NCBI GenBank assembly: GCA_041690355.1
Contig: JAWLHK010000011.1
Span: 62,001-126,000 of the forward strand
Direction: 5' to 3'
Length of the DNA: 64,000 bases
From: a bacterium
Lineage (GTDB): Bacteria; J088; JAWLBW01
Shown here: positions 1 through 64,000 of the stretch, piece by piece
Layout: each line of letters begins with the position of its first letter
Position numbering within the stretch: the first letter of the stretch is position 1
The notes under the pieces: generated by a model
Database searches by the model: none
Seen by the model: only the letters and a program-made list of their open reading frames with translations
What the model was told of the DNA's origin: nothing
Program-made: the position numbers and the translations under genes

Positions 1-587
1 TTGCCGCGGGCGGCGTTCAGCCGCAGCCCCTGCAGAACAGCCGGGCCCGCCTGATCGGCCAGAGCCAGCAGGTCCTGCGCCCCTTCGGGAAGCGCCCGAT
101 CGGGCTGCTCGCTGCGCTCGACCACCAGCTTTTCGCGCGGCAGGCTGAGCTCCGCCGCGATTTCGAGCACCGGATCGAGGCACTCGGCGCCGACGAACAG
201 CGCCTTCATCCCCGAGGCTTCGAGCACGTGGCGCAGCGGCACCCCGGCGAGGTTCGTGTTGATGAGCGCCGCCGTGACCCCGAGCCGGTTGAGACCGTAT
301 ACCATGAAAAGAAATTCAGGCCGGTTCTCCATGACGACCGCCGCGACGTCCCCCTTGCGCAGCCCGAGCGCCGCCGCCGCCTGCGCGTAGCGCGTCAGCT
401 GGCGATCGAGTTCCGCATAGGTATACTGGCGGTCCTCGAAGCGCAGACAGACCTTCTGTCCCCGGGCGCGCGCGTGCTCGGCGATGACCTTCGCCGGCGA
501 CATCTCGTCGTCGCCTTTGAGCGACAGCGTCTTGACCGCATTTCGCGCCCGGCGGGCGTTCAGCTTCGCAACGGTGAGGAGCGACAT
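1..587 (-). CDS. Long-chain acyl-CoA synthetase (FATP-like), N-terminal part; runs off window start
   Basis: Manual reverse-strand translation from ATG at 587: MSLLTVAKLN...LRFEDRQYTYAELDR...GLRKGDVAAVVMENRPEFL...GLNRLGVTAALINTNL, a typical AMP-binding N-terminus; absent from the ORF track because truncated. Confidence 0.85.
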   Translation of the reverse strand, partial: MSLLTVAKLNARRARNAVKTLSLKGDDEMSPAKVIAEHARARGQKVCLRFEDRQYTYAELDRQLTRYAQAAAALGLRKGDVAAVVMENRPEFLFMVYGLNRLGVTAALINTNLAGVPLRHVLEASGMKALFVGAECLDPVLEIAAELSLPREKLVVERSEQPDRALPEGAQDLLALADQAGPAVLQGLRLNAARG

Positions 588-742
588 GGATATACCTGTG
601 AGAATCGGGGGTTCGCAGTGCGCCGAAGCGGGCCAGCCGCCCGGCGGGAGGTGAGACAGTATAACATGTCTACCCCGCGGTCGACGAAGCCTTGAGGCGC
701 GCCGCAGTTTGCGCTTTACTATACCCTCCGCTCGAGTATCCG

Positions 743-1654
743 ATGCCTCCACGCAACCACCGCACGCTGACCGAACGCCCCGATCTGGTCTTCGACATCG
801 AGACCATCCCCGATGCCGGGCTCTGCCGGGCCGTCTATGGGGAACCGGGCATGTCGGATGCCGAGGCCATCGAGGCGGCCCTGACCGCCCTCAACCGGCT
901 CGAATCCGGCATCCTGCCCGAGGCGTTTCAGCGCCCCATCGTCATCGCCGGATGTCTTCTCGATTACCGTGCCCGGACGGTGCGTCCGTACCTGTTCATC
1001 GAGGGGCGCCCGCGTTCGCCCGACGAGCAGTCGATTCTCGCGAACTTCTGGCGCCTGCTCGAGCCCGACGACCACGAATCGCTCCCCCGGCGTCTCGTCA
1101 GCTTCAACGGCAAGGCCTTCGACATGCGTGTCATGGAGATCCGGTCGCTCCAGTACGAAAACTTGGGGAGCGCCGCCTATTTCAAGCCCTCGGAGAAGTA
1201 CGATACGTACCGGCACAAGTACAACGACGACGAACACCTCGATCTCTGCGACTACCTGCCGAACTACGGCAGCAAGGCCGGCTACAGCCTGCGCACAGTC
1301 GCCTCGCTGCTCGGCCTTCCCGGCAAGGACCAGATGGACGGGTCGCAGGTCTATCCGGTCTACCAGCAGGGAGGCATCATGCAGATTGCCGCCTACTGCT
1401 TCGAAGATGTCATCCAGACGGCGCTGATCAAGATGCGCCTCGATCGCCTGCGCGGAATTGTGCCGGTCGACGAGCTGCGCGACAGGGTCGCCTGGTTTCT
1501 CGACGCGGTCGAGCGTTTCCTGGTCGACCAGGCGGTGCCGATGGAGAGCGCCTTCGCCCATACGCTGGAGGAAGTGCGGCGCCGCTACCGCCCCGCCCTG
1601 CTCCCACCCGTCCTGCTTTCCGACACCCCGTCGCCCCCGGCCGGCGGCGAGTGA
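743..1654 (+). CDS. Stand-alone 3'-5' exonuclease, PolB-exonuclease-like (DEDDy)
   Basis: ExoI FDIET, ExoII SFNGKAFD, HLDLCD and ExoIII YCFED; no polymerase domain; start placed at ATG 743. Confidence 0.85.
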   Translation: MPPRNHRTLTERPDLVFDIETIPDAGLCRAVYGEPGMSDAEAIEAALTALNRLESGILPEAFQRPIVIAGCLLDYRARTVRPYLFIEGRPRSPDEQSILANFWRLLEPDDHESLPRRLVSFNGKAFDMRVMEIRSLQYENLGSAAYFKPSEKYDTYRHKYNDDEHLDLCDYLPNYGSKAGYSLRTVASLLGLPGKDQMDGSQVYPVYQQGGIMQIAAYCFEDVIQTALIKMRLDRLRGIVPVDELRDRVAWFLDAVERFLVDQAVPMESAFAHTLEEVRRRYRPALLPPVLLSDTPSPPAGGE

Positions 1655-1669
1655 GTCCCCCGAGAGCCC

Positions 1670-2209
1670 TCAGCTCGACTTGCCCGTGCCCATGGAGCCG
1701 TCCTTCCACTTCAGACGGCTCGAGCGGCGGTGGTCTTCCGGCGCAACCGGGGCGCCCGGACCGCCCATGCGCCGGTAGGGCTTGAACCGCGGTTCCCGGT
1801 TGTACAGGCTCGGCGTCTGCGCTTCGACATGGAGATTTTCGCGCGCGAATTCCTCAAAACGCGTTTCGTCGAGCCATGCGCTCGGGTGCACGCGAATCGG
1901 GACTCCGCGGAAGCGGGGGTTGTCGCGCAGCCGGTGGGCCAGCTGGTCGCGGGCGACCCCCGGGCCGAAGATGACGATCTCGCTCGCACCCGTCAGAAAC
2001 TCCTCAACGCGCCGGTACAGGTCGCCGATGTGTTTCTCGCGGTCTGACTTCACCCTGCGGGTCATGTAGTCTTCGATGACCCGCCGGATCTTGCGCGGCA
2101 CGTTGCCCAGGATGAAAGCAACGGTGGGCTCGCGGCCCGGGCGGTGGCTGTACAGCCAGGCGCGCCGCTGATCGATCAGCACGCCGATTCGCAGTTCCGG
2201 ATTTGGCAT
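1670..2209 (-). CDS. eRF1/aRF1 middle-domain-like protein (baeRF-related)
   Basis: GVLIDQRRAW...LYRRVEEFLTGASEIVIFGPGVARDQL pattern; GAGGGAG RBS upstream. Confidence 0.6.
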   Translation of the reverse strand: MPNPELRIGVLIDQRRAWLYSHRPGREPTVAFILGNVPRKIRRVIEDYMTRRVKSDREKHIGDLYRRVEEFLTGASEIVIFGPGVARDQLAHRLRDNPRFRGVPIRVHPSAWLDETRFEEFARENLHVEAQTPSLYNREPRFKPYRRMGGPGAPVAPEDHRRSSRLKWKDGSMGTGKSS

Positions 2210-2300
2210 GGCTCCCTCGTTTTGCCTTCACGATAGGCGAGAGGGTCGCCTGGGGCGACGGATGTCGGCGGCGTCTCCGGCGCTGTGCGCGACAGCGGGC

Positions 2301-3479
2301 TCAGCCGTCGAGCGCCAGCGAGTCGGTCGCCTCGCCGTTCAGGCGCAGCACCTCGTAGACGATGTTCGCGCACTTCTCGAACTCGTCCAGATCGATCCAC
2401 TCGTGAACGGTGTGGATCTCGCGCATGCCCGTCCCCAGGTTGGCGACGGTGAGCCCTTTGCCGTTGAAGATATTGGCGTCGCATCCGCCGCGAAAAGATT
2501 GCGTGCGCACCTGCTGCCCGAGGCGCCGGGCGGCGGCATAGACGAGCTGCACAATGGTAGCGGCTTCGGGCACGTCCATGCTTTCGTAATCCCGCTCGAT
2601 GTCCGACTCGACCCGCGCCGTCACGCGCCGCCCGTCAGGCAGGGTGACCGCGTGGCGGGCCGCGGCGTCTTCGAGGCACGCCTTCATGTGGGCCGTCTGG
2701 GCGGCCAGCTTGTCACGATTGAGGCTGCGCGCCTCGCCGTCGAGCACGACCAGGTTGGGGATGATGTTGACCGCCTCGCCGCCGTGCACGACCCCGATGT
2801 TGGCCGTCGTTTCGTCGTCGATGCGCCCCAGACGCATGGCCGCGATCGCCTCGCTCGCCACGCGGATGGCGTTGATCCCCCGCTCGGGCGCCATGCCCGC
2901 ATGCGACTCCTGGCCGTGAACCCTGAAGCGCATGCGGTCGGCCGACGGCGCGCGCGTGAAGAGAAAGCCGACGTCGTCGGAGTCGAGCACGAGGCCGTAC
3001 CGCGCCGTCAGCTTGCCGACGTCGAACTGCTTGGCGCCGACCAGGCCGAGCTCTTCACAGATCGTGAAGACGATCTCGATGTCGCCGTGCGGCGCGCCGC
3101 TTTCGCGCAGCGTCTCGACGGCCTCGAGAATGGCCGCAATGCCGCTCTTGTCATCGCCGCCGAGCACCGTCGTGCCGTCGGTCATGATCCGGTTGCCCTC
3201 GCGGCGCGGGCGTACCCCTTTACCCGGCACGACGGTGTCCATGTGCGCCGAGAGAAAAATCGGCGGCGCCTTCGCGTTACCCTTCCAGCGCACGAGCAGA
3301 TTGCCCGCATTGCCGCTGACCTTGCGTCCGGCATCGTCTTCGATGACTTCGGCGCCGCGGGCGCGGCACCACTGCGTGAGAAAATCGGCGACCTCGCGCT
3401 CTTCCCTCGAGTGGCTGTCGATGACCACCAGGTCGAGCAGCAGCCGGATCATCCGTTCGCGTTGAATGGCGCCCATCAT
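2301..3479 (-). CDS. M20 family metallopeptidase, peptidase T-like
   Basis: SAHMDTV, LGGDDKSG, CEELGL, SHAG, GGCDAN and IHTVHE metal-binding motifs. Confidence 0.92.
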   Translation of the reverse strand: MMGAIQRERMIRLLLDLVVIDSHSREEREVADFLTQWCRARGAEVIEDDAGRKVSGNAGNLLVRWKGNAKAPPIFLSAHMDTVVPGKGVRPRREGNRIMTDGTTVLGGDDKSGIAAILEAVETLRESGAPHGDIEIVFTICEELGLVGAKQFDVGKLTARYGLVLDSDDVGFLFTRAPSADRMRFRVHGQESHAGMAPERGINAIRVASEAIAAMRLGRIDDETTANIGVVHGGEAVNIIPNLVVLDGEARSLNRDKLAAQTAHMKACLEDAAARHAVTLPDGRRVTARVESDIERDYESMDVPEAATIVQLVYAAARRLGQQVRTQSFRGGCDANIFNGKGLTVANLGTGMREIHTVHEWIDLDEFEKCANIVYEVLRLNGEATDSLALDG

Positions 3480-3536
3480 AGTAGCCTTGGTACCCGAATC
3501 GGTTCTCCCGGGACTCGTCGCAGAAGCGTGCGGCCG

Positions 3537-4175
3537 CTAGACCGGCGTTTCGATGAAGCCGCTGCGGGCGCCCAGGTAAAGGTGGTAGCCCCGCAGCATG
3601 TCGACGCTCGGGATGTGGATGCGCCCCTCGATGACCTTGACAAGATTCAGCCGCTTGAGCTCCGTGAGAATCCGCTTGACCTCTTCGCGGGCAAGGGTCG
3701 TGCGCGTCACGAGCTGATCGACGTCCCAGTGCACGTCGGCCGTGACCAGCGAGCCCCCCTGCTCTTCGACGGCCTGCAGCAGCGCATTCGTCACCCGGCT
3801 TTCGGCGTCTTCGAGGCGCAGGTTCTCGAGCAGGTCGTCGGTCTCGCGCAGACGCCCCGCCAGGGCGTGCACCATTTTGCGGGCGACCTCGGGACTGTCT
3901 TCGAGCACCAGGTCGAGCTGCTCGGCGTCGACCTCGATGAGTTCGGCGTCTTCGAGGATGGCGGCGGTAGCGCTCCGGCGGCGGCGCGTGAACAGGGCAA
4001 GCTCGCCGAAGAAACTCCCCTTGCCAAGGGTGGCGAGGGTTTTTTCGCGACCGCGCACGCTCTGAAATATGCGGACCTTACCGCTCGCGATGAAGTACAT
4101 GACGTGACCGGCCTCGCCCTGGCGAAAGACGATCTCTCCGCGGATGAAACCGCGCTTGATTCCTTTACCTGCCAT
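3537..4175 (-). CDS. Crp/Fnr family transcriptional regulator
   Basis: cNMP-binding domain (FRQGE, FFGELAL...RSATA) plus C-terminal HTH-like region. Confidence 0.88.
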   Translation of the reverse strand: MAGKGIKRGFIRGEIVFRQGEAGHVMYFIASGKVRIFQSVRGREKTLATLGKGSFFGELALFTRRRRSATAAILEDAELIEVDAEQLDLVLEDSPEVARKMVHALAGRLRETDDLLENLRLEDAESRVTNALLQAVEEQGGSLVTADVHWDVDQLVTRTTLAREEVKRILTELKRLNLVKVIEGRIHIPSVDMLRGYHLYLGARSGFIETPV

Positions 4176-4321
4176 CGTTCTTGCTCCTCCCTAAGCGTAC
4201 CAGCCGGCCCGCCGTTTGTCTGCTCTCCCGCAGCCGACCCGTGACAGGCGTGTCAGGGTCGCTGCGGTGAAAAGGCAGCCGGCCGGCCGGGCCCGGCCGG
4301 TTTTTCTCGCACTCCCGGCGC

Positions 4322-4337
4322 TGGCACGAAACGTGCT
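4322..4337 (+). promoter_or_regulatory. Putative sigma-54 (-24/-12) promoter
   Basis: TGGCACGAAACGTGCT: GG-N10-GC spacing, one mismatch to TGGCACG-N4-TTGCW, about 60 bp before ATG 4396. Confidence 0.65.
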
Positions 4338-4395
4338 CTGGAGAACGAGCGTCCGCAACGAGCATCTTCAACCCCAACCCCTCAAGAGTTACGCC

Positions 4396-5262
4396 ATGCA
4401 CCTTTCTTCGCTTCTCCTGCTCGCACTGACCAGCCTTCAGGAACCGGCGGCCGAACCGGGAATGCCGACCGCGGCGACCGCGCAGACCGGTCCGATGCGC
4501 GCAGGCAACGAAGACGCCGCGCCCGCCGATGCGCAGGAGTCAGAAGAGGAATCGGCGGGGCAACCGCGCAAGAAACCGCAGAAAAAGAGCACCCGCGCCC
4601 GGAAACCGGCTCCCGAAGCCCCGGTCGAGGAAGGGATCACGCGCATGGCCGGCGACAACAACATCGTGCTCACCCCGTCGGGCCGCACGATCGGCGAGGG
4701 AAACAACTATCTGTCGGTAGACGAGATGCTGCTCTGGCGCTTCGGCTGGGGGGTCTCCGACAGCTTCGACGTCGAGATCCACACCGCGTGGCTGACCTCG
4801 CTGGGTTTCAGCATCAAATGGGCCATGCTCAATACCGAACAGCATGACGTAGCCCTGCAGCTCGGCACCGACGCCATGGTCTATCCGAAGCGCAACAATG
4901 CGCAATACGCCTCACTGGTCTACACCCAGAGCCACAAACGGGGCGCCTGGCATCTCGGGGCCCACGCCGTGCGGGTGCAGCGGGCCCGCGGCAAGAGCTC
5001 TGAAACCTACGTCGTGCCCGAAGGGACGCTGGGGGCCGAAGTGCGCATGGCGAAGTATCTGACCGGGCTCATCGAAGCCGGCTACGGTCAAAACGTTCTT
5101 GAAAACGATCCGAACGAGAATACGGGGTTCGTCAACGCCGGCCTGCGCATCGGCGGCGACGACATCTTCTTCGACCTCGCGCTGGTCGTGCCGACGAGCG
5201 AGAGCTTTCTCGAAAGCGACTTTCTCGGTATTCCCTTCGTGCGCCTGGGCGGGGTCTGGTAA
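4396..5262 (+). CDS. Exported protein, probable outer-membrane beta-barrel
   Basis: Hydrophobic N-terminal signal, low-complexity linker, alternating amphipathic strands, terminal Trp (VRLGGVW). Confidence 0.6.
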   Translation: MHLSSLLLLALTSLQEPAAEPGMPTAATAQTGPMRAGNEDAAPADAQESEEESAGQPRKKPQKKSTRARKPAPEAPVEEGITRMAGDNNIVLTPSGRTIGEGNNYLSVDEMLLWRFGWGVSDSFDVEIHTAWLTSLGFSIKWAMLNTEQHDVALQLGTDAMVYPKRNNAQYASLVYTQSHKRGAWHLGAHAVRVQRARGKSSETYVVPEGTLGAEVRMAKYLTGLIEAGYGQNVLENDPNENTGFVNAGLRIGGDDIFFDLALVVPTSESFLESDFLGIPFVRLGGVW

Positions 5263-5284
5263 ACGCCCGCCCCGGCGCGCGCGT

Positions 5285-6310
5285 TCAGGCCGGAACGCTG
5301 CCGCGGATGTAGTCTTCGACCTCAGAGACGTCGTCGGCGGAACCGATGATGAGCGACGTGCGCATGTGCAGGTCGTCGGGCACGATGTCGAGGATGCGCG
5401 TGTCGCCGGTCGTCGCCTTGCCCCCCGCCTGCTCGGCGAGAAAAGCCAGCGGCGCGGCTTCGTACAGCAGACGGAGCTTGTTCTTGGGCTTGGCGGGATC
5501 CTTCACGTCGCTGGGATAGAGAAAAATGCCGCCGTACATGAGCGTGCGGTGGAAATCGGCCACCAGGCTGCCGATGTAGCGCGCGCTGTAGGGTTTGCCG
5601 TTCTTGTTCTGATCGGTCTTCAAGTAATTCACGTAACGGCGTACGGGCTCGGCCCAGCTCAGGCTGTTGCCCTCATTGGCGCTGTAGTACTTGCCGCGGC
5701 GGGGGATCTGAATGTCGGGGTGGCTCAGCAGAAACTCGCCGATGCTGGGGTCGAGCGTGAAGCCGTGCACGCCATTGCCCGTGGAGTAGACCATCATGGT
5801 CGACGGGCCGTAGAGGATGTAGCCGGCCGCCACCTGCCGGTTGCCGGGCTGCATGACGTCGCGCTCGTCGCCGCGGTCGCCCGGGCTGATCTTGCGGTGC
5901 ACCGAGAAGATCGTGCCGATGTTCACGTTGGCGTCGATGTTCGACGAGCCGTCGAGCGGGTCGAAGGCAATGGCGTACTTGCCGCAGACGAAATCCTTGG
6001 GAATCAGGATGGCGTCGTCGTTCTCTTCGCTGGCCATCACGCAGAGGGCGCCGCAGTGATCGAGCGCCTTGATCAGGATTGTGTTCGCGTACTCGTCGAG
6101 CTTGCGCACGATCTCGCCGTGCACGTTTTCGCGGTTCGTATGCCCGAGCAGATCGGCCAGCCCGGCCATGTTCACCTCGCGGGAGATGATTTTGCCGGCA
6201 AGCTGCAGTTGCTGGAGCACGACGGTGAGCTCACCGGTGGCATCAGGGTGCAGCTTCTGCTGGTCGGTAATGTGGCGCGAAAGGGGAATTCCGATCCTGG
6301 TACTCGGCAT
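5285..6310 (-). CDS. fbp: Fructose-1,6-bisphosphatase class I
   Basis: [32 protein letters not shown] and KLRLLYEA motifs. Confidence 0.97.
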
Positions 6311-6495
6311 GGATTGACAACCTCGTCTGGCGGACGCTCCCACGCGGGAGCCGATCCGGCTTCATGAAAATATTCTGACCCCGGCGAGCTGCGGGGCGAC
6401 CGGGAGACCGCACCGCTTTCTCCATTGTAGAGCCGAGGGATGATTTCCTCAAACCTCCCACCCTCCTCCGACCCGCGATCCGGGCGCAGGCAGTC

Positions 6496-6523
6496 TTGAC
6501 ATCGGGCAAGGGCTGTTTATATT
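6496..6523 (+). promoter_or_regulatory. Sigma-70-type promoter for hsp20
   Basis: TTGACA-N16-TATATT in an AT-rich patch. Confidence 0.65.
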
Positions 6524-6653
6524 CCACTCGTAAGGGGTAAACGAATCGCGATTCCCTCCCCCTCCCGATGAAAAAACCCGGATCGCCCGATGGCCGGGAT
6601 GGGCGGGCCTCTGCGAAGAGGCCGGAGACACGACCCGGCAAGGAGAATAGCGA

Positions 6654-7088
6654 ATGGCTCTCATGCGTTATACCAGTCCGTTCCGCGAGCTGGCCCAGAT
6701 CCAGAACGATCTGAACCGGTTCTTCAGTCCCTCGCAGGAAGAACTCCTGTCGACGGCCTGGTCGCCCCAGGTCGATATCTACGAAGACGAAAACGGCATC
6801 TCGCTGCACGCCGACGCGCCGGGGGTCGACCAGAAGGACATCGACGTGCGGGTCGAAAACGGCATGCTCACCCTGAAGGGCGAGCGCAAGCTCGAGCGCG
6901 AAGACAAGAAGGAAAATTACCATCGCGTCGAGCGCGCCTATGGCAGTTTCACCCGCAGCTTCATGCTGCCGGATTATGCGGACACCGAGCGCATCGAAGC
7001 GACCTTCCGCAACGGCGTGCTTGATGTCTACATTCCGAAGAAGGCCGAGAAGAAGCCGAAGCAGATCAAGGTGGCGGTGAAGCAGTAA
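6654..7088 (+). CDS. Small heat-shock protein, Hsp20/alpha-crystallin family
   Basis: WSPQVDIYE, LTLKGERK, ERAYGSFTRSF, ATFRNGVLDV; AAGGAG RBS. Confidence 0.96.
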   Translation: MALMRYTSPFRELAQIQNDLNRFFSPSQEELLSTAWSPQVDIYEDENGISLHADAPGVDQKDIDVRVENGMLTLKGERKLEREDKKENYHRVERAYGSFTRSFMLPDYADTERIEATFRNGVLDVYIPKKAEKKPKQIKVAVKQ

Positions 7089-7112
7089 CGGCTTTCCCAG
7101 GTCCGTTGGCTG

Positions 7113-7152
7113 AAGGCGGAGTGCCGGGAACCCGGAACTCCGCTTTTTTCTT
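7113..7152 (+). terminator. Intrinsic terminator after hsp20
   Basis: Stem GCGGAGT.CCGG / CCGG.ACTCCGC followed by a T run. Confidence 0.8.
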
Positions 7153-8633
7153 TACGGGCGGCTGAACCGTTCGCGACGCGCTTCGGCCGCGTCCATTTCG
7201 TCGAGCTGCAGGCGCAGGAGCCGATCGGCGGCCTGGCGGGGGTCGGGCCGCGCATCGGGAGCCAGGTGGGCCTCCCACCAGACGCGCATCGCCGCCAGGG
7301 CATGGGTCAGCCCCGCCCGCTGCACGGCGACCATGGCGCGCACGTCTTCGGGCCGGGCCTCGGGGTTCAGCGCGTCGAGCACGGCGGCGTCGGACACCTG
7401 ATCGAACTCGATGCGCACCCCGGCCCGGCGCAGGTCGCCCCGGGTGATTCCGCGCGCGTGCCGGTAGATGGCCGGCCCCTCTTCGTTTCCCATGTCAATC
7501 AGGCGGCCGGCCAGCGCGCGCATCGGCATCTCGCCCCAGAGCACGGGCCGCCACGTCGCCAGCTCGGCTTCGTCGACGGACCAGGGAGAACCCGAATCGG
7601 CCAGCACGGGATGCACCGGCTGGCCCGCCTCGGCCCCCCGCAGCACGAGGCGGAAGTATTCTTCGGTCCACGTATGGTGGTTGGTCATGATATCGAGCCC
7701 GATGGCCTTGAAGGAGCGCACCTCGCAGCGCAGCCCGAAGACGCAGCGCAGGCTCTCCTTCACGTATTCGAGGACGGCGTCGAGAAAGAAGGCGGGGATG
7801 CCGACCTGAAAGGTGTGAATCTGGTTCCCCAGATCGCCCAGGTAGTGGAAGGCGTTGCCCGCGTACAGGGCGGCCAGGGCCGGCTCGCCGAGGTGGTTCG
7901 CCACGACGGCCAGATCGCCGTAGGCTTGCGCGCGCTCAGGGGCGAAGGTGAGCACCGGTCCGTCGAAGCCGACGGGGACGGCGAAATCGGCCGGGCGCGT
8001 GAGCAGCGTGAGCGGACTCGCGCTCTTGGGGTGGTCGTTGAGGCCGTAGTGCGCATGGGCCTGTCCCGAGAGCCCCTCGACCTCGCCCATGTTGAGGATG
8101 ACCGGATCCCAGGGGATGCGCACGCCGTCTTCGCGCACGGCCACCGCACCCGACTCCGTGTGCCACCAGCGATCTTGATTGCGGCGGTCGAGATCGGGGT
8201 AGACCGAGCCGACGCGCACCCAGTGAAGCAGCGGACGCGCCACATCCGGTTCAACGCGGGAGAGCGGCGAGCGGGCATCGACCTGCGCGGCGACGCGGCC
8301 GTAGGGGTCGAACCCGAGCGCGGCCTGGGTGACGGCCGTGCCGAAGAAGACCTTGAACGCGGTCGCGTCGAAGTGTTCCGGCGTCGGCCAGCGCGCGAGA
8401 AAGCGCCGCCGCAGTTCCGCATCGGTCGTCGCGGCGAGGTACGTATAGGCTTCTGTGCGGAAGCGCTCGAGCCTCGCGTCGTCGGGGAGCGGGGCCTCGG
8501 CAGAGATGCCGGGAACGTCGGCGAGCGCGTTCGGCATGGCCGCGTGGATGTCGACGGAATAGGCTTCACCCGCGTGGGGGAAGGCGGAGACGGAAAGCAG
8601 GACGGACAGCAGAACGGGAATGCGCATGCTCAT
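7152..8633 (-). CDS. Secreted protein, putative zinc-dependent phospholipase C / S1-P1 nuclease fold
   Basis: Signal peptide ending AGEA, mature start YSVDIH, then YPDLD, HAHY, HYLGDLGNQIH and HTWTE in the expected ligand order. Confidence 0.6.
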   Translation of the reverse strand: MSMRIPVLLSVLLSVSAFPHAGEAYSVDIHAAMPNALADVPGISAEAPLPDDARLERFRTEAYTYLAATTDAELRRRFLARWPTPEHFDATAFKVFFGTAVTQAALGFDPYGRVAAQVDARSPLSRVEPDVARPLLHWVRVGSVYPDLDRRNQDRWWHTESGAVAVREDGVRIPWDPVILNMGEVEGLSGQAHAHYGLNDHPKSASPLTLLTRPADFAVPVGFDGPVLTFAPERAQAYGDLAVVANHLGEPALAALYAGNAFHYLGDLGNQIHTFQVGIPAFFLDAVLEYVKESLRCVFGLRCEVRSFKAIGLDIMTNHHTWTEEYFRLVLRGAEAGQPVHPVLADSGSPWSVDEAELATWRPVLWGEMPMRALAGRLIDMGNEEGPAIYRHARGITRGDLRRAGVRIEFDQVSDAAVLDALNPEARPEDVRAMVAVQRAGLTHALAAMRVWWEAHLAPDARPDPRQAADRLLRLQLDEMDAAEARRERFSRP

Positions 8634-8717
8634 ATGGCATCATGCCTGCGCGCCGGACGCAAACGTGCCGGCCGTTTTTCGGGTGACTCTGCCGCCGCCG
8701 TGCTTCAATGTAGGTTC

Positions 8718-9899
8718 ATGGCGAAGCTCCCCCGCACCGTGGTCAGCCTCGGCGTCGTGAGCCTGCTCACCGACGCCTCGAGCGAGATGATTTATCCACT
8801 GCTCCCCCTGTTCGTGGTCGGGCTGGGAGGCGGGCCGCAGACCCTGGGGCTCATCGAGGGGATCGCGGAATCGACGTCGTCGCTGCTCAAGCTCGTCGCG
8901 GGAAAAGTGTCGGATCGCAGCGGGCGGCGCAAGCCGCTGGTTCTGCTGGGCTATGGCCTGAGTTCGGCGGCCCGCCCCCTCATGGGGCTCGCCGCCGTTC
9001 CCTTGCACGTGCTGGGCATCCGCTTCGCCGACCGGGTCGGCAAGGGGCTGCGCACGTCGCCGCGCGACGCCATCATCGGGCAGGTGGCCGACCCGGCGGC
9101 GCGGGGGCGCGCCTTCGGCTTTCACCGCGCCATGGACCACCTGGGGGCCGTCATCGGTCCGCTGCTGGCCGCCCTCGCCTTCTTCCTGCTCGGCGCCGAC
9201 GAGTCGGACACCGGGGCCATGCGCACCGTCTTTCTGCTGGCGGCCATTCCCGCCCTGGCGGCCGTGGTGACCCTGGCGATCGCCGTGCCGGACGTGCGCG
9301 TCCCCCCGACGGCGCGGTTGAAACCGGAACGCAGCCGGCTTTCACGCCGGCTGCGCCTTTACCTTGCGGCCGTGTTCGTGCTGAATCTGGCCCTGTCGAC
9401 CGACGCCTTTCTGCTGCTGCGCGCCACCGACCTCGGCGTCGCGGCGGCAGCGGTGCCCCTGCTCTGGTCGGCCCACCACGTCGTCAAGGTCCTGGCCGGA
9501 ACCCCGGGCGGCGCGCTGTCCGATCGCATCGGCCGCCTGCCCGCCATGAACCTCGGCTATGCGGTCTACGTCCTCGTGTACGCCGGTTTCGCCTTCGCCG
9601 GCGCCGCGTGGCACGCCTGGGGGCTCATGTTGCTTTACGGCGTCTATTTCGGGTTGACCGAGGGGACGGAAAAGGCGCTCGTGAACGATCTCGCTGCGGC
9701 CGGCGAGCTGGGGGGCGCGTTCGGGGCCTATCACCTCATGGCGGGCCTCGCGGCGCTTCCGGCCTCACTGATTTTCGGCGTTCTCTGGGACCGGGGCGGT
9801 CCGCAGCTCGCCTTTCTCACGGGCGCAGCGGTCGCCGCCGTCGGCGTCGTCCTGCTGAACCTCGTCCTGCGCAGGAGCAGACCGGCGACTGACGACTGA
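8718..9899 (+). CDS. MFS transporter
   Basis: About 12 hydrophobic segments; GKVSDRSGRRK and GALSDRIGR motif A; start at ATG 8718. Confidence 0.93.
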   Translation: MAKLPRTVVSLGVVSLLTDASSEMIYPLLPLFVVGLGGGPQTLGLIEGIAESTSSLLKLVAGKVSDRSGRRKPLVLLGYGLSSAARPLMGLAAVPLHVLGIRFADRVGKGLRTSPRDAIIGQVADPAARGRAFGFHRAMDHLGAVIGPLLAALAFFLLGADESDTGAMRTVFLLAAIPALAAVVTLAIAVPDVRVPPTARLKPERSRLSRRLRLYLAAVFVLNLALSTDAFLLLRATDLGVAAAAVPLLWSAHHVVKVLAGTPGGALSDRIGRLPAMNLGYAVYVLVYAGFAFAGAAWHAWGLMLLYGVYFGLTEGTEKALVNDLAAAGELGGAFGAYHLMAGLAALPASLIFGVLWDRGGPQLAFLTGAAVAAVGVVLLNLVLRRSRPATDD

Positions 9900-9912
9900 C
9901 GACTCTCGACTC
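9887..9912. repeat. Short heptamer tandem repeat (GACTGAC unit)
   Basis: GACTGAC GACTGAC GACTCTC GACTC at the junction of two convergent genes. Confidence 0.55.
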
Positions 9913-10546
9913 AGTCGGAAAGCGTCACCTGCTTGAACTCGCCGTCCTCATAGTAGAGCACGCCGCTCGCCTGGCGGAAAACGCCGTCGAGAAAGCCGTC
10001 GTGCTTGAGCACGAACGCCTCTTCTTCCCACGGCATCTGAAAGGTCGTTCCCGCGGGGAGAAATTCCATGTAGGAGAGAAAGCCGGTCTCGGGCTCGCCG
10101 CCGAAATTGTGTTTTTCGTCCGCCGGCGGGGTCTTGAGTCCGCGGCCGATCTCGACCACCTTGAACGTGGCGCCCGACGACATGAGCGCCAGGCGGATAC
10201 TGTGCTCGCTGTTGTAGCCGTGCAGAACGACGTCCTTCACGCTGTCGCCGTTGAAGTCGCCGATGACCCCCCAGGGCGAATGGCGCCCGGAGAAATGGTA
10301 GGCGCCCCGCAGCGTGGGGGCGAAATCGGCGTCACGGTAGGTCTTGAAGCCGGGCACGGCCTTGTCGAGCGCCTTCTGCATGGCGGGCGGCAGCACGATG
10401 GCGCGTCCCCCCTCCTCTTCCACGATGCGCGGCACGGCCGCCTCGCCGGCCCCGAAAGCTTCGGGAGCGGCGAACGATATCAGGCACTGAAAGGCAAGAA
10501 TTACGCTGACGGAACTGGCTGCGGCGCGCATGGCCGTCCTCCGCAC
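9911..10546 (-). CDS. Exported hypothetical protein with one FG-GAP/VCBS-like Ca-binding motif
   Basis: Signal peptide; GDFNGDSVKD motif. Confidence 0.65.
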   Translation of the reverse strand: MRRTAMRAAASSVSVILAFQCLISFAAPEAFGAGEAAVPRIVEEEGGRAIVLPPAMQKALDKAVPGFKTYRDADFAPTLRGAYHFSGRHSPWGVIGDFNGDSVKDVVLHGYNSEHSIRLALMSSGATFKVVEIGRGLKTPPADEKHNFGGEPETGFLSYMEFLPAGTTFQMPWEEEAFVLKHDGFLDGVFRQASGVLYYEDGEFKQVTLSD

Positions 10547-10573
10547 GGTCGACCTGCTGATACTATCCCATCT

Positions 10574-10954
10574 TCAGCGCTGAATCAATTCAATCTTGTA
10601 GCCGTCGGGGTCGCGTACGAAGGCGATGACCGAGCCCCCGTGCTTCATCGGGCCCGGTTCCCGAACGATTTCGCCCCCTTTGGCCCGGATCTCCTCGCAC
10701 GTTCGATAGATGTCTTCGACTCCGATGGCGACGTGCCCGAAACCGTCGCCCAGGTCGTAGGTCGCCTTTCCCCAGTTGTACGTCAGCTCGAGAACGGCCG
10801 AGTCGGTCTCGTCGCCGTACCCGACGAACGCCAGCGTGAACTCGCCGCTCGGGTACTCCTTGCGCCGCAGCAGCCGCATGCCGAGCACGTCGCAGTAGAA
10901 GGCGAGCGAACGGTCGAGGTTGCCGACCCGGATCATGGTGTGCAGGATGCGCAT
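10574..10954 (-). CDS. gloA: Lactoylglutathione lyase (glyoxalase I)
   Basis: [35 protein letters not shown]. Confidence 0.97.
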
Positions 10955-11009
10955 GAAGTCCCTCTCGCAGCCGCGGGAGCCGGACATGCCGGGCCTCGCG
11001 CAAAACGGT

Positions 11010-11732
11010 TTATTTTATTTCATTCAGCGTTTTCAGAAGATGTTCGCGGAACCAGCTGCACGAAGCATCAAGCGCGGTATTCAGGTGCGCTTCTTCCGAG
11101 AAACGATGGCCACACCCTTCCACATCCAGGCGGGAACGCGGTTCGGCGAGCTTCCGCCAGATCCGCTCAGCATGTTCAAAGGGAACGGTTTCATCCTGCG
11201 TTCCGTGGATGAGCAGCACGCCGGGAATGCCCTCGGGAACCGACCGGAATTCGCCCCGCTCGTACTCGGCCGCCAACCCGTGCAGATGGGCCAGATCATT
11301 TCCGTGTCGGCCCGCCAGATCGTCCAGATTCTCGGGGGCGGCCAGGGTCACGACCGCCTGCACGGCGGGGTCCCGGGCCAGAAAGAGCGCGACATAGCCG
11401 CCCATGCTCGACCCGAAGAGCCCCAGGCGAGCGCCCCCGATGCGGCTGCGGGCCGCCAGCATCACCGTGCGCGCATCCTCGATACGGCTGGCGACCGTGC
11501 TCTCGGCCAGCGTCCCCGAGCTCAGGCCGCAGCCGCGGAAGTCGAAGCGGATGAGACCGACGCCGAACGGGTCGAGGCGCTCGGCGAGCTTCGGATACTT
11601 GCTCCCCTCTTTGTCGCTCTCGAGCCCGTGCAGGGCGATGACCCAGGCGACCGGGGCGTCGGGTTCGTGAAAGACGACGTCGAGCACGCCGCGCTCGTCG
11701 ACGGGAAAGCGGTGGTGTGAGATCGTGGACAT
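11010..11732 (-). CDS. Alpha/beta hydrolase
   Basis: HGLES oxyanion region, GSSMGG nucleophile elbow, [15 protein letters not shown]. Confidence 0.9.
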
Positions 11733-11836
11733 GGCGTCAGCGTACCATAACCCCGAGCGCTCCGTCTTCCCGCGCCAACCCGGTTGCCGCCTCCCAAGGG
11801 CTCGTATAGACTGTTCAGTTCGCAGAGGAGACCGCC

Positions 11837-12781
11837 ATGCGCATTTACGAAGACATCACGCAGACCATCGGCAATACCCCGCTCGTTCGCCTCAATCGCG
11901 TCACCGAGGGGGCCGGCGCGACCGTGCTCGCGAAGCTCGAATTCTTCAACCCGCTCTCGTCCGTCAAGGACCGCATCGGCGCCGCCATGATCGAGGCCGC
12001 CGAGCGCGAGGGCAGGATCAAACCCGGCGAGTCGGTCATCATCGAGCCCACCAGCGGCAACACGGGTATCGCGCTCGCCTTCGTCTGCGCGGCGAAGGGC
12101 TACCGCCTGATGCTCACGATGCCCGAAACGATGAGCATGGAGCGGCGGATTCTGCTGAAACTGCTCGGCGCCGAGCTCGTGCTCACCCCCGGCCCGCAGG
12201 GGATGAAGGGGGCCATCGCCAAGGCCGAAGAGCTGGTGGCGGCGACGCCGCACGCCTTCATGCCGCAGCAGTTCCAGAACCCGGCCAATCCGGAGGTTCA
12301 CCGCCGCACGACCGCCGAAGAGATCTGGCGCGACACCGACGGCGCCGTAGATATCTTCGTCTCGGGCGTCGGCACCGGCGGCACGATGACCGGCGTCGGC
12401 CAGGTGCTCAAGGAGCGCAAGCCGGGGGTCAAGGCGATTGCGGTCGAACCCGAAGAGAGCCCCGTTCTTTCGGGGGGCAAAGCGGGACCGCACAAGATTC
12501 AGGGTATCGGCGCCGGTTTCATCCCCGACAACCTCGATACGAAGGTCTACGACGAGGTCATTCGCGTGACCTCCGAGGACGCGGTCGCCATGGCCCGCCG
12601 CGTGGCGCGCGAAGAGGGCATTCTCGTCGGCATCTCGTCGGGCGCCGCCGTCCACGCCGCGCTCGAGGTGGCCAGGCGTCCCGAGAACCGCGGCAAAACA
12701 ATCGTCGTCGTCATCCCGAGCACCGGCGAACGTTACCTTTCGACGGTGCTGGCCGAAGAAGCGCGCGCCTCGGTCCAGTAA
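11837..12781 (+). CDS. cysK: Cysteine synthase A
   Basis: [12 protein letters not shown] lysine, [24 protein letters not shown]. Confidence 0.97.
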
Positions 12782-12857
12782 CGGGCCAGGAACGGCGCGG
12801 GCCCGTCTTTCGCATCTGCGTGCCGGCGCGGATACAATGGCCGTGCCGGTACACGCA

Positions 12858-13913
12858 ATGCCCAACATCTCCGGAGAAAAACTCTTCCGCCTGCTGCTCA
12901 CGCAGGCGGCCCGCGCCGAAGGCTTCGACACCGTAGGATTCGCGCCGGCAGCCGTTCTCGATCGCGAACGGGCCGCCTTCGCCCGGTGGCTCGCCGACGA
13001 CCGGCACGGCGGCATGGCCTGGATGGCCCGTGACCCCGAGAAGCGCACCGATCCGCGGCTGCTCTTCGACGACGCGCGCACGGTCATGGTCGTGGGCGCC
13101 AACTACTTTTCCGACGCCGTTCCCGAAGTCGACGAACGGCGCGTCGCACGCTATGCCCGGGGGCGCGATTACCACAACGTGCTGCCGAAACGGCTGCGCA
13201 AGGTCGTGCGCCGGGTACAGGCCGAGTTCCCCGTCGTGCAGGCGAAAATCTGCGTCGACACGAGCCCGATTCTCGAAAAGCCGTGGGCGCAGCGCGCCGG
13301 GCTGGGCTGGCAGGGCAAACATACGAATCTGGTGAGCCGCGGTTTCGGCAGCTGGCTGCTGCTCGGCATCGCCCTGCTGAACGTCGAGGTCGAACCCGAC
13401 CCGCCGCATCCCGACCTGTGCGGCACGTGCACCGCCTGCCTCGAGGCCTGCCCGACCGGGGCACTCGACCCCGAAGAGCCCTGGCGGCTGGATGCGCGCA
13501 AGTGCATCAGCTACTGGACCATCGAGCATCGCGGGCCCTTCCCGCCCGAAGCCCCGCCGCTGCACGGCTGGGCGCACGGTTGCGACCTGTGTCTCGAGGC
13601 CTGCCCGTGGACGAAGTTCAGCCGCCTGAGCGCCTGGGCCGACTTCGCGCCGCGCTACAGCGGGCTCGATCCAGACCTGCTCGAAAATCCCGATCGGCTT
13701 GCGCCAATGCTCCCCGGCACGCCGCTCGCGCGGCCCGGGATTGCGGGTCTGCAGCGCAATGCGGGGCTCGCCGACGCCGTTCCCCCTGATGATACGCCCG
13801 AGGCTTCCTGTCTCGCTTCCCGTCTCGAAGATGCGCGTGAGGATGAAGATGCGCGTGACGATGCGCGCGGCGAATCCTCCGGGCCGGCTTCCGGTCCGGC
13901 AGAGGAGGCGTGA
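12858..13913 (+). CDS. queG: Epoxyqueuosine reductase
   Basis: ARYARGRDYH, CVDTSPILEK, CGTCTACLEACPT, CISYWTIE, GCDLCLEACPW; start ambiguous (12837 or 12858; TACAAT overlaps the first ATG). Confidence 0.94.
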   Translation: MPNISGEKLFRLLLTQAARAEGFDTVGFAPAAVLDRERAAFARWLADDRHGGMAWMARDPEKRTDPRLLFDDARTVMVVGANYFSDAVPEVDERRVARYARGRDYHNVLPKRLRKVVRRVQAEFPVVQAKICVDTSPILEKPWAQRAGLGWQGKHTNLVSRGFGSWLLLGIALLNVEVEPDPPHPDLCGTCTACLEACPTGALDPEEPWRLDARKCISYWTIEHRGPFPPEAPPLHGWAHGCDLCLEACPWTKFSRLSAWADFAPRYSGLDPDLLENPDRLAPMLPGTPLARPGIAGLQRNAGLADAVPPDDTPEASCLASRLEDAREDEDARDDARGESSGPASGPAEEA

Positions 13914-13947
13914 AGGCGCGCGCGGACACCGGCGGATCGCCCAGCCG

Positions 13948-14322
13948 TCAGTGAATCGTCTGGTTGGCGTTGAGGATGAACTCGGGAATCGTCGCCTGAA
14001 AAGATGCGCCCTCGCGGGTCACCATGCGGTAGGCCCCCTTCATGGTGCCGATGGGCGTCCCGAGCGTCGCCCAGCTCGTATAGCTGAAGGCGCCCCCCGG
14101 CTCGAGCGTCGGCTGTTGTCCGACGACCCCCTCGCCCTCGACCTCGCGAATCTCGCCGTTCGCGTCGGTGATCACCCAGTGCCGGCTGTGCAGGCGCACG
14201 GCCACGTCGCCGTCGTTGCGGATCGTCACGTCGTAGGCGAAGGCGTAGCCGTCTTCCTCCCGACGCGGCAGGTATCGCGCGGTGACCTCGACGGTCACCC
14301 CCTGGGTCGTTCGTGTTGGCAT
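13948..14322 (-). CDS. apaG: ApaG protein
   Basis: FAYDVTIRN, RHWVITD, GEGVVGQQP, GTMKGAY. Confidence 0.95.
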   Translation of the reverse strand: MPTRTTQGVTVEVTARYLPRREEDGYAFAYDVTIRNDGDVAVRLHSRHWVITDANGEIREVEGEGVVGQQPTLEPGGAFSYTSWATLGTPIGTMKGAYRMVTREGASFQATIPEFILNANQTIH

Positions 14323-14323
14323 C

Positions 14324-14707
14324 TCAAAGATAGCGTATCACAAGGCGCCGGCGTCGCGGCCCATCGTATTCCGCCAGGTACACGGCCTGCCAGGTGCCGA
14401 GCAGCAGGCGGCCGTCGCGGGCGGGAATGGTGACCGAGCTGCCGGTGAGCGTGGTCAGAAGGTGGGCGTCACTGTTCCCCTCGCCGTGCCGGTAGAAGCT
14501 CTCGTCTTTCGGAAAGACGCGCGCGAGCTTCTCGAAGACGTCATGCGGCACGTCGGGATCGGCGTTTTCGTTGAGGGTCACGCCGGCGGTCGTGTGCGGC
14601 GAAAAGACGAGCACGGCGCGCGCGTCGGCGGGCACGCCGTCGGCCACCTGGGCGGTGATGTCGACCCAGCATGCGCGGCGCGGCGTTTCGATGTGCAGTT
14701 CGCGCAT
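14324..14707 (-). CDS. yjbQ: YjbQ/UPF0047 family protein
   Basis: HTTAGVTLNENADPDV, HGEGNSDAH, LGTWQAVYLAEYDGPR. Confidence 0.93.
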   Translation of the reverse strand: MRELHIETPRRACWVDITAQVADGVPADARAVLVFSPHTTAGVTLNENADPDVPHDVFEKLARVFPKDESFYRHGEGNSDAHLLTTLTGSSVTIPARDGRLLLGTWQAVYLAEYDGPRRRRLVIRYL

Positions 14708-14719
14708 CCGACGCTTCGC

Positions 14720-16174
14720 TCAGGGAACCGAGTCGATGGCGAGCGGACGCGCCGGCAGCGGGAGAAAGGTCGACACCGGCTCGTCGCTGTCGGGATCGAC
14801 CCGCAGCAGCGCATTGCGGCTGCCCGAGACGGACAGCAGGGCGCTGTCGAGGATGCCCAGGTCGTCGTAATGCGGAGCGAGAATGCCCGGAGTCCCCTCG
14901 ATTTCGAGCAGCCGGGCGACGGCGTCGCCGACCGGGGCCGTCACGTCATAGCGGTACCCCGTCTCGGTCGCGGTGCTTACCGGCTCAGGCAGGGTAAACG
15001 CAAGCAGGCCCGCGGCCGGCGCGGCGACGAGCAGCGAGCGGGCCTGCGCGACGGCGAGCACCGACGTCGCCTCGGTGACCGCCTCGGCAAGGCCCGTCAA
15101 TGCCCCCGCGTCGAGCACGAGCGGTACGTAGGCCGTATCCCTGAGAACGTCGACCGCGCCCACGCAGCCGACCCCTTCGCAGTCGCCCGTGAAGAAGAGC
15201 AGGTTCGTGGGGGGAAATGGCGAGAGGCCTCCCGAGGCGAACAGACCGCCGATGCCGATCTGCGAAACCAGCTGATCGGTCTCGGCGTGAGCCTCGGGCG
15301 CGAAGGTGATCACTTCGCTCCCGCCCTGCAGCCAGTTGGTGCCCACGACGGCCACCAGGTGCGAGCCGAAGCGGGCTTCGTCCGGCGAGGCGAGCACGGC
15401 CAGCCCCGTGGGCGACAGGTACGGCGAGACCGCCTGCAGGTTCATCCCGGCGACGGGACCCGCCACGCCCGAAAAGGCGTCGACGGAGAAGACGTGCGTA
15501 GCCCCCGCCTGCACGACGTAGATCGACTCCCCCTCGGGATGGGCGGCGAGGGCAACCGGCGCCACGCCGAGATCGACCACCGTCGGGTCGGTCACGCTGT
15601 CGGAAATCGAGTGCAGGACAAGATAGCCGGTCTCGTCGGTCGACCCCACGGCCCGGCGCGACGCCGAGACGGCCGCCCGTTTGGGACCGCTCAGATAGAC
15701 GATGTCGAGAAAGACGTTTTCATAGCCGCTCTCGGACAGCGACCGCCGCGTCACCTCGGTCGGCTGCGTACTCTCGTCCTTGTAGGCATACACGCCGAGC
15801 GCCGGGGATGCATCGAGGATGGCAAGCCGGCGTCCCGACTGACCCAGCTGCTCGTCGGTCACCGTGAAAATCACGTCGGCCCCTGAGCTGCTGCCGTTGA
15901 CCGTGACGATGACCGGTCCGGTCTTCGCCCCGTCAGGAACCAGCGCCGTGATGGCCGTGTCGGTGTGGGAGAGAAACTCGGGAACCTCGGCGCCGCCGAT
16001 GGTCACGCTCACGTCGTCGGTCTCGGTGCCGAACCCCGATCCGAGAATGACCACCGGGATGCCTACCGGCCCCTCGCCGGGGGTCACGCTGGCCACGATG
16101 GGGCCCAAACCGCCGCACGCCGCCGAGGCCATCCAAACGCAGGCCGTCGCAACCCGGATCCACAGGCTTTTCAT
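14720..16174 (-). CDS. Lipoprotein with IPT/TIG domain and probable beta-propeller
   Basis: Lipobox SAAC; P..GPVG.PVVILGSGFG...VPDGAKTGPVIVTV TIG pattern. Confidence 0.75.
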   Translation of the reverse strand: MKSLWIRVATACVWMASAACGGLGPIVASVTPGEGPVGIPVVILGSGFGTETDDVSVTIGGAEVPEFLSHTDTAITALVPDGAKTGPVIVTVNGSSSGADVIFTVTDEQLGQSGRRLAILDASPALGVYAYKDESTQPTEVTRRSLSESGYENVFLDIVYLSGPKRAAVSASRRAVGSTDETGYLVLHSISDSVTDPTVVDLGVAPVALAAHPEGESIYVVQAGATHVFSVDAFSGVAGPVAGMNLQAVSPYLSPTGLAVLASPDEARFGSHLVAVVGTNWLQGGSEVITFAPEAHAETDQLVSQIGIGGLFASGGLSPFPPTNLLFFTGDCEGVGCVGAVDVLRDTAYVPLVLDAGALTGLAEAVTEATSVLAVAQARSLLVAAPAAGLLAFTLPEPVSTATETGYRYDVTAPVGDAVARLLEIEGTPGILAPHYDDLGILDSALLSVSGSRNALLRVDPDSDEPVSTFLPLPARPLAIDSVP

Positions 16175-16274
16175 ACGCCTTCCCCTCGAAATGCAATTAC
16201 CGAGTTATTCTATTCCCCGCCGCTCCCGGGGTCAAACCGGCGCCCGGCGACGGCCGTCGCGGCTGCGGCGCCGG

Positions 16275-17426
16275 CTACTCGCCGGCGAGATGGCGATTGA
16301 TCGCCAGCAGGTCGGGGACGTCGTAGACGTCCTTGTCGAAGAAGGGGACCGGGCGCACGAGGCCGTTCGACCGATCGGCCAGCCGTTGAATCGATTTGTA
16401 ATCGGCCGTGGCCAGCAGCAGAAAGCGATCCAGGTTATCGACCAGCCGGGTCCAGGTTTCCTTGCCGCCGGGGATGGGCGGGACATCCTGAGCGCGTAGA
16501 CCGGCGACGACATCCTGGCGGCGGGCCAGTTCGATACCGTAGGTGCGCCGCACCCGGTTCACGATGAATCCGCCGAAGGGAAGTTTCATCTCGCGCAGGC
16601 GTTCGTAGAAGTGCAGCGTCTCTTCAATCCCGAGTTCATCGGGGGCGGTCACGATGACAAAGGTGACCTTGGGCGAGGCGAGCAGCACCTTGAGCGCCTG
16701 GCCCTGCCGCTGAAACTCCTCGAGCACGGCATCGAAATTCTGGAAGAAGTCGGCCAGGTCGTCAAGGAGCTGCGCGCCGGTCAGGCGCTTCAGGATCTCG
16801 AGAAAGGCCGTCCCGCTCTTCTGGAACAGCTTGTAGCCCACATTCTGCGAGCGGGCGCCCGGCTTGAAGAACCAGTCGACGATGCGGGCCGTGAAGAAGT
16901 CGGTGATCTTGGCCGGCGCCTCGAGAAAATCGAGGGCATGGCGCGCCGGCGGCGTGTCGAGCACGATCAAGTCGAACCGCCGCGAGGCGTGCAGGTCGGC
17001 CAGCTTCTGCATGGCCACGTATTCCTGGCTCCCCCCCAGCGCGGTGGAAATGTTGTTGTAGAGGCGGTTCTCGAAGATCTTGCGCTTGATCTCTTCGTTG
17101 GGCGCATTGCGCTCGATGAGTTCGTCAAACGCACGCTTGACGTCGAGCATGAGCGCCGTGAGCGATCCCTTCATTTCGGCGCCTACGGTGGTGAACCGCT
17201 CGGGCTCGACGAGGTGCTCTTCGCCGCTCAGCTCGGCAATCCCTAGCGAATTGGCCAGGCGCTTGGCGGGATCGATGGTGCAGACGAGCACCTTTTTCCC
17301 GCGCAGCGCGGCACGGATGCCGATGGTCGCGCTCGTCGTCGTCTTGCCCACGCCACCCGAGCCGGCGCAGACGATCACTTCGTTGTTGTCGATGAGGGCA
17401 TCGATGTCAAAGGTGCTCTTCATCAC
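16275..17426 (-). CDS. ArsA/Get3-family ATPase, second gene of pair
   Basis: GSGGVGKTT, TIDPAKRLANSLG, LDTPP. Confidence 0.9.
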   Translation of the reverse strand: MMKSTFDIDALIDNNEVIVCAGSGGVGKTTTSATIGIRAALRGKKVLVCTIDPAKRLANSLGIAELSGEEHLVEPERFTTVGAEMKGSLTALMLDVKRAFDELIERNAPNEEIKRKIFENRLYNNISTALGGSQEYVAMQKLADLHASRRFDLIVLDTPPARHALDFLEAPAKITDFFTARIVDWFFKPGARSQNVGYKLFQKSGTAFLEILKRLTGAQLLDDLADFFQNFDAVLEEFQRQGQALKVLLASPKVTFVIVTAPDELGIEETLHFYERLREMKLPFGGFIVNRVRRTYGIELARRQDVVAGLRAQDVPPIPGGKETWTRLVDNLDRFLLLATADYKSIQRLADRSNGLVRPVPFFDKDVYDVPDLLAINRHLAGE

Positions 17427-18373
17427 GCAAGCGCCTCCTCGAGACGCGCCGACAGGGTATCGATGGCCGACCGGTCGAAACGCTCGCCGAAAATGAAGGG
17501 GAGCTCGACGCGCGGGGCCGGAACGGCCTCGGCAAGCCGTTCGATATGACGCCGGTTCAGCGCTTCGCGCGTCATCTCGGTGCGGGCGGCTTCGAGCAGC
17601 CCTTCGGCAATCTGCTCTTCAACCGGCAGGTCTTTGACCTTGCCGTCGCGCACGAAGGCCGCGGCATCACCCTCGAACAGGCGCGGATACACGGCATTCA
17701 CGAAGACGTACCCGAAGGGTACGCCCAGCATGTCATCGAGGCTGCGGTACAAATCGATCGTCTCGTTCACCGGCAGCTCCTCGGCCAGCGTGACGAGGTT
17801 GACCGAAGTCATGCGCGGATCGAGAAAGAGGTCGCGCATCTGTTCGGCGCTCTTCGCAATCGGACCGACGCGCACCGTGTCGATGGCGGCCTGCGGGAGG
17901 CGCAGAAACGTGATGCCGTGCCCCGTCGCCGGCGCATCGACAATGATGCGGTCCCAGGCCGGCTTTCCGTTGCGCTGGCGATCCTGTTCGAGGTACCAGA
18001 TCTTGCCGACGGCCACCAGATCATCCATGCCCGGCAGCGCCTTGGTGAAGACCTTGAAGAAGTTGTTGTTGATGACGCGATCGTAGATGAGCTTGAACTT
18101 GAATACGATGCGCATGTACTCTTCGAGCGCCTCGCGCGGCGTGATGTTCAGCGCATACAGATTTTCGTCGAGGCGCACCGGATCATAACCGACATGCTGC
18201 ACCCCGAAGAGAGGCGCCATGCGCGAGCTGGCGTTCATCTCGACGAGCAGCACGCGTTTGCCCTGGCGCGCATGAAGGCGCCCGAGCGCAGCAGCCAGCG
18301 TGCTCTTGCCGACGCCGCCCTTGCCGGTAAAGAAAACGAGGCGTTTCTGCAGTAAGTCGTGAGCGGTTGCCAT
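17423..18373 (-). CDS. ArsA/Get3-family ATPase, first gene of pair
   Basis: TGKGGVGKST, VDAPATGH, AEELPVNET; stop overlaps the next start. Confidence 0.9.
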   Translation of the reverse strand: MATAHDLLQKRLVFFTGKGGVGKSTLAAALGRLHARQGKRVLLVEMNASSRMAPLFGVQHVGYDPVRLDENLYALNITPREALEEYMRIVFKFKLIYDRVINNNFFKVFTKALPGMDDLVAVGKIWYLEQDRQRNGKPAWDRIIVDAPATGHGITFLRLPQAAIDTVRVGPIAKSAEQMRDLFLDPRMTSVNLVTLAEELPVNETIDLYRSLDDMLGVPFGYVFVNAVYPRLFEGDAAAFVRDGKVKDLPVEEQIAEGLLEAARTEMTREALNRRHIERLAEAVPAPRVELPFIFGERFDRSAIDTLSARLEEALA

Positions 18374-18521
18374 GCGAGACGGACCCGGAAAAGCGGAGAA
18401 AAGGGTCAGTATACCAGCCGGCGCATCCTCCCTCCAGCCGACCGTTCTGCCGAGTGGACAGCTTCGCGAACCATCGACTATAATGCGCCTTTGCGCGTCT
18501 CCACAGAGGAACCGACACCGC

Positions 18522-20315
18522 ATGACCTATCAGAGCATCCCCGACCTGTTTCTGCAGAGCTGCGCCCGCGGCGGCGATCGCATCGCGTTGCGCCACAAGG
18601 TCGGCGGCCGCTGGGAAGGGGTGTCGTGGCGACGCTTCGAAGAAACGGTCCGTAACGTCGCCAAGGGGCTACTGGCCCTCGGCCTGCAGAAGGGAGACCG
18701 GGCGGCCATTCTCTCGAACACGCGCATCGAGTGGGTCTTTGCCGACCTGGGCATCATCTGCGCGGGCGCCACGACGGTGCCCATCTACCAGAGCAGCCTG
18801 TCGGCCGACGTCCGCTACTACCTCGAAGACTCCGGCTCGTCGGTCGTCTTCGTCGAAGACGAAAAGCAGCTCTTGAAAGTGCTCGAGGTGCGCGGCAGCC
18901 TGCCTGCGCTGCAGAAAATCGTTCTCCTCTCGGGCCACAAGCCAAGCGATCCGACCGTTCTGCACTTCGGCGAGCTCGTCGAGCTGGGGCGCCGGCAGGC
19001 CGAAGAGCCGCTCGAGCGCGCCCTCGAAGCCGCCGGGGGCGAGGATCTGGCCTCCATCGTCTATACCTCGGGCACGACCGGCCCCCAGAAAGGGGCCATG
19101 CTCACCCACGAGGGCTTTCTTTTCGTTGCCGAAGGCATTGAAACGATCATCCGGCGCGGCCCGGCCGATGAAACACTCCTCTACCTGCCGCTCGCCCACA
19201 TCTTCGCCCGCATCGTCGAGTTTGTCTGCATCCGCGGCACGATCACCATCGCCTTCGCCGAGAGCATCGACAAGCTGATGGACAATCTGGGGGAAGTGCG
19301 CCCGACGTTCATGGGAAGTGTTCCGCGCATCTACGAAAAAGTCTACGCCAGAATCCAGGCCGACATGGACGAGGCCGGCGGTGCCCGCAAGCGCATTTTC
19401 GACTGGGCCGTCGGGGTTGGCCGTGACGTCAGTCGGCACATCCAGAAGCGCGAACCGATCCCGCCGGTCACGCAGCTGCAGTACCGCCTCGCCCGCAAGC
19501 TCGTGCTCTCGAAAATCAAGGATCGCTTCGGCGGACGCCTCGATTTCTTCGTGAGCGGCGGCGCGCCCCTGGGCAAGGAGATTGCAGAATTCTTTCATGC
19601 CGCCGGCATCCTCATTCTCGAGGGCTACGGCCTTACCGAGACGACGGCCGTCACGAACGTAAACCGCCCCGACAATTACAAGTTCGGTACCGTCGGGCAG
19701 CCGATTGCAGGGGTCGAGCAGAAAATCGCGCCGGACGGCGAGATTCTGAGCCGCTCGAAGGGGATCATGCGCGGCTACTTCAACCGTGAAGAAGATACGG
19801 ACGAGGTCATCGACGGCGAGGGCTGGTTTCACACCGGCGACATCGGCGAATACGACGACGAGGGCTTCCTGCGCATCACCGACCGCAAGAAGGATATCAT
19901 CGTGACCGCCGGGGGCAAGAACGTTTCGCCTCAGAACATCGAGAACCATCTGAAGACGAACGTCTTCATCAGTCAGGCCATGGTGTACGGCGACCGGCGC
20001 AAGTATGTGACGGCGCTCATTACGCTGAATCCGGATGAGGTCGCGCGTTTTGCAGACCAGGAGCGCATCCCGTACGAAACCGTGCGCGACCTCTACCCGC
20101 ATCCGGCCGTGAACAAACGGGTCGCCGACATCATCGACGAGAAGAACCGCAACCTGGCCAGCTACGAGACGATCAAGAAGTTCACGATCGTTCCGGACGA
20201 TTTCTCCCAGGAAGCCGGCGAGCTGACGCCGACGCTCAAGGTGAAGCGAAAGTTCGTGGCCCAGAAGTACCGCCACCTGATCGACGCCATGTACGACGAG
20301 CGCGTCATCGATTGA
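18522..20315 (+). CDS. Long-chain-fatty-acid--CoA ligase
   Basis: YTSGTTGPQKG, EGYGLTET, GWFHTGDIG, LTPTLKVKR; GAGGA RBS and TATAAT at 18479. Confidence 0.94.
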   Translation: MTYQSIPDLFLQSCARGGDRIALRHKVGGRWEGVSWRRFEETVRNVAKGLLALGLQKGDRAAILSNTRIEWVFADLGIICAGATTVPIYQSSLSADVRYYLEDSGSSVVFVEDEKQLLKVLEVRGSLPALQKIVLLSGHKPSDPTVLHFGELVELGRRQAEEPLERALEAAGGEDLASIVYTSGTTGPQKGAMLTHEGFLFVAEGIETIIRRGPADETLLYLPLAHIFARIVEFVCIRGTITIAFAESIDKLMDNLGEVRPTFMGSVPRIYEKVYARIQADMDEAGGARKRIFDWAVGVGRDVSRHIQKREPIPPVTQLQYRLARKLVLSKIKDRFGGRLDFFVSGGAPLGKEIAEFFHAAGILILEGYGLTETTAVTNVNRPDNYKFGTVGQPIAGVEQKIAPDGEILSRSKGIMRGYFNREEDTDEVIDGEGWFHTGDIGEYDDEGFLRITDRKKDIIVTAGGKNVSPQNIENHLKTNVFISQAMVYGDRRKYVTALITLNPDEVARFADQERIPYETVRDLYPHPAVNKRVADIIDEKNRNLASYETIKKFTIVPDDFSQEAGELTPTLKVKRKFVAQKYRHLIDAMYDERVID

Positions 20316-21522
20316 CCGAGCCGCCGTCCCGTGCGGGGAGCCGCGGGATCGCCAGGTTTTCGTCGGCCTCGTGCCCCTCATGGCGCGCGGGCTGAGGCCG
20401 CCAGGGAAAGCGGATGATGGCGTCGGTCCCCTCTCCCACGCGGCTTTCGAGCTTCAGGTCGCCCCCCCACAGGCGCAGAATCTGCCGGCTCAGATACAGC
20501 CCCAGGCCGAACCCTTGCGCGAGCGGGCGGCTCGTGACGTTGGTCGCGCGCACGAACCGCTCGCCGATGCGCGGCAGGTCGGGCTCGGGAATGCCGATGC
20601 CCTGGTCGCGCACCGCCACCACGACGCTGTCGCCGTCGAGCGCCAGACGGAGCCCGACCGGCCCGTCGCTGTACTGCAGCCCGTTGAGGATCAGCTCCCG
20701 GAGCACCTGCCCGAAGCGATCCGGATCGAGGACGGCCCCCAGCGGCTCGGCTTCGACCGTGAGTTCCCGGTCGGGAAACCGTTCACGCAGCTGCGCAGCC
20801 GTCTGCTCGGCCAGAGTATCGAGGCGCACGGCTTCGGGGTGGTTGCGCAGCCGGCCGGTGCCCAGCCGGGCGACGTCGAGCAGCTGGTTGACGAGGTGCA
20901 CGAGCCGGTTGCTCTGTTCGACGACGGGACGGGCGATCTCGGGTTTCACGGGACGTCCGCTCTGGACGTACATCTCGAGCAATTCCGCATATCCCTTGAT
21001 GGCCGTGATCGGCGTTTTGAGTTCGTGTGCAGCCTTGTTCATGAATTCGGCCTGCCCGTACGGCTCTTCGGCCCAGACCGTCACGTCGTGAACCATATGA
21101 AGCACGAGCCGCCGGCCGGTGCCGCTGTAGGGAACCGCGGTCCACTGCAGGATCCGGCCGTCGTCGCTGCGCAACTGGCGTTCGGCCCGCACGACGCCGC
21201 GCTCGACGGCGTCAGACGGAGACTCGACGAGACGCTCGCGGGGCTGGCTTACCTGGCGCGCTATCCAGTCGGCGACGGGCCGGGCGCCGGGCGCCGCATG
21301 GACGTCGGAGTCGCGATCGAGCTCGCGACGCCAGGCCTCGTTGCGATAGACGAAGACCCCTCGCTCCGAAAGGGCCAGCGGCTCGGGCAGGCTGTCGAGC
21401 ATCTCGAGCCGGGATACCGCCCGGAGATCGCGCTCGCGACCCGAAAAGAGCATCTGGACGAGGCCGAAGGCAAGGCCGGCGAGCAGCGCCCCGAGGGCGA
21501 AGCCGAGAAGAAATGTCAGCAT
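20305..21522 (-). CDS. Membrane-anchored sensor histidine kinase (PAS-like, HisKA, HATPase)
   Basis: N-terminal TM, AAHELKTPIT H-box, N box, DQGIGI, GFGLGL. Confidence 0.92.
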   Translation of the reverse strand: MLTFLLGFALGALLAGLAFGLVQMLFSGRERDLRAVSRLEMLDSLPEPLALSERGVFVYRNEAWRRELDRDSDVHAAPGARPVADWIARQVSQPRERLVESPSDAVERGVVRAERQLRSDDGRILQWTAVPYSGTGRRLVLHMVHDVTVWAEEPYGQAEFMNKAAHELKTPITAIKGYAELLEMYVQSGRPVKPEIARPVVEQSNRLVHLVNQLLDVARLGTGRLRNHPEAVRLDTLAEQTAAQLRERFPDRELTVEAEPLGAVLDPDRFGQVLRELILNGLQYSDGPVGLRLALDGDSVVVAVRDQGIGIPEPDLPRIGERFVRATNVTSRPLAQGFGLGLYLSRQILRLWGGDLKLESRVGEGTDAIIRFPWRPQPARHEGHEADENLAIPRLPARDGGSVNR

Positions 21523-21663
21523 ACCGCAGGTTCAGTCTCAGACAGGGGGGGCCGGTGCAGCCATGCCGGGCGCTCGCCCTGCGGGCCCCCGCGGTACCGG
21601 CCCGGCCCGGCGAGTCTGTACGCTGGAGACAAGGCCGCGACGACGCGCCCTGGAGGTCAGACC

Positions 21664-22041
21664 ATGCCGTGCCGGATGTGCATCCATTTTCTCGCCGGAC
21701 ACCGTGAACCCGAAGACGGCTGGTGCCGGCTCAAGAGCGATGCCACGGCCAACCCGGTCCAGACCCGGGGGGGAGACCTCTGCGAATTCTTTGAAATCGA
21801 CCCCAACAGCGCCGAAGACATGCAGATGGTGCTGTGCCGGCACTGCGGCGGCGTGACCTTCGCCGCGGGCGAGCTCGAAATCTGCGACATCTGCACGGAC
21901 AAGTTCAATCTGCAGCAGTTTTTTCGCGAAGAAGGCTCGCACGTCGAGAGCGTGATGCGCTTCAACTGCAACCGCCCCTACCGCGAGCGCTGGCTCAAGC
22001 AGCGGCTCGAGGTCAAGCAGGGGGGCAAGCTCGCGCGATAG
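21664..22041 (+). CDS. Small cysteine-rich hypothetical protein, putative double zinc-binding
   Basis: GGAGG RBS about 7 nt before ATG 21664; CRMC...C...C and CRHC...CDIC. Confidence 0.7.
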   Translation: MPCRMCIHFLAGHREPEDGWCRLKSDATANPVQTRGGDLCEFFEIDPNSAEDMQMVLCRHCGGVTFAAGELEICDICTDKFNLQQFFREEGSHVESVMRFNCNRPYRERWLKQRLEVKQGGKLAR

Positions 22042-22072
22042 CCTCTCCGGCCTGCGACGCCGCCCCCGCCTG

Positions 22073-22081
22073 TGGTATAAT
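22073..22081 (+). promoter_or_regulatory. Extended -10 element upstream of hflX
   Basis: TGGTATAAT. Confidence 0.55.
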
Positions 22082-22114
22082 CCAGCATTCAGCCAGCATC
22101 AGGCCAGCATCAGG

Positions 22115-23464
22115 ATGGCGGTCGCCGGAGCCCCTCCGGCGCGTCTTCACGAGGGTTGCACGGACATCTTGACCGAAGAAAAAAAGCTCAATCTCCACCG
22201 CGCTTATCTCATCGCGGTTCGCGACCGGTCGACCCCGGTTCAGGAAGCCGAAGACGAGCTGCAGGAACTTGAGGTTCTGGCGCAGGCCATCGATTACGAC
22301 ATCGCCGGGCACACGGTGCAACGGGTCACCCAGTTCCACCCCAAGTACCTGATGGGTTCGGGGCTTGCCGAAAGCCTCGGCGACAAGCTGCGCGCGCTCG
22401 ACGCCGGCGCCCTGCTCGTCGACGGCGATCTCTCACCCGCGCAGGAGCGCAACCTCGAGAAGATTACAGGCGCCGCCGTTTACACGCGCACCGACGTCAT
22501 TCTCGAAATCTTCGCCCGCCGCGCCCAGACGCGCGAGGGTAAACTGCAGGTCGAACTGGCGCGCCTCGAATACGCTCTGCCCCGCATGGTCGGCATGTGG
22601 AGCCACTTCGGGCGCATGATGGGCGGCATCGGCGGCCGCGGCGGCGAAGGCGAGACCCAGCTCGAAGTCGACCGCCGCAAAGCGCGCATCCGCATCAACC
22701 AGCTGCGGCGCGAACTCGACCAGGTGCGCCACACGCGCCGCGAACATCGCAAGCAGCGGGCGCGCCGCGAAATTCCCCGGTTTGCCCTCGTCGGCTATAC
22801 GAACGCGGGCAAGAGCAGCCTGCTCAACCGGCTGACGGCCGCCGGCGCGCTCGAAGCCGATCAGCTGTTCGCCACCCTGGACCCGCTCACCGAGCGCCTG
22901 CAGCTTCCGAACCGGCAGACCGTGCTCGTCAGCGACACCGTCGGGTTCGTGCGCCGCCTGCCGCACACGCTGGTCGACGCCTTCAGGGCGACGCTCGAAG
23001 AGGTCAACGAGGCCGACGTCCTGCTGCACGTCGTCGACGGCAGCGACCCCGAGGCCGAGACCAAAATCGAGACCGTGCGCGACGTTCTCCGGGAGATCGG
23101 CGTCGAGGACAAGCCCGCCATTCTCGTCATCAACAAGCTCGACACCATGGGCGACCAGCTCGTACCGGCCTGGTACGCCGACGACGAGATGGAGATCGTG
23201 GCCGTCTCAGCGCGCACGGGCCGCGGCGTCGAAGATCTGCTGGCCGCCATGGAGCGCGCCCTCGAGGGGCAGCGTAACCGGGTGCACCTGCGCATCCCCT
23301 ATGCCGAGGGCAAGGCGCTCGCCGATATCCTCGCCCACGGTGAAATCTTTTCGCGCCGCGATCTGGACGACGCCGTCGAACTCGACGTCCGGCTGAGCCG
23401 CATCCTCGCCGGCCGGTACCGCAACTTCGTCTCGGCCCTGCCGACCGACAACGCCCACGGGTAA
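22115..23464 (+). CDS. hflX: GTPase HflX
   Basis: LEIFARRAQTREGKLQVELA, GETQLEVDRR, GYTNAGKS, DTVGF, NKLD; true start may be TTG near 22169. Confidence 0.96.
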   Translation: MAVAGAPPARLHEGCTDILTEEKKLNLHRAYLIAVRDRSTPVQEAEDELQELEVLAQAIDYDIAGHTVQRVTQFHPKYLMGSGLAESLGDKLRALDAGALLVDGDLSPAQERNLEKITGAAVYTRTDVILEIFARRAQTREGKLQVELARLEYALPRMVGMWSHFGRMMGGIGGRGGEGETQLEVDRRKARIRINQLRRELDQVRHTRREHRKQRARREIPRFALVGYTNAGKSSLLNRLTAAGALEADQLFATLDPLTERLQLPNRQTVLVSDTVGFVRRLPHTLVDAFRATLEEVNEADVLLHVVDGSDPEAETKIETVRDVLREIGVEDKPAILVINKLDTMGDQLVPAWYADDEMEIVAVSARTGRGVEDLLAAMERALEGQRNRVHLRIPYAEGKALADILAHGEIFSRRDLDDAVELDVRLSRILAGRYRNFVSALPTDNAHG

Positions 23465-23466
23465 GC

Positions 23467-24636
23467 ATGAAACGCATCTCTGGTCCCGTTCTGCTGTCTG
23501 CTGCAGCCCTGCTTCTTTCGCTGGCTTTCCCGGTGGGCGCCCGCGCGGCGTACCCGAGCTACGTGACCGGCGAGGCAGACTTTTCCGAGGGAGACCTCGA
23601 AACTTCGCGCCAGGAGGCGCGCCGGGATGCCGTCCGCAAAGGAATTCTGAAGGCGATCGAAGACGAACTCGGCCGCGGGACGACCGAAGAGTCGCTGGGT
23701 GAAATCCGCGCGCGCATCCTGCCGGCCGCCGATGATCTCGTCCAACGCAGCGCCGTCCTGGAGGAGCGCCGGGCCGGCACGGCGCTCTGTCTGTCGGTCG
23801 GCCACGAGATCGATCGCGACAAGGTGCGCGCCCGGCTCAAGGCCGCAGGGCTTGAACGACCGGCGGGCAAAGAACGCATCCTGCTCCTGTGGACGGACGA
23901 ACTGCGTTCGCTCGACGGTGAAGCCACGACCCTTGACGAGTATCTCGCCGCCACGTGGCTCGATCGGGGTCCGATCGCCCCGGTGGTCAAGGCTCTGGAC
24001 GATCGGCTCGCCGCCAACGGCTACGACGTCGTGCCCCTCGCGCCCGAAGATCGCCTGTGGCTTTCCGAAACGGTAGGCACGCGCGATCTCGACAAGCGGA
24101 CACTCCGGGAAATTGCCGCGCGCACCAAGGTCTCCAGGGTCCTGTTCGTGCGCCGGGTGCACCGCCCGCAGACCCCGCCCCCGGCGGCGCACCTGAAAAT
24201 CGAGCACGTCAACCACATCGCGTTTCTCGTGGCCGGCCCCGACGCCGATGGCGAGCCCGAACTCCGGCCCGTGACCGCGCTCGTGACCGAAGTCGTCGGC
24301 GGGCCGGAGAGTACCGCCGCCCTTCCGGTTGCCTGGATGGACAGCGTCCTCGAACAGCTCGATCGCACCGCAAGGAGCGCAGACCTGACGCTCACCATCA
24401 AGGGAATCGCGTCAACGGGCGAGCTCGACCGGCTCTGGGAAGCGCTGCGCAAAGTGCCTGCGCTGCGCGAGGTCGCGCCGCGCCGGATTGCCGCCGAAGC
24501 GGTCGTTTTCCGTCTGCGCGGCGAGCGTACGCCGCAGGAATGGGCCGCGGTCATCGGGCCCGTCTTTCCCGGCGCGAAGGTCAACCCTTCGAAGGCCGGC
24601 GTCGAGGTTCAGCTCGCGGCGCCCCCCGCCGAATAA
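23467..24636 (+). CDS. Exported hypothetical protein (N-terminus resembles FlgT_N/LPP20-like domain)
   Basis: Signal peptide (ARA); G.A...DLETSRQEARRDAVRK pattern; 2 bp after the hflX stop. Confidence 0.6.
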   Translation: MKRISGPVLLSAAALLLSLAFPVGARAAYPSYVTGEADFSEGDLETSRQEARRDAVRKGILKAIEDELGRGTTEESLGEIRARILPAADDLVQRSAVLEERRAGTALCLSVGHEIDRDKVRARLKAAGLERPAGKERILLLWTDELRSLDGEATTLDEYLAATWLDRGPIAPVVKALDDRLAANGYDVVPLAPEDRLWLSETVGTRDLDKRTLREIAARTKVSRVLFVRRVHRPQTPPPAAHLKIEHVNHIAFLVAGPDADGEPELRPVTALVTEVVGGPESTAALPVAWMDSVLEQLDRTARSADLTLTIKGIASTGELDRLWEALRKVPALREVAPRRIAAEAVVFRLRGERTPQEWAAVIGPVFPGAKVNPSKAGVEVQLAAPPAE

Positions 24637-24648
24637 ACATTCCCCGGA

Positions 24649-25410
24649 TTACCGGCCCCGGTACCGGTTGGCCTCGCCGATCTCGGGCTCGGTGGGCTTG
24701 ATCCCCATTTCGGCCGCCTTCGCCTCGGCTTCGGGGTTCGTCGGCTCGATGCCGCGGCTGTGATACCAGTCCTGAATAAGTTCGCCGACCCGCTTCGGAT
24801 CGTCGACAATCTGAAAAAGATCGAGATCCTCGGCATCGATGAACTTCGACGTCAGCGCCGTGCTGCGAAGCCAGTCGACCATCCCCTGCCAATAGCGGCT
24901 GTCGAAAAGGATGACCGGGAACGGCCGGATCTTGCGCGTCTGGATGAGCGTGATCGTTTCGAAGAACTCGTCGAGCGTGCCGTAGCCGCCCGGCATGAGC
25001 ACGAAGGCCGTCGCGTATTTCACGAGCATGACCTTGCGCACGAAGAAGTAGCGGAAGCGGACGGTCACCGAGGCGTAGTGATTGGCCGTCTGCTCCATGG
25101 GGAGCTCGATGTTGAGGCCGATCGACTTGCCGCCCGCCTCGTAAGCCCCCTTGTTCGCGGCCTCCATGGCCCCCGGGCCCCCTCCCGTAATTACCGAGAA
25201 CCGGCGGCTCACCAGATCGGCGGCGATGGCCTCGGCCGAGGTGTAGACGGGATCCCCGGGACGGGCCCGGGCCGTGCCGAAAATCGTGACGGCGGGGCCC
25301 ACGCGGCTCAGGGTATCGATGCCGTCGACGAACTCGCCCATGATACGAAACAGGCGCCAGCTCTCATCCCGTTTCCACGCATCGACGACATAGCGGGTCG
25401 AATCGGACAT
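24649..25410 (-). CDS. LOG family nucleotide phosphoribohydrolase
   Basis: TGGGPGAMEAANKGA, YFFVRK, PGGYGTLDE. Confidence 0.93.
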   Translation of the reverse strand: MSDSTRYVVDAWKRDESWRLFRIMGEFVDGIDTLSRVGPAVTIFGTARARPGDPVYTSAEAIAADLVSRRFSVITGGGPGAMEAANKGAYEAGGKSIGLNIELPMEQTANHYASVTVRFRYFFVRKVMLVKYATAFVLMPGGYGTLDEFFETITLIQTRKIRPFPVILFDSRYWQGMVDWLRSTALTSKFIDAEDLDLFQIVDDPKRVGELIQDWYHSRGIEPTNPEAEAKAAEMGIKPTEPEIGEANRYRGR

Positions 25411-25617
25411 AGTGCTCCTGGGTTACTCCGGGGAAAAAAAGGCCGCCGATTCCGGATTGGGACCGGTCTGGCGACGCCTTTTCCCACGTTACCCTGTTTC
25501 CCAGGGGGGGGCAAGCGTCGAGAGCTCCGGTAGCCGGTTCGGCGCCCCCGATCTTTTCGCACCGCCACCCGGAGCGCTCCGGCCGCCGATCCGGTAAACT
25601 ATGCGAACGGTAGCCCT

Positions 25618-27888
25618 ATGGAATTCAGCCTGATCAATCTCTTCGCCGTACTCCTCGCCGCCTGGGTGCTCGGAGGAATCGTGAGTCGGCTCGGCTACCC
25701 GTCGATTCTCGGCGAGCTCGCGGCCGGTATCATTTTCGGTCCGCCGCTGCTCGGCCTGCTCGAAGACCAGGCCGGGTTGCGCGTACTTGCCGAGGTGGGC
25801 GTTTATCTGCTCATGCTCTATATCGGCATGCAGGTCGATCACCGTGAGCTCCGGCGCGCATCGTGGCCCGGACTGCTGGCGGCGATCGGCGGCTTCTCGA
25901 TCCCCTTTGCCGCCGGGTTCGGACTCGCCCTGGGGTTCGGCGCCGACGTGCCCGAAAGCATGTTTCTGGGCCTCGGGTTCGGCGTCACGGCTCTCGTGGC
26001 CGGCTCGCGCATTCTGGCCGACTTCAACCTCTTCGGGACGCGCATCGCGAACGTTCTTCTGGCGAGCGCGCTCATTGCCGACACGGCCGCGCTGCTCATC
26101 TTCGCCGGCATTCTCAGCTTCGCGCGCACGGGCGGCGTCGACGTGCTCGAGATCGCCACCGTCGGCGGCAAGGCGGTTCTCTTCTTCGGGATCGCCGCCT
26201 TTCTCGGCCTCAAGGTATTTCCCATCGTCGGCGCCCGACTGATGAAAGCAGGGTTTCGCCAGCGCACCGCGAACTTCACGCTCCTGCTTCTCGTCGGCCT
26301 CCTCTTCTCAGAGATGGCCGAGCTGGCCGGGCTGCACGCGATCGTCGGCGCCTTTCTGGCCGGCCTCTTCGTAAGAGAAGGGGTGCTGCAGCGCAAGCTG
26401 TCGCACGACATCTCGGGCATCGTTCACGACCTGTCCATCGGCTTTCTCGCGCCGATTTTCTTCGTCACCTCGGGTTTCGCCGTCACCTTCGACGTCTTTC
26501 GTACCGACCTGACCTTTCTGCTGCTTGCCATTGTCGTGGCCACGGTCAGCAAGGTCGTCGGCGTGCTGCTTTTCTACCTGCCCACCCGCGCCGGCTGGCG
26601 CGAGGCGCTCACCGTCGGGCTGAGCATGAACGGGCGCGGCGGTATCGACATCATCCTCGCCCAAATCGGGCTCAGCCAGGGCTTCATCGATCAGGAACTC
26701 TTCTCGGTTCTCGTCTTCATGGCCCTGTTCACGACGGCGACCGTGCCGTTCTCGGTGAAATGGGCGCTGGGCTGGCTGAACCGGCATGGCGGACTGGTGC
26801 GCGAAGAGGTCGGCGAAAAGCGCACGATGATCTTCGGGGCGGGCCCGTTCGGCATCGCGCTCGCCAAGGAAATTTCGAAGGCCGAGTCGGTCGTGGTCAT
26901 TGACCGTAACCGCGAGCACTGCAACGCCGCGACCCGCGCCGGCCTCCATGCGGTCTCGGGCGATGCGCTCCAGTATGAAACGCTCGACAACGCCGGCGCG
27001 TCGGTCTCTCAGCGTCTGATTGCCGTCTCGTCGAACCCCGACGTCAATTCACTGGTTGCGCAGTTTGCACGCGAAACGTTTCGCATGCCCGAGGTCTTCG
27101 CCCTGATCCCGTCGCCACGCGAGTCGGGCATGCACGCCATGCTGGCCGAGCAGGGCATCAAGCCGTTGAGCGCCGGCCAGCGCCCGATTGAAGAGTGGGA
27201 ACGCGCCCTGTCGCTCGGCGTCGCCTCTGTCGAAGAGCTTCCTGTGCTCGACCGGGTCAGCGCGGCAGAGACGGCCGATACGTGGAGCTTCGGCCGCGAG
27301 CGCCTGCCGATCGCCGTCCGGCGCGCGAGCGGCGCGAGCGAGCCCTTTCACGACGCGCTGGAGCTGCAGGCCGGCGACCGCATCGTCTACCTTCACGATA
27401 CGGCGGGAACCGAGTCCGCGCTGCAGGGCGACCGGTTCGATCGGCTGGTCGCGAGCGCCGACGTGCTCGATGTCGAAGAACCGCTCAGCCGTGACGAAGC
27501 CTTCCGTCGTATCGCAGAACACTTTGCCGCGCGGCTCGAGCTGCCCGCCGACACCGTTCGCCAGCTGCTGTTGAGCCGTGAGGCCCAGGGGGGCACCATG
27601 ATTGCCCCCGGCATCGCCATTCCGCATCTGGAAGTCGACACGCCCGGACGCCTCGATGCCGTCATTCTGCGCGCCCGCGAGGGGATCGTATTCGAAGAGG
27701 GAAAGCCGCCGGTCATCGCCCTGTTCGCCATCGCGACCTCGCGCGACGAACGCGCCGCCTACCTGCGGGTGCTCGGGGCCATCGCCCAGATCCTGCACTC
27801 CTCAACGTTTACGCAGCGCTGGCTCGAGCTGCAGACCCCCGACGACCTGCGTGAGTTTCTGCGCGCGGTCAAACGCCAACGCTTCTGA
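25618..27888 (+). CDS. CPA2 cation:proton antiporter fused to KTN/RCK and PTS EIIA domains
   Basis: About 390-aa TM domain, GAGPFG Rossmann motif, C-terminal REAQGGT.IAPGIAIPH. Confidence 0.88.
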   Translation: MEFSLINLFAVLLAAWVLGGIVSRLGYPSILGELAAGIIFGPPLLGLLEDQAGLRVLAEVGVYLLMLYIGMQVDHRELRRASWPGLLAAIGGFSIPFAAGFGLALGFGADVPESMFLGLGFGVTALVAGSRILADFNLFGTRIANVLLASALIADTAALLIFAGILSFARTGGVDVLEIATVGGKAVLFFGIAAFLGLKVFPIVGARLMKAGFRQRTANFTLLLLVGLLFSEMAELAGLHAIVGAFLAGLFVREGVLQRKLSHDISGIVHDLSIGFLAPIFFVTSGFAVTFDVFRTDLTFLLLAIVVATVSKVVGVLLFYLPTRAGWREALTVGLSMNGRGGIDIILAQIGLSQGFIDQELFSVLVFMALFTTATVPFSVKWALGWLNRHGGLVREEVGEKRTMIFGAGPFGIALAKEISKAESVVVIDRNREHCNAATRAGLHAVSGDALQYETLDNAGASVSQRLIAVSSNPDVNSLVAQFARETFRMPEVFALIPSPRESGMHAMLAEQGIKPLSAGQRPIEEWERALSLGVASVEELPVLDRVSAAETADTWSFGRERLPIAVRRASGASEPFHDALELQAGDRIVYLHDTAGTESALQGDRFDRLVASADVLDVEEPLSRDEAFRRIAEHFAARLELPADTVRQLLLSREAQGGTMIAPGIAIPHLEVDTPGRLDAVILRAREGIVFEEGKPPVIALFAIATSRDERAAYLRVLGAIAQILHSSTFTQRWLELQTPDDLREFLRAVKRQRF

Positions 27889-27908
27889 GCGCACGAACCG
27901 AGCGGAGA

Positions 27909-28373
27909 CTATGCCGACAGTTCCCTACGCAGCCTTTCGCGCGCCTCATTGGCCAGCTGATCGCAGCGGTTGTTCTCGACGTTGTCGGCATGCCCCTTGA
28001 CCCACTTCCACGTGACCTGATGCCCGGATTGCAGATCATCGAGTTCGCGCCAGAGATCGTCGTTGAGCACGGGCTTACGCGCGCTGGTCTTCCACCCGTT
28101 GCGCTTCCACTTTTCGAGCCAGCCCGCCTCGAACGCGTCCATGAGATAGCGCGAATCGGTGTGCAGGACGACCCGGCAGGGCCGCTTCAGGCTGCGCAGG
28201 GCTTCGATGGCCGCCGTGATTTCCATGCGGTTGTTGGTCGATTCGGCAACGGCCCCCGAAATCTCCTTGCGGTGCGATTCGCCGGGCATGAGCAGCACGG
28301 CCGCCCACCCGCCCATGCCGGGATTGGGCGAGCAGGAACCGTCGGTATAGATGTGAACGAGCGGCAACGTCAT
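27909..28373 (-). CDS. rnhA: Ribonuclease HI
   Basis: IYTDGSCSPNPG, TNNRME, TDSRY, WVKGH, NNRCD. Confidence 0.97.
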   Translation of the reverse strand: MTLPLVHIYTDGSCSPNPGMGGWAAVLLMPGESHRKEISGAVAESTNNRMEITAAIEALRSLKRPCRVVLHTDSRYLMDAFEAGWLEKWKRNGWKTSARKPVLNDDLWRELDDLQSGHQVTWKWVKGHADNVENNRCDQLANEARERLRRELSA

Positions 28374-28525
28374 GACGCGTGTGAGTCCTGGCCGGCCCAG
28401 GGGGCGACGGCGAGAACTCATATGGTAACAGAGCGGGGCCTCGCGTTCCGAGCACGAGCTGTTGCAGACCCGCAGACCGGGGGTCATCATTTCAATCTGC
28501 AGTTGCGGAGCCGATAATCATAATC

Positions 28526-29950
28526 ATGGAATCGACGCCCCCCTTTGCCCTGCCGCCGCGGATGGACACCGGCGTCCCCGGCCTGAACATCGTTCTCCGG
28601 GGAGGCCTCTTTCCCGGCGGCATGTACCTGATCACCGGCCCCTCGGGCACCGGCAAGACGATTCTCGGCAACCAGATGTGCTTTCAACAGGTAGCCTCGG
28701 GCGGTGCGGCAGTTTACGTGACGCTTCTGGCCGAATCGCACGCACGGATGCTCACGCACATCGGCTCACTCAGCTTCTTCCGGGCCGACCAGGTCGCCCA
28801 GCGAATCACCTATGTGAGCGGGTTCGGCGAGCTTGAAACGGGCGGGCTGCAGGGGCTGCTCAAGTCCCTGCGCACGATCGTGCTCGAGCGAAAGGCGACG
28901 ATCCTGGTGCTCGACGGCGTGACGACCGCCTCCCGTCTGGCCCAGTCGCCCCTCGACTTCCGCAAGTTCCTGCGCGAACTCCAGGTGCTCATCGAGGTGG
29001 TCGGCTGTACGGCGCTCCTGATCGCCAACGAAGAGAACCGGCCGGAGATTCCGATTGAAAATACGATCGTCGACGGCATCATCTCCCTCTCGGACGAGCG
29101 CCACGGCCTGCGCGCCGTGCGCGAACTCGACGTCGTGAAGTTACGCGGCAGCGACTATCTGCGCGGCCGCCACTTCTACGACATCAACCGAGACGGCATC
29201 CGGGTCTACCCGCGCGTCGAAACCCTGCTTGCCCATCGGGCCGCGCCTTCGGTGGACCCTGACGACCGGCTCGGCACGGGCGTTCCCGGGCTCGACGAGC
29301 TGATGGGCGGGGGGCTTCCCGCCAACTCGTCGACCCTCGTATACGGCCGTTCGGGTGCGGGAAAGACCACGTTCGGCATGCAGTACCTCGTCGAGGGCCT
29401 GCGGCGCGGAGAGACCGTCCTGTGCGCGGGCATCGAATCGTCGACAACAATGGCGCTCACCGGCCGCCGCCTGTACCCCGAGTTTGATGCGGCCGTCGCC
29501 GACGGACGCGCGACACTGCTCTGGTGGGAGCCGGTCGAATATTATCTGGAAGGGCTCGCCGAAGAGCTGTTTCACCACGTGCGCAGGAGTCGCCCCCGGC
29601 GCATCTTCATCGACGGCCTGGGCACCCTGATGGCGGGGGCCGTCTATCAGGACCGCCTGCCGACGTTTCTGGCATCGATCTACGACGAGCTCATGCGCTG
29701 CGGCGCCACCCTGGTCACCTCGCTTCAGGAGCTGGACGGCGGCAATTTCCCGAAAGCGACGGCGCTGCCCCCCGTCGCGCACAACCTGATCCTGCTGACC
29801 GAAGAAGAAGCCGGCCATGAGCTGCGCCGCCAGCTGTGGGTCCGGCACATGCGCAACAGCGGGTGCGACACGCAGGGGCGCCGTTACCTCATCGAGGATT
29901 CGGGCCTGCGCGTCGATGCAGCGCAGCGGGGCCTCCGGGGAGAGTCATGA
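28526..29950 (+). CDS. KaiC/RAD55-like two-domain ATPase
   Basis: Two TGVPGL..L.GG starts, Walker A GPSGTGKT and GRSGAGKT, KLRG finger. Confidence 0.9.
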   Translation: MESTPPFALPPRMDTGVPGLNIVLRGGLFPGGMYLITGPSGTGKTILGNQMCFQQVASGGAAVYVTLLAESHARMLTHIGSLSFFRADQVAQRITYVSGFGELETGGLQGLLKSLRTIVLERKATILVLDGVTTASRLAQSPLDFRKFLRELQVLIEVVGCTALLIANEENRPEIPIENTIVDGIISLSDERHGLRAVRELDVVKLRGSDYLRGRHFYDINRDGIRVYPRVETLLAHRAAPSVDPDDRLGTGVPGLDELMGGGLPANSSTLVYGRSGAGKTTFGMQYLVEGLRRGETVLCAGIESSTTMALTGRRLYPEFDAAVADGRATLLWWEPVEYYLEGLAEELFHHVRRSRPRRIFIDGLGTLMAGAVYQDRLPTFLASIYDELMRCGATLVTSLQELDGGNFPKATALPPVAHNLILLTEEEAGHELRRQLWVRHMRNSGCDTQGRRYLIEDSGLRVDAAQRGLRGES

Positions 29951-30303
29951 AGACGATTCTCGTCGTCGACGACGAATACGCCATCGTCGAGGCGCTGCAT
30001 CTGCTTCTGCGCGACGAAGGCTACCAGGTCCTTACCGCCAACGGCGGACGGCAGGCGCAGGAAATTCTGCGCAAGGTGCATCCGGACGTCATGCTGCTCG
30101 ACGTCATGATGCCCGATCTGGACGGCCGCGCCCTCTTCGAGCAGATGCAGCAGGACCCCGACCTGCGCAACATCCCAGTCGTCATGATGAGCGCGGCCAT
30201 CATCGATCCGGCAAAGCTCGGCGCGCCGGCTTTCATTCAGAAGCCGTTCAATATCCGGGAACTGCTCGAAACGGTGGGCCGGCTGTCGAACGGCCGCGGT
30301 TGA
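29947..30303 (+). CDS. Single-domain response regulator
   Basis: VVDDE, LLDVMMPDLDG, QKPF; ATGA overlap with the ATPase gene. Confidence 0.92.
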   Translation: MKTILVVDDEYAIVEALHLLLRDEGYQVLTANGGRQAQEILRKVHPDVMLLDVMMPDLDGRALFEQMQQDPDLRNIPVVMMSAAIIDPAKLGAPAFIQKPFNIRELLETVGRLSNGRG

Positions 30304-30321
30304 GCGGCGCGGGCGCCGGGG

Positions 30322-30525
30322 TCAATCTTTGTTCAGCAGATTCGCGACCGCATCGAAGAGATCGATGAGCCCGCCTTCGCCGCCGTCGGCTTCAGCCGTG
30401 CGGATCACCTGGCTGGCGCGCTGCACGCAGTGTTCGCAGATGTAGACCAGGGTGCCGGCGATGAGGTACTTGACCTCGTCGGACCCTTTTCCGCAGAAGG
30501 AACAGCGCTTGATGCGAGGCTGCAT
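30322..30525 (-). CDS. Stand-alone ClpX C4-type zinc finger protein
   Basis: CSFCGK...LIAG..VYICEHCV in a 67-aa ORF. Confidence 0.8.
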   Translation of the reverse strand: MQPRIKRCSFCGKGSDEVKYLIAGTLVYICEHCVQRASQVIRTAEADGGEGGLIDLFDAVANLLNKD

Positions 30526-30592
30526 GCAGGTACTTCGCTCGTAGAGGAGAAGCTTTCACACTAGCAGACCGAGGCCGCGAAATCCACCGTGC

Positions 30593-30621
30593 TTGACAGG
30601 CCGGCGCCCGATCCATACACT
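30593..30621 (+). promoter_or_regulatory. Sigma-70-type promoter
   Basis: TTGACA-N17-TACACT. Confidence 0.7.
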
Positions 30622-30669
30622 CCATCCGACGCGCAGAGCCGGCGGCATTGCGCAGGAGTGAAGTACCCT

Positions 30670-31764
30670 ATGGCCCGAATCCACGCAGTCGCACTGTTGA
30701 TCCTTGCCACCGTTCTCCCGGCCTGCGGCGAACCCGAGCCCGCCCCCCGCGAGCGTTCTCTGCAGGAGCGCCTGGTCGACCTCGGCGCCGAGCGCTATGC
30801 CGGCATCGAACCGAATCTCACCGAGCGATCGGGTGAGTGGGACGTCCACACCTTTCCCGTCGACAAGGCCCGCTGCCTGGACGGCAGCCCCTTCAAAGTC
30901 TCGGTACGCGAGGCGCAGCATTACGCCGTCCTGCTCTACCTCGAAGGGGGCGGCGCCTGCTGGGACGAAGCGACCTGCCACGGCTCGCGCCCGATGACCA
31001 AGCGTTCGGCTTCTGCCATCCCCCTCGAGATGCGCGACACCGGCATTCTGAACCGCTACCAGCCGACGAATCAGTACGTCGGGGCCAGCGTCGTGCACGC
31101 CTCGTACTGCGACGGCAGCATGTGGCTCGGCGATCAGGACGTCACGTACGGCGAAACCCTGACGTACCACCGCGGCCTTGCCAACGTCTCGGCTGCCGTC
31201 GACACGATGAAGCGTCGTTTCCCGCACCCGTCGGTCATCATCCTCGCGGGGAGCAGCGCGGGCGGATACGGAACGATGAGCGCGTACGTCGTCGCGCGCA
31301 ACCGCTACCCCGGCACCCCCATCGTGATCTTCAACGATTCGGGCCCCTGGCTGCTCAACGCCGACAAGCACGCCATGTATAGCGGAACGATGGAAAACTG
31401 GCCGCTCGCGCCGCTCCTGCCGAACGACTGTGCGGGTTGTGACACCCAGCCCATTCACCTCGCGCGGTGGGTTCTCGACCGGGATCCCGGAACGCGCATC
31501 GCGCTGTTCAGCTACCGCGACGATCGCACGATGGCCGTCGACTTCCTCGGTCTGGGCGATTCATACCGCCCGCTACTCGAGCAGACTTCTGACGCCATTC
31601 ACGCCGCGCATCCCGATCGGTTCAAGCGGTTCTTCGTCGACGGCACCGGACACACCGTCCTGTTGACGCTCGACTACTACCAGATATCGCGCGACGGACA
31701 GCTGTTCTCCGACTGGTCGAACAAGCTTCTGGCCGGCAGCGCGGCCTGGGTCGACCGGCCCTGA
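30670..31764 (+). CDS. Pectinacetylesterase/Notum-family hydrolase lipoprotein
   Basis: Lipobox LPAC; CLDGSP, YLEGGGACW, YCDGS, GSSAGGYG, GTGH. Confidence 0.85.
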   Translation: MARIHAVALLILATVLPACGEPEPAPRERSLQERLVDLGAERYAGIEPNLTERSGEWDVHTFPVDKARCLDGSPFKVSVREAQHYAVLLYLEGGGACWDEATCHGSRPMTKRSASAIPLEMRDTGILNRYQPTNQYVGASVVHASYCDGSMWLGDQDVTYGETLTYHRGLANVSAAVDTMKRRFPHPSVIILAGSSAGGYGTMSAYVVARNRYPGTPIVIFNDSGPWLLNADKHAMYSGTMENWPLAPLLPNDCAGCDTQPIHLARWVLDRDPGTRIALFSYRDDRTMAVDFLGLGDSYRPLLEQTSDAIHAAHPDRFKRFFVDGTGHTVLLTLDYYQISRDGQLFSDWSNKLLAGSAAWVDRP

Positions 31765-31835
31765 GCGAAGGGCCGCCGACTCGTTGCCCTGCCGCGTGGC
31801 TCCCCGGTTCCGCCCCGGTCCCGCAGACCCCGACA

Positions 31836-31891
31836 CGGTAACCATCCGGTAATTCCGCCGACACAGACGCGTATCAGCCGTCGATCATACT
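31836..31891 (+). promoter_or_regulatory. 11-bp-periodic direct repeats plus -10 box (Pho-box-like)
   Basis: CGGTAAC 31836, CGGTAAT 31847, CCGACAC 31858, GCGTATC 31869; CATACT at 31886. Confidence 0.6.
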
Positions 31892-31954
31892 GGACTGCGT
31901 AAGTCGCCCCTTACGCCTCCCTATTGCAGGGGAGTTCACTGAATTTTTTCTTCG

Positions 31955-32731
31955 GTGGAGTCCACAGTGAACAGATTTTTTGTCCGCAACGGGAAACTCC
32001 TGCTGGCCGCATGCCTTCTGGTGGTGCCGGCCTATTCCCGCGCAGAAGAACCCTCCCAACATCAGCTGGTCGACAGCATCATTGCCCTGCGCACCGAGGT
32101 CGAAGACCTGGAGGCGCGTCTGCGCAGCCTGAAGTCCGATCACGGTACGCGCATGTCGGCTCTCGTCCGGGAAGAGGGGCAGCTGGCGGCCGAGCGGGAG
32201 CGTCAGCAGCTCCGGCTCAAAAAGATTGAACAGCAGCTGGCGCGGCAGAAGCAGGCCGCGCAGGAAGAAGGGGTCGAAGGCGAAACGCTGCGCCCGGTCG
32301 TCCTGGAGGCGCTCGATGCCGTTGAAAACTACGTCGAGACCTCCCTCCCCTTCCGCCGCGAAGATCGTCTGGCTTCGGTGCGCACGGTGCGAAGCGAACT
32401 TGAATCCGGCGTGCTCGAGCCCTCGCGGGCGTTGAATGCGCTGTGGTCGTTCGTGGCCGATGAAATCCGCATGACGGGCGAGGCGGGCCTTTTCCGCCAG
32501 CCAATCCGCATCGACGACGAAGATAAACTCGCCGACGTGGCGCGTCTGGGGATGCTCCAGCTCTACTTCCGCACGGATGACGGACGCGTCGGACTCTGGA
32601 CAGAGGACGGATTCCGCTATGTCGAGGGCGAAGACCGGGAGCGCATCCTTGCGTGGATGAGTTCCCTGCGCAAGAACGTGCGCTTCGGATACTTCGAACT
32701 TCCCCAACCCGTTCGCACGTCGGAGAAATGA
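31955..32731 (+). CDS. DUF3450-like periplasmic coiled-coil protein (TtpB-like)
   Basis: Signal peptide, coiled coil, LPFRREDRL and RLGMLQLYFRT; first gene of the TonB operon; exact start uncertain. Confidence 0.8.
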   Translation: MESTVNRFFVRNGKLLLAACLLVVPAYSRAEEPSQHQLVDSIIALRTEVEDLEARLRSLKSDHGTRMSALVREEGQLAAERERQQLRLKKIEQQLARQKQAAQEEGVEGETLRPVVLEALDAVENYVETSLPFRREDRLASVRTVRSELESGVLEPSRALNALWSFVADEIRMTGEAGLFRQPIRIDDEDKLADVARLGMLQLYFRTDDGRVGLWTEDGFRYVEGEDRERILAWMSSLRKNVRFGYFELPQPVRTSEK

Positions 32732-34167
32732 GTATGCGCACGATTAGAAGTATGTTTCTTTTCGCGATGGGCTCGATGATCCCGGTAGTTCTTCCGGCTG
32801 CCGCCGTCCTGCTCGTTCCAGGCCCGGTCCATGCCGAGCCAACCGCGCCAGCTGAGGCCCCGCGCGAAAAACCCGGCGCTCCGGATGAACTCCGCCTTGC
32901 ATACCAGAAGGAATACGCTTTTCTCGCGGCCCAGAAACGCGACCTGGAGCGGCGCATCGCGGACTTCAACAGGGAAGCTGCGAAGACGGTGGCCGAAACC
33001 GAAGCGCGCATCGATCGCCTTCAGGACGAAGTGCTCGACCTGGAACGCAGGGCCGACAATGGGAAGGACGCACTCGCCGAAGCCGAGAAGCGACGCCTGG
33101 ATACGCAGCGGAACGAGGACATCGTGCGGGCAACGGTACAGCAGGCCGGCGTCACCTTTGAAGAATACCGCCCCGGTTCCCTGACCGACGCTGCATTTCA
33201 GGCCCTGCCCCGCGAGGAGCAGCTCGGCCGGCTCTTCCGGGAAAGCATTGCGCTGCTCGGCGAGCTGTCGACGATCCGCAAGGAACCCGGCGCCTTCTAC
33301 TCCGCGACGGGCGATCGCCTCGACGGCACCCTCGTACGCCTGGGGGCCATTGCGAGCTACGGCGTCGCCGAGTCTGCCGCCGGCATTCTTGTTCCCGCAG
33401 GCGCCGGCCAGTGGAAGCTCTGGCCCGACGCCCACCCCGATGCGGCACGCGCGCTCGCCCGGGGAGAAATCCCGCCCGCACTGCCGCTCTTCATCCACGG
33501 CAGTCAGAGCGAAGCGGTCGAGATCAGCGAAGAACGCGGCCTGCTCGAATACCTGAAAGCAGGCGGCCTGGTCGCCTGGTTCATCGTCGGACTGGGGCTC
33601 GTGGGCCTTGGCCTCGCCGTGCTGCGCATCCTCTTTCTCCGGCGGGCCAGCGCGAGCACGGGAGAAATCGTCGAGCAGGTCAGCGAACTGGTTCGCACCC
33701 AGCGTCTCGACGAGGCGCTCGCCGTCTGCAAGCGCAACCCCGGGTCGACCTCGGCCGTCGTCGCCGCGGCCCTGCGCAATCTGCACCGCGACCGCGAATC
33801 CCTCGACGATATCGTCAACGAGGCCATTCTGCACGAGAGCACGCACCTGGAACGCTTCGGCACCATGATTCTCGTCATTGCCGCCGTCGCTCCGCTTCTT
33901 GGCCTGCTGGGTACGGTGACCGGGATGATCGCCACCTTCGACATTATTACCGAGCATGGCACGGGCGATCCGAAGCTTCTCTCCGGCGGCATTTCGGTCG
34001 CCCTGATCACCACCGAGCTCGGGCTCATCGTCGCCATTCCCTCACTGCTCGTCGGCAACATCCTTTCGGGATGGGCCGACCGCATCAAGGACGACATGGA
34101 GAAGGCCGCCCTGCGCGTCTCGAATACGTACGAGCGCATCCTCGTGGCGGTCAGACAGGCGGCCTGA
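32728..34167 (+). CDS. Long MotA/TolQ/ExbB protein with periplasmic N-terminus (TtpC-like)
   Basis: Signal peptide and coiled coil, then APLLGLLGTVTGMI...SGGISVALITTELGL. Confidence 0.9.
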   Translation: MSMRTIRSMFLFAMGSMIPVVLPAAAVLLVPGPVHAEPTAPAEAPREKPGAPDELRLAYQKEYAFLAAQKRDLERRIADFNREAAKTVAETEARIDRLQDEVLDLERRADNGKDALAEAEKRRLDTQRNEDIVRATVQQAGVTFEEYRPGSLTDAAFQALPREEQLGRLFRESIALLGELSTIRKEPGAFYSATGDRLDGTLVRLGAIASYGVAESAAGILVPAGAGQWKLWPDAHPDAARALARGEIPPALPLFIHGSQSEAVEISEERGLLEYLKAGGLVAWFIVGLGLVGLGLAVLRILFLRRASASTGEIVEQVSELVRTQRLDEALAVCKRNPGSTSAVVAAALRNLHRDRESLDDIVNEAILHESTHLERFGTMILVIAAVAPLLGLLGTVTGMIATFDIITEHGTGDPKLLSGGISVALITTELGLIVAIPSLLVGNILSGWADRIKDDMEKAALRVSNTYERILVAVRQAA

Positions 34168-34799
34168 TGCTGAACCGCGCCCTGGAGAATCTGGCCTTCT
34201 ATCTGGATGCGGGCGGCTACGTCATGCTGCCGCTGCTGCTGTCGAGCCTGCTCATCTGGTACGGAATCGGCTACCGGTGGTCGGTGCTCTACCGGCCGAA
34301 CGCCCGCAGCGTGCGGCGCCTGCTGCAGAAGCATGCGGGAGGCCATACGAAAGTTTCGGAAGGAATCGTGGAGCAGGCGGTCGTAAAAGGCCTCGCCGTC
34401 GCGCGGGAGAACCTTCCCCATCTCCGCCGCCATCTCGATGCGGCCTTCGGCGAGGATGAGAAGGACCTGCAGCGGTTCGGTCGCACCGTGCAGTCGCTCA
34501 TCGCCGCCGCTCCAATTCTTGGGCTGCTCGGCACGGTCGACGGCATGATTGCCACTTTCACCGCCCTCGGCGAGATGCAGCTCTTCAACCAGTCGGGCGG
34601 CATCGCCGGCGGCATTTCGCAGGCGCTGTTCACGACCCAGCTCGGGCTGGCCGTCGCCATCCCCGGGCTCGTCGTCAACGGCTTTCTCGAGCGCCGCGTC
34701 CAGGAGCGGCTGGTCGAACTCACGCAGCTCAAAGACATGCTCTGCGTGCAGGCCGACGAGCTGGCAACCGATACCCTTTCGGCCGGAGAAACGGCATGA
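34167..34799 (+). CDS. exbB: ExbB proton channel subunit
   Basis: APILGLLGTVDGMI, AGGISQALFTTQLGL; TGATG coupling. Confidence 0.88.
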   Translation: MLNRALENLAFYLDAGGYVMLPLLLSSLLIWYGIGYRWSVLYRPNARSVRRLLQKHAGGHTKVSEGIVEQAVVKGLAVARENLPHLRRHLDAAFGEDEKDLQRFGRTVQSLIAAAPILGLLGTVDGMIATFTALGEMQLFNQSGGIAGGISQALFTTQLGLAVAIPGLVVNGFLERRVQERLVELTQLKDMLCVQADELATDTLSAGETA

Positions 34800-35209
34800 G
34801 CGTCCGCAGACGAGCCCGCAGCGACACCACGCAGAGCATCGACATTTCGTCGCTCATCGACATGGTGTTCATCCTGCTCATTTTCTTCATGGTCAGCACC
34901 ACGTTCGTCAAGGACATGGATCTGGACATCGATCGGCCCAGCGCGCAGAGCGCGTCTCTCGCGGCACCCGATGCCATCCGCCTGTATATCGACCGCAACG
35001 GCGCAACCTACCTCGACGGCGAGCCGATCCGCATGTGGATGATCCAGAGCCGGCTGCGCACGCTTCTGCAGACTTCGCGCTCCAAAGCCGTTCTTCTCGT
35101 CACCGACGACTCGGTGCCCGCAGGCAAGCTGGTCGAGGTGGTCGATCAGGCGCGGCTTGCCGGAGCTGAGGTCGGCGTCTCGACGGAGCAGGAGGCCGGC
35201 GGACTGTGA
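34796..35209 (+). CDS. exbD: ExbD/TolR
   Basis: LIDMVFILLIFFMVSTTF with the conserved TM Asp. Confidence 0.92.
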   Translation: MSVRRRARSDTTQSIDISSLIDMVFILLIFFMVSTTFVKDMDLDIDRPSAQSASLAAPDAIRLYIDRNGATYLDGEPIRMWMIQSRLRTLLQTSRSKAVLLVTDDSVPAGKLVEVVDQARLAGAEVGVSTEQEAGGL

Positions 35210-35838
35210 CGCTCGAACTGCGCCATCGCCTTGCCGGCGCAGCAGCCTCGCTCGGCGGCACCGGTCTCGTCTTCTTTCTCGTGCTCGGCATGAACGAGCT
35301 CGAACGAAGCAACCGGTACGACGACCGCCCCGTGACGGCGGCCTTCGACGTGGCGCCGCCGCCTCCCGAACCGCCGGCTGCGGCGGAACCGGAACCGCTG
35401 CCCGAACCCGAGCCGCTCGAGCCGCCCGCCCCCCCGCCGCTTGCCGATCTGGCCTCCGACAACGGCAGCATCGACATCCCGGTTCCCGGTTTTGACGACC
35501 GCGAGCTCGATCGCGCCGCGGGCGGGGCTGACGCCGATCGCGACATGGTCATGACCGACGATACGGTCGACAGGCCGCCGAAAGCCGCGCGGCAGGTTGC
35601 CATGGCCTATCCCGCCGACGCCAAACGCAAAGGAATCGAAGGGCACGTCATCCTGAGTATCCTCATCGACGAAGAAGGCCGGGTCCGGCAGGCGCGCGTC
35701 CTCGAGTCGACCCCGCCGGGGGTCTTCGATGATGCAGCCTTGAGCGCGGTCCGGCAATGGGAATTTGAACCGGCCGGCTACCAGGGCAAAAACGTCCGCG
35801 TCTGGGCCCGTCAGACGTTCCGCTTCGCCTTGGACTGA
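35206..35838 (+). CDS. tonB: TonB energy transducer
   Basis: N-terminal TM, Pro/Glu-rich spacer, YPADAKRKGIEG...WEFEPA TonB_C domain. Confidence 0.92.
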   Translation: MTLELRHRLAGAAASLGGTGLVFFLVLGMNELERSNRYDDRPVTAAFDVAPPPPEPPAAAEPEPLPEPEPLEPPAPPPLADLASDNGSIDIPVPGFDDRELDRAAGGADADRDMVMTDDTVDRPPKAARQVAMAYPADAKRKGIEGHVILSILIDEEGRVRQARVLESTPPGVFDDAALSAVRQWEFEPAGYQGKNVRVWARQTFRFALD

Positions 35839-35866
35839 GCTTTAGAACTGAACGGCTGTATCAACG

Positions 35867-37075
35867 ATGCGATTCTTCAAACGCCCGGCGCTTCTTCTCA
35901 TCGGCCTGGTTTTGTGCGCGCCCGCACGTCCCGCCCAGGCCGCACGCGACGAGGTGAACTACCTGGAGCAGGCTGCACGACTGACCGCCGACGGAAACTA
36001 CGACAGAGCCGAAGCCGCGCTGCGCAACGTGAACCGCGAGGCTGAGGATTTCGACCCGGCGCGGTACGACACGCTTGCCGGGTTGATCGCCCTGCGCAAA
36101 GGGGATCCCCGGAGCGCCCTTCCCGCGCTCGAACGCGCCTGCGATGAATACGACAGGAGGCTCTCGACGCCGAAGCTTTCCGCAACTGCGCAGGCCGAAT
36201 TGCGCACCGCCAATGAGCGCGTGCACCTCTATCTCGGCCAGGCCCACATGCAGACGGGCGAATTCGGCCGGGCGCTGACTTCCCTGGACGCCGCCGGTTC
36301 GGTGGGTGACGGCATCCCCATGGTTCATGCCCTGCGCGCCCAGGCCCACTGGGAGCTGAAAGAGTGGAATGCCGCTTTCACGGCCCTCGATCGCGGAGCC
36401 GGACGCTTTCCGGGAGATCACTCATTTCTGCGCCGGAAGATCTTCTATCTGATCCAGCTGGGATTTCATCAGCGCGCGGTTGAGCTTGGAACGGAGTATC
36501 TGCGGATCGCCAATCCGCAGGCGGCCGATTACCTGGCCCTCGGCAGCGCATTGCGCCGGAGCGGCCAGCCCGCACGCGCGTTGGCAATCCTCGAGCATGC
36601 GCGGATGTTGTATCCGGAAGACCGTAATCTGGCCGTCGAACTGGCGAATGCCTGGATTGATCAGGGGAGCGTCGGCGCCGCGGCCGATATCCTGGCCGAA
36701 GCAGCGATACGGCATCCCGATGTGCTGGTCGAGGCCGCCGAGCTCCAGCGCCGGGCCGGACGGTTTCACCGGGCGTTGCTCTTGAACTCCGCCGTCCCCG
36801 ACCAGGCAAAAAAGTTCCGCCAGCGTCTCGCGATTTACGTTTCGATGGAGCGCTGGGAGATGGCGGCAAGCATGGGTGACGCCCTGAAACGCACCGCGCT
36901 GCTCTCGGTCGACGACATCCGTTACGCCTATGCCTACGCGCTCTTCAAGACGGGCGCACTCGATGAGGCGGAGCTGATGCTCGGGGGCATTTCGGACGGC
37001 GAACTGTTCCGCAAAGCGGCCGCGCTGCGCTCGACCATGCAATCGTGCCGCAGCGAGCGCTGGAGATGTCTGTAG
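35867..37075 (+). CDS. Periplasmic TPR protein (TtpD-like)
   Basis: Signal peptide (AQA); repeated helical TPR-like motifs. Confidence 0.8.
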   Translation: MRFFKRPALLLIGLVLCAPARPAQAARDEVNYLEQAARLTADGNYDRAEAALRNVNREAEDFDPARYDTLAGLIALRKGDPRSALPALERACDEYDRRLSTPKLSATAQAELRTANERVHLYLGQAHMQTGEFGRALTSLDAAGSVGDGIPMVHALRAQAHWELKEWNAAFTALDRGAGRFPGDHSFLRRKIFYLIQLGFHQRAVELGTEYLRIANPQAADYLALGSALRRSGQPARALAILEHARMLYPEDRNLAVELANAWIDQGSVGAAADILAEAAIRHPDVLVEAAELQRRAGRFHRALLLNSAVPDQAKKFRQRLAIYVSMERWEMAASMGDALKRTALLSVDDIRYAYAYALFKTGALDEAELMLGGISDGELFRKAAALRSTMQSCRSERWRCL

Positions 37076-37093
37076 TACCCGGATTTTACACTC

Positions 37094-40000
37094 ATGATTT
37101 TCCGCACCCGTTTTGCTGTATTTTTTCTCTGCCTCTTCTTCGCCGGGCGCGCCGCTGCCGATATGCCGTCCGGAAATGACAAGGGCGAAGACAGCCGCAC
37201 CCATCTCCTGCTGATCGTGTTCGAGAACGGCGCGCCGGCCCCCGGAGTCGACTTGGTCGTCGACGACACCGCCATCGCCGCAACCGGAAGCGATGGCGCC
37301 ATCGAGGCCCTCATCCCCGGCGGACGTCAGAGGCTCTCGCTCGTGCGCGACGGTCAGGTTCTCGGCCGGCTGGAACTGGTTACCGAAAGCCCCGTCGTGC
37401 AGATTCTGGCCACAGTCCCAGGGCCAGGGCAGGCCATGGTTTTCGACGTCGAGGGGGGGGGCGCCGGAGCCGCGGCCGCACCCGCCCCGGCTACCGCCGC
37501 CGTCTCCGGCATCGTTGCCGGAAAGGTCGTCTCTGCGGAATCGAACCAACCAGTACGCGGCGCGCAGCTCTACTTCTCTGGTCTTACCCTGCGCAGCACG
37601 ACGGATGCTGACGGCGTTTATCAAGTCGAGATCCCGGCCGGCACGTACCAGCTTTCGGTGGTGCACCCCGATTTTGCAACGCAGACGCTCGACGGCATCG
37701 CGGTTTCGGAAAAAGGAGAGGCGGTGCACGACATTGCGCTCAGCCCCGCCGGTGTTCTCCTCTCCGACTACGTAATCACGGCGCCGCATATCGAGGGCAG
37801 CGTTGCATCGATGATTGAGGAACAACGCGAAAGCTCGGGGGTCACCGAAGTTCTCGGCGCCGAACAGATGGCGCGTTCGGGCGACTCCAGCGCGGCCGAC
37901 GCGCTGAAACGGGTGACGGGGCTCCTCATCGAAGACGGCAAGTACGTGGTCATCCGCGGCCAGCCGTCGCGCTATACGCAGACATTGTGGAATGGTTCGC
38001 CCCTGCCGAGCCCGGACCCGATTCGCCGGATTGTTCCGCTCGACCTTTTCCCCACCGGCGTTCTCGCGAGCATTGAGGTCGAGAAGAGCTATGATGCTGA
38101 AGCGCCCGGCTCCTTCGGCGGCGGTCTGATCCGCCTCGAAACCGTGGGCGTCCCGGACGACGATTTTCTGGCTGTTTCCGGCAAGGTCGGGGGCAACAGC
38201 ATCACCACGTGGAAGCCCGGGCTCGACTACGAAGGGGGCAGTACTGACATTCTCGGATACGACGACGGCACGCGCGCCCTGCCCCCCGGGCTCGACCCCG
38301 ATGCCTCCCGGAAACAAGTCGAGGAGGCGGCCGGCGGCTTCAGCGATATCTGGGGGGTCGGTGAGAACACCCCCGGGGTCGATACGGGACTCGGTTTGTC
38401 CCTTGGGAAACGGGTGCGGCTTCTCGGCGGCAACTGGGGGCTTCTGGCGGCGGGCAGCTGGGACCGTTCCTTCACCCGGACCGAAGAAATCCAGCGCGAC
38501 TACGCGCTCGGCGGCGAGGGTGCGCTCGTGCTCCGCAACGATCAGGTACGCACCCGCAGCGACATGGACGTCGACACCGGCGGCCTTCTGGTCGGTGCGG
38601 CAGAATGGGAACGACATAAGTTCCGCAGCAATACCTTCTTCATCCGCAAGTCGACGAAGCGGAGCGAACTGCGCGAAGGGACCCGGGTCGTCAGCGACGA
38701 TCTCTACATCAACGACTACACCCTCGAGTGGACCGAGCGCAGCCTCTTCGCCGAGCAGTTGACGGGCGAGCACGACTTCGGCCCCTTCATGCTGGCCTGG
38801 CGCGGCATGACGGCGCAGAGCTCCAGCGATTCCCCCGATCAGCGCCGGTACATCTATCGTCGAAACAGCGAAGGCGATTTCCTCTTCTTCAACCAGGCCA
38901 AGGCGATTCGCAAGTATGTCTCGAGCCGCGATGACATCCTCAGCTTTGATGCCGACCTGCGCGTCCCCGTTCTGGAGCGGCCCCGGTGGAAGGCGGAGGC
39001 CTTCGGCGGCGTATCGCTCTATTCGCAGGACCGGGAATCGAACACGCGCCGCTTCAGTTTCGAAACGAAGGGCGAACCCGACCTGGCCCAGGCTCCGGAC
39101 GACCTTCTCGATCCGTCCACGCTCGGTGAAACGCTCGTCGTGAAGGATCAGACGCAGACCAACGACAACTACCTTGGCGATGCCAGCGTCCGCGGATTCT
39201 ACCTCAAGGGAGACGTAGACTGGGCCGAGCAGGTTCGACTCACGTTCGGCGCGCGGCAGGAATCGGCCGATTTCCGGGTGCGCACCTTCGTCGCGGGCGG
39301 CCGCAAGGGGGGCAAGGAGGTCGAGGGCGGATTCGAGGACAGCGATGTGCTGCCCTTTGCCGCGGTAACCTGGCGGTTCCTCGACAGCATGCAGCTCCGG
39401 GCCTCCGGCGCGCGCACCCTTTCGCGCCCAATCCTGAACGAGCTGTCGCCGGCGCGGTACTTCGATCCCGATTCGGGCGACGAGTATCTGGGCAACCCCG
39501 AGCTGCGTCCGGCCGTCATCGACGGGTACGACATGCGCTGGGAGTGGTACCCCTCGAACCGGGAATCGATATCGGCGGGCCTTTTCCGCAAGGACTATAC
39601 GGACCCCATCGAGCAGACGTTCGTCGGCGTGGGCGGCTCGACCTTTCTGCGCCAGGTGCAGAACGCCGCCGGCGCCTACGTCAACGGACTCGAGCTGGCG
39701 GTGCGCGCCGATCTTGCCCGCCTGACGTCGCCCTTCGGTCTTTCGGAAGGGTGGGCGAAGCGCGTTTATCTGGCCGCCAACGCCGCGTTCGTCAAGTCCG
39801 AGGTTGAGCTGGCGAACCAGAACCTGGCGACGAGTGCCCGGCGCCCTCTCCAGGGGCAGGCCGACACGATGTACAACTTTCAGCTCGGGTACGACGGCGA
39901 GCGCCACGATGCCGATCTCTCGTGGAACCGGGTAGGCGAGCGCCTGTATCTGGCCGGCGTCCAAGGGCAGCCCGATGTCTATCAGACACCGGCTTCGCAG

Positions 40001-40162
40001 CTCGACTTCACCTATGCCTTCGCGCTGAGCCCCGACATCGGGCTCAAGGCCAAGGCGGGAAACCTGCTCGACCCCGAGCTTGTTTTTACCCAGGGCGGAG
40101 AAATCTTCCGCAGCTACCGCAAGGGGCGCGATTTCAGCCTCTCGATCGGGTACCGGCTCTGA
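37094..40162 (+). CDS. TonB-dependent receptor with N-terminal carboxypeptidase-regulatory-like extension
   Basis: Signal peptide, plug motifs (GDSSAADALKRVTG, IRGQPSRY, PLDLFP, GSFGGG), GNPELRP, C-terminal GRDFSLSIGYRL. Confidence 0.95.
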   Translation: MIFRTRFAVFFLCLFFAGRAAADMPSGNDKGEDSRTHLLLIVFENGAPAPGVDLVVDDTAIAATGSDGAIEALIPGGRQRLSLVRDGQVLGRLELVTESPVVQILATVPGPGQAMVFDVEGGGAGAAAAPAPATAAVSGIVAGKVVSAESNQPVRGAQLYFSGLTLRSTTDADGVYQVEIPAGTYQLSVVHPDFATQTLDGIAVSEKGEAVHDIALSPAGVLLSDYVITAPHIEGSVASMIEEQRESSGVTEVLGAEQMARSGDSSAADALKRVTGLLIEDGKYVVIRGQPSRYTQTLWNGSPLPSPDPIRRIVPLDLFPTGVLASIEVEKSYDAEAPGSFGGGLIRLETVGVPDDDFLAVSGKVGGNSITTWKPGLDYEGGSTDILGYDDGTRALPPGLDPDASRKQVEEAAGGFSDIWGVGENTPGVDTGLGLSLGKRVRLLGGNWGLLAAGSWDRSFTRTEEIQRDYALGGEGALVLRNDQVRTRSDMDVDTGGLLVGAAEWERHKFRSNTFFIRKSTKRSELREGTRVVSDDLYINDYTLEWTERSLFAEQLTGEHDFGPFMLAWRGMTAQSSSDSPDQRRYIYRRNSEGDFLFFNQAKAIRKYVSSRDDILSFDADLRVPVLERPRWKAEAFGGVSLYSQDRESNTRRFSFETKGEPDLAQAPDDLLDPSTLGETLVVKDQTQTNDNYLGDASVRGFYLKGDVDWAEQVRLTFGARQESADFRVRTFVAGGRKGGKEVEGGFEDSDVLPFAAVTWRFLDSMQLRASGARTLSRPILNELSPARYFDPDSGDEYLGNPELRPAVIDGYDMRWEWYPSNRESISAGLFRKDYTDPIEQTFVGVGGSTFLRQVQNAAGAYVNGLELAVRADLARLTSPFGLSEGWAKRVYLAANAAFVKSEVELANQNLATSARRPLQGQADTMYNFQLGYDGERHDADLSWNRVGERLYLAGVQGQPDVYQTPASQLDFTYAFALSPDIGLKAKAGNLLDPELVFTQGGEIFRSYRKGRDFSLSIGYRL

Positions 40163-40188
40163 AATCGCCTGACGAGGCGGCCGAAAAG

Positions 40189-40244
40189 CGATTACCGTCC
40201 GGCAACCTGCCGGTAACGGACTCGAAATATGCGCCGCTTATTCT
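40189..40244 (+). promoter_or_regulatory. Second set of 11-bp-periodic direct repeats plus -10 box (Pho-box-like)
   Basis: CGATTAC 40189, CGGCAAC 40200, CGGTAAC 40211, TCGAAAT 40222; TATTCT at 40239. Confidence 0.6.
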
Positions 40245-40302
40245 AATCGATATCAACCTGAGTTTTCTTTCATCGTCCACCAACCTCGAAAGGTGTTCCA
40301 AC

Positions 40303-41841
40303 ATGGAATTTCGCAGTCTGAAATTTGCCGCCGCCTGCCTGGCCATCGCCTCGCTGGCCGCGTGCGAAGGCACTACCACCCCGGTCGTCGATACGGATGA
40401 CGACAACGGAAACGACCTTACGCCCGTGCTCAAAATCACCAGCGACCCGACCGATCTGGGTGGCCGCGGCGAATGGGGCGGCGTGGTGCTTAGCGGTTAC
40501 GGCCTCGTCAACAATGGCGACGACAACAAGCAGACGACGTCCGAAGCCGTGCCCGACGGCGTCACCCGCTGGTTCGGCGGCAGCAACAATGCCGATTCGA
40601 GCGGCACGATGCGCTACATCGTTCTCGCCGATACGGGCGAAGCCTTCCGCCCCGACGAAGAAGTCCAGGGGCTTACGGTCGAAGCGGCCGGCAGCGGCAC
40701 GCAGATCAGCTACCTGCAGGTCACGAACTCCGACGACGACGGCATCGAATGGTTCGGCGGTGCGCTCGGCGCCGATCACATCGTGGTGCAGGGTGCGAGC
40801 GACGATTCGCTCGACATGGACCTCGGCTACCAGGGCGCCATCCAGTACGCCCTCGTGATTCAGGGCGCATCGCACGGCGACAAGGGGATCGAATCGGACA
40901 GCAACGGCGACAACTTCGACGCCGCCCCCAAGTCATCGCCCGTCATCGCCAACCTGACCATTCTCGGCGACTTCGGCAACGGCGGCGCGGCCGACGCCAA
41001 CACGTCGGTTCTGCACCGCGAAGGGTTCGGCGGCCAGGTCTACCGCTCGGTTTACACTGACAACCTTCTTACGGGCGGCACGTTCGACAAGGGCTGCCTT
41101 GACCTGGACGACGAGGTTGACGAAGACCTTTTCTACGGCGACGTCGTCTTCAACTGTGCGACCGGCTTCATGCAGCATGACGACGACGCGTTCGCGGCCG
41201 ACTTCACCGGCGGCGCCTCGGCCGACATCGAAGAAGACGTCGACCTGACCATCGACGCGGCCACCCTGTCCATCACGGCCACCTGGGCCAAGAGCAACTA
41301 TGCGACGGAACTGGCCGCCGCCGGTCTCGACGACACCACCTACGTCGGCGCGGTCGACCCCGCCGCCTCGACGGCCTGGTGGGATGGCTGGACCATCCGC
41401 TCGGCGGGCATCGACGGCAACCTGCCGGGGAGCGCCAGCTTTCACCCGCTCGAGGCTGAAATCAAGGACGGCATCATCGTGCCGGCCAGCGAAAACGGCT
41501 GCGCCGACATCAATGCGGACTTCGAAGTCGGCGAACCGGTCGAAATTTTCGGCGTGACCTTCCCGGTCTGCGTGATTTCGCAGGCGATTCTCGAAAACAC
41601 CGTGCTCTCGAATGACCACGTCTACGTGCTCGACGGCACGGTCAATGTCGGCGACGGCGACGTCGAAGCCGCCAGCGACAAGGCTTCGACGACCAGCGTG
41701 GCGCTCGAGATCAAGCCGGGCGCCCAGGTCTTCGGCGTGAGCGGTTCGGCCGCCTCACTGGTCATCACCCGAGGGTCGACGATCAATGCGGTGGGCACCG
41801 CCGAACTGCCGATCGTCTTCGGCGGCGTCGAAGCCGAATAA
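40303..41841 (+). CDS. Acidic lipoprotein, TBDR-associated beta-helix-like family, apparently circularly permuted
   Basis: Lipobox LAAC; GEWGG, FGG...DSSG, DDGIEWFGG, DDSLDMDLGYQG, YVGA...WWDGWT. Confidence 0.85.
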   Translation: MEFRSLKFAAACLAIASLAACEGTTTPVVDTDDDNGNDLTPVLKITSDPTDLGGRGEWGGVVLSGYGLVNNGDDNKQTTSEAVPDGVTRWFGGSNNADSSGTMRYIVLADTGEAFRPDEEVQGLTVEAAGSGTQISYLQVTNSDDDGIEWFGGALGADHIVVQGASDDSLDMDLGYQGAIQYALVIQGASHGDKGIESDSNGDNFDAAPKSSPVIANLTILGDFGNGGAADANTSVLHREGFGGQVYRSVYTDNLLTGGTFDKGCLDLDDEVDEDLFYGDVVFNCATGFMQHDDDAFAADFTGGASADIEEDVDLTIDAATLSITATWAKSNYATELAAAGLDDTTYVGAVDPAASTAWWDGWTIRSAGIDGNLPGSASFHPLEAEIKDGIIVPASENGCADINADFEVGEPVEIFGVTFPVCVISQAILENTVLSNDHVYVLDGTVNVGDGDVEAASDKASTTSVALEIKPGAQVFGVSGSAASLVITRGSTINAVGTAELPIVFGGVEAE

Positions 41842-41864
41842 CGCACACCGTCCGCTCTCCTCAG

Positions 41865-41896
41865 AAGCCTCCGGGAAGTTTCCCGGAGGCTTTTTT
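41865..41896 (+). terminator. Intrinsic terminator ending the TonB locus
   Basis: AAGCCTCCGGGA / TCCCGGAGGCTT stem followed by a T run. Confidence 0.9.
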
Positions 41897-41971
41897 CTGT
41901 GCTCCCGCCGACCGGTTTCCCTTCAGACGCCCTGAATTGGCGCTGCGATCGCCCGGGCCAAGACTGAGGGC

Positions 41972-42343
41972 ATGCGCGACGCCTGCGAGGTTCTGCATGA
42001 TCACCTGCAGCTTGCCGCCGACCACCGGTGGGAAGAGGACCTGGCGCGCAACTTCGCCGAGGATTGCGTTCTGCTCACGAGCTACGGCACCTTCCGCGGA
42101 CGCGCGGGGCTCGACGCCAAAGTTCGCCTGCTCGAAGAACACCTGCCGAACGGACGCTATACCTACAAACAGATTCTGTGCGAAGGCGAGATGGGGTTTC
42201 TCGAATGGGACGGAGAGGGGAACAACGGCGCGATCGTGCGCGATGGCGCCGACTCCTACCTGATCCGCGACGGGCGCATCCGCGTCATGACGATTCACTA
42301 TACGGTCGAACCGGGTGAATCCTTTCGCTCCTCCACCTCGTAG
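41972..42343 (+). CDS. SnoaL/NTF2-like protein
   Basis: FAEDCVLLT..G.FRG and DGADSYLIRDGRI pattern. Confidence 0.8.
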   Translation: MRDACEVLHDHLQLAADHRWEEDLARNFAEDCVLLTSYGTFRGRAGLDAKVRLLEEHLPNGRYTYKQILCEGEMGFLEWDGEGNNGAIVRDGADSYLIRDGRIRVMTIHYTVEPGESFRSSTS

Positions 42344-42391
42344 AGCGCTCTCCTCCCGCGCTTGTTAGAATGGCAGGTACTTGGGGGAGAG

Positions 42392-42808
42392 ATGGACGCA
42401 CTCGCCGCATTCCACATCGTCGTGCTCGGATTCTGGGGCGGCGTCGTTGCCGTCGAAATCCTTTTCGAAACGGGGGGCATGCTCGGAAAGTTCCCCCCGG
42501 ACATGGTCGCGAAGCTTCACCGCCATACCGACCGGATACTCGAAGTTCCCCTCCTGATCGCGGTTCTTGCCTCGGGCCTGCTGCTCTGGCAGCGAGCGGG
42601 GTGGTCGGCGGCGCTGCTCCCCAAAGTCGCGCTCGGAACCGGGGCGGTCGCTGCCAATGCCGTCTGCGTCGTTTACGTCGAGCGCAGGGCCGCCGCCAGG
42701 GCGCCTGACGCAGGCCTCACGCGCCGGGTCGTCGCAACGGCCATCCCCGGATTTCCCCTGGCAGCCGCGGCCCTGATCGCGGGCGGTCTTCGCGCGGGCT
42801 GGTGGTAG
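42392..42808 (+). CDS. Small four-TM membrane protein
   Basis: Four hydrophobic segments; GGAG RBS before ATG 42392. Confidence 0.7.
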   Translation: MDALAAFHIVVLGFWGGVVAVEILFETGGMLGKFPPDMVAKLHRHTDRILEVPLLIAVLASGLLLWQRAGWSAALLPKVALGTGAVAANAVCVVYVERRAAARAPDAGLTRRVVATAIPGFPLAAAALIAGGLRAGWW

Positions 42809-42838
42809 GCCCCCCTCAGCCGGAACCGAGGGCGTCCG

Positions 42839-43588
42839 CTACTCTCCGCCGTAGGTTTCGTGCAGATAGCGCACGATGTCGGCCGACTCGAAGAGCGTGC
42901 GTCCCGTATTCGGATCGACCAGCCACGGAACCTGCATGCGACCGGAGCGCTCCACGAACGCCTTGCGCTTTTCCGTCGTCTGCGGCCGTCCCGGGATGAC
43001 CTTCGAACGCACCCCGGGGATCAGGAAATCGACCACGGCACCCTTCCCCACATTCCGCAGCGTATAGGGAATCTGCAGTTCGCAAAGCGCTTCGCGAACG
43101 AGCCTGCTGAACGGACTGCCCTCAAAGCTGTAGAGTTCCAGCAGCTGCGCGGGTCGACGCGCCGCTTTGCCCCTGCGGCCGCGCGCCGGGCGCACGGCGC
43201 TCGCGAAAACCGACGTCGCCGTCCACTTGAGGCGCATGGGAGGACGGCCGCGGCCGTACTGCGCATACAGGTAGTCGATGATGTCGTCGGACTCGTACAT
43301 CTCGGTCCCGGTATTGGGGTCGACCAGAAAGGGAACCATGATCTTTCCGCCCAGCGCCCGAACCCGCTCGCGGAAATCGGAGCCGGGAGGGCACGGATAG
43401 ATGTCGGCATCCAGATCGAGCTGCGTCAACGCATCGCGCACCTTGCGGCAGAAGGGGCAGTTCTCCATCTCGTAGAGTTCGAGACGCCGCTCGGGGCGGT
43501 GCGGCCCCGCGTCCGACGCGAACAGACCCGTACCCAGGCGCGCCCCGGCGCCCAGCAGCGTGGTTCCGACATCCAGCATGCGGCTCAT
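42839..43588 (-). CDS. Tandem GST-N/glutaredoxin-like domain protein
   Basis: Two repeats of LELY....[C/S]PF[C/S]R.VR...VP.LVDPNTG...ES.DI..YL. Confidence 0.88.
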   Translation of the reverse strand: MSRMLDVGTTLLGAGARLGTGLFASDAGPHRPERRLELYEMENCPFCRKVRDALTQLDLDADIYPCPPGSDFRERVRALGGKIMVPFLVDPNTGTEMYESDDIIDYLYAQYGRGRPPMRLKWTATSVFASAVRPARGRRGKAARRPAQLLELYSFEGSPFSRLVREALCELQIPYTLRNVGKGAVVDFLIPGVRSKVIPGRPQTTEKRKAFVERSGRMQVPWLVDPNTGRTLFESADIVRYLHETYGGE

Positions 43589-43619
43589 AACCTGTCCCCT
43601 CGATTCGTGCGCTCAGTCA

Positions 43620-43708
43620 TGGTGCCCGGAGCGGGGATCGAACCCGCACGTCCCTTGCGGGACAACGGATTTTAAGTCCGTTGCGTCTGCCAGTTTCGCC
43701 ATCCGGGC
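43620..43708 (-). tRNA. tRNA-Leu (anticodon UAA)
   Basis: GCCCGGA/TCCGGGC acceptor stem, anticodon loop CTTAAAA, long variable arm, GGTTCGA T-loop, encoded CCA. Confidence 0.96.
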
Positions 43709-43875
43709 AAAGAGCATCATTGTATCCGGAACGAGGGGCGAAGCGCAGGTACGAGCCGCCCGGCCCTTCGCCGGCGCCGGACCCGCATCGCCCCGATTGC
43801 AGGCCGCTCGCGCAATTCGATAAACTGTAGCCACTCTCCGCCGGCCCTGCGGTCGCGCGGTTCACGAGGGGTTGC

Positions 43876-46800
43876 ATGGTCATGACTTGGCATCCGAAAC
43901 GCGGGCTCTGGTGGGTTGCATTGGGAGTCCTGGCCGCCGGCTGCGGCGGCGACGAGAACGCATTCGTCTTCTCAGATCGAACCGCGCCGCGCGTCGAAAG
44001 GTTTTCACCCGTCGACAAGGCGACGGACGTCGACGTGCGCGCCGAAGTCGAGGTGCAGTTCGACGAGTCGATCGCGCCGGCTTCGGTCGACGGCGAGGCC
44101 CTCGTGCTGACCGCCCCCGACGGCAACCCTGTCAAAGGGTTTCTCTCGCTGCAGACGACGCGCCTGCACCTGCGCCCCGCCCTCCCCCTCGAATACGCCA
44201 CCACCTACACCGTGCGGACGAGTGCGCGCATCACCGATCTCTTCGGCAACGAGGCCGCCGCCGTCACCTGGACCTTCACGACCGGCACAGACCGGGACCC
44301 GCCCCAGCAGCCGAATAATCTTCAGTACCCGGCGACCACGAACCGATCGACCGCGACCCTGACGGGAAACAAGGAACTCAACAGCGAAGTGCTCGTGAAC
44401 GGCAAGAAGCTCCCGGGCACGATGGGGGTCGGCGAGTTCACGGCGAAGCTCAGCCTCCCGGCCGAGGGCAAGAACAAATTCGAGCTGACGGCCGTCGACC
44501 CGGCCGGCAACGAGTCGGTCGCGGTGACCGTCACCATCGTTCGGGATACCGTGTACCCGAACCCCCTCGTGACGTGCGGCAGCGGAACCGGCGCGACGAC
44601 GCGCGGCATTCTCTGGCATTACGGCGCGGCCCAGACCGCCTGCTGGGATCCGCCCGATCCGCTCTACTGGACGAACATCAGCCTGCCCTTCGGCATTCAG
44701 TGGACGCCGGGCGCCGGCGACGTCGCGCGGGTCGTACTCGACGGTGTCACGGTGATCGAGACCGCGTCGGCCAGCGCCGAGGACAACCTCTTTCGCTTCG
44801 GACGCCCCGAAGGCGCAGTCGTACTGAAAGCCGAAACCGTCGACGGCGCGGGCAACGTCACGCCCGCCTTTCAGCGCACCGTCATCGTCGATACGCTGGC
44901 CCCGGATCTCTTTGCGCTCGACGGATTTCCGCCTTTCGTAACATCGACTGCCGGCGAGGTCACCGTTGAAGGCGAGACGGCCGGCACGTGGACGGCCCTG
45001 GCCGACGGCGCGCCGCTCACGCCCGTCTCGTGCACGGCAGGCTCGTCGGCATCGCGCCAGGCGTGCGCCTATGACCTTTCGGGCTGGGGCGAAGGCGAAC
45101 ACCGGTTCTCGATTTCGATCACCGACGCCGCCGGTAACGTGAGCCGCCTGCTCCGGCACGCGCGCATCGACGCGACGCCGCCGGCGGTGCTGGCCCGCAT
45201 TCCCCAGCTCTCGGCCACGACCGGGAACAACCTCGTCCTGCATGCGTTCTTCGACGAACCGGTAACCCTCGGGACGCTGACGGTCGATCAGACCTCCGAC
45301 GTGCTGGCGGCCGAACCCTCGGCCGATCGCGCGCACTGGAAGGCGGCGTGGACCGCTCCGGGCAACGGCGCCTATACCGCCTCGGCCGTCGCGCGGGACG
45401 CGGCCGGTAACGCGACCGCCGTCACCTGGAGCTTCACGGCGAGCGGTTCGGCAAACTTTCCCCTGACCCTGGGCAGTCCGTCAGCGGCCACCGACGGGGC
45501 TTCCCGCACGGGCGGATTCATGCTCAGCGGCTTTCCGGCCAATCCGGTGCACGTCGTGCGCTACCGGCCCCGGCCGTCGGTCAACGCGTTCGCCATGGGG
45601 GTCACCACCGGGTCGACGATCACGCTGACCGGCGATCCGCTGTCCGAGATCGAGGGCCATGTGGAATCGTACAGCCAGGACGGCACGTGGGTGACCGCCC
45701 CCTTCGGCCCGATCTCGTGGAACGATCGGGCGCAGGTGGTCGCCGATACGGTGACCGCGCTCGAATACGCCTCCTTCGCCGCAGAGCCGGGAGCGGTGCC
45801 CGGCAGAACGGCCGGATTCCTGCTGACGACAGCCCTGGCGCCGCTGCAGCTGACGGCCGGCGCGACGTCGCTCACCCCCGTTGCCGGCGTCACCGGTTGC
45901 TCGGCCGATGAATACACCCCTTTTCCGCTCAGCCTCCTCTCCTGGCCCGATGCGCTGCACGGACGCGCCTGCGCCGCCTTCGGCGGAACCTATGCGGGTG
46001 TGTGGAACGTCAATCTGGAGACGGGCGCCCGGCAGAAGCACCTCGACGCTCCGCAGCAGACCCTCGAACGCGATTTCGGCGCCAGCCTCGCCACGGGCAT
46101 GCTCTTCGGCGGCGAACCGCAGGTCGTCGTCGGGGCCCCCGGCGCCGATCGGGTCTATGTCTACGCCACGACGACCGCCACGACGCCGCGCTGGATGCTG
46201 AGCGGCGACCTCGCCCGCGGAAATGCACGCTTCGGCGCCGCCCTGGCCGTGGCCTCCGACCATGCCGGCGCGGGAATCGCGACGCTCGCCGTCGCGGCCA
46301 GCCGCGAGCCGGCCATTTATTTCTTCGACGGCCCCGCGCTCGATGCGGCCGACGAAATTCCCCGTTACCGGACGCGCGTGGCGCTGCCGCTCGACGCATA
46401 CTGCGCCACTTTTCCCGTCTACGAACGCATGGAACTCCTTGCGCCGGGCGACGTCGACGGCGACGGCAGCGGCGACTTCGTGCTCGTCGGCTGGTCCTGC
46501 ACCGGCGAGGCTCTCGTGCGCGTCTTCTACGGCGGTGCGGGCGCCGGGGGCGACGCGGCCCCCCTGTCGACGCCGGCCTATCCGCGGCTCACCGACGTCG
46601 CGCGGCTGCCGAGCGGCTCCCTGCGCGCGCAGGCCAGGCCGCTGGGCGACCTGAACGGCGACGGGCTGGCCGATTTCGGCTTCATCGACGAATCGGGAGG
46701 CGGGATGCTGCGCGTCTTCTACGGAAGCGCGAGCGGCACGCCGCGCCAGGCGGTCCTGCTCCCCTCCGCGACCGCGCTGGGGGGCGTCACGACGCAGTGG

Positions 46801-46902
46801 AGCTGGCTGCTCGCGGGGACGATGGACCGCAACGGAGACGGACTTCCCGAGCTCATTCTGGGACGGAACTCGGCGTCGCCGACTCTGCTGCTGTGGCCCT
46901 GA
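43876..46902 (+). CDS. Large lipoprotein with Ig-like repeats and FG-GAP repeats
   Basis: Lipobox AAGC; DRTAPRV...WTFTT Ig-like domain, repeated D.AGN, VVVGAPG, GDVDGDG, GDLNGDG. Confidence 0.85.
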   Translation: MVMTWHPKRGLWWVALGVLAAGCGGDENAFVFSDRTAPRVERFSPVDKATDVDVRAEVEVQFDESIAPASVDGEALVLTAPDGNPVKGFLSLQTTRLHLRPALPLEYATTYTVRTSARITDLFGNEAAAVTWTFTTGTDRDPPQQPNNLQYPATTNRSTATLTGNKELNSEVLVNGKKLPGTMGVGEFTAKLSLPAEGKNKFELTAVDPAGNESVAVTVTIVRDTVYPNPLVTCGSGTGATTRGILWHYGAAQTACWDPPDPLYWTNISLPFGIQWTPGAGDVARVVLDGVTVIETASASAEDNLFRFGRPEGAVVLKAETVDGAGNVTPAFQRTVIVDTLAPDLFALDGFPPFVTSTAGEVTVEGETAGTWTALADGAPLTPVSCTAGSSASRQACAYDLSGWGEGEHRFSISITDAAGNVSRLLRHARIDATPPAVLARIPQLSATTGNNLVLHAFFDEPVTLGTLTVDQTSDVLAAEPSADRAHWKAAWTAPGNGAYTASAVARDAAGNATAVTWSFTASGSANFPLTLGSPSAATDGASRTGGFMLSGFPANPVHVVRYRPRPSVNAFAMGVTTGSTITLTGDPLSEIEGHVESYSQDGTWVTAPFGPISWNDRAQVVADTVTALEYASFAAEPGAVPGRTAGFLLTTALAPLQLTAGATSLTPVAGVTGCSADEYTPFPLSLLSWPDALHGRACAAFGGTYAGVWNVNLETGARQKHLDAPQQTLERDFGASLATGMLFGGEPQVVVGAPGADRVYVYATTTATTPRWMLSGDLARGNARFGAALAVASDHAGAGIATLAVAASREPAIYFFDGPALDAADEIPRYRTRVALPLDAYCATFPVYERMELLAPGDVDGDGSGDFVLVGWSCTGEALVRVFYGGAGAGGDAAPLSTPAYPRLTDVARLPSGSLRAQARPLGDLNGDGLADFGFIDESGGGMLRVFYGSASGTPRQAVLLPSATALGGVTTQWSWLLAGTMDRNGDGLPELILGRNSASPTLLLWP

Positions 46903-47737
46903 CCTCGCTCGGAGGCAGGGCGCGCACCTTGAAGATACGGCGTGAGTTCGCGCTCTCGATGACGAACGTCCGCCCGCCCCAGGCAATCTGCTCGCCGCGG
47001 CGCGGAATGCGGCCGACCTGATTCGAGAGAAAGCCGCCCAGCGTGTCGTAATCCTGTTCTCCCTCGGGCTCTTCCAGCGACAGCAGTTCGAAGGCGCGGT
47101 CGACGGGCAGGCGCGCATCCACCAGCACCGCCCCGTCGGGAAGCGGGTTCACGAGCGACTCTTCTTCGTCGTATTCGTCCTGGATCTCGCCGAAGATCTC
47201 TTCAATCAGGTCTTCGAGCGTGACGATGCCCGAAAGGCCGCCATATTCGTCGATGACGATGGCCAGGTGCATGCGGTCGGCCTTGAAGCGTGCCATCAGC
47301 TCGGTGGCGGGCTTACCCTCGGGAACGATGAGCGGCGGCCGCAGCAGCTTGAGATGATCGTGGGCGCCGACCGGCTTGCCCCAGAGCTTCAACAGATCTT
47401 TCGTATAAAGAACGCCGACGACGTTGTCGATGTCGCCGTCGTAGAAAGGGATGCGCGAGTGACTGCGGTCGCGGATGTGCTCGATGACCCGCTGAAAGGG
47501 TTCTGCCGTCGAGATGGCGAAGATCTCGGAGCGCGGCACCATGATCTCGGCGGCCGTGCGGTCGCGAAACTCGACCACGCGCCGGATCATGCCCGCCTCT
47601 TCAGGATTGATGTAACCCTGCTCGGTGAGGCGGTCGGTTATTTCTTCGACGTATTCTTCGGATTCTTCCTGCGGCGGAGGCTCTCCCGGAGGTCTGCTCC
47701 GAAAAAGGCGCCGCAGAATACTGCCAGGGTTATCCAT
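46853..47737 (-). CDS. CBS-pair + CorC/HlyC domain protein
   Basis: IMVPRSEI, HSRIPFY, IDEYGGLSGIVTLEDLIEEIFGEIQDEYD, DTLGGF. Confidence 0.92.
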   Translation of the reverse strand: MDNPGSILRRLFRSRPPGEPPPQEESEEYVEEITDRLTEQGYINPEEAGMIRRVVEFRDRTAAEIMVPRSEIFAISTAEPFQRVIEHIRDRSHSRIPFYDGDIDNVVGVLYTKDLLKLWGKPVGAHDHLKLLRPPLIVPEGKPATELMARFKADRMHLAIVIDEYGGLSGIVTLEDLIEEIFGEIQDEYDEEESLVNPLPDGAVLVDARLPVDRAFELLSLEEPEGEQDYDTLGGFLSNQVGRIPRRGEQIAWGGRTFVIESANSRRIFKVRALPPSEVRATAAESATPSSVPE

Positions 47738-48208
47738 GCTGGACGTATTGCTCCTTGTAGTGCACCAGTTCGGCCGCCAGCGGCGCGACCGCGTTGAAGA
47801 CCCGCTCCTCGGCGCGCTTCATGCGCCGCCGCTCGCTTTCGTCGACGCCGACATGGTCGTAGCCGAGAATGTGCAGCAGGCCGTGCGCGATGAGCTGCGC
47901 AAGGCGGTGGTCGAGGCTGAGCCCGGCCCCCTCGGCCTCACGCGCCGCGGTGTCTACCGATACAATGATATCCCCCAGAAGCCGTTCGTCAAGTCCGGGC
48001 ACGTCGCCGAGGGGAAACGAGATGACGTTCGTGGGGCGGCGCTTACCGAAAGTTTCGGCATTCACCTCGGTCATCCCGGGGTCGTCGACGAGGGTGACGT
48101 GCACGGCTTCACGCGGGTGCTCGACCGCCTCGAGCATGGCGCGGATGAGCTTGCGCAGCCGGGCCCGGTTCACCCGGATGCCCGGGTGCCGGTTGAACAA
48201 CTCAATGG

Positions 48209-48212
<4 letters not shown>
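47730..48212 (-). CDS. ybeY: rRNA maturation factor YbeY
   Basis: PTNVISFP, LGDIIVS, HGLLHILGYDH. Confidence 0.96.
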
Positions 48213-49357
<1,145 letters not shown>

Positions 49358-49499
49358 AGACAGTATCAGAATGCCGGGAACGCAGGTAGATTGGACGTAC
49401 AGAAAGCCGGACCGTGCCCGGCGGGCGCAGGCTGCCCCGCCGGTCGCCCCTGTGCCTCCCGGGATTGACCTGCTCCGCCGCATCTGGGACCCTTTGACG

Positions 49500-50381
49500 A
49501 TGACTGTCCGCAACCGTGCCGATCGACCGTCGCCCGGCGAAGCCTTCGCCCGTCTGGTGAGCATCATGGACCGCCTGCGCGAACCCGGCGGCTGCCCCTG
49601 GGATCGGGAGCAGACCTTCGCGTCGCTGCGCCGGTACCTGGTCGAAGAAGCGGCCGAGGCGCTCGAAGCGCTCGATCGCGAAGACTGGCCGCACTTCAGC
49701 GAGGAACTGGGCGACCTGCTGCTCCAGATCGTCTTTCACGGGCGCATGGGGGCCGAGGCCGGGCTGTTCGACATCGTCGACATCGTCGAGGGGATCAGTG
49801 ACAAGATGACCCGCCGCCATCCTCACGTCTTCGGCGCCGGGCATGCCGCCACGGCCGAGGAGGTCCACCGGAACTGGGAGCGCCTCAAGGCGGCCGAAAA
49901 AGGGGGGGAGCAGGAAGAGCATCCGCTCGGCAGACTTCCGCCCGATCTCTCTTCGCTTCAGAAAGCGCAGAAGACCGGCGCCAGGGCCGGCGCGACCGGT
50001 TTCGACTGGCCCGACGCGGCCGCGGTCCTGCGCAAGGTGCAGGAGGAGATGGGGGAGCTGCAGGCCGAAATGGACGCGGCTCCCGAGACGCCGGAGCGCC
50101 GCGCGCGCATGGAGGAGGAACTCGGCGACGTTCTCTTTGCCCTCGGCCAGCTCGCGCGCCACCTCGACCTGGATGCCGATCGGGCCCTGAACCGCGGCGT
50201 CCTCAAGTTCCGCGACCGCTACGCGCGCATGGTGCGCATGCTCGAAGGCGAAGGCCGTTCGCTCGAGGGGATGAGCGACGAGCAGATGGAGGCGGCCTGG
50301 CAGCGGGCCAAGCGGCTGCATGCTCAAGGAAAGAGCGGCGTCGGAAGCGTGCTCCCGGATGAATACCCAGGCAAAGGTTGA
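49500..50381 (+). CDS. mazG: Nucleoside triphosphate pyrophosphohydrolase MazG
   Basis: GCPWDREQT, EELGDLL, RRHPHVF, GFDW, second EELGD. Confidence 0.95.
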   Translation: MTVRNRADRPSPGEAFARLVSIMDRLREPGGCPWDREQTFASLRRYLVEEAAEALEALDREDWPHFSEELGDLLLQIVFHGRMGAEAGLFDIVDIVEGISDKMTRRHPHVFGAGHAATAEEVHRNWERLKAAEKGGEQEEHPLGRLPPDLSSLQKAQKTGARAGATGFDWPDAAAVLRKVQEEMGELQAEMDAAPETPERRARMEEELGDVLFALGQLARHLDLDADRALNRGVLKFRDRYARMVRMLEGEGRSLEGMSDEQMEAAWQRAKRLHAQGKSGVGSVLPDEYPGKG

Positions 50382-50407
50382 CACGATTTTCGGGACCTGA
50401 TTATAAT
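50378..50407 (+). promoter_or_regulatory. Consensus sigma-70 promoter for rpsT
   Basis: TTGACA-N18-TATAAT; the -35 contains the mazG TGA stop. Confidence 0.75.
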
Positions 50408-50433
50408 GTATGGATTCATTTTGAGAGGATTGA

Positions 50434-50718
50434 ATGGCCAACCATAAATCTGCCGCGAAGCGCGCCCGTCAGAACGAGAAGCGCCGCATCCGTAACCGCG
50501 CCGTGAAGACCCGCGTCAAGAACGCCGTTCGCGAGGTCGTCCACGCCGTCGAGAAGAGCGCTGCCGACGAGGCCCAGACGTCGCTGGTCGCGGCCGTGAA
50601 GACCGTGCAGAAGGCCCGCTCGAAGGGAGTTCTTCACAAGAAGACCGCTTCGCGCCGCGTCAGCCGCCTGACCCGCGCCGTGAACAAGCTCGCGGCGGCC
50701 GAAAAGGTCAAGAGCTGA
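50434..50718 (+). CDS. rpsT: 30S ribosomal protein S20
   Basis: MANHKSAAKRARQNEKRR...KGVLHKKTASRRVSRL. Confidence 0.98.
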   Translation: MANHKSAAKRARQNEKRRIRNRAVKTRVKNAVREVVHAVEKSAADEAQTSLVAAVKTVQKARSKGVLHKKTASRRVSRLTRAVNKLAAAEKVKS

Positions 50719-50752
50719 GCTGCATCCGCCCCGGGCGGAATCGCCGAATTTG

Positions 50753-50784
50753 AAAAAGCCCGCAGCAGCGCTGCGGGCTTTTTT
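50753..50784. terminator. Bidirectional intrinsic terminator
   Basis: AAAAAGCCCGCAGC / GCTGCGGGCTTTTT between convergent genes. Confidence 0.9.
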
Positions 50785-50809
50785 CGTCTCCGCCGAGTGG
50801 AACGGTCGT

Positions 50810-51541
50810 TCAGACGGCGGCCAGGGCCAACCCGGTCAGGGCCGCGATGAGCAGCGGGAGCCCGATCCAGATGCCTGCCGCAATCAACAGGCCGGCGAGT
50901 ACGAAGAAGACTGCCCGGCGCAGGCTGAACAGGGCCGCCGAGGTCGCCAGGCGCTCGCCCAGCGCGAGCAGATCGGCCACCTGCACCTGCCCCTGCACGG
51001 CCACTTTGCCCACGAAGTGCCGAATCAGCCAGCGCAGCGCGCCTCCCACGAGCGACGGCGCCCACGCCTGCAGCCGCGGTCCCACAATTCCAGGTTCGCC
51101 GCCCAGCCGTTCGGTTCCGGCGCGCACGACGGCGGCGACCTGCTCCTGCACGACCGCGACATCGAGCACTTTGCCGTCGCCCATGCGCGCCTGCAGCTTC
51201 AACGCGGACTCCCGCACGATGCGCGAGGCGAGGCGGGCCGCCTCGCCGGCCGCCAGCTCGACCTGCACGGCGAGGGCCCACGGCACTCCGCCGACGACGG
51301 CGCCCACCATGAGCCAGATCCCGGCCAGAAGCCCCGCCATCCCGGCCAGCCACGGCGGGGGACCCAGCGGGGCGATACCCTCGAAGAGGAAGTAGAGGAA
51401 CCCGGCGGCGAAGAGCGCACACCAGAGCAGAAACGAGGCGAGCGCCGAATGCAGGCGGCGGCGGGCCAGCGCGCGCAGTTCGGCGCCAAGGTCGCCAAGG
51501 TCGATGGAGCCGACGGTCGCGACGTCAGCGCGTTCGCTCAT
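50810..51541 (-). CDS. Hypothetical membrane protein
   Basis: Several hydrophobic segments; GGAGG RBS before ATG 51541. Confidence 0.65.
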   Translation of the reverse strand: MSERADVATVGSIDLGDLGAELRALARRRLHSALASFLLWCALFAAGFLYFLFEGIAPLGPPPWLAGMAGLLAGIWLMVGAVVGGVPWALAVQVELAAGEAARLASRIVRESALKLQARMGDGKVLDVAVVQEQVAAVVRAGTERLGGEPGIVGPRLQAWAPSLVGGALRWLIRHFVGKVAVQGQVQVADLLALGERLATSAALFSLRRAVFFVLAGLLIAAGIWIGLPLLIAALTGLALAAV

Positions 51542-51881
51542 GCGCCGCCTCCGGTTCGAGAATGGCCCGCAGATCGTCGGGCAGCGGCACCGGCGTGAAG
51601 ATTCCGACACGGGCACTTCCCGGATTCCCCCGCGGCGCCCGTCCCGTCCAGGAACCGGGGGCGGCCAGGATCAACCGCGGAAGCTGGGCGAGCGCCTCGA
51701 ACGTATCGCCACGGCGCACGGCAAAGACGAACATCAGCCAGTGCACGTAGACGTGCGGGCCCGCCCAGCGCTGGCTCAGAATGTGCGCGCGCTCGAGCGC
51801 CGTCCATTGCGCGGCCGGATCGGAGGCCGTGCGCGCCTTCAGCAATTCCGCTTCGTAATGGGGACGAACCCGCGCATCCAT
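51525..51881 (-). CDS. DUF3703-like protein
   Basis: LERAHILSQ...H..VHW.M, P.GNPG.ARVG...P.PLPDDL. Confidence 0.8.
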   Translation of the reverse strand: MDARVRPHYEAELLKARTASDPAAQWTALERAHILSQRWAGPHVYVHWLMFVFAVRRGDTFEALAQLPRLILAAPGSWTGRAPRGNPGSARVGIFTPVPLPDDLRAILEPEAAHERTR

Positions 51882-51908
51882 GTCCTTGAATCCTTCCTGC
51901 CGAACTCG

Positions 51909-51939
51909 GACTGACGACTGATGACTGACGACTGATGAC
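51909..51939. repeat. Heptamer tandem repeat (GACTGAY x4)
   Basis: GACTGAC GACTGAT GACTGAC GACTGAT GAC. Confidence 0.75.
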
Positions 51940-51952
51940 GGAAGACACCTGG

Positions 51953-52489
51953 CTACGGCTCGATATGCTCGTACACGCTGGTGGATCCGTCGGCCCGGTA
52001 GGCGACCACGTCATAGGCTTCGGGATGCGGGCCCTCCATCCCGGGGCTCCCCTCGGGCATACGCGGAACGGCAATGCCCTTGACCGCCGGCTTTTCGTCG
52101 AGCATGCGCCGGATGACCGGAGCGGGCACATGCCCTTCGACGACATAGCCGTCGACGACGGCCGTGTGGCAGCTGGCCAGTTGGCGCGGCAAACCGTGGT
52201 GCTGCTTGACCGGAGAGACCGACTCGAGGTCGTGGACGTCAACCGCGAAGCCGTTGTCGCGCAGGTGGTCGACCCATTTGCCGCAGCAGCCGCAGGTCGA
52301 CGTCTTGTAGACGGTGACCCGGCCGGACTCGGTTCCGGGCGCCGGAAAGGCCGGCGCGGCCGAGAAGCCCCCCTCGGCGACGGTGGGGATCGGTTGCGTC
52401 GGCGGACGCGGCTCGCGCTCGCAGGCGGCCAGGGTCAGGCCAAGCGCGACGACAGAACCCATAAGAAAATGCGATGCATGTCTTTTCAT
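51953..52489 (-). CDS. DUF411 metal-binding lipoprotein (CopG-type)
   Basis: Lipobox LAAC; CGCC..W..H, SCHTA, EGHVP, MP.GSPGME. Confidence 0.88.
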   Translation of the reverse strand: MKRHASHFLMGSVVALGLTLAACEREPRPPTQPIPTVAEGGFSAAPAFPAPGTESGRVTVYKTSTCGCCGKWVDHLRDNGFAVDVHDLESVSPVKQHHGLPRQLASCHTAVVDGYVVEGHVPAPVIRRMLDEKPAVKGIAVPRMPEGSPGMEGPHPEAYDVVAYRADGSTSVYEHIEP

Positions 52490-52609
52490 AGCGCATATTT
52501 TCGCACGGTTCCCGCGCGCCGCGCATCCGGAAATGGCATCCACGGCGTCAGGGGTAACGTGAGGGAATCCCCGGTTGCGGGGTTCTCCGGGTAGTGACCG
52601 GACTGCCCG

Positions 52610-52754
52610 CGCGGAGACGCGGAGGCGCGGAGACGCGGAGAGGAAAAACGAGCAAAAGCGGCATTTTCTTGCGGTGCGTACGCTGAAGACGCCGAACGGA
52701 TCCCGTTCCCAGACACCAGAAGCTTGCTTCACTCCGCGTCTCCGCGGCTCCGCG
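52610..52754. repeat. Inverted pair of octamer arrays (REP/REPIN-like)
   Basis: (CGCGGAGR)x4 at 52610-52641 and (NCTCCGCG)x3 at 52731-52754. Confidence 0.75.
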
Positions 52755-52883
52755 TGGAATCGTCTTTGTATCTGATACCGACGTCCGAAACGTCCGGCGT
52801 CCGGCGACCGATCGGCTTTGCCCCCGTAGAACCCCGTATGTTACGCTGAAAAGGTTTCCTCTACAAGCGGCCGGTCGACTTAC

Positions 52884-53771
52884 ATGGACAGTTTACGCGC
52901 CCCTCAGCGGGTGCTGAAAAAGCTTGAGCTCCGCAATCTGGCCGAGGTACAGCGCCTGCTGAAACCCGGCCGGCTGCACACGGTCTGCGAAGAGGCCCGC
53001 TGCCCCAACATCACCGAGTGCTGGAAGCGGCCGACGGCCACCTTCATGATCCTCGGCAGCGTGTGCACGCGCGGCTGCAAGTTCTGTTCGGTTACGAGCG
53101 GCAAGCCGATGACCGTCGACCCGCACGAACCCGAAAATCTCGCGCAGGCGGCCCTGCAGATGAACCTGCGGCACGTCGTCATCACCTCGGTGAACCGCGA
53201 CGACCTGCCCGACGGGGGCGCGAACCACTTCGCGGCCTGCATCGCGGCCGTGCGCGAAGCGCTGCCCGAGTGCAAGATCGAAGTACTGACCCCCGATTTC
53301 CGCCGCAAGGCCGGGGCCATCGAGATCATCGCCGGCGCCATGCCCGACGTCTTCAATCACAACCTCGAGACCGTGCCGCGCCTGTACCGCAAGGTTCGCC
53401 CGGGCGCCGACTATGCCGAGAGCCTGGCCCTGCTGCGGGCCGGCAAGCGGCTCGGCATGCCCCTCGTCAAAACCGGCATCATGGTCGGCCACGGCGAGAC
53501 CCGCGACGAAGTGCTGGCGCTCATGGACGATGCGCGCGCGCACGACGTCGACATTCTGACCATCGGGCAGTACCTGCGTCCGTCGCGTGACAGCCTGCCC
53601 GTTCTCGAATACGTGACCGACGAACAATACGAAGACTACCGCGCCGAGGGCATGCAGCGCGGCTTCAAGATGGTGGCTGCGGGCACGCACGTGCGCTCTT
53701 CCTACCTCGCCGACCTCGTCTTCGAACAAGCCGAACACGGTCACGCCGACGTGTCCGTGCGCGCCGAATGA
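52884..53771 (+). CDS. lipA: Lipoyl synthase
   Basis: [12 protein letters not shown] auxiliary cluster, CTRGCKFC radical-SAM motif, RSSY. Confidence 0.97.
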
Positions 53772-53799
53772 ATTTTCTCCCGCGCCGCGTGTCGTATCC

Positions 53800-55023
53800 A
53801 TGCCCAACCTGAACGAAGAGTTTTATCGGATCAAGCGGCTGCCGCCGTATGTCTTTTCGATCGTGAACGACCTGAAGGCGAAAGCCCGTCGCTCCGGCGA
53901 AGACATCATCGATCTCGGCATGGGCAACCCCGATCAGCCGACGCCGCGCCACATCATCGAAAAGGCCAAGGAGGCGATGGACAACCCGCGCAACCACCGC
54001 TATTCGGTGTCGCGCGGCATCTACAAGCTGCGGGGCGCGATCAGCGACTGGTACAAGCGGCGGTACGACGTCGACGTCGACCCCGACACCGAGGCCATCG
54101 CGACCATCGGCGCGAAAGAGGGCCTCAGTCACCTGGCGACGGCGACCATCGCGCCGGGAGATCTGGTCTTCGTGCCGACGCCGAGCTATCCGATTCACGC
54201 CTACGCGCAGATCATCGCCGGCGGCGAGGTCATGGGCATCCCGATGGTCAAGGGGCGCGACTTCATCGAGGAGCTCGAACAGGCGCACAAGCAGACTTTT
54301 CGCAAAGCGAAGATGCTCGTCGTGTCGTTTCCACACAACCCGACGACCACCTGCGTCGACCTCCCCTTCATGCAGCGCATCGTCGACTTCGCCCGCGCCA
54401 ACGACATGTGGGTCATTCACGACCTGGCCTACGCCGATCTGGTGTTCGACGGCTACAAGGCCCCGAGCATTCTCCAGGTGCCGGGGGCCAAGGAGATCGC
54501 CGTCGAGTTCTTCTCGCTCTCGAAGAGCTACAACATGGCCGGCTGGCGCATCGGATTCGCCTGCGGCAACCCGAAGCTCATCGGCGCGCTCTCGAAGCTG
54601 AAAAGCTATTTCGATTACGGCATGTACCAGCCGCTCCAGATCGCGGGCATCATCGCCCTCAACGGTCCCCAGGACTGCGTCGAGGAGATTCGCGGCATGT
54701 ACCAGACGCGCCGCGACGTGCTGGTCGACGGCCTGAATAAGGCGGGCTGGCAGATCGACAAGCCGAAGGGGACCATGTTCGTCTGGGCCGAGATTCCCGA
54801 CGAGTTCAAACCGCTCGGCTCGCTCGAGTTCTCCAAGCTCCTGCTCCAGGAGGCCAAGGTCGCCGTCTCGCCCGGCATCGGGTTCGGTGATTACGGCGAT
54901 ACGCACGTCCGTTTCGCGCTCTGCGAAAACGAGCAACGCCTGCGCCAGGCGGTGCGCGGCATCCGCGCCGTGCTGAACGGCGGAAGCCAGGAAGAAAGCT
55001 CTCCCATCGAGGTTACCAAGTAA
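53800..55023 (+). CDS. alaC: PLP-dependent class I aminotransferase, AlaC/YfdZ-like
   Basis: [36 protein letters not shown]; directly upstream of hom. Confidence 0.8.
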
Positions 55024-56324
55024 TGTCTGTCCTTCGCGTGGGCCTTCTCGGGTGCGGCACTGTCGGCTCGGGGGTCTTTCAGATTCTCTCCCGTAACCGG
55101 GAACTCCTCGAACAGCGTACCGGCCTCTCCATCCAGGTGACCCGCGTGGCCACGAAAGACTTCGACCGCGCCCGGGAGGCCGGCGTCGCCGACGAGCTCC
55201 TGACCGACGACCTCATGAACGTCGTTGAAGCCGACGACGTCGACGTCGTCTGCGAGCTCATGGGCGGCCTCGAACCTGCGCGCACGGCCATTCTCGCCGC
55301 CCTGAAGGCCGGCAAACACATCGTGACGGCCAACAAGGCCCTGCTCGCGCACCACGCGGCCGACCTGTTTCCCGCCGCCGCCGAAGCCGGCCGCGAGCTT
55401 GCCTACGAAGCGAGCGTCGGGGGGAGCATTCCGATCATCCGCGCCCTGAAGGAAGGCTACGTCGCCGAGAATATCCAGGGGCTCTACGGCATCATCAACG
55501 GCACGACCAATTACATTCTTTCGGCCATGGCCGACAGCGGCCGCGACTTCAGCGACGTGCTCGCCGAAGCGCAGCAGCTCGGCTACGCCGAGGCCGATCC
55601 GACGTTCGACGTCGAAGGGGTCGACGCCGCCCACAAGGTGGCCATTCTCGCCATGCTGGCCTACGGCGTGCGCTTCGACTACCGCAAGATTCCGACCGAG
55701 GGGATCACGGGCATCTCCAAAGCCGATATCGACTTCGCCCACCGCTTCGGCTATCGCATCAAGCTCATCGCCATCGCGCGCCTGCAGGACGAGCGCCTCG
55801 ACGTGCGCGTGCACCCGACGATGATCCCCGAAACGAGCCAGCTCGCCCAGGTGCACGGCGTCTTCAACGCCGTCTACCTCGAGGGAGACAACGTCGGACC
55901 GTCGCTGCTCTTCGGCCGCGGCGCCGGCTCGCTGCCCACCGCCAGCGCCGTGCTGAGCGACATCGTGGCCATCGGCCGCAACGGCGGCGCCCGGCGCGTG
56001 CCCGACCTCGCCTACGAGCCCCGCTTCGTGCGCGACATCGAAGTGCTCCCCGGCGAAGAGATCCGCTCCGAGTACTACGTGCGCGTCCACGTGCTCGACC
56101 AGCCCGGGGTGCTCGGCCAGATCACGACCGTGCTGGGCGGCCACGGCATCTCGATCGCGAGCGTGCTGCAGCTCGATCAGCCGACCGACAACAAGGTTCC
56201 GCTCGTGCTCGTCACGCACACGACCACCGAGGGGAACCTGCGCGGCGCCCTGGCCGAGATCGAGCAGCTCTACTGCACGGCCGGGCCGTCGACCTTCATC
56301 CGCATTCTCGAGAATCTTTCGTAG
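55023..56324 (+). CDS. hom: Homoserine dehydrogenase with ACT domain
   Basis: GCGTVG, TANKA, EASVGG, NGTTNY, GYAEADP, DQPGVL. Confidence 0.97.
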
Positions 56325-56334
56325 GAGTCCGCTC

Positions 56335-57381
56335 GTGTGGCAGGGCATCATCCGTGAATACGCGGCCTTCATGCCGCAGGTCGACCTCGACCGCGTCGTA
56401 ACCCTTCACGAGGGCAACACGCCGCTCATCGAGTCGCGCAACATCGTGCGCAGCCTTCCCGGAGGGGTGCGGGTCTTCTTCAAGTACGAAGGGTTGAACC
56501 CGACCGGTTCCTTCAAGGACCGCGGCATGACGATGGCCATCACGAAGGCCTACCAGGACGGCGCCGAGGCGGTCATCTGCGCGAGCACCGGCAACACGAG
56601 CGCCGCGGCCGCCGCCTACGCCGCACGCGCGGGCATGAAGGCCTTCGTGCTCATCCCCGCTGGCAAGATCGCGCTCGGAAAACTGAGCCAGGCCATGATT
56701 CACGGCGCCGTCGTCGTGCAGATCGAGGGGAACTTTGACGACGCCCTCAACCTGGTGCGCACGATTTCAGACACGCATCCGGTCACGCTCGTCAACTCGG
56801 TGAACCCGTACCGCATCGAAGGGCAGAAAAGCGGCGCCTTCGAAATCGTCGACCAGCTTGGCGACGCGCCCACCTTTCACGCCATCCCCGTGGGCAACGC
56901 CGGCAACATCACGGCCTACTGGAAGGGCTACAACGAGTTCCACGCCAACGGCAAAGCGAAGCGCCGGCCGAAGATGATCGGCTTTCAGGCCGAAGGGGCC
57001 GCTCCCATCGTGCGCGGCGCCCCCGTGGCCGACCCCGAAACCGTGGCCACGGCCATCCGCATCGGCAATCCGGCGAGCTGGCAGCCGGCGGTCGCCGCCC
57101 GCGACGAAAGCGGCGGCCTCATTGACATGGTCACCGACGAAGAAATTCTCGCCGCCTACCACCGGCTCGCGGCCGAAGAAGGGGTGTTCTGCGAACCGGC
57201 GAGCGCGGCCAGCCTGGCCGGCGTGCTGAAGCATCCGCACCTGTTCGGCGACGGCGACGTCATCGTCTGCACGCTCACGGGGCATGGCCTCAAGGATCCC
57301 GACAACGCCATCAAGGCGAGCACGCAGCCCGTGACCGTCAAGGCCGACAAGGAAAGCGTGCTGCGGGTACTTGGATTCTGA
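56335..57381 (+). CDS. thrC: Threonine synthase
   Basis: [30 protein letters not shown]. Confidence 0.97.
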
Positions 57382-57387
57382 GCCGGT

Positions 57388-58467
57388 TTACGAGACGGCG
57401 ACGTCGAATATCCTCCCGATTGTCCACGTGAGCGCGGCCGCGACGCCGCCGATGAGGGCCATGCGCAGGGCGCTGTAGACCGCGCTGCGCCCCGTGAAGA
57501 GGCTCATGGCGGCCCCCACCAGCATGAGCGCCCCGAGGCTCAGGCCAAGCGCGGCCGGAAGCGCCCCAGCCCCCGCGAAGAGCAGAAAGGGGAGGAGCGG
57601 AACGATGGCCCCGGCCGCAAAGCTGAAGAACGAGGCCGCGGCCGCGCCCCACGGCGACCCGAGCATTTCGGGATCGAGGCCGAGCTCTTCGCGCGCGAGC
57701 GTCTGCAGCCCCTGCACGGGGTTGGCGATGATGCGCCGGGCGAAGCCGGCGGCCTGCTCGCGCGGCATCCCCTTGGCGACGTAGATCTCGGTCAGCTCGG
57801 CGATCTCCTCTTCGGGCATCTCCTGAATCTCTTCCCACTCCAGCGCAATCTGCTGCTCGTAGACTTCGCGCTGGGTGCGCACCGAGACGTACTCGCCCGC
57901 GCCCATGGAGAAACCGCCGGCCAGGAGCCCGGCGACGCCGGCGACGACGATGACCTCGGGGTCGCTCTGCGCGCCGGCCATGCCGAGAATAAGGCTCGCA
58001 TTCGAGACCAGGCCGTCGTTGATGCCGAAGACGGCCGCCCGCAACGCCCCGCCGCCGCGCCCGGCGCGGTGGCGCGCCTGCTCGGTAGGCGTCGAGAGAA
58101 GCGGAACCGGTTCGCCCCCCGTCTCTTCGCCCAGTTCGGGAATCGGGGCCGCCGCCCCCCGGTAGACGCCGAGCCCGCGCACCTTCATGGCCGCGAGAAT
58201 GGGCAGCATATGGCGGGGATGGACGGCGCGCAGCAGCAGGCCGACGAAGCGCGCCCGCGCCGACGGGCTGAAGGCGGGCATCGGCACGCCCCCCTTGATC
58301 AGATCCTCGGCCCAGAGCCCGGCCTGTTTCTGCGCCGCCTTGCCGAGGCTGTCGAACAGTTCACGGTTACGGCCGCTCTCCCGCGACACCATGATGCCGT
58401 AGAGATAGGCGGAATTCTTTTCCTCGCGCCAGCTGTCGAGCCGCTGGCGTACGACGCGCGGGTCCAT
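57388..58467 (-). CDS. VIT1/CCC1 transporter with N-terminal ferritin/rubrerythrin-like domain
   Basis: LRAAVFGINDGLVSN, SMGAGEYVSV, REELG. Confidence 0.9.
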   Translation of the reverse strand: MDPRVVRQRLDSWREEKNSAYLYGIMVSRESGRNRELFDSLGKAAQKQAGLWAEDLIKGGVPMPAFSPSARARFVGLLLRAVHPRHMLPILAAMKVRGLGVYRGAAAPIPELGEETGGEPVPLLSTPTEQARHRAGRGGGALRAAVFGINDGLVSNASLILGMAGAQSDPEVIVVAGVAGLLAGGFSMGAGEYVSVRTQREVYEQQIALEWEEIQEMPEEEIAELTEIYVAKGMPREQAAGFARRIIANPVQGLQTLAREELGLDPEMLGSPWGAAAASFFSFAAGAIVPLLPFLLFAGAGALPAALGLSLGALMLVGAAMSLFTGRSAVYSALRMALIGGVAAALTWTIGRIFDVAVS

Positions 58468-58475
58468 GCCGGTCC

Positions 58476-60866
58476 TCAGAAGAACGTGCCGATCGAGAAC
58501 TCGAACACGCTGGGGCGTTCGTCGGGGCGGCGGTTGATGGGATAGCCCCACTCGAACCGCAGGGGGCCCAGCGGGCTGAACCAGCGGAAGCCGAAGCCCG
58601 CGCCCATGCGCAACGGATCGGCGAAGAACGGGTCGGCTTCGGCCCAGGCGTTGCCGGCATCGAAGAAAAGGACCCCTTTGATCCCCGCCTGGGGGAGGAT
58701 GGGGAAGGTGATTTCGCTGTTCAGGACGGCCATCTTGTTACCGCCCTGCACGATCTCGACGGGCTGAAAGACGTCGGTGCCCGATCCGCCGGGGATGCGC
58801 AGCCGCGGACCCACCTGGCGGTAGTTATAACCGCGCAGGCTCGTGATGCCGCCCAGGAAGTAGCGTTCGGTGAACGGCAGGCTGCCCCCGACCGTCGAGT
58901 TGCCCCAGGCGACCTCGCCGTGCGTCGAGAAGACGACCCCCAGAAAGAGGTGTTGAAACCAGGTGCCGTTCAGGTTGTACTTGATGAAGCTGTGATCGCC
59001 CAGAAAGGCCGGATCGGCCCACTCGACGCCGCCCGACAGAATCGAGCCGCCGGTCGGATCGAAGGGATGATTCTTCGTGTTGCGCACGAGCGACGTACCG
59101 AGCGAGCCGGTGGCGCCCGTGCGGAAGAAGTCGGACCCGCCGCCTACGAAATTCGTATACGAGATGTCTTCGTAGCGGTAGGTCGTGTAGAGCCGGGTGT
59201 TCAGAAAGATGAGGTAGCCGGCGTTGATGCGGCCGCCGACACTCTCCTGCGTGTACTCGAGGTACTGCCGGCTGCTGTTGAAGACGTCGACCCCCAGGCT
59301 CCAGTTGCTGTCGAGAAAGTGCGGGTCGGTGTAGCTGATCGTATAGTATTGCCGGCGCGCGCCGAACTCGGCGTTCGCGTTGAGGCGGATGCCGTAGCCG
59401 AGCAGGTTGCCGAAGCTGACCTGGCCGATGCCGAGGAACTTGTCGAGCGAGTTGAACCCGACGCCCACGCTGAGCGTGCCGGTCGAGCGCTCCTTGACCT
59501 CGATGATGACGTCGATCTTGTCTCCGGTCGTACCCGCCGGTTCGGTCGAGAAGTTGACCTCTTCGAAGAAGCCGAGCGCAAAGACCCGCTCGCGGCTGCG
59601 GCGCAGCTGAGTACCGTCGAAGAGCTGCCCCTCGACCACCAGCAGCTCGCGGCGGATGACCTTGTCGCGCGTCTTCGTGTTGCCGCGGATGCGGATCTGG
59701 TTGATGTAGGTCAGGTTGCCCTTGTCGACGTCGAAGGTCAGATCGACGATGCGGCTCGCGTCGTCGATGTCGGTGAGCGGCGCAACCGAGACGAATGCAT
59801 AGCCGACGTCCTGGTACTGTTCGCTGACCCCCTGCACGTCGGCGCCGAGCCTCTCGCGGCTGAAGGGTAGCCCCGGCTGGGTCTGAAACGCCCGGCGCAT
59901 CTTGCCCTCGTCGAAGATGAGCTCGCCCTGGAGCTTGACGTCGCCCACGAAGTACTGCGGACCTTCTTCAATGCGGTAGGTGACGCTGACCGATTTGCGA
60001 TCGGGCGACAGGTAGGCGCTCGGCGGCGCGACGCGAATCTTGATGTAGCCGTGGTTCAGGTAGAAATTGGTGAGCATCTCGACGTCGCGGGCGAGGCTCC
60101 CCTCTTTGAAAACTCCCGAGTCGGTCAGAAAGCTGAAGAGGCCGTCTTCTTTCGTCTCGATGATTTCGGCGAGCCGCTCGCTTGAGAAGACGTCGTTGCC
60201 GATGAAGGTAATCCGGTTGACGGAGACCTTGAGGTTTTCTTCGATGCGGAAGTGGACCGAGACCTCGTGGTTCGGCAGCCGCGTCGTCTCGGCGTAGACC
60301 TGCGTGAAGTTGTATCCCTTCTCGACGTACAGGTCCTTGATCCGATCCGACACCCGGCGCAGGCGGTTCATGTCGAGCATGGACCGCAGCGGCACGTCGA
60401 TGACTTCCTGAATCTTCTCGTCTTCGATCTCGTGGTTGCCCGAGAAGGTAACCGAGCGCACGATCGGGCGCTCTTCGAAGCTATAGACCAGGCGCACGGC
60501 CCCTTCGCCGGCGGGCTCGGTGGTCACGCGCACATCTTCAAAGTACCCCAGGCCGTAGAGCCGGCGGATGTCTTCGGCGATCAGATCGCGCTGCAGCGGC
60601 ACACCGTTGCCCTGCTGTAGATTGAGCCGCACCGTGTCTTCTTCGATGCGCTGCAGCCCTTCGATGCGCACGCCGCGCACGAGAGGCCCCTCGGGTGGCG
60701 CACCGTCTTCGGGAACGGGCTCGATCGGCGCCTCGTCGGTCGGCTTGATCAGGGGAAGGCTGTCAGCCGGCGCCCCGGGCGCAGGCGCGGCCTCTTCGGG
60801 GGCCATCTGGGCACGGGCGGGCGCGCCCGAAACCAGAAGCAGGAGGATGGCGGCGAATACGCGCAT
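58476..60866 (-). CDS. bamA: Outer membrane protein assembly factor BamA
   Basis: POTRA repeats, GNTKTRDKVIRRE, LRGY, W.SPLGPLRF, terminal Phe. Confidence 0.97.
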   Translation of the reverse strand: MRVFAAILLLLVSGAPARAQMAPEEAAPAPGAPADSLPLIKPTDEAPIEPVPEDGAPPEGPLVRGVRIEGLQRIEEDTVRLNLQQGNGVPLQRDLIAEDIRRLYGLGYFEDVRVTTEPAGEGAVRLVYSFEERPIVRSVTFSGNHEIEDEKIQEVIDVPLRSMLDMNRLRRVSDRIKDLYVEKGYNFTQVYAETTRLPNHEVSVHFRIEENLKVSVNRITFIGNDVFSSERLAEIIETKEDGLFSFLTDSGVFKEGSLARDVEMLTNFYLNHGYIKIRVAPPSAYLSPDRKSVSVTYRIEEGPQYFVGDVKLQGELIFDEGKMRRAFQTQPGLPFSRERLGADVQGVSEQYQDVGYAFVSVAPLTDIDDASRIVDLTFDVDKGNLTYINQIRIRGNTKTRDKVIRRELLVVEGQLFDGTQLRRSRERVFALGFFEEVNFSTEPAGTTGDKIDVIIEVKERSTGTLSVGVGFNSLDKFLGIGQVSFGNLLGYGIRLNANAEFGARRQYYTISYTDPHFLDSNWSLGVDVFNSSRQYLEYTQESVGGRINAGYLIFLNTRLYTTYRYEDISYTNFVGGGSDFFRTGATGSLGTSLVRNTKNHPFDPTGGSILSGGVEWADPAFLGDHSFIKYNLNGTWFQHLFLGVVFSTHGEVAWGNSTVGGSLPFTERYFLGGITSLRGYNYRQVGPRLRIPGGSGTDVFQPVEIVQGGNKMAVLNSEITFPILPQAGIKGVLFFDAGNAWAEADPFFADPLRMGAGFGFRWFSPLGPLRFEWGYPINRRPDERPSVFEFSIGTFF

Positions 60867-61552
60867 CAGCCCAGCTCCTCGTCGATGCGGCCGGCGACCA
60901 TGCGCACGCAGCGGGTCATCCGTTCGGCCAGCGCCGGGTTGTGCGTCACGATGATCATCGTCAGGTTGCGCCTTTCATTGAGCTGCACGAGCAGTTCGTG
61001 CACCCGATCGGCCGTCTCGATATCCAGATTGCCGGTCGGCTCGTCGGCCAGGAGCAGACGCGGGGCCCGCACGAGCGCACGGGCGATGGCCACCCGCTGC
61101 TGCTCGCCCCCCGAGAGCTCGCCCGGCTTGTGGGTCACCCGGTGGCCGAGCCCGACCTCTTCGAGAAGTCCACCGGCGCGCAAGGCCGCCGCCTTTCGAC
61201 TCTCGCCCCCGATGAGCAACGGCATCATGACATTTTCCAGCGCGGTGAACTCGGGCAACAGGTGGTGGAACTGAAAAACGAAGCCGACAGAACGGTTCCG
61301 GAAAGAGGCCAGCTCGCGGTCGGGGGTGCCGGTCAGGCGCTCGTCGCCGAACCAGATGGTGCCGGTGTCGGGAACGTCGAGGGCCCCAAGCACGTGGAGC
61401 AGCGTCGACTTGCCCACGCCCGAGACACCCAGAATGCCCAGCCGCTCGCCCTCGGCGACCGCCAGATCGACGCCGCGCAGGACTTCGACGCGCGAAGCCC
61501 CTTCACCGTAGGTTTTATACAGCCCCTCGACACGGAGCAGTGGACTGGCCAT
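60866..61552 (-). CDS. lolD: Lipoprotein-releasing ABC transporter ATPase LolD
   Basis: [19 protein letters not shown] LolD motif, [13 protein letters not shown]. Confidence 0.9.
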
Positions 61553-61833
61553 GGGCGCGGCAGATTCTCTCCGGAGGCGAGTCCGGCGTACGGGACGAAC
61601 CGACGGCCGACAGCTTCAGGACCGGTCGCATCCCGACCCGTCGGCCACGGCGCGACGAAAGAGTAAAAGCTTAATAAGTACCAGAAGATACGTCATCTGT
61701 CAAGCGGTCAGAGGGGGTGTGGCCGCCCACAAAAGGGGCGGGACGAGGCCTGCCGCGAAGGGCGGTGGCCGCACCCGCGCCGTTGCCGCCCTTTCTCCGG
61801 CGCGCCCCGGCGCGAAGGCGAGCCCTCCCCGTC

Positions 61834-61849
61834 TGGCACCCGCCTTGCC
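61834..61849 (+). promoter_or_regulatory. Putative sigma-54 promoter upstream of the FmdB-like gene
   Basis: TGGCAC-CCGCC-TTGC, GG-N10-GC. Confidence 0.6.
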
Positions 61850-61889
61850 GGACCCGCCGGCCTGTGCCGGCGTAAGCTCCGGTTCTCGC

Positions 61890-61917
61890 TTGAAAAATCG
61901 GCGGCGGGTGCTAAAAT
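61890..61917 (+). promoter_or_regulatory. Sigma-70-type promoter with extended -10
   Basis: TTGAAA-N16-TAAAAT with TG one base before the -10. Confidence 0.65.
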
Positions 61918-61943
61918 TAGCACTAAGAACCCGCGAGTGCCAG
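61917..61943 (+). promoter_or_regulatory. CIRCE (HrcA operator)
   Basis: TTAGCACTA-N9-GAGTGCCAG versus consensus TTAGCACTC-N9-GAGTGCTAA. Confidence 0.85.
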
Positions 61944-61973
61944 ACTCCCGGGCCTTCCACAAGGAGTGCCGCC

Positions 61974-62237
61974 ATGCCGATTTATGAATATCAGTGCGAG
62001 GCCAAAGGCTGCGGGCACGTGTTTGACGCGCTGCAGAAATTCAGTGACGCGCCGATCTCGGTCTGCCCCAAGTGCAAGAAGAAGAAGGTGAAGAAGCTCG
62101 TCTCGGCCTCGGCCTTCGTGCTCAAGGGGAGCGGCTGGTATCAGACCGACATCGCCCGCAAGGAGAAGGCCCGCAAGGGCGAGAAGACGTCCGACGCCGG
62201 CGAGGCCCCGTCGACCAAGGAGCCGGCCGCCGTCTGA
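61974..62237 (+). CDS. FmdB-family zinc-ribbon protein
   Basis: MPIYEYQC....C, CPKC, F.LKGSGWY.TD, charged tail; AAGGAG RBS. Confidence 0.92.
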   Translation: MPIYEYQCEAKGCGHVFDALQKFSDAPISVCPKCKKKKVKKLVSASAFVLKGSGWYQTDIARKEKARKGEKTSDAGEAPSTKEPAAV

Positions 62238-62278
62238 GCGGAGAGCGCACGTTTCCGGAATTTCCGATTCCGCCCCTC

Positions 62279-62304
62279 GCGCCCGGCAGCCCCGGGCGCT
62301 TTTT
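62279..62304 (+). terminator. Intrinsic terminator
   Basis: GCGCCCGG / CCGGGCGC stem plus TTTTT. Confidence 0.7.
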
Positions 62305-62329
62305 GTATCCGCGGATGCCGGCTGGGGCG

Positions 62330-62731
62330 TCAGTTGGGGAGGGTACCCTGGCGCACGGTGAGCAGCTCGTCGACGCGCCCGCGCAGGGCGGCCAGGCTGA
62401 ACGGCTTCACGATGTAATCTTCGGCCTGGGCCAGCCCGCGCCGGATGTCTTCCTGGCCCGCGCGCGCCGACATCATGACGACGGGAATGTCACGCGTGGC
62501 CGGATTTTCCTTGAGCAATTCGCAGAGGCGGAACCCGTCGACCCAGCTCATCATGACGTCGAGCAGGATCAGGTCGGCCCTGAGCAGTCCCACGTCGCGC
62601 ACCAGGCTGAGCGGCGACATGCAGACGCCCACTTCATAGCCGACGGCCTCGAAGAAGGTACGCAACATCTGACAGATGCTCTCATCGTCGTCGACGATAA
62701 GAATCCGTGGCTTCCGGGGAAGCGAGGTCAT
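62330..62731 (-). CDS. Single-domain response regulator
   Basis: IVDDD, LLDVMM, MSA, VKPF. Confidence 0.9.
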   Translation of the reverse strand: MTSLPRKPRILIVDDDESICQMLRTFFEAVGYEVGVCMSPLSLVRDVGLLRADLILLDVMMSWVDGFRLCELLKENPATRDIPVVMMSARAGQEDIRRGLAQAEDYIVKPFSLAALRGRVDELLTVRQGTLPN

Positions 62732-62825
62732 ACGACAAAATCCCGTTGTGGCAGGGTATGGAAGAAGTTCCCGGTCGGATGGTAGCGAAGCTGCAACGCG
62801 CGGCGGGGAACTCTCTGTTGCCCCC

Positions 62826-62855
62826 AGTCTAAAACGATTGCTCGGCCGAAGTCAA
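62826..62855 (-). promoter_or_regulatory. Sigma-70-type promoter for the response regulator
   Basis: TTGACT-N18-TAGACT on the minus strand. Confidence 0.5.
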
Positions 62856-62951
62856 TCGCGAAACGTGACGCAGCGGTCACGATTTTCTGACGCATTGCGT
62901 TTCGAGAAGAATCTGTCCCAAAAAGCGCAGAACCGGCTTCAAGCGGCGGGC

Positions 62952-63644
62952 TCAGGCGCCCCCGGTCAGATCCTGCAACAACGTATCCATCTGCCGGTTC
63001 ATGACCGCGAAGCGCGTCGGAGCCCCCGCGCGGATTTCGGCCTCGTGCTGGACATACCGGCCCGGAATCAGTTCGCCGCGCCCGTTCGCGAGCATGTCTT
63101 CGAGCCCCGCCGGGGTCGTCTCGAGATGAAACTGCAGGCCGACCACCCGGCGACCGAGGCGAAACGCCTGGTTGCGGCAGGCATCGCTCTCGGCCAGGCG
63201 CACGGCTCCGGGGGGCAGGTCGAAGGTTTCGCCGTGCCAGTGAAAGACATCGAGCGTATCGGGGAGACGCCAGCCGCCCGCGGGCGCCGTATCAACGGAC
63301 CGCACCGGAAACCACCCGATCTCCTTCTGCCCGTTCGGGGCGACGCGGGCCCCCAGGGCCGCCGCGATGAGCTGCGCCCCCAGACAGATGCCGAGCACCG
63401 CCTTGCCGAGACCGATGGCTTCGGCGACGAAGCGTTTCTCGGCGGCGAGCCAGGCATGCGCGGCCTCGTCGTTGACGCTCATCGGACCGCCCAGGATGAC
63501 GAGGAGATCCAGGTGCGCCGGTTCGGGGAGCGAATCGGATTCGAAGAATGCCGTCCGCGTGACCTGCCAGCCCCCCGCGGTCAGCCACGCGCCGATGCTG
63601 CCCGGCCCTTCGTAGGGTACATGCTGCAGGATGTGGGCGTGCAT
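62952..63644 (-). CDS. Class I glutamine amidotransferase-like protein
   Basis: LQHVPYEG, LGGPMSV, GICLGAQ, WHGETF, QFHLE. Confidence 0.92.
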   Translation of the reverse strand: MHAHILQHVPYEGPGSIGAWLTAGGWQVTRTAFFESDSLPEPAHLDLLVILGGPMSVNDEAAHAWLAAEKRFVAEAIGLGKAVLGICLGAQLIAAALGARVAPNGQKEIGWFPVRSVDTAPAGGWRLPDTLDVFHWHGETFDLPPGAVRLAESDACRNQAFRLGRRVVGLQFHLETTPAGLEDMLANGRGELIPGRYVQHEAEIRAGAPTRFAVMNRQMDTLLQDLTGGA

Positions 63645-63685
63645 GCGAACTTCCCCTTCTGGTGGACGTGAAGACTGGGCCGCCC

Positions 63686-64000
63686 TTACCGGGCCAGACG
63701 CCGCAGGTCCTGCGTGAAGCCCGGATAGGAAATGGCGACCATGTCGAAGTGAGCGATCTTGACCGGCCCCGTGGCGACCTGCGCGGCCACGGCCAGGCTC
63801 ATGGCCACGCGGTGATCGTGGTAGCTCTCGCATTCGCCGCCGCGCAGCGGTGCCCCCCCCCGGATGACCATGCCGTCGGTGAGCTCTTCGACGTCGGCGC
63901 CGAGCTTGAGCAGCTCGCTCGTCATCGCGCGGATGCGATCGGTTTCCTTGACGCGCAGCTCCTCGGCTCCCGTGATGCGCGTCTCTCCTTCGGCCTGTGT
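63686..64000 (-). CDS. aroA: EPSP synthase, C-terminal part; runs off window end
   Basis: ELRVKETDRI, DHRVAMS, ISYPGF. Confidence 0.95.
   Translation of the reverse strand, partial: TQAEGETRITGAEELRVKETDRIRAMTSELLKLGADVEELTDGMVIRGGAPLRGGECESYHDHRVAMSLAVAAQVATGPVKIAHFDMVAISYPGFTQDLRRLAR

Follow-up and report, generated by a model that had tools for sequence, protein, structure and literature searches.

The lipoprotein gene at positions 40303..41841 (+) of the window, i.e., of the whole analyzed stretch of 64,000 nt, encodes 512 amino acids plus a stop codon. Its product is almost certainly a circular permutant of family PF28492 (Beta_helix_4), carrying the same family label and having its three segments in the rotated order X-Y-Z, not Z-X-Y. 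Moreover, it is very likely to be a genuine permutant of one beta-helix fold that has arisen through tandem forms, and it belongs to a family with at least six different single-module cut points.

The Lipoprotein Gene and Its Segments

The 512-aa translation of the ORF is free of stops. The N-terminus, MEFRSLKFAAACLAIASLAAC, contains a signal peptide ending in the lipobox L-A-A-C21 (residues 1–21, 40303..40365, +), read from the sequence, as in bacterial lipoproteins; C21 is aligned with the cysteine of the "ACGG" lipobox of homologues. The protein is a predicted outer-membrane lipoprotein, its lipid modification and outer-membrane sorting both being predictions from these features. A low-complexity tether (residues 22–43, 40366..40431, +) would connect the lipid-anchored cysteine to the fold; pLDDT is 36–49 over residues 1–40, and the corresponding stretch in the homologues varies and abounds in G, S, D, and N.

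Segment X (residues 44–296, 40432..41190, +), beginning with K44-ITSDPTDLGGRGEWGG at nt 40432, is the main run of beta-helix coils, delineated by the strand pattern, invariant residues, and BLASTP matches. It contains the conserved acidic motifs DDDGIEWFGG, SDDSLDMDLGY, GIESD, and HREG, and occupies the middle position in the canonical order. The mostly non-repetitive segment Y (residues 297–396, 41191..41490, +), defined by BLASTP matches, motifs, the alignment, and the strand pattern of the model, features the motifs YVGAVDP, WWDGWT, and NLPG..FHPL.AEI, the stretch Y347-VGA...WWDGWT364 being encoded by nt 41341–41394, and represents the canonical C-terminus. Segment Z (residues 397–512, 41491..41838, +), outlined by BLASTP matches, motifs, and the model, is the canonical N-terminal block, moved to the C-terminus in the query; it consists of a C400...FPVC423 hairpin and then approximately four coils ending in PIVF. 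The query C-terminus reads ...NAVGTAELPIVFGGVEAE before the stop codon, the chain ending with ...PIVFGGVEAE. The motif order and positions proposed earlier in a sequence-only reading of the window are found in the translated ORF at the same nucleotides.

An intrinsic terminator (41863..41900, +), in which a 14-bp G+C-rich hairpin precedes a run of U, is predicted 22 nt past the stop codon. By RNA folding, the hairpin has –29.4 kcal/mol and z = –4.5, with none of 200 shuffles folding equally well. It is missed by a simple consensus scan and was picked up by folding.

The precomputed Pfam label PF28492.1 is assigned to the query (P0001) and to all 120 listed proteins. The family comes from Pfam 38.1, where its proteins are titled "putative lipoprotein / pectate-lyase-like beta-helix." Membership of the query is also seen from its Atlas neighbors, 100% of which are PF28492 clusters (scores 0.97), and when PF28492 was excluded, the Atlas search pointed only weakly (≤0.85) to generic clusters of Beta_helix and NosD.

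Swapped Segment Order in Homologues

BLASTP comparison of the query with 119 homologues, obtained in query-seeded searches, yielded either two matches in swapped order (approximately 90 proteins, by row count) or a single match, mostly full-length and collinear (approximately 28). For example, residues 40–294 of the query correspond to residues 272–530 of P0006 (72% identity, 360 bits), and residues 297–511, to residues 55–269 (59%, 247 bits). This order goes far beyond what chance would give; the N- and C-terminal parts match the relatives in exchanged positions with high significance, and the segment HMMs agree: architectures assigned to 243 proteins include 71 YZX, 27 XYZ, and 18 ZXY, plus many tandem forms. 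Two swapped matches to single-domain homologues were the test suggested in the sequence-only reading for its claim of circular permutation, and they are what BLASTP shows.

The order taken there as canonical, with the block ending in PIVF followed by the block from TS to GWT, is real, ZXY being usual in named genomes, e.g., Xanthomonas, Halieaceae, Teredinibacter, and Hirschia. The two ends had been further supposed to meet at a PIVF/TS junction. P0292 indeed reads PIVFTS at this place, and in near relatives of the query approximately 10–13 residues (GAVEA...) are found between PI[IV]F and IT.DP, with the cut of the query falling inside this linker; hence the junction holds within about ten residues and is not exact to the residue.

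Predicted Structure

The AlphaFold2 model of the query (pLDDT 84.3, pTM 0.86) has regular short strands approximately 22–25 residues apart. Its ends are confident (96 and 90 for residues 41–60, 98 and 94 for residues 501–512), and confidence dips at 67–80 and 451–460, that is, at the sites of two other cuts described below. For a two-chain model of X (44–296) and Z (397–512), built on our own 27-row alignment, we obtained ipSAE of 0.89, with 0.32 for the best of three controls, a result to be read together with the tendency of halves of one protein to pass such tests; in the benchmark, 58 of 80 solved complexes and two of 110 mismatched pairs attain this mark. The runs show at least 99% contact agreement and partner pLDDT of at least 89. 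The predicted interface is formed by residues 44–66 and 75–115 of X and 472–512 of Z, with residues 44–47 placed against 502–512, and the strands pair at 61–64 with 486–488 and at 102–108 with 494–506. In this model, the last coils of Z are stacked on the first coils of X and residues 44 and 512 meet, so that the query would be a beta-helix nicked mid-solenoid. Independent mobile domains instead of one fold were considered and rejected, as X and Z are predicted as one continuous solenoid.

The fold search in PDB retrieved only right-handed beta-helix proteins, all of them weak hits (best E = 4.8e-3, TM ≤ 0.24). Since none of these matches is significant, the term "beta-helix" is used here on the strength of the Pfam name, the strand pattern, and the weak hits. 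An AlphaFold2 model of a two-module protein (pTM 0.66) is compatible both with independent beads and with a fixed arrangement of modules.

These predictions are consistent with the following scheme. The mature protein would be one right-handed beta-helix module of PF28492, topologically a closed ring, where Z and X constitute the solenoid and Y, judging from the two-chain model and chain connectivity, connects the distal end of X with the beginning of Z; the ring could therefore be opened at several places with the fold unchanged. In the query, it would open in the short Z–X linker, with the lipid tether entering mid-solenoid and the C-terminus ending beside the tether.

Cut-Point Classes and Tandem Forms

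Among 312 family proteins, all from query-seeded searches (the class counts being those of this sample, not frequencies in nature), we observe single modules cut, in query numbering, at residue 44 (the XYZ order, 26 proteins including the query), ~73 (4), ~295 (the YZX order, 76), ~368 (8), ~396 (the ZXY order, 14), and ~455 (2). The rest are 166 proteins with two to five tandem modules and 16 fragments. On direct reading, each of the rarer classes has complementary ends. A lipobox is detected by pattern in 21 of 26, 4 of 4, 59 of 76, 7 of 8, 14 of 14, and 1 of 2 proteins of these classes, respectively; in members from Bacteroidota, a T9SS sorting domain is present in place of the lipobox. A full-length collinear alignment to typical homologues had been named in the sequence-only reading as evidence that would speak against permutation. 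The proteins that align with the query in this way are those of the first class, the same permuted subclass and not the typical form.

Beyond what was claimed earlier, the order of the query is common to a whole subclass, at least five further cut points exist, and the XYZ proteins do not form a single clade.

The abundance of tandem-duplicated forms agrees with the proposed route via a tandem-duplicated ancestor. They include P0121, a close two-module relative of the query with the composition 2 × YZX, where the linker is duplicated as well, and P0244, which has two near-identical modules; Halieaceae and Teredinibacter strains are also among the carriers of the two-module class. Moreover, 46 of 75 tandem proteins have at least two modules whose best match is inside the same protein. 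A profile search yielded 6313 representatives (at 50% identity) with E ≤ 1e-3, many of them 900–2400 aa long with 3–10 matched stretches. Close to the query, clear forms of about 1.3–1.7 modules were not found, and multi-module relatives near its clade are scarce, as only two of 72 "longer" hits exceed 40% identity. The tandem-repeat forms look like evolutionary intermediates, and permutation has probably proceeded via duplication of the module in tandem within the protein, with sequence then lost from either end to yield the permuted chain.

Phylogeny of the Arrangements

Trees built separately for X and for Y+Z both show XYZ and YZX proteins interleaved, starred branches forcing at least eight (X) and at least five (Y+Z) changes of the XYZ label. 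A single XYZ clade is rejected by the AU test with p = 9.5e-9 (X) and 3e-43 (Y+Z), with trees from FastTree or "quick" searches and with groups that were named once a first tree had been seen. The XYZ order is therefore not monophyletic, and permutation appears to have been repeated in PF28492, giving the six cut points and the interleaved phylogeny. In an illustrative pair, P0057 (XYZ) and P0080 (YZX) have an identical 23-residue signal peptide and are 72–74% identical in both parts. A programmed switch between the XYZ and YZX orders inside a single strain was rejected, as the closest pairs still differ by approximately 25–28% in sequence.

Alternative Explanations

It is extremely improbable that the XYZ order results from chimeric assembly or is what was left of a two-module gene after breakage, the other outcome named in the sequence-only reading as unfavorable for permutation. 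The gene is situated deep inside a 141-kb contig (102303–103838) and has its own intact signal peptide, a stop-free ORF with its stop codon, and the strong terminator hairpin; the flanks of 140 nt upstream and ~130 nt downstream are too short to hold remnants, and the AlphaFold2 model is confident. The query genome has one copy of the gene, and the single genome of the same family that was searched contains a collinear copy at 69% identity. The same order is found in 25 other proteins from other assemblies, with 42–68% identity, including those from Vreelandella utahensis (344-kb contig) and a Halomonadaceae protein (3.4-Mb contig). With these proteins and the mid-contig location, misassembly is unlikely and, like a truncated two-module gene, was rejected. 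There is also a rather small chance that the module had once been split into separately encoded pieces, e.g., X and Y+Z, later fused in different orders; this would fit with nicks tolerated at six places, with the predicted non-covalent docking of X and Z, and with the Xanthomonas copy L040, interrupted inside the first coils of X. However, the interruption in L040 is a single in-frame stop, none of the 80 related loci encodes the pieces in two complete lipoprotein genes side by side, and a search for short relatives (30–280 aa) yielded just 14 proteins, most of them labeled partial or located on 1–3 kb contigs. Fusion in two orders accounts for two arrangements, not six cut points, while the whole-module tandem repeats predicted by the duplication route are abundant.

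A different history, in which each arrangement arose once or a few times and the interleaving is due to homologous recombination or gene conversion between alleles that differ in arrangement, or to the sorting of ancient module paralogs, seems unlikely to us. Surface lipoproteins often recombine, and a mosaic history is suggested by some XYZ/YZX pairs in which conservation of the signal peptide equals or exceeds that of the mature parts, e.g., P0057 and P0080, with 100% identity over 23 residues compared to 72–74%. On the other hand, the trees of X and Y+Z recover broadly the same mixed clades, which is unexpected under independent conversion of segments: P0057 groups with P0080 (starred, 99 and 100), P0032 and P0035 fall inside a YZX group, and the clade of the query is next to P0006; for both partitions, one clade of all XYZ proteins is rejected by the AU tests. 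Still, instead of many new permutations, the interleaving could partly reflect recombination between the classes or unrecognized paralogy dating from ancestors with two modules.

Genomic Context and Possible Function

Directly upstream of the lipoprotein gene we find a gene of a TonB-dependent receptor (37094..40162, +; 1022 aa), comprised of an N-terminal carboxypeptidase-regulatory-like domain (PF13620, 2.7e-14), a plug (PF07715, 1.1e-10), and a beta-barrel (PF00593, 6.4e-26). It scores 227 bits against NCBIfam TIGR01782, under the cut-off of 310. Further upstream, the region 31955..37075 (+) contains genes of the TonB energizing system, encoding a DUF3450 protein, two MotA/ExbB-family proteins (with approximate starts of the two ExbB ORFs), ExbD, TonB, and a TPR protein (Pfam PF11932, PF01618 twice, PF02472, PF03544, and TPR families).

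In 75 of 80 related loci, a receptor homologue adjoins the lipoprotein homologue on the same strand, the carriers of this linkage being marine and plant-associated bacteria. We lean slightly toward the lipoprotein being a partner of the TonB-dependent receptor, with which it would be co-transcribed. Our best guess is a cell-surface partner capturing the substrate for the receptor: the conserved acidic groove on X, probably exposed at the cell surface, would capture, or possibly process, this substrate.

Discussion

To our knowledge, natural circular permutations are usually isolated and ancient, and duplicated intermediates are rarely seen beside them. Here, one family offers six cut points, tandem forms of two to five modules, and permuted pairs still 70–80% identical in X. 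It is a possible test bed for following the course of permutation by duplication, for the tolerance of a beta-solenoid to a mid-helix nick, and for the question of whether relocation of the tether changes the service of a lipoprotein to its transporter. On the practical side, collinear alignments and profile models of PF28492 will split or truncate many true members.

A possible, though doubtful, generalization is that PF28492 constitutes an "any-phase" permutation system, in which frequent duplication and end-trimming would have shifted the site of chain opening, and with it the tether attachment, among at least six positions on the ring, and selection may choose the orientation or reach of the groove over the receptor, or escape from phages or predators recognizing the exposed face. 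If so, the cut point would set how the groove hangs, from one end of the helix in ZXY, from the middle in XYZ, and from the other end in YZX, and circular permutation would be an adaptive, recurrent re-aiming of a surface protein and not a rare frozen accident.

In the literature search, with most subscription journals outside its scope, we found no publications naming PF28492 or Beta_helix_4, and none on the combination of circular permutation, beta-helix, and tandem duplication; of those on TonB-dependent systems, beta-helix, and hypothetical lipoproteins, none dealt with the PF28492 family, judging by title and abstract. A preprint on the Lipocone superfamily, retrieved with circular permutation, lipoprotein, and TonB-dependent as terms, was discarded as unrelated to the family of the query.

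Right-handed beta-helix lyases and tailspikes, such as PL6 AlyGC (5gkd), PL1 (9buj), PL3 (4yzx), and phi29 gp12 (3gq7), are the sole kind of fold found in the structure search, and the query has no significant fold or sequence match to them in PDB. The best sequence match of the query profile in PDB has E = 0.78, with chance matches at E = 0.8–1, and neither search assigns the query to polysaccharide lyases (PL1/PL3/PL6). The conserved acidic residues on successive coils of the query are reminiscent of the Ca2+ and catalytic sites of pectate lyases.

TonB-dependent transporters are known to have lipoprotein partners, as in the SusD–SusC, TbpB–TbpA, and BtuG–BtuB pairs. The studied lipoprotein resembles SusD, TbpB, and BtuG in the linkage of its gene to a TonB-dependent receptor gene, but differs from them in fold, being a predicted beta-helix, and has no sequence similarity to these families in Pfam and NCBIfam, where searches at E ≤ 1 gave just one chance match (using a Pfam copy without PF28492).

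Families permuted by duplication, such as DNA methyltransferases and saposins/swaposins, have been reviewed (PMC3320104). Tandem-duplicated and permuted forms coexist in these classical families, as predicted by the duplication model and as observed here, and DNA methyltransferases, similar to PF28492, have several permutation classes in one family. Compared to these classical cases, PF28492 has a unit of approximately 470 residues, a beta-solenoid on an N-terminal lipid tether, with at least six cut points; its arrangements switch between proteins still highly similar in X, and the signal peptide stays fixed while the mature part rotates.

Circular permutation and its cut points

The permutation of the lipoprotein encoded by ORF 40303–41841 (+ strand, 512 stop-free residues) is real. 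Compared by BLASTP with 119 relatives, it gives two strong matches in swapped order with about 90, as expected from the sequence-only reading, which took it for an exact circular permutation of its family, and a single match, mostly full-length and collinear, with about 28 (both counts are our reading of the match rows). For example, query residues 40–294 and 297–511 align with residues 272–530 and 55–269 of P0006, while P0002 is collinear, with 68% identity over residues 1–512. The motifs are located where that reading had placed them, K44-ITSDPTDLGGRGEWGG from nt 40432, YVGA…WWDGWT at nt 41341–41394, and …GTAELPIVFGGVEAE at the C-terminus. The N-terminus, as read from the sequence, consists of a signal peptide with a lipobox (…SLAAC21), followed by an acidic tether of 22 residues with low AlphaFold2 confidence.

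HMMs for three query segments, X (44–296), Y (297–396), and Z (397–512), were built from the alignment of the query with its homologues and scored on all 312 collected proteins. Single-module proteins form six cut-point classes (query numbering): 44 (XYZ, the query's order, 26 proteins), ~73 (4 proteins), ~295 (YZX, 76 proteins), ~368 (8 proteins), ~396 (ZXY, 14 proteins), and ~455 (2 proteins). Beyond these are 16 fragments and 166 proteins with two to five tandem modules, 159 of the latter having Z first. In the rarer classes the chain ends, read directly, are complementary: the ~73 class starts with …VPNE.xSEA after the lipobox and ends with …ITG.P.D…RG.WGG…N, the ~368 class extends from …FHPL.AEI to …WWDGWT…, and P0169 of the ~455 class, from …LNIEAGTQIF to …VGNGGVEDTAAE. 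As a lipobox (by our pattern) is present in most members of every class, the signal peptide stays fixed in front and the mature part rotates.

The order initially taken as canonical corresponds to ZXY, which named genomes usually carry, either once or doubled (Xanthomonas, Halieaceae, Porticoccaceae, Teredinibacter, Hirschia, Sphingomonadales, Longimicrobium), with TS or SS directly after PI[VT]F. The proposed cut at PIVF|TS was in the right region, but the query's own cut lies within approximately ten extra residues that nearer relatives have there. One ZXY subgroup of ~730 aa (P0088, P0093, P0094, P0099, P0102–P0105, P0109, P0244) carries an extra N-terminal domain of ~230 residues ahead of Z, duplicated along with the module in P0244.

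An assembly artefact was considered and rejected as unlikely, the genome having a single copy of the gene (102303–103838) on a contig of 141 kb; nor is it likely to be a truncated two-domain gene, as no remnants would fit into the flanks. A collinear copy with 69% identity is found in the only same-family genome among 41 searched (40 relatives and the window's own), and XYZ proteins are also present in Vreelandella utahensis, a Halomonadaceae genome, and several MAGs. Out of the 40 relatives, one belongs to the same family, three are labelled as the same phylum, and the rest share the domain only; close relatives being this scarce in the species collection, the organism belongs to a thinly sampled lineage.

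The PF28492 family

The lipoprotein has no match in local Pfam and NCBIfam scans; in a large protein database, the query and all 120 relatives given carry the label PF28492 (Beta_helix_4 in Pfam 38.1, Atlas naming). A profile of 27 collinear relatives, run against 1.84 billion proteins, matched 6313 cluster representatives at E ≤ 1e-3, of which 3079 also pass E ≤ 1e-30. No PDB chain matches the query by sequence, and the family is catalogued and uncharacterised.

Predicted fold and proposed closure of the ring

The AlphaFold2 model of the query (27-row alignment; pLDDT 84.3, pTM 0.86) has the strand pattern of a solenoid. Both chain ends are modelled confidently (96 and 90 at residues 41–60, 98 and 94 at 501–512), and confidence falls at 67–80 and 451–460, two of the alternative cut sites. 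In the PDB fold search every protein returned was a right-handed beta-helix (PL6, PL1, and PL3 lyases, tailspikes), but no hit was significant (best E = 4.8e-3, TM ≤ 0.24).

Folded as two separate chains, X and Z score 0.89 versus 0.32 for the best control; 58 of 80 solved complexes and 2 of 110 mismatched pairs reached this mark (rough counts, own alignment used), and halves of a single protein tend to pass such a test. Contact agreement between runs is at least 99%, and partner pLDDT at least 89. The predicted interface sets X 44–66 and 75–115 against Z 472–512, with strands 61–64 paired with 486–488, and 102–108 with 494–506. Thus, in the models the query is one nicked fold, the last coils of Z being stacked on the first coils of X, with residues 44–47 against 502–512. 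Because Y links the far end of X covalently with the start of Z, we infer that it must run back along the entire solenoid; such a path would close the ring, and hence cuts would be tolerated at several places. The model of the two-module P0274 (942 aa, 44-row alignment; pLDDT 87, pTM 0.66), with an inter-module confidence dip at 491–500, would fit modules arranged like beads on a string, though it does not establish this.

Origin and recurrence of the arrangements

The permutation-by-duplication model predicts functional tandem forms (PMC3320104). These are abundant here (166 of 312 proteins), in line with the tandem-duplicated ancestor proposed from the sequence. P0121 from a Myxococcota MAG comprises two YZX units with the tether sequence duplicated too, and the two modules of P0244 are near-identical. 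In 46 of 75 tandem proteins, a sparse sample of representatives at 50% identity, two or more modules find their closest match inside the same protein, which is only suggestive of internal duplication. Repeated duplication of the module followed by trimming would move the cut point. Fission and fusion as the source of the arrangements find little support: most of the 14 short relatives are partial or come from short contigs, and in none of the 80 related loci do two complete neighbouring genes encode the pieces. In Xanthomonas arboricola pv. guizotiae (locus L040, 3913–5658) the family gene has a single in-frame stop within the first coils of X, and is a pseudogene or else a naturally split gene; in other Xanthomonas loci the ORF is uninterrupted.

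A FastTree tree of 350 X segments requires 29 changes of arrangement label, the minimum being 6. XYZ and YZX are interleaved in both IQ-TREE "quick" trees, built separately for X and Y+Z from 51 proteins selected in the light of that first tree (35 of the query clade and 16 neighbours), and starred branches force at least eight XYZ label changes for X and at least five for Y+Z. P0057 (XYZ) and P0080 (YZX) are paired at 99* and 100*, a YZX group encloses P0032 and P0035 (both XYZ), and P0006 (YZX) adjoins the query clade (P0001–P0005). Forcing all 19 XYZ rows together costs ~500 log-likelihood units per partition, and the AU test gives p = 9.5e-9 (X) and 3e-43 (Y+Z) for a single XYZ clade, a formal test weakened by groups defined after the first tree had been seen. 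We read the interleaving as probable repeated duplication and trimming. Part of it could be due to arrangement classes recombining with each other, or to ancient paralogous modules being sorted: P0057 and P0080 have an identical 23-residue signal peptide and only 72–74% identity in X and Y+Z, suggesting that the mature region evolves fast or recombines, with a conserved 5′ end ahead of it.

Genomic context and possible function

The lipoprotein gene starts 140 nt downstream of the gene of a 1022-aa TonB-dependent receptor (plug, barrel, N-terminal carboxypeptidase-regulatory-like domain), and a G+C-rich 14-bp hairpin with a U tail (–29.4 kcal/mol, z = –4.5) lies 22 nt past its stop codon. Among 80 related loci from species genomes, 75 have a receptor homologous to this one next to the family gene, up- or downstream and on the same strand; two of the other five begin at a contig end. 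The pair is preceded by a complete TonB energising set on the same strand (31955–37075, +), encoding a DUF3450 protein, two ExbB-family proteins (one large, ExbB-like), ExbD, TonB, and a TPR protein, in an order which we take to resemble the Vibrio TonB2 cluster (ttpB-ttpC-exbB-exbD-tonB-ttpD). A 391-aa ORF just upstream of it (30589–31764, +) has a Pfam PAE hit (pectinacetylesterase, 1.6e-20), which may hint that the substrate is a carbohydrate. Downstream of the locus, positions 43876–46902 (+) encode a 1008-aa protein, probably also located at the surface, that contains FG-GAP repeats and several bacterial Ig-like domains.

Bacteroidota members (P0290–P0310) have a C-terminal T9SS sorting domain (PF18962) in place of the N-terminal lipobox, which points to the cell surface; this C-terminal anchor should constrain permutation differently. 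Ten acidic residues are invariant in the query alignment (E81, D98, E127, D146, D167, D168, D171, D173, E197, D199), and their motifs hold invariant acidic residues in distant two-module proteins too, judged by motif correspondence rather than a joint alignment. Our best guess, with slightly better than even chances, is that the lipoprotein may be a surface-exposed partner capturing, or perhaps processing, the substrate of the receptor.

Comparison with known permutations

In the incomplete body of literature searched, no paper mentions PF28492 by name or describes a beta-helix lipoprotein that is permuted. That duplication can lead to circular permutation is textbook knowledge; what appears to be new is the many cut points, the tandem forms alongside them, and the apparent recurrence among close relatives. 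A consequence of these, apparently new as well, is a lipid tether attached at different points of one fold.
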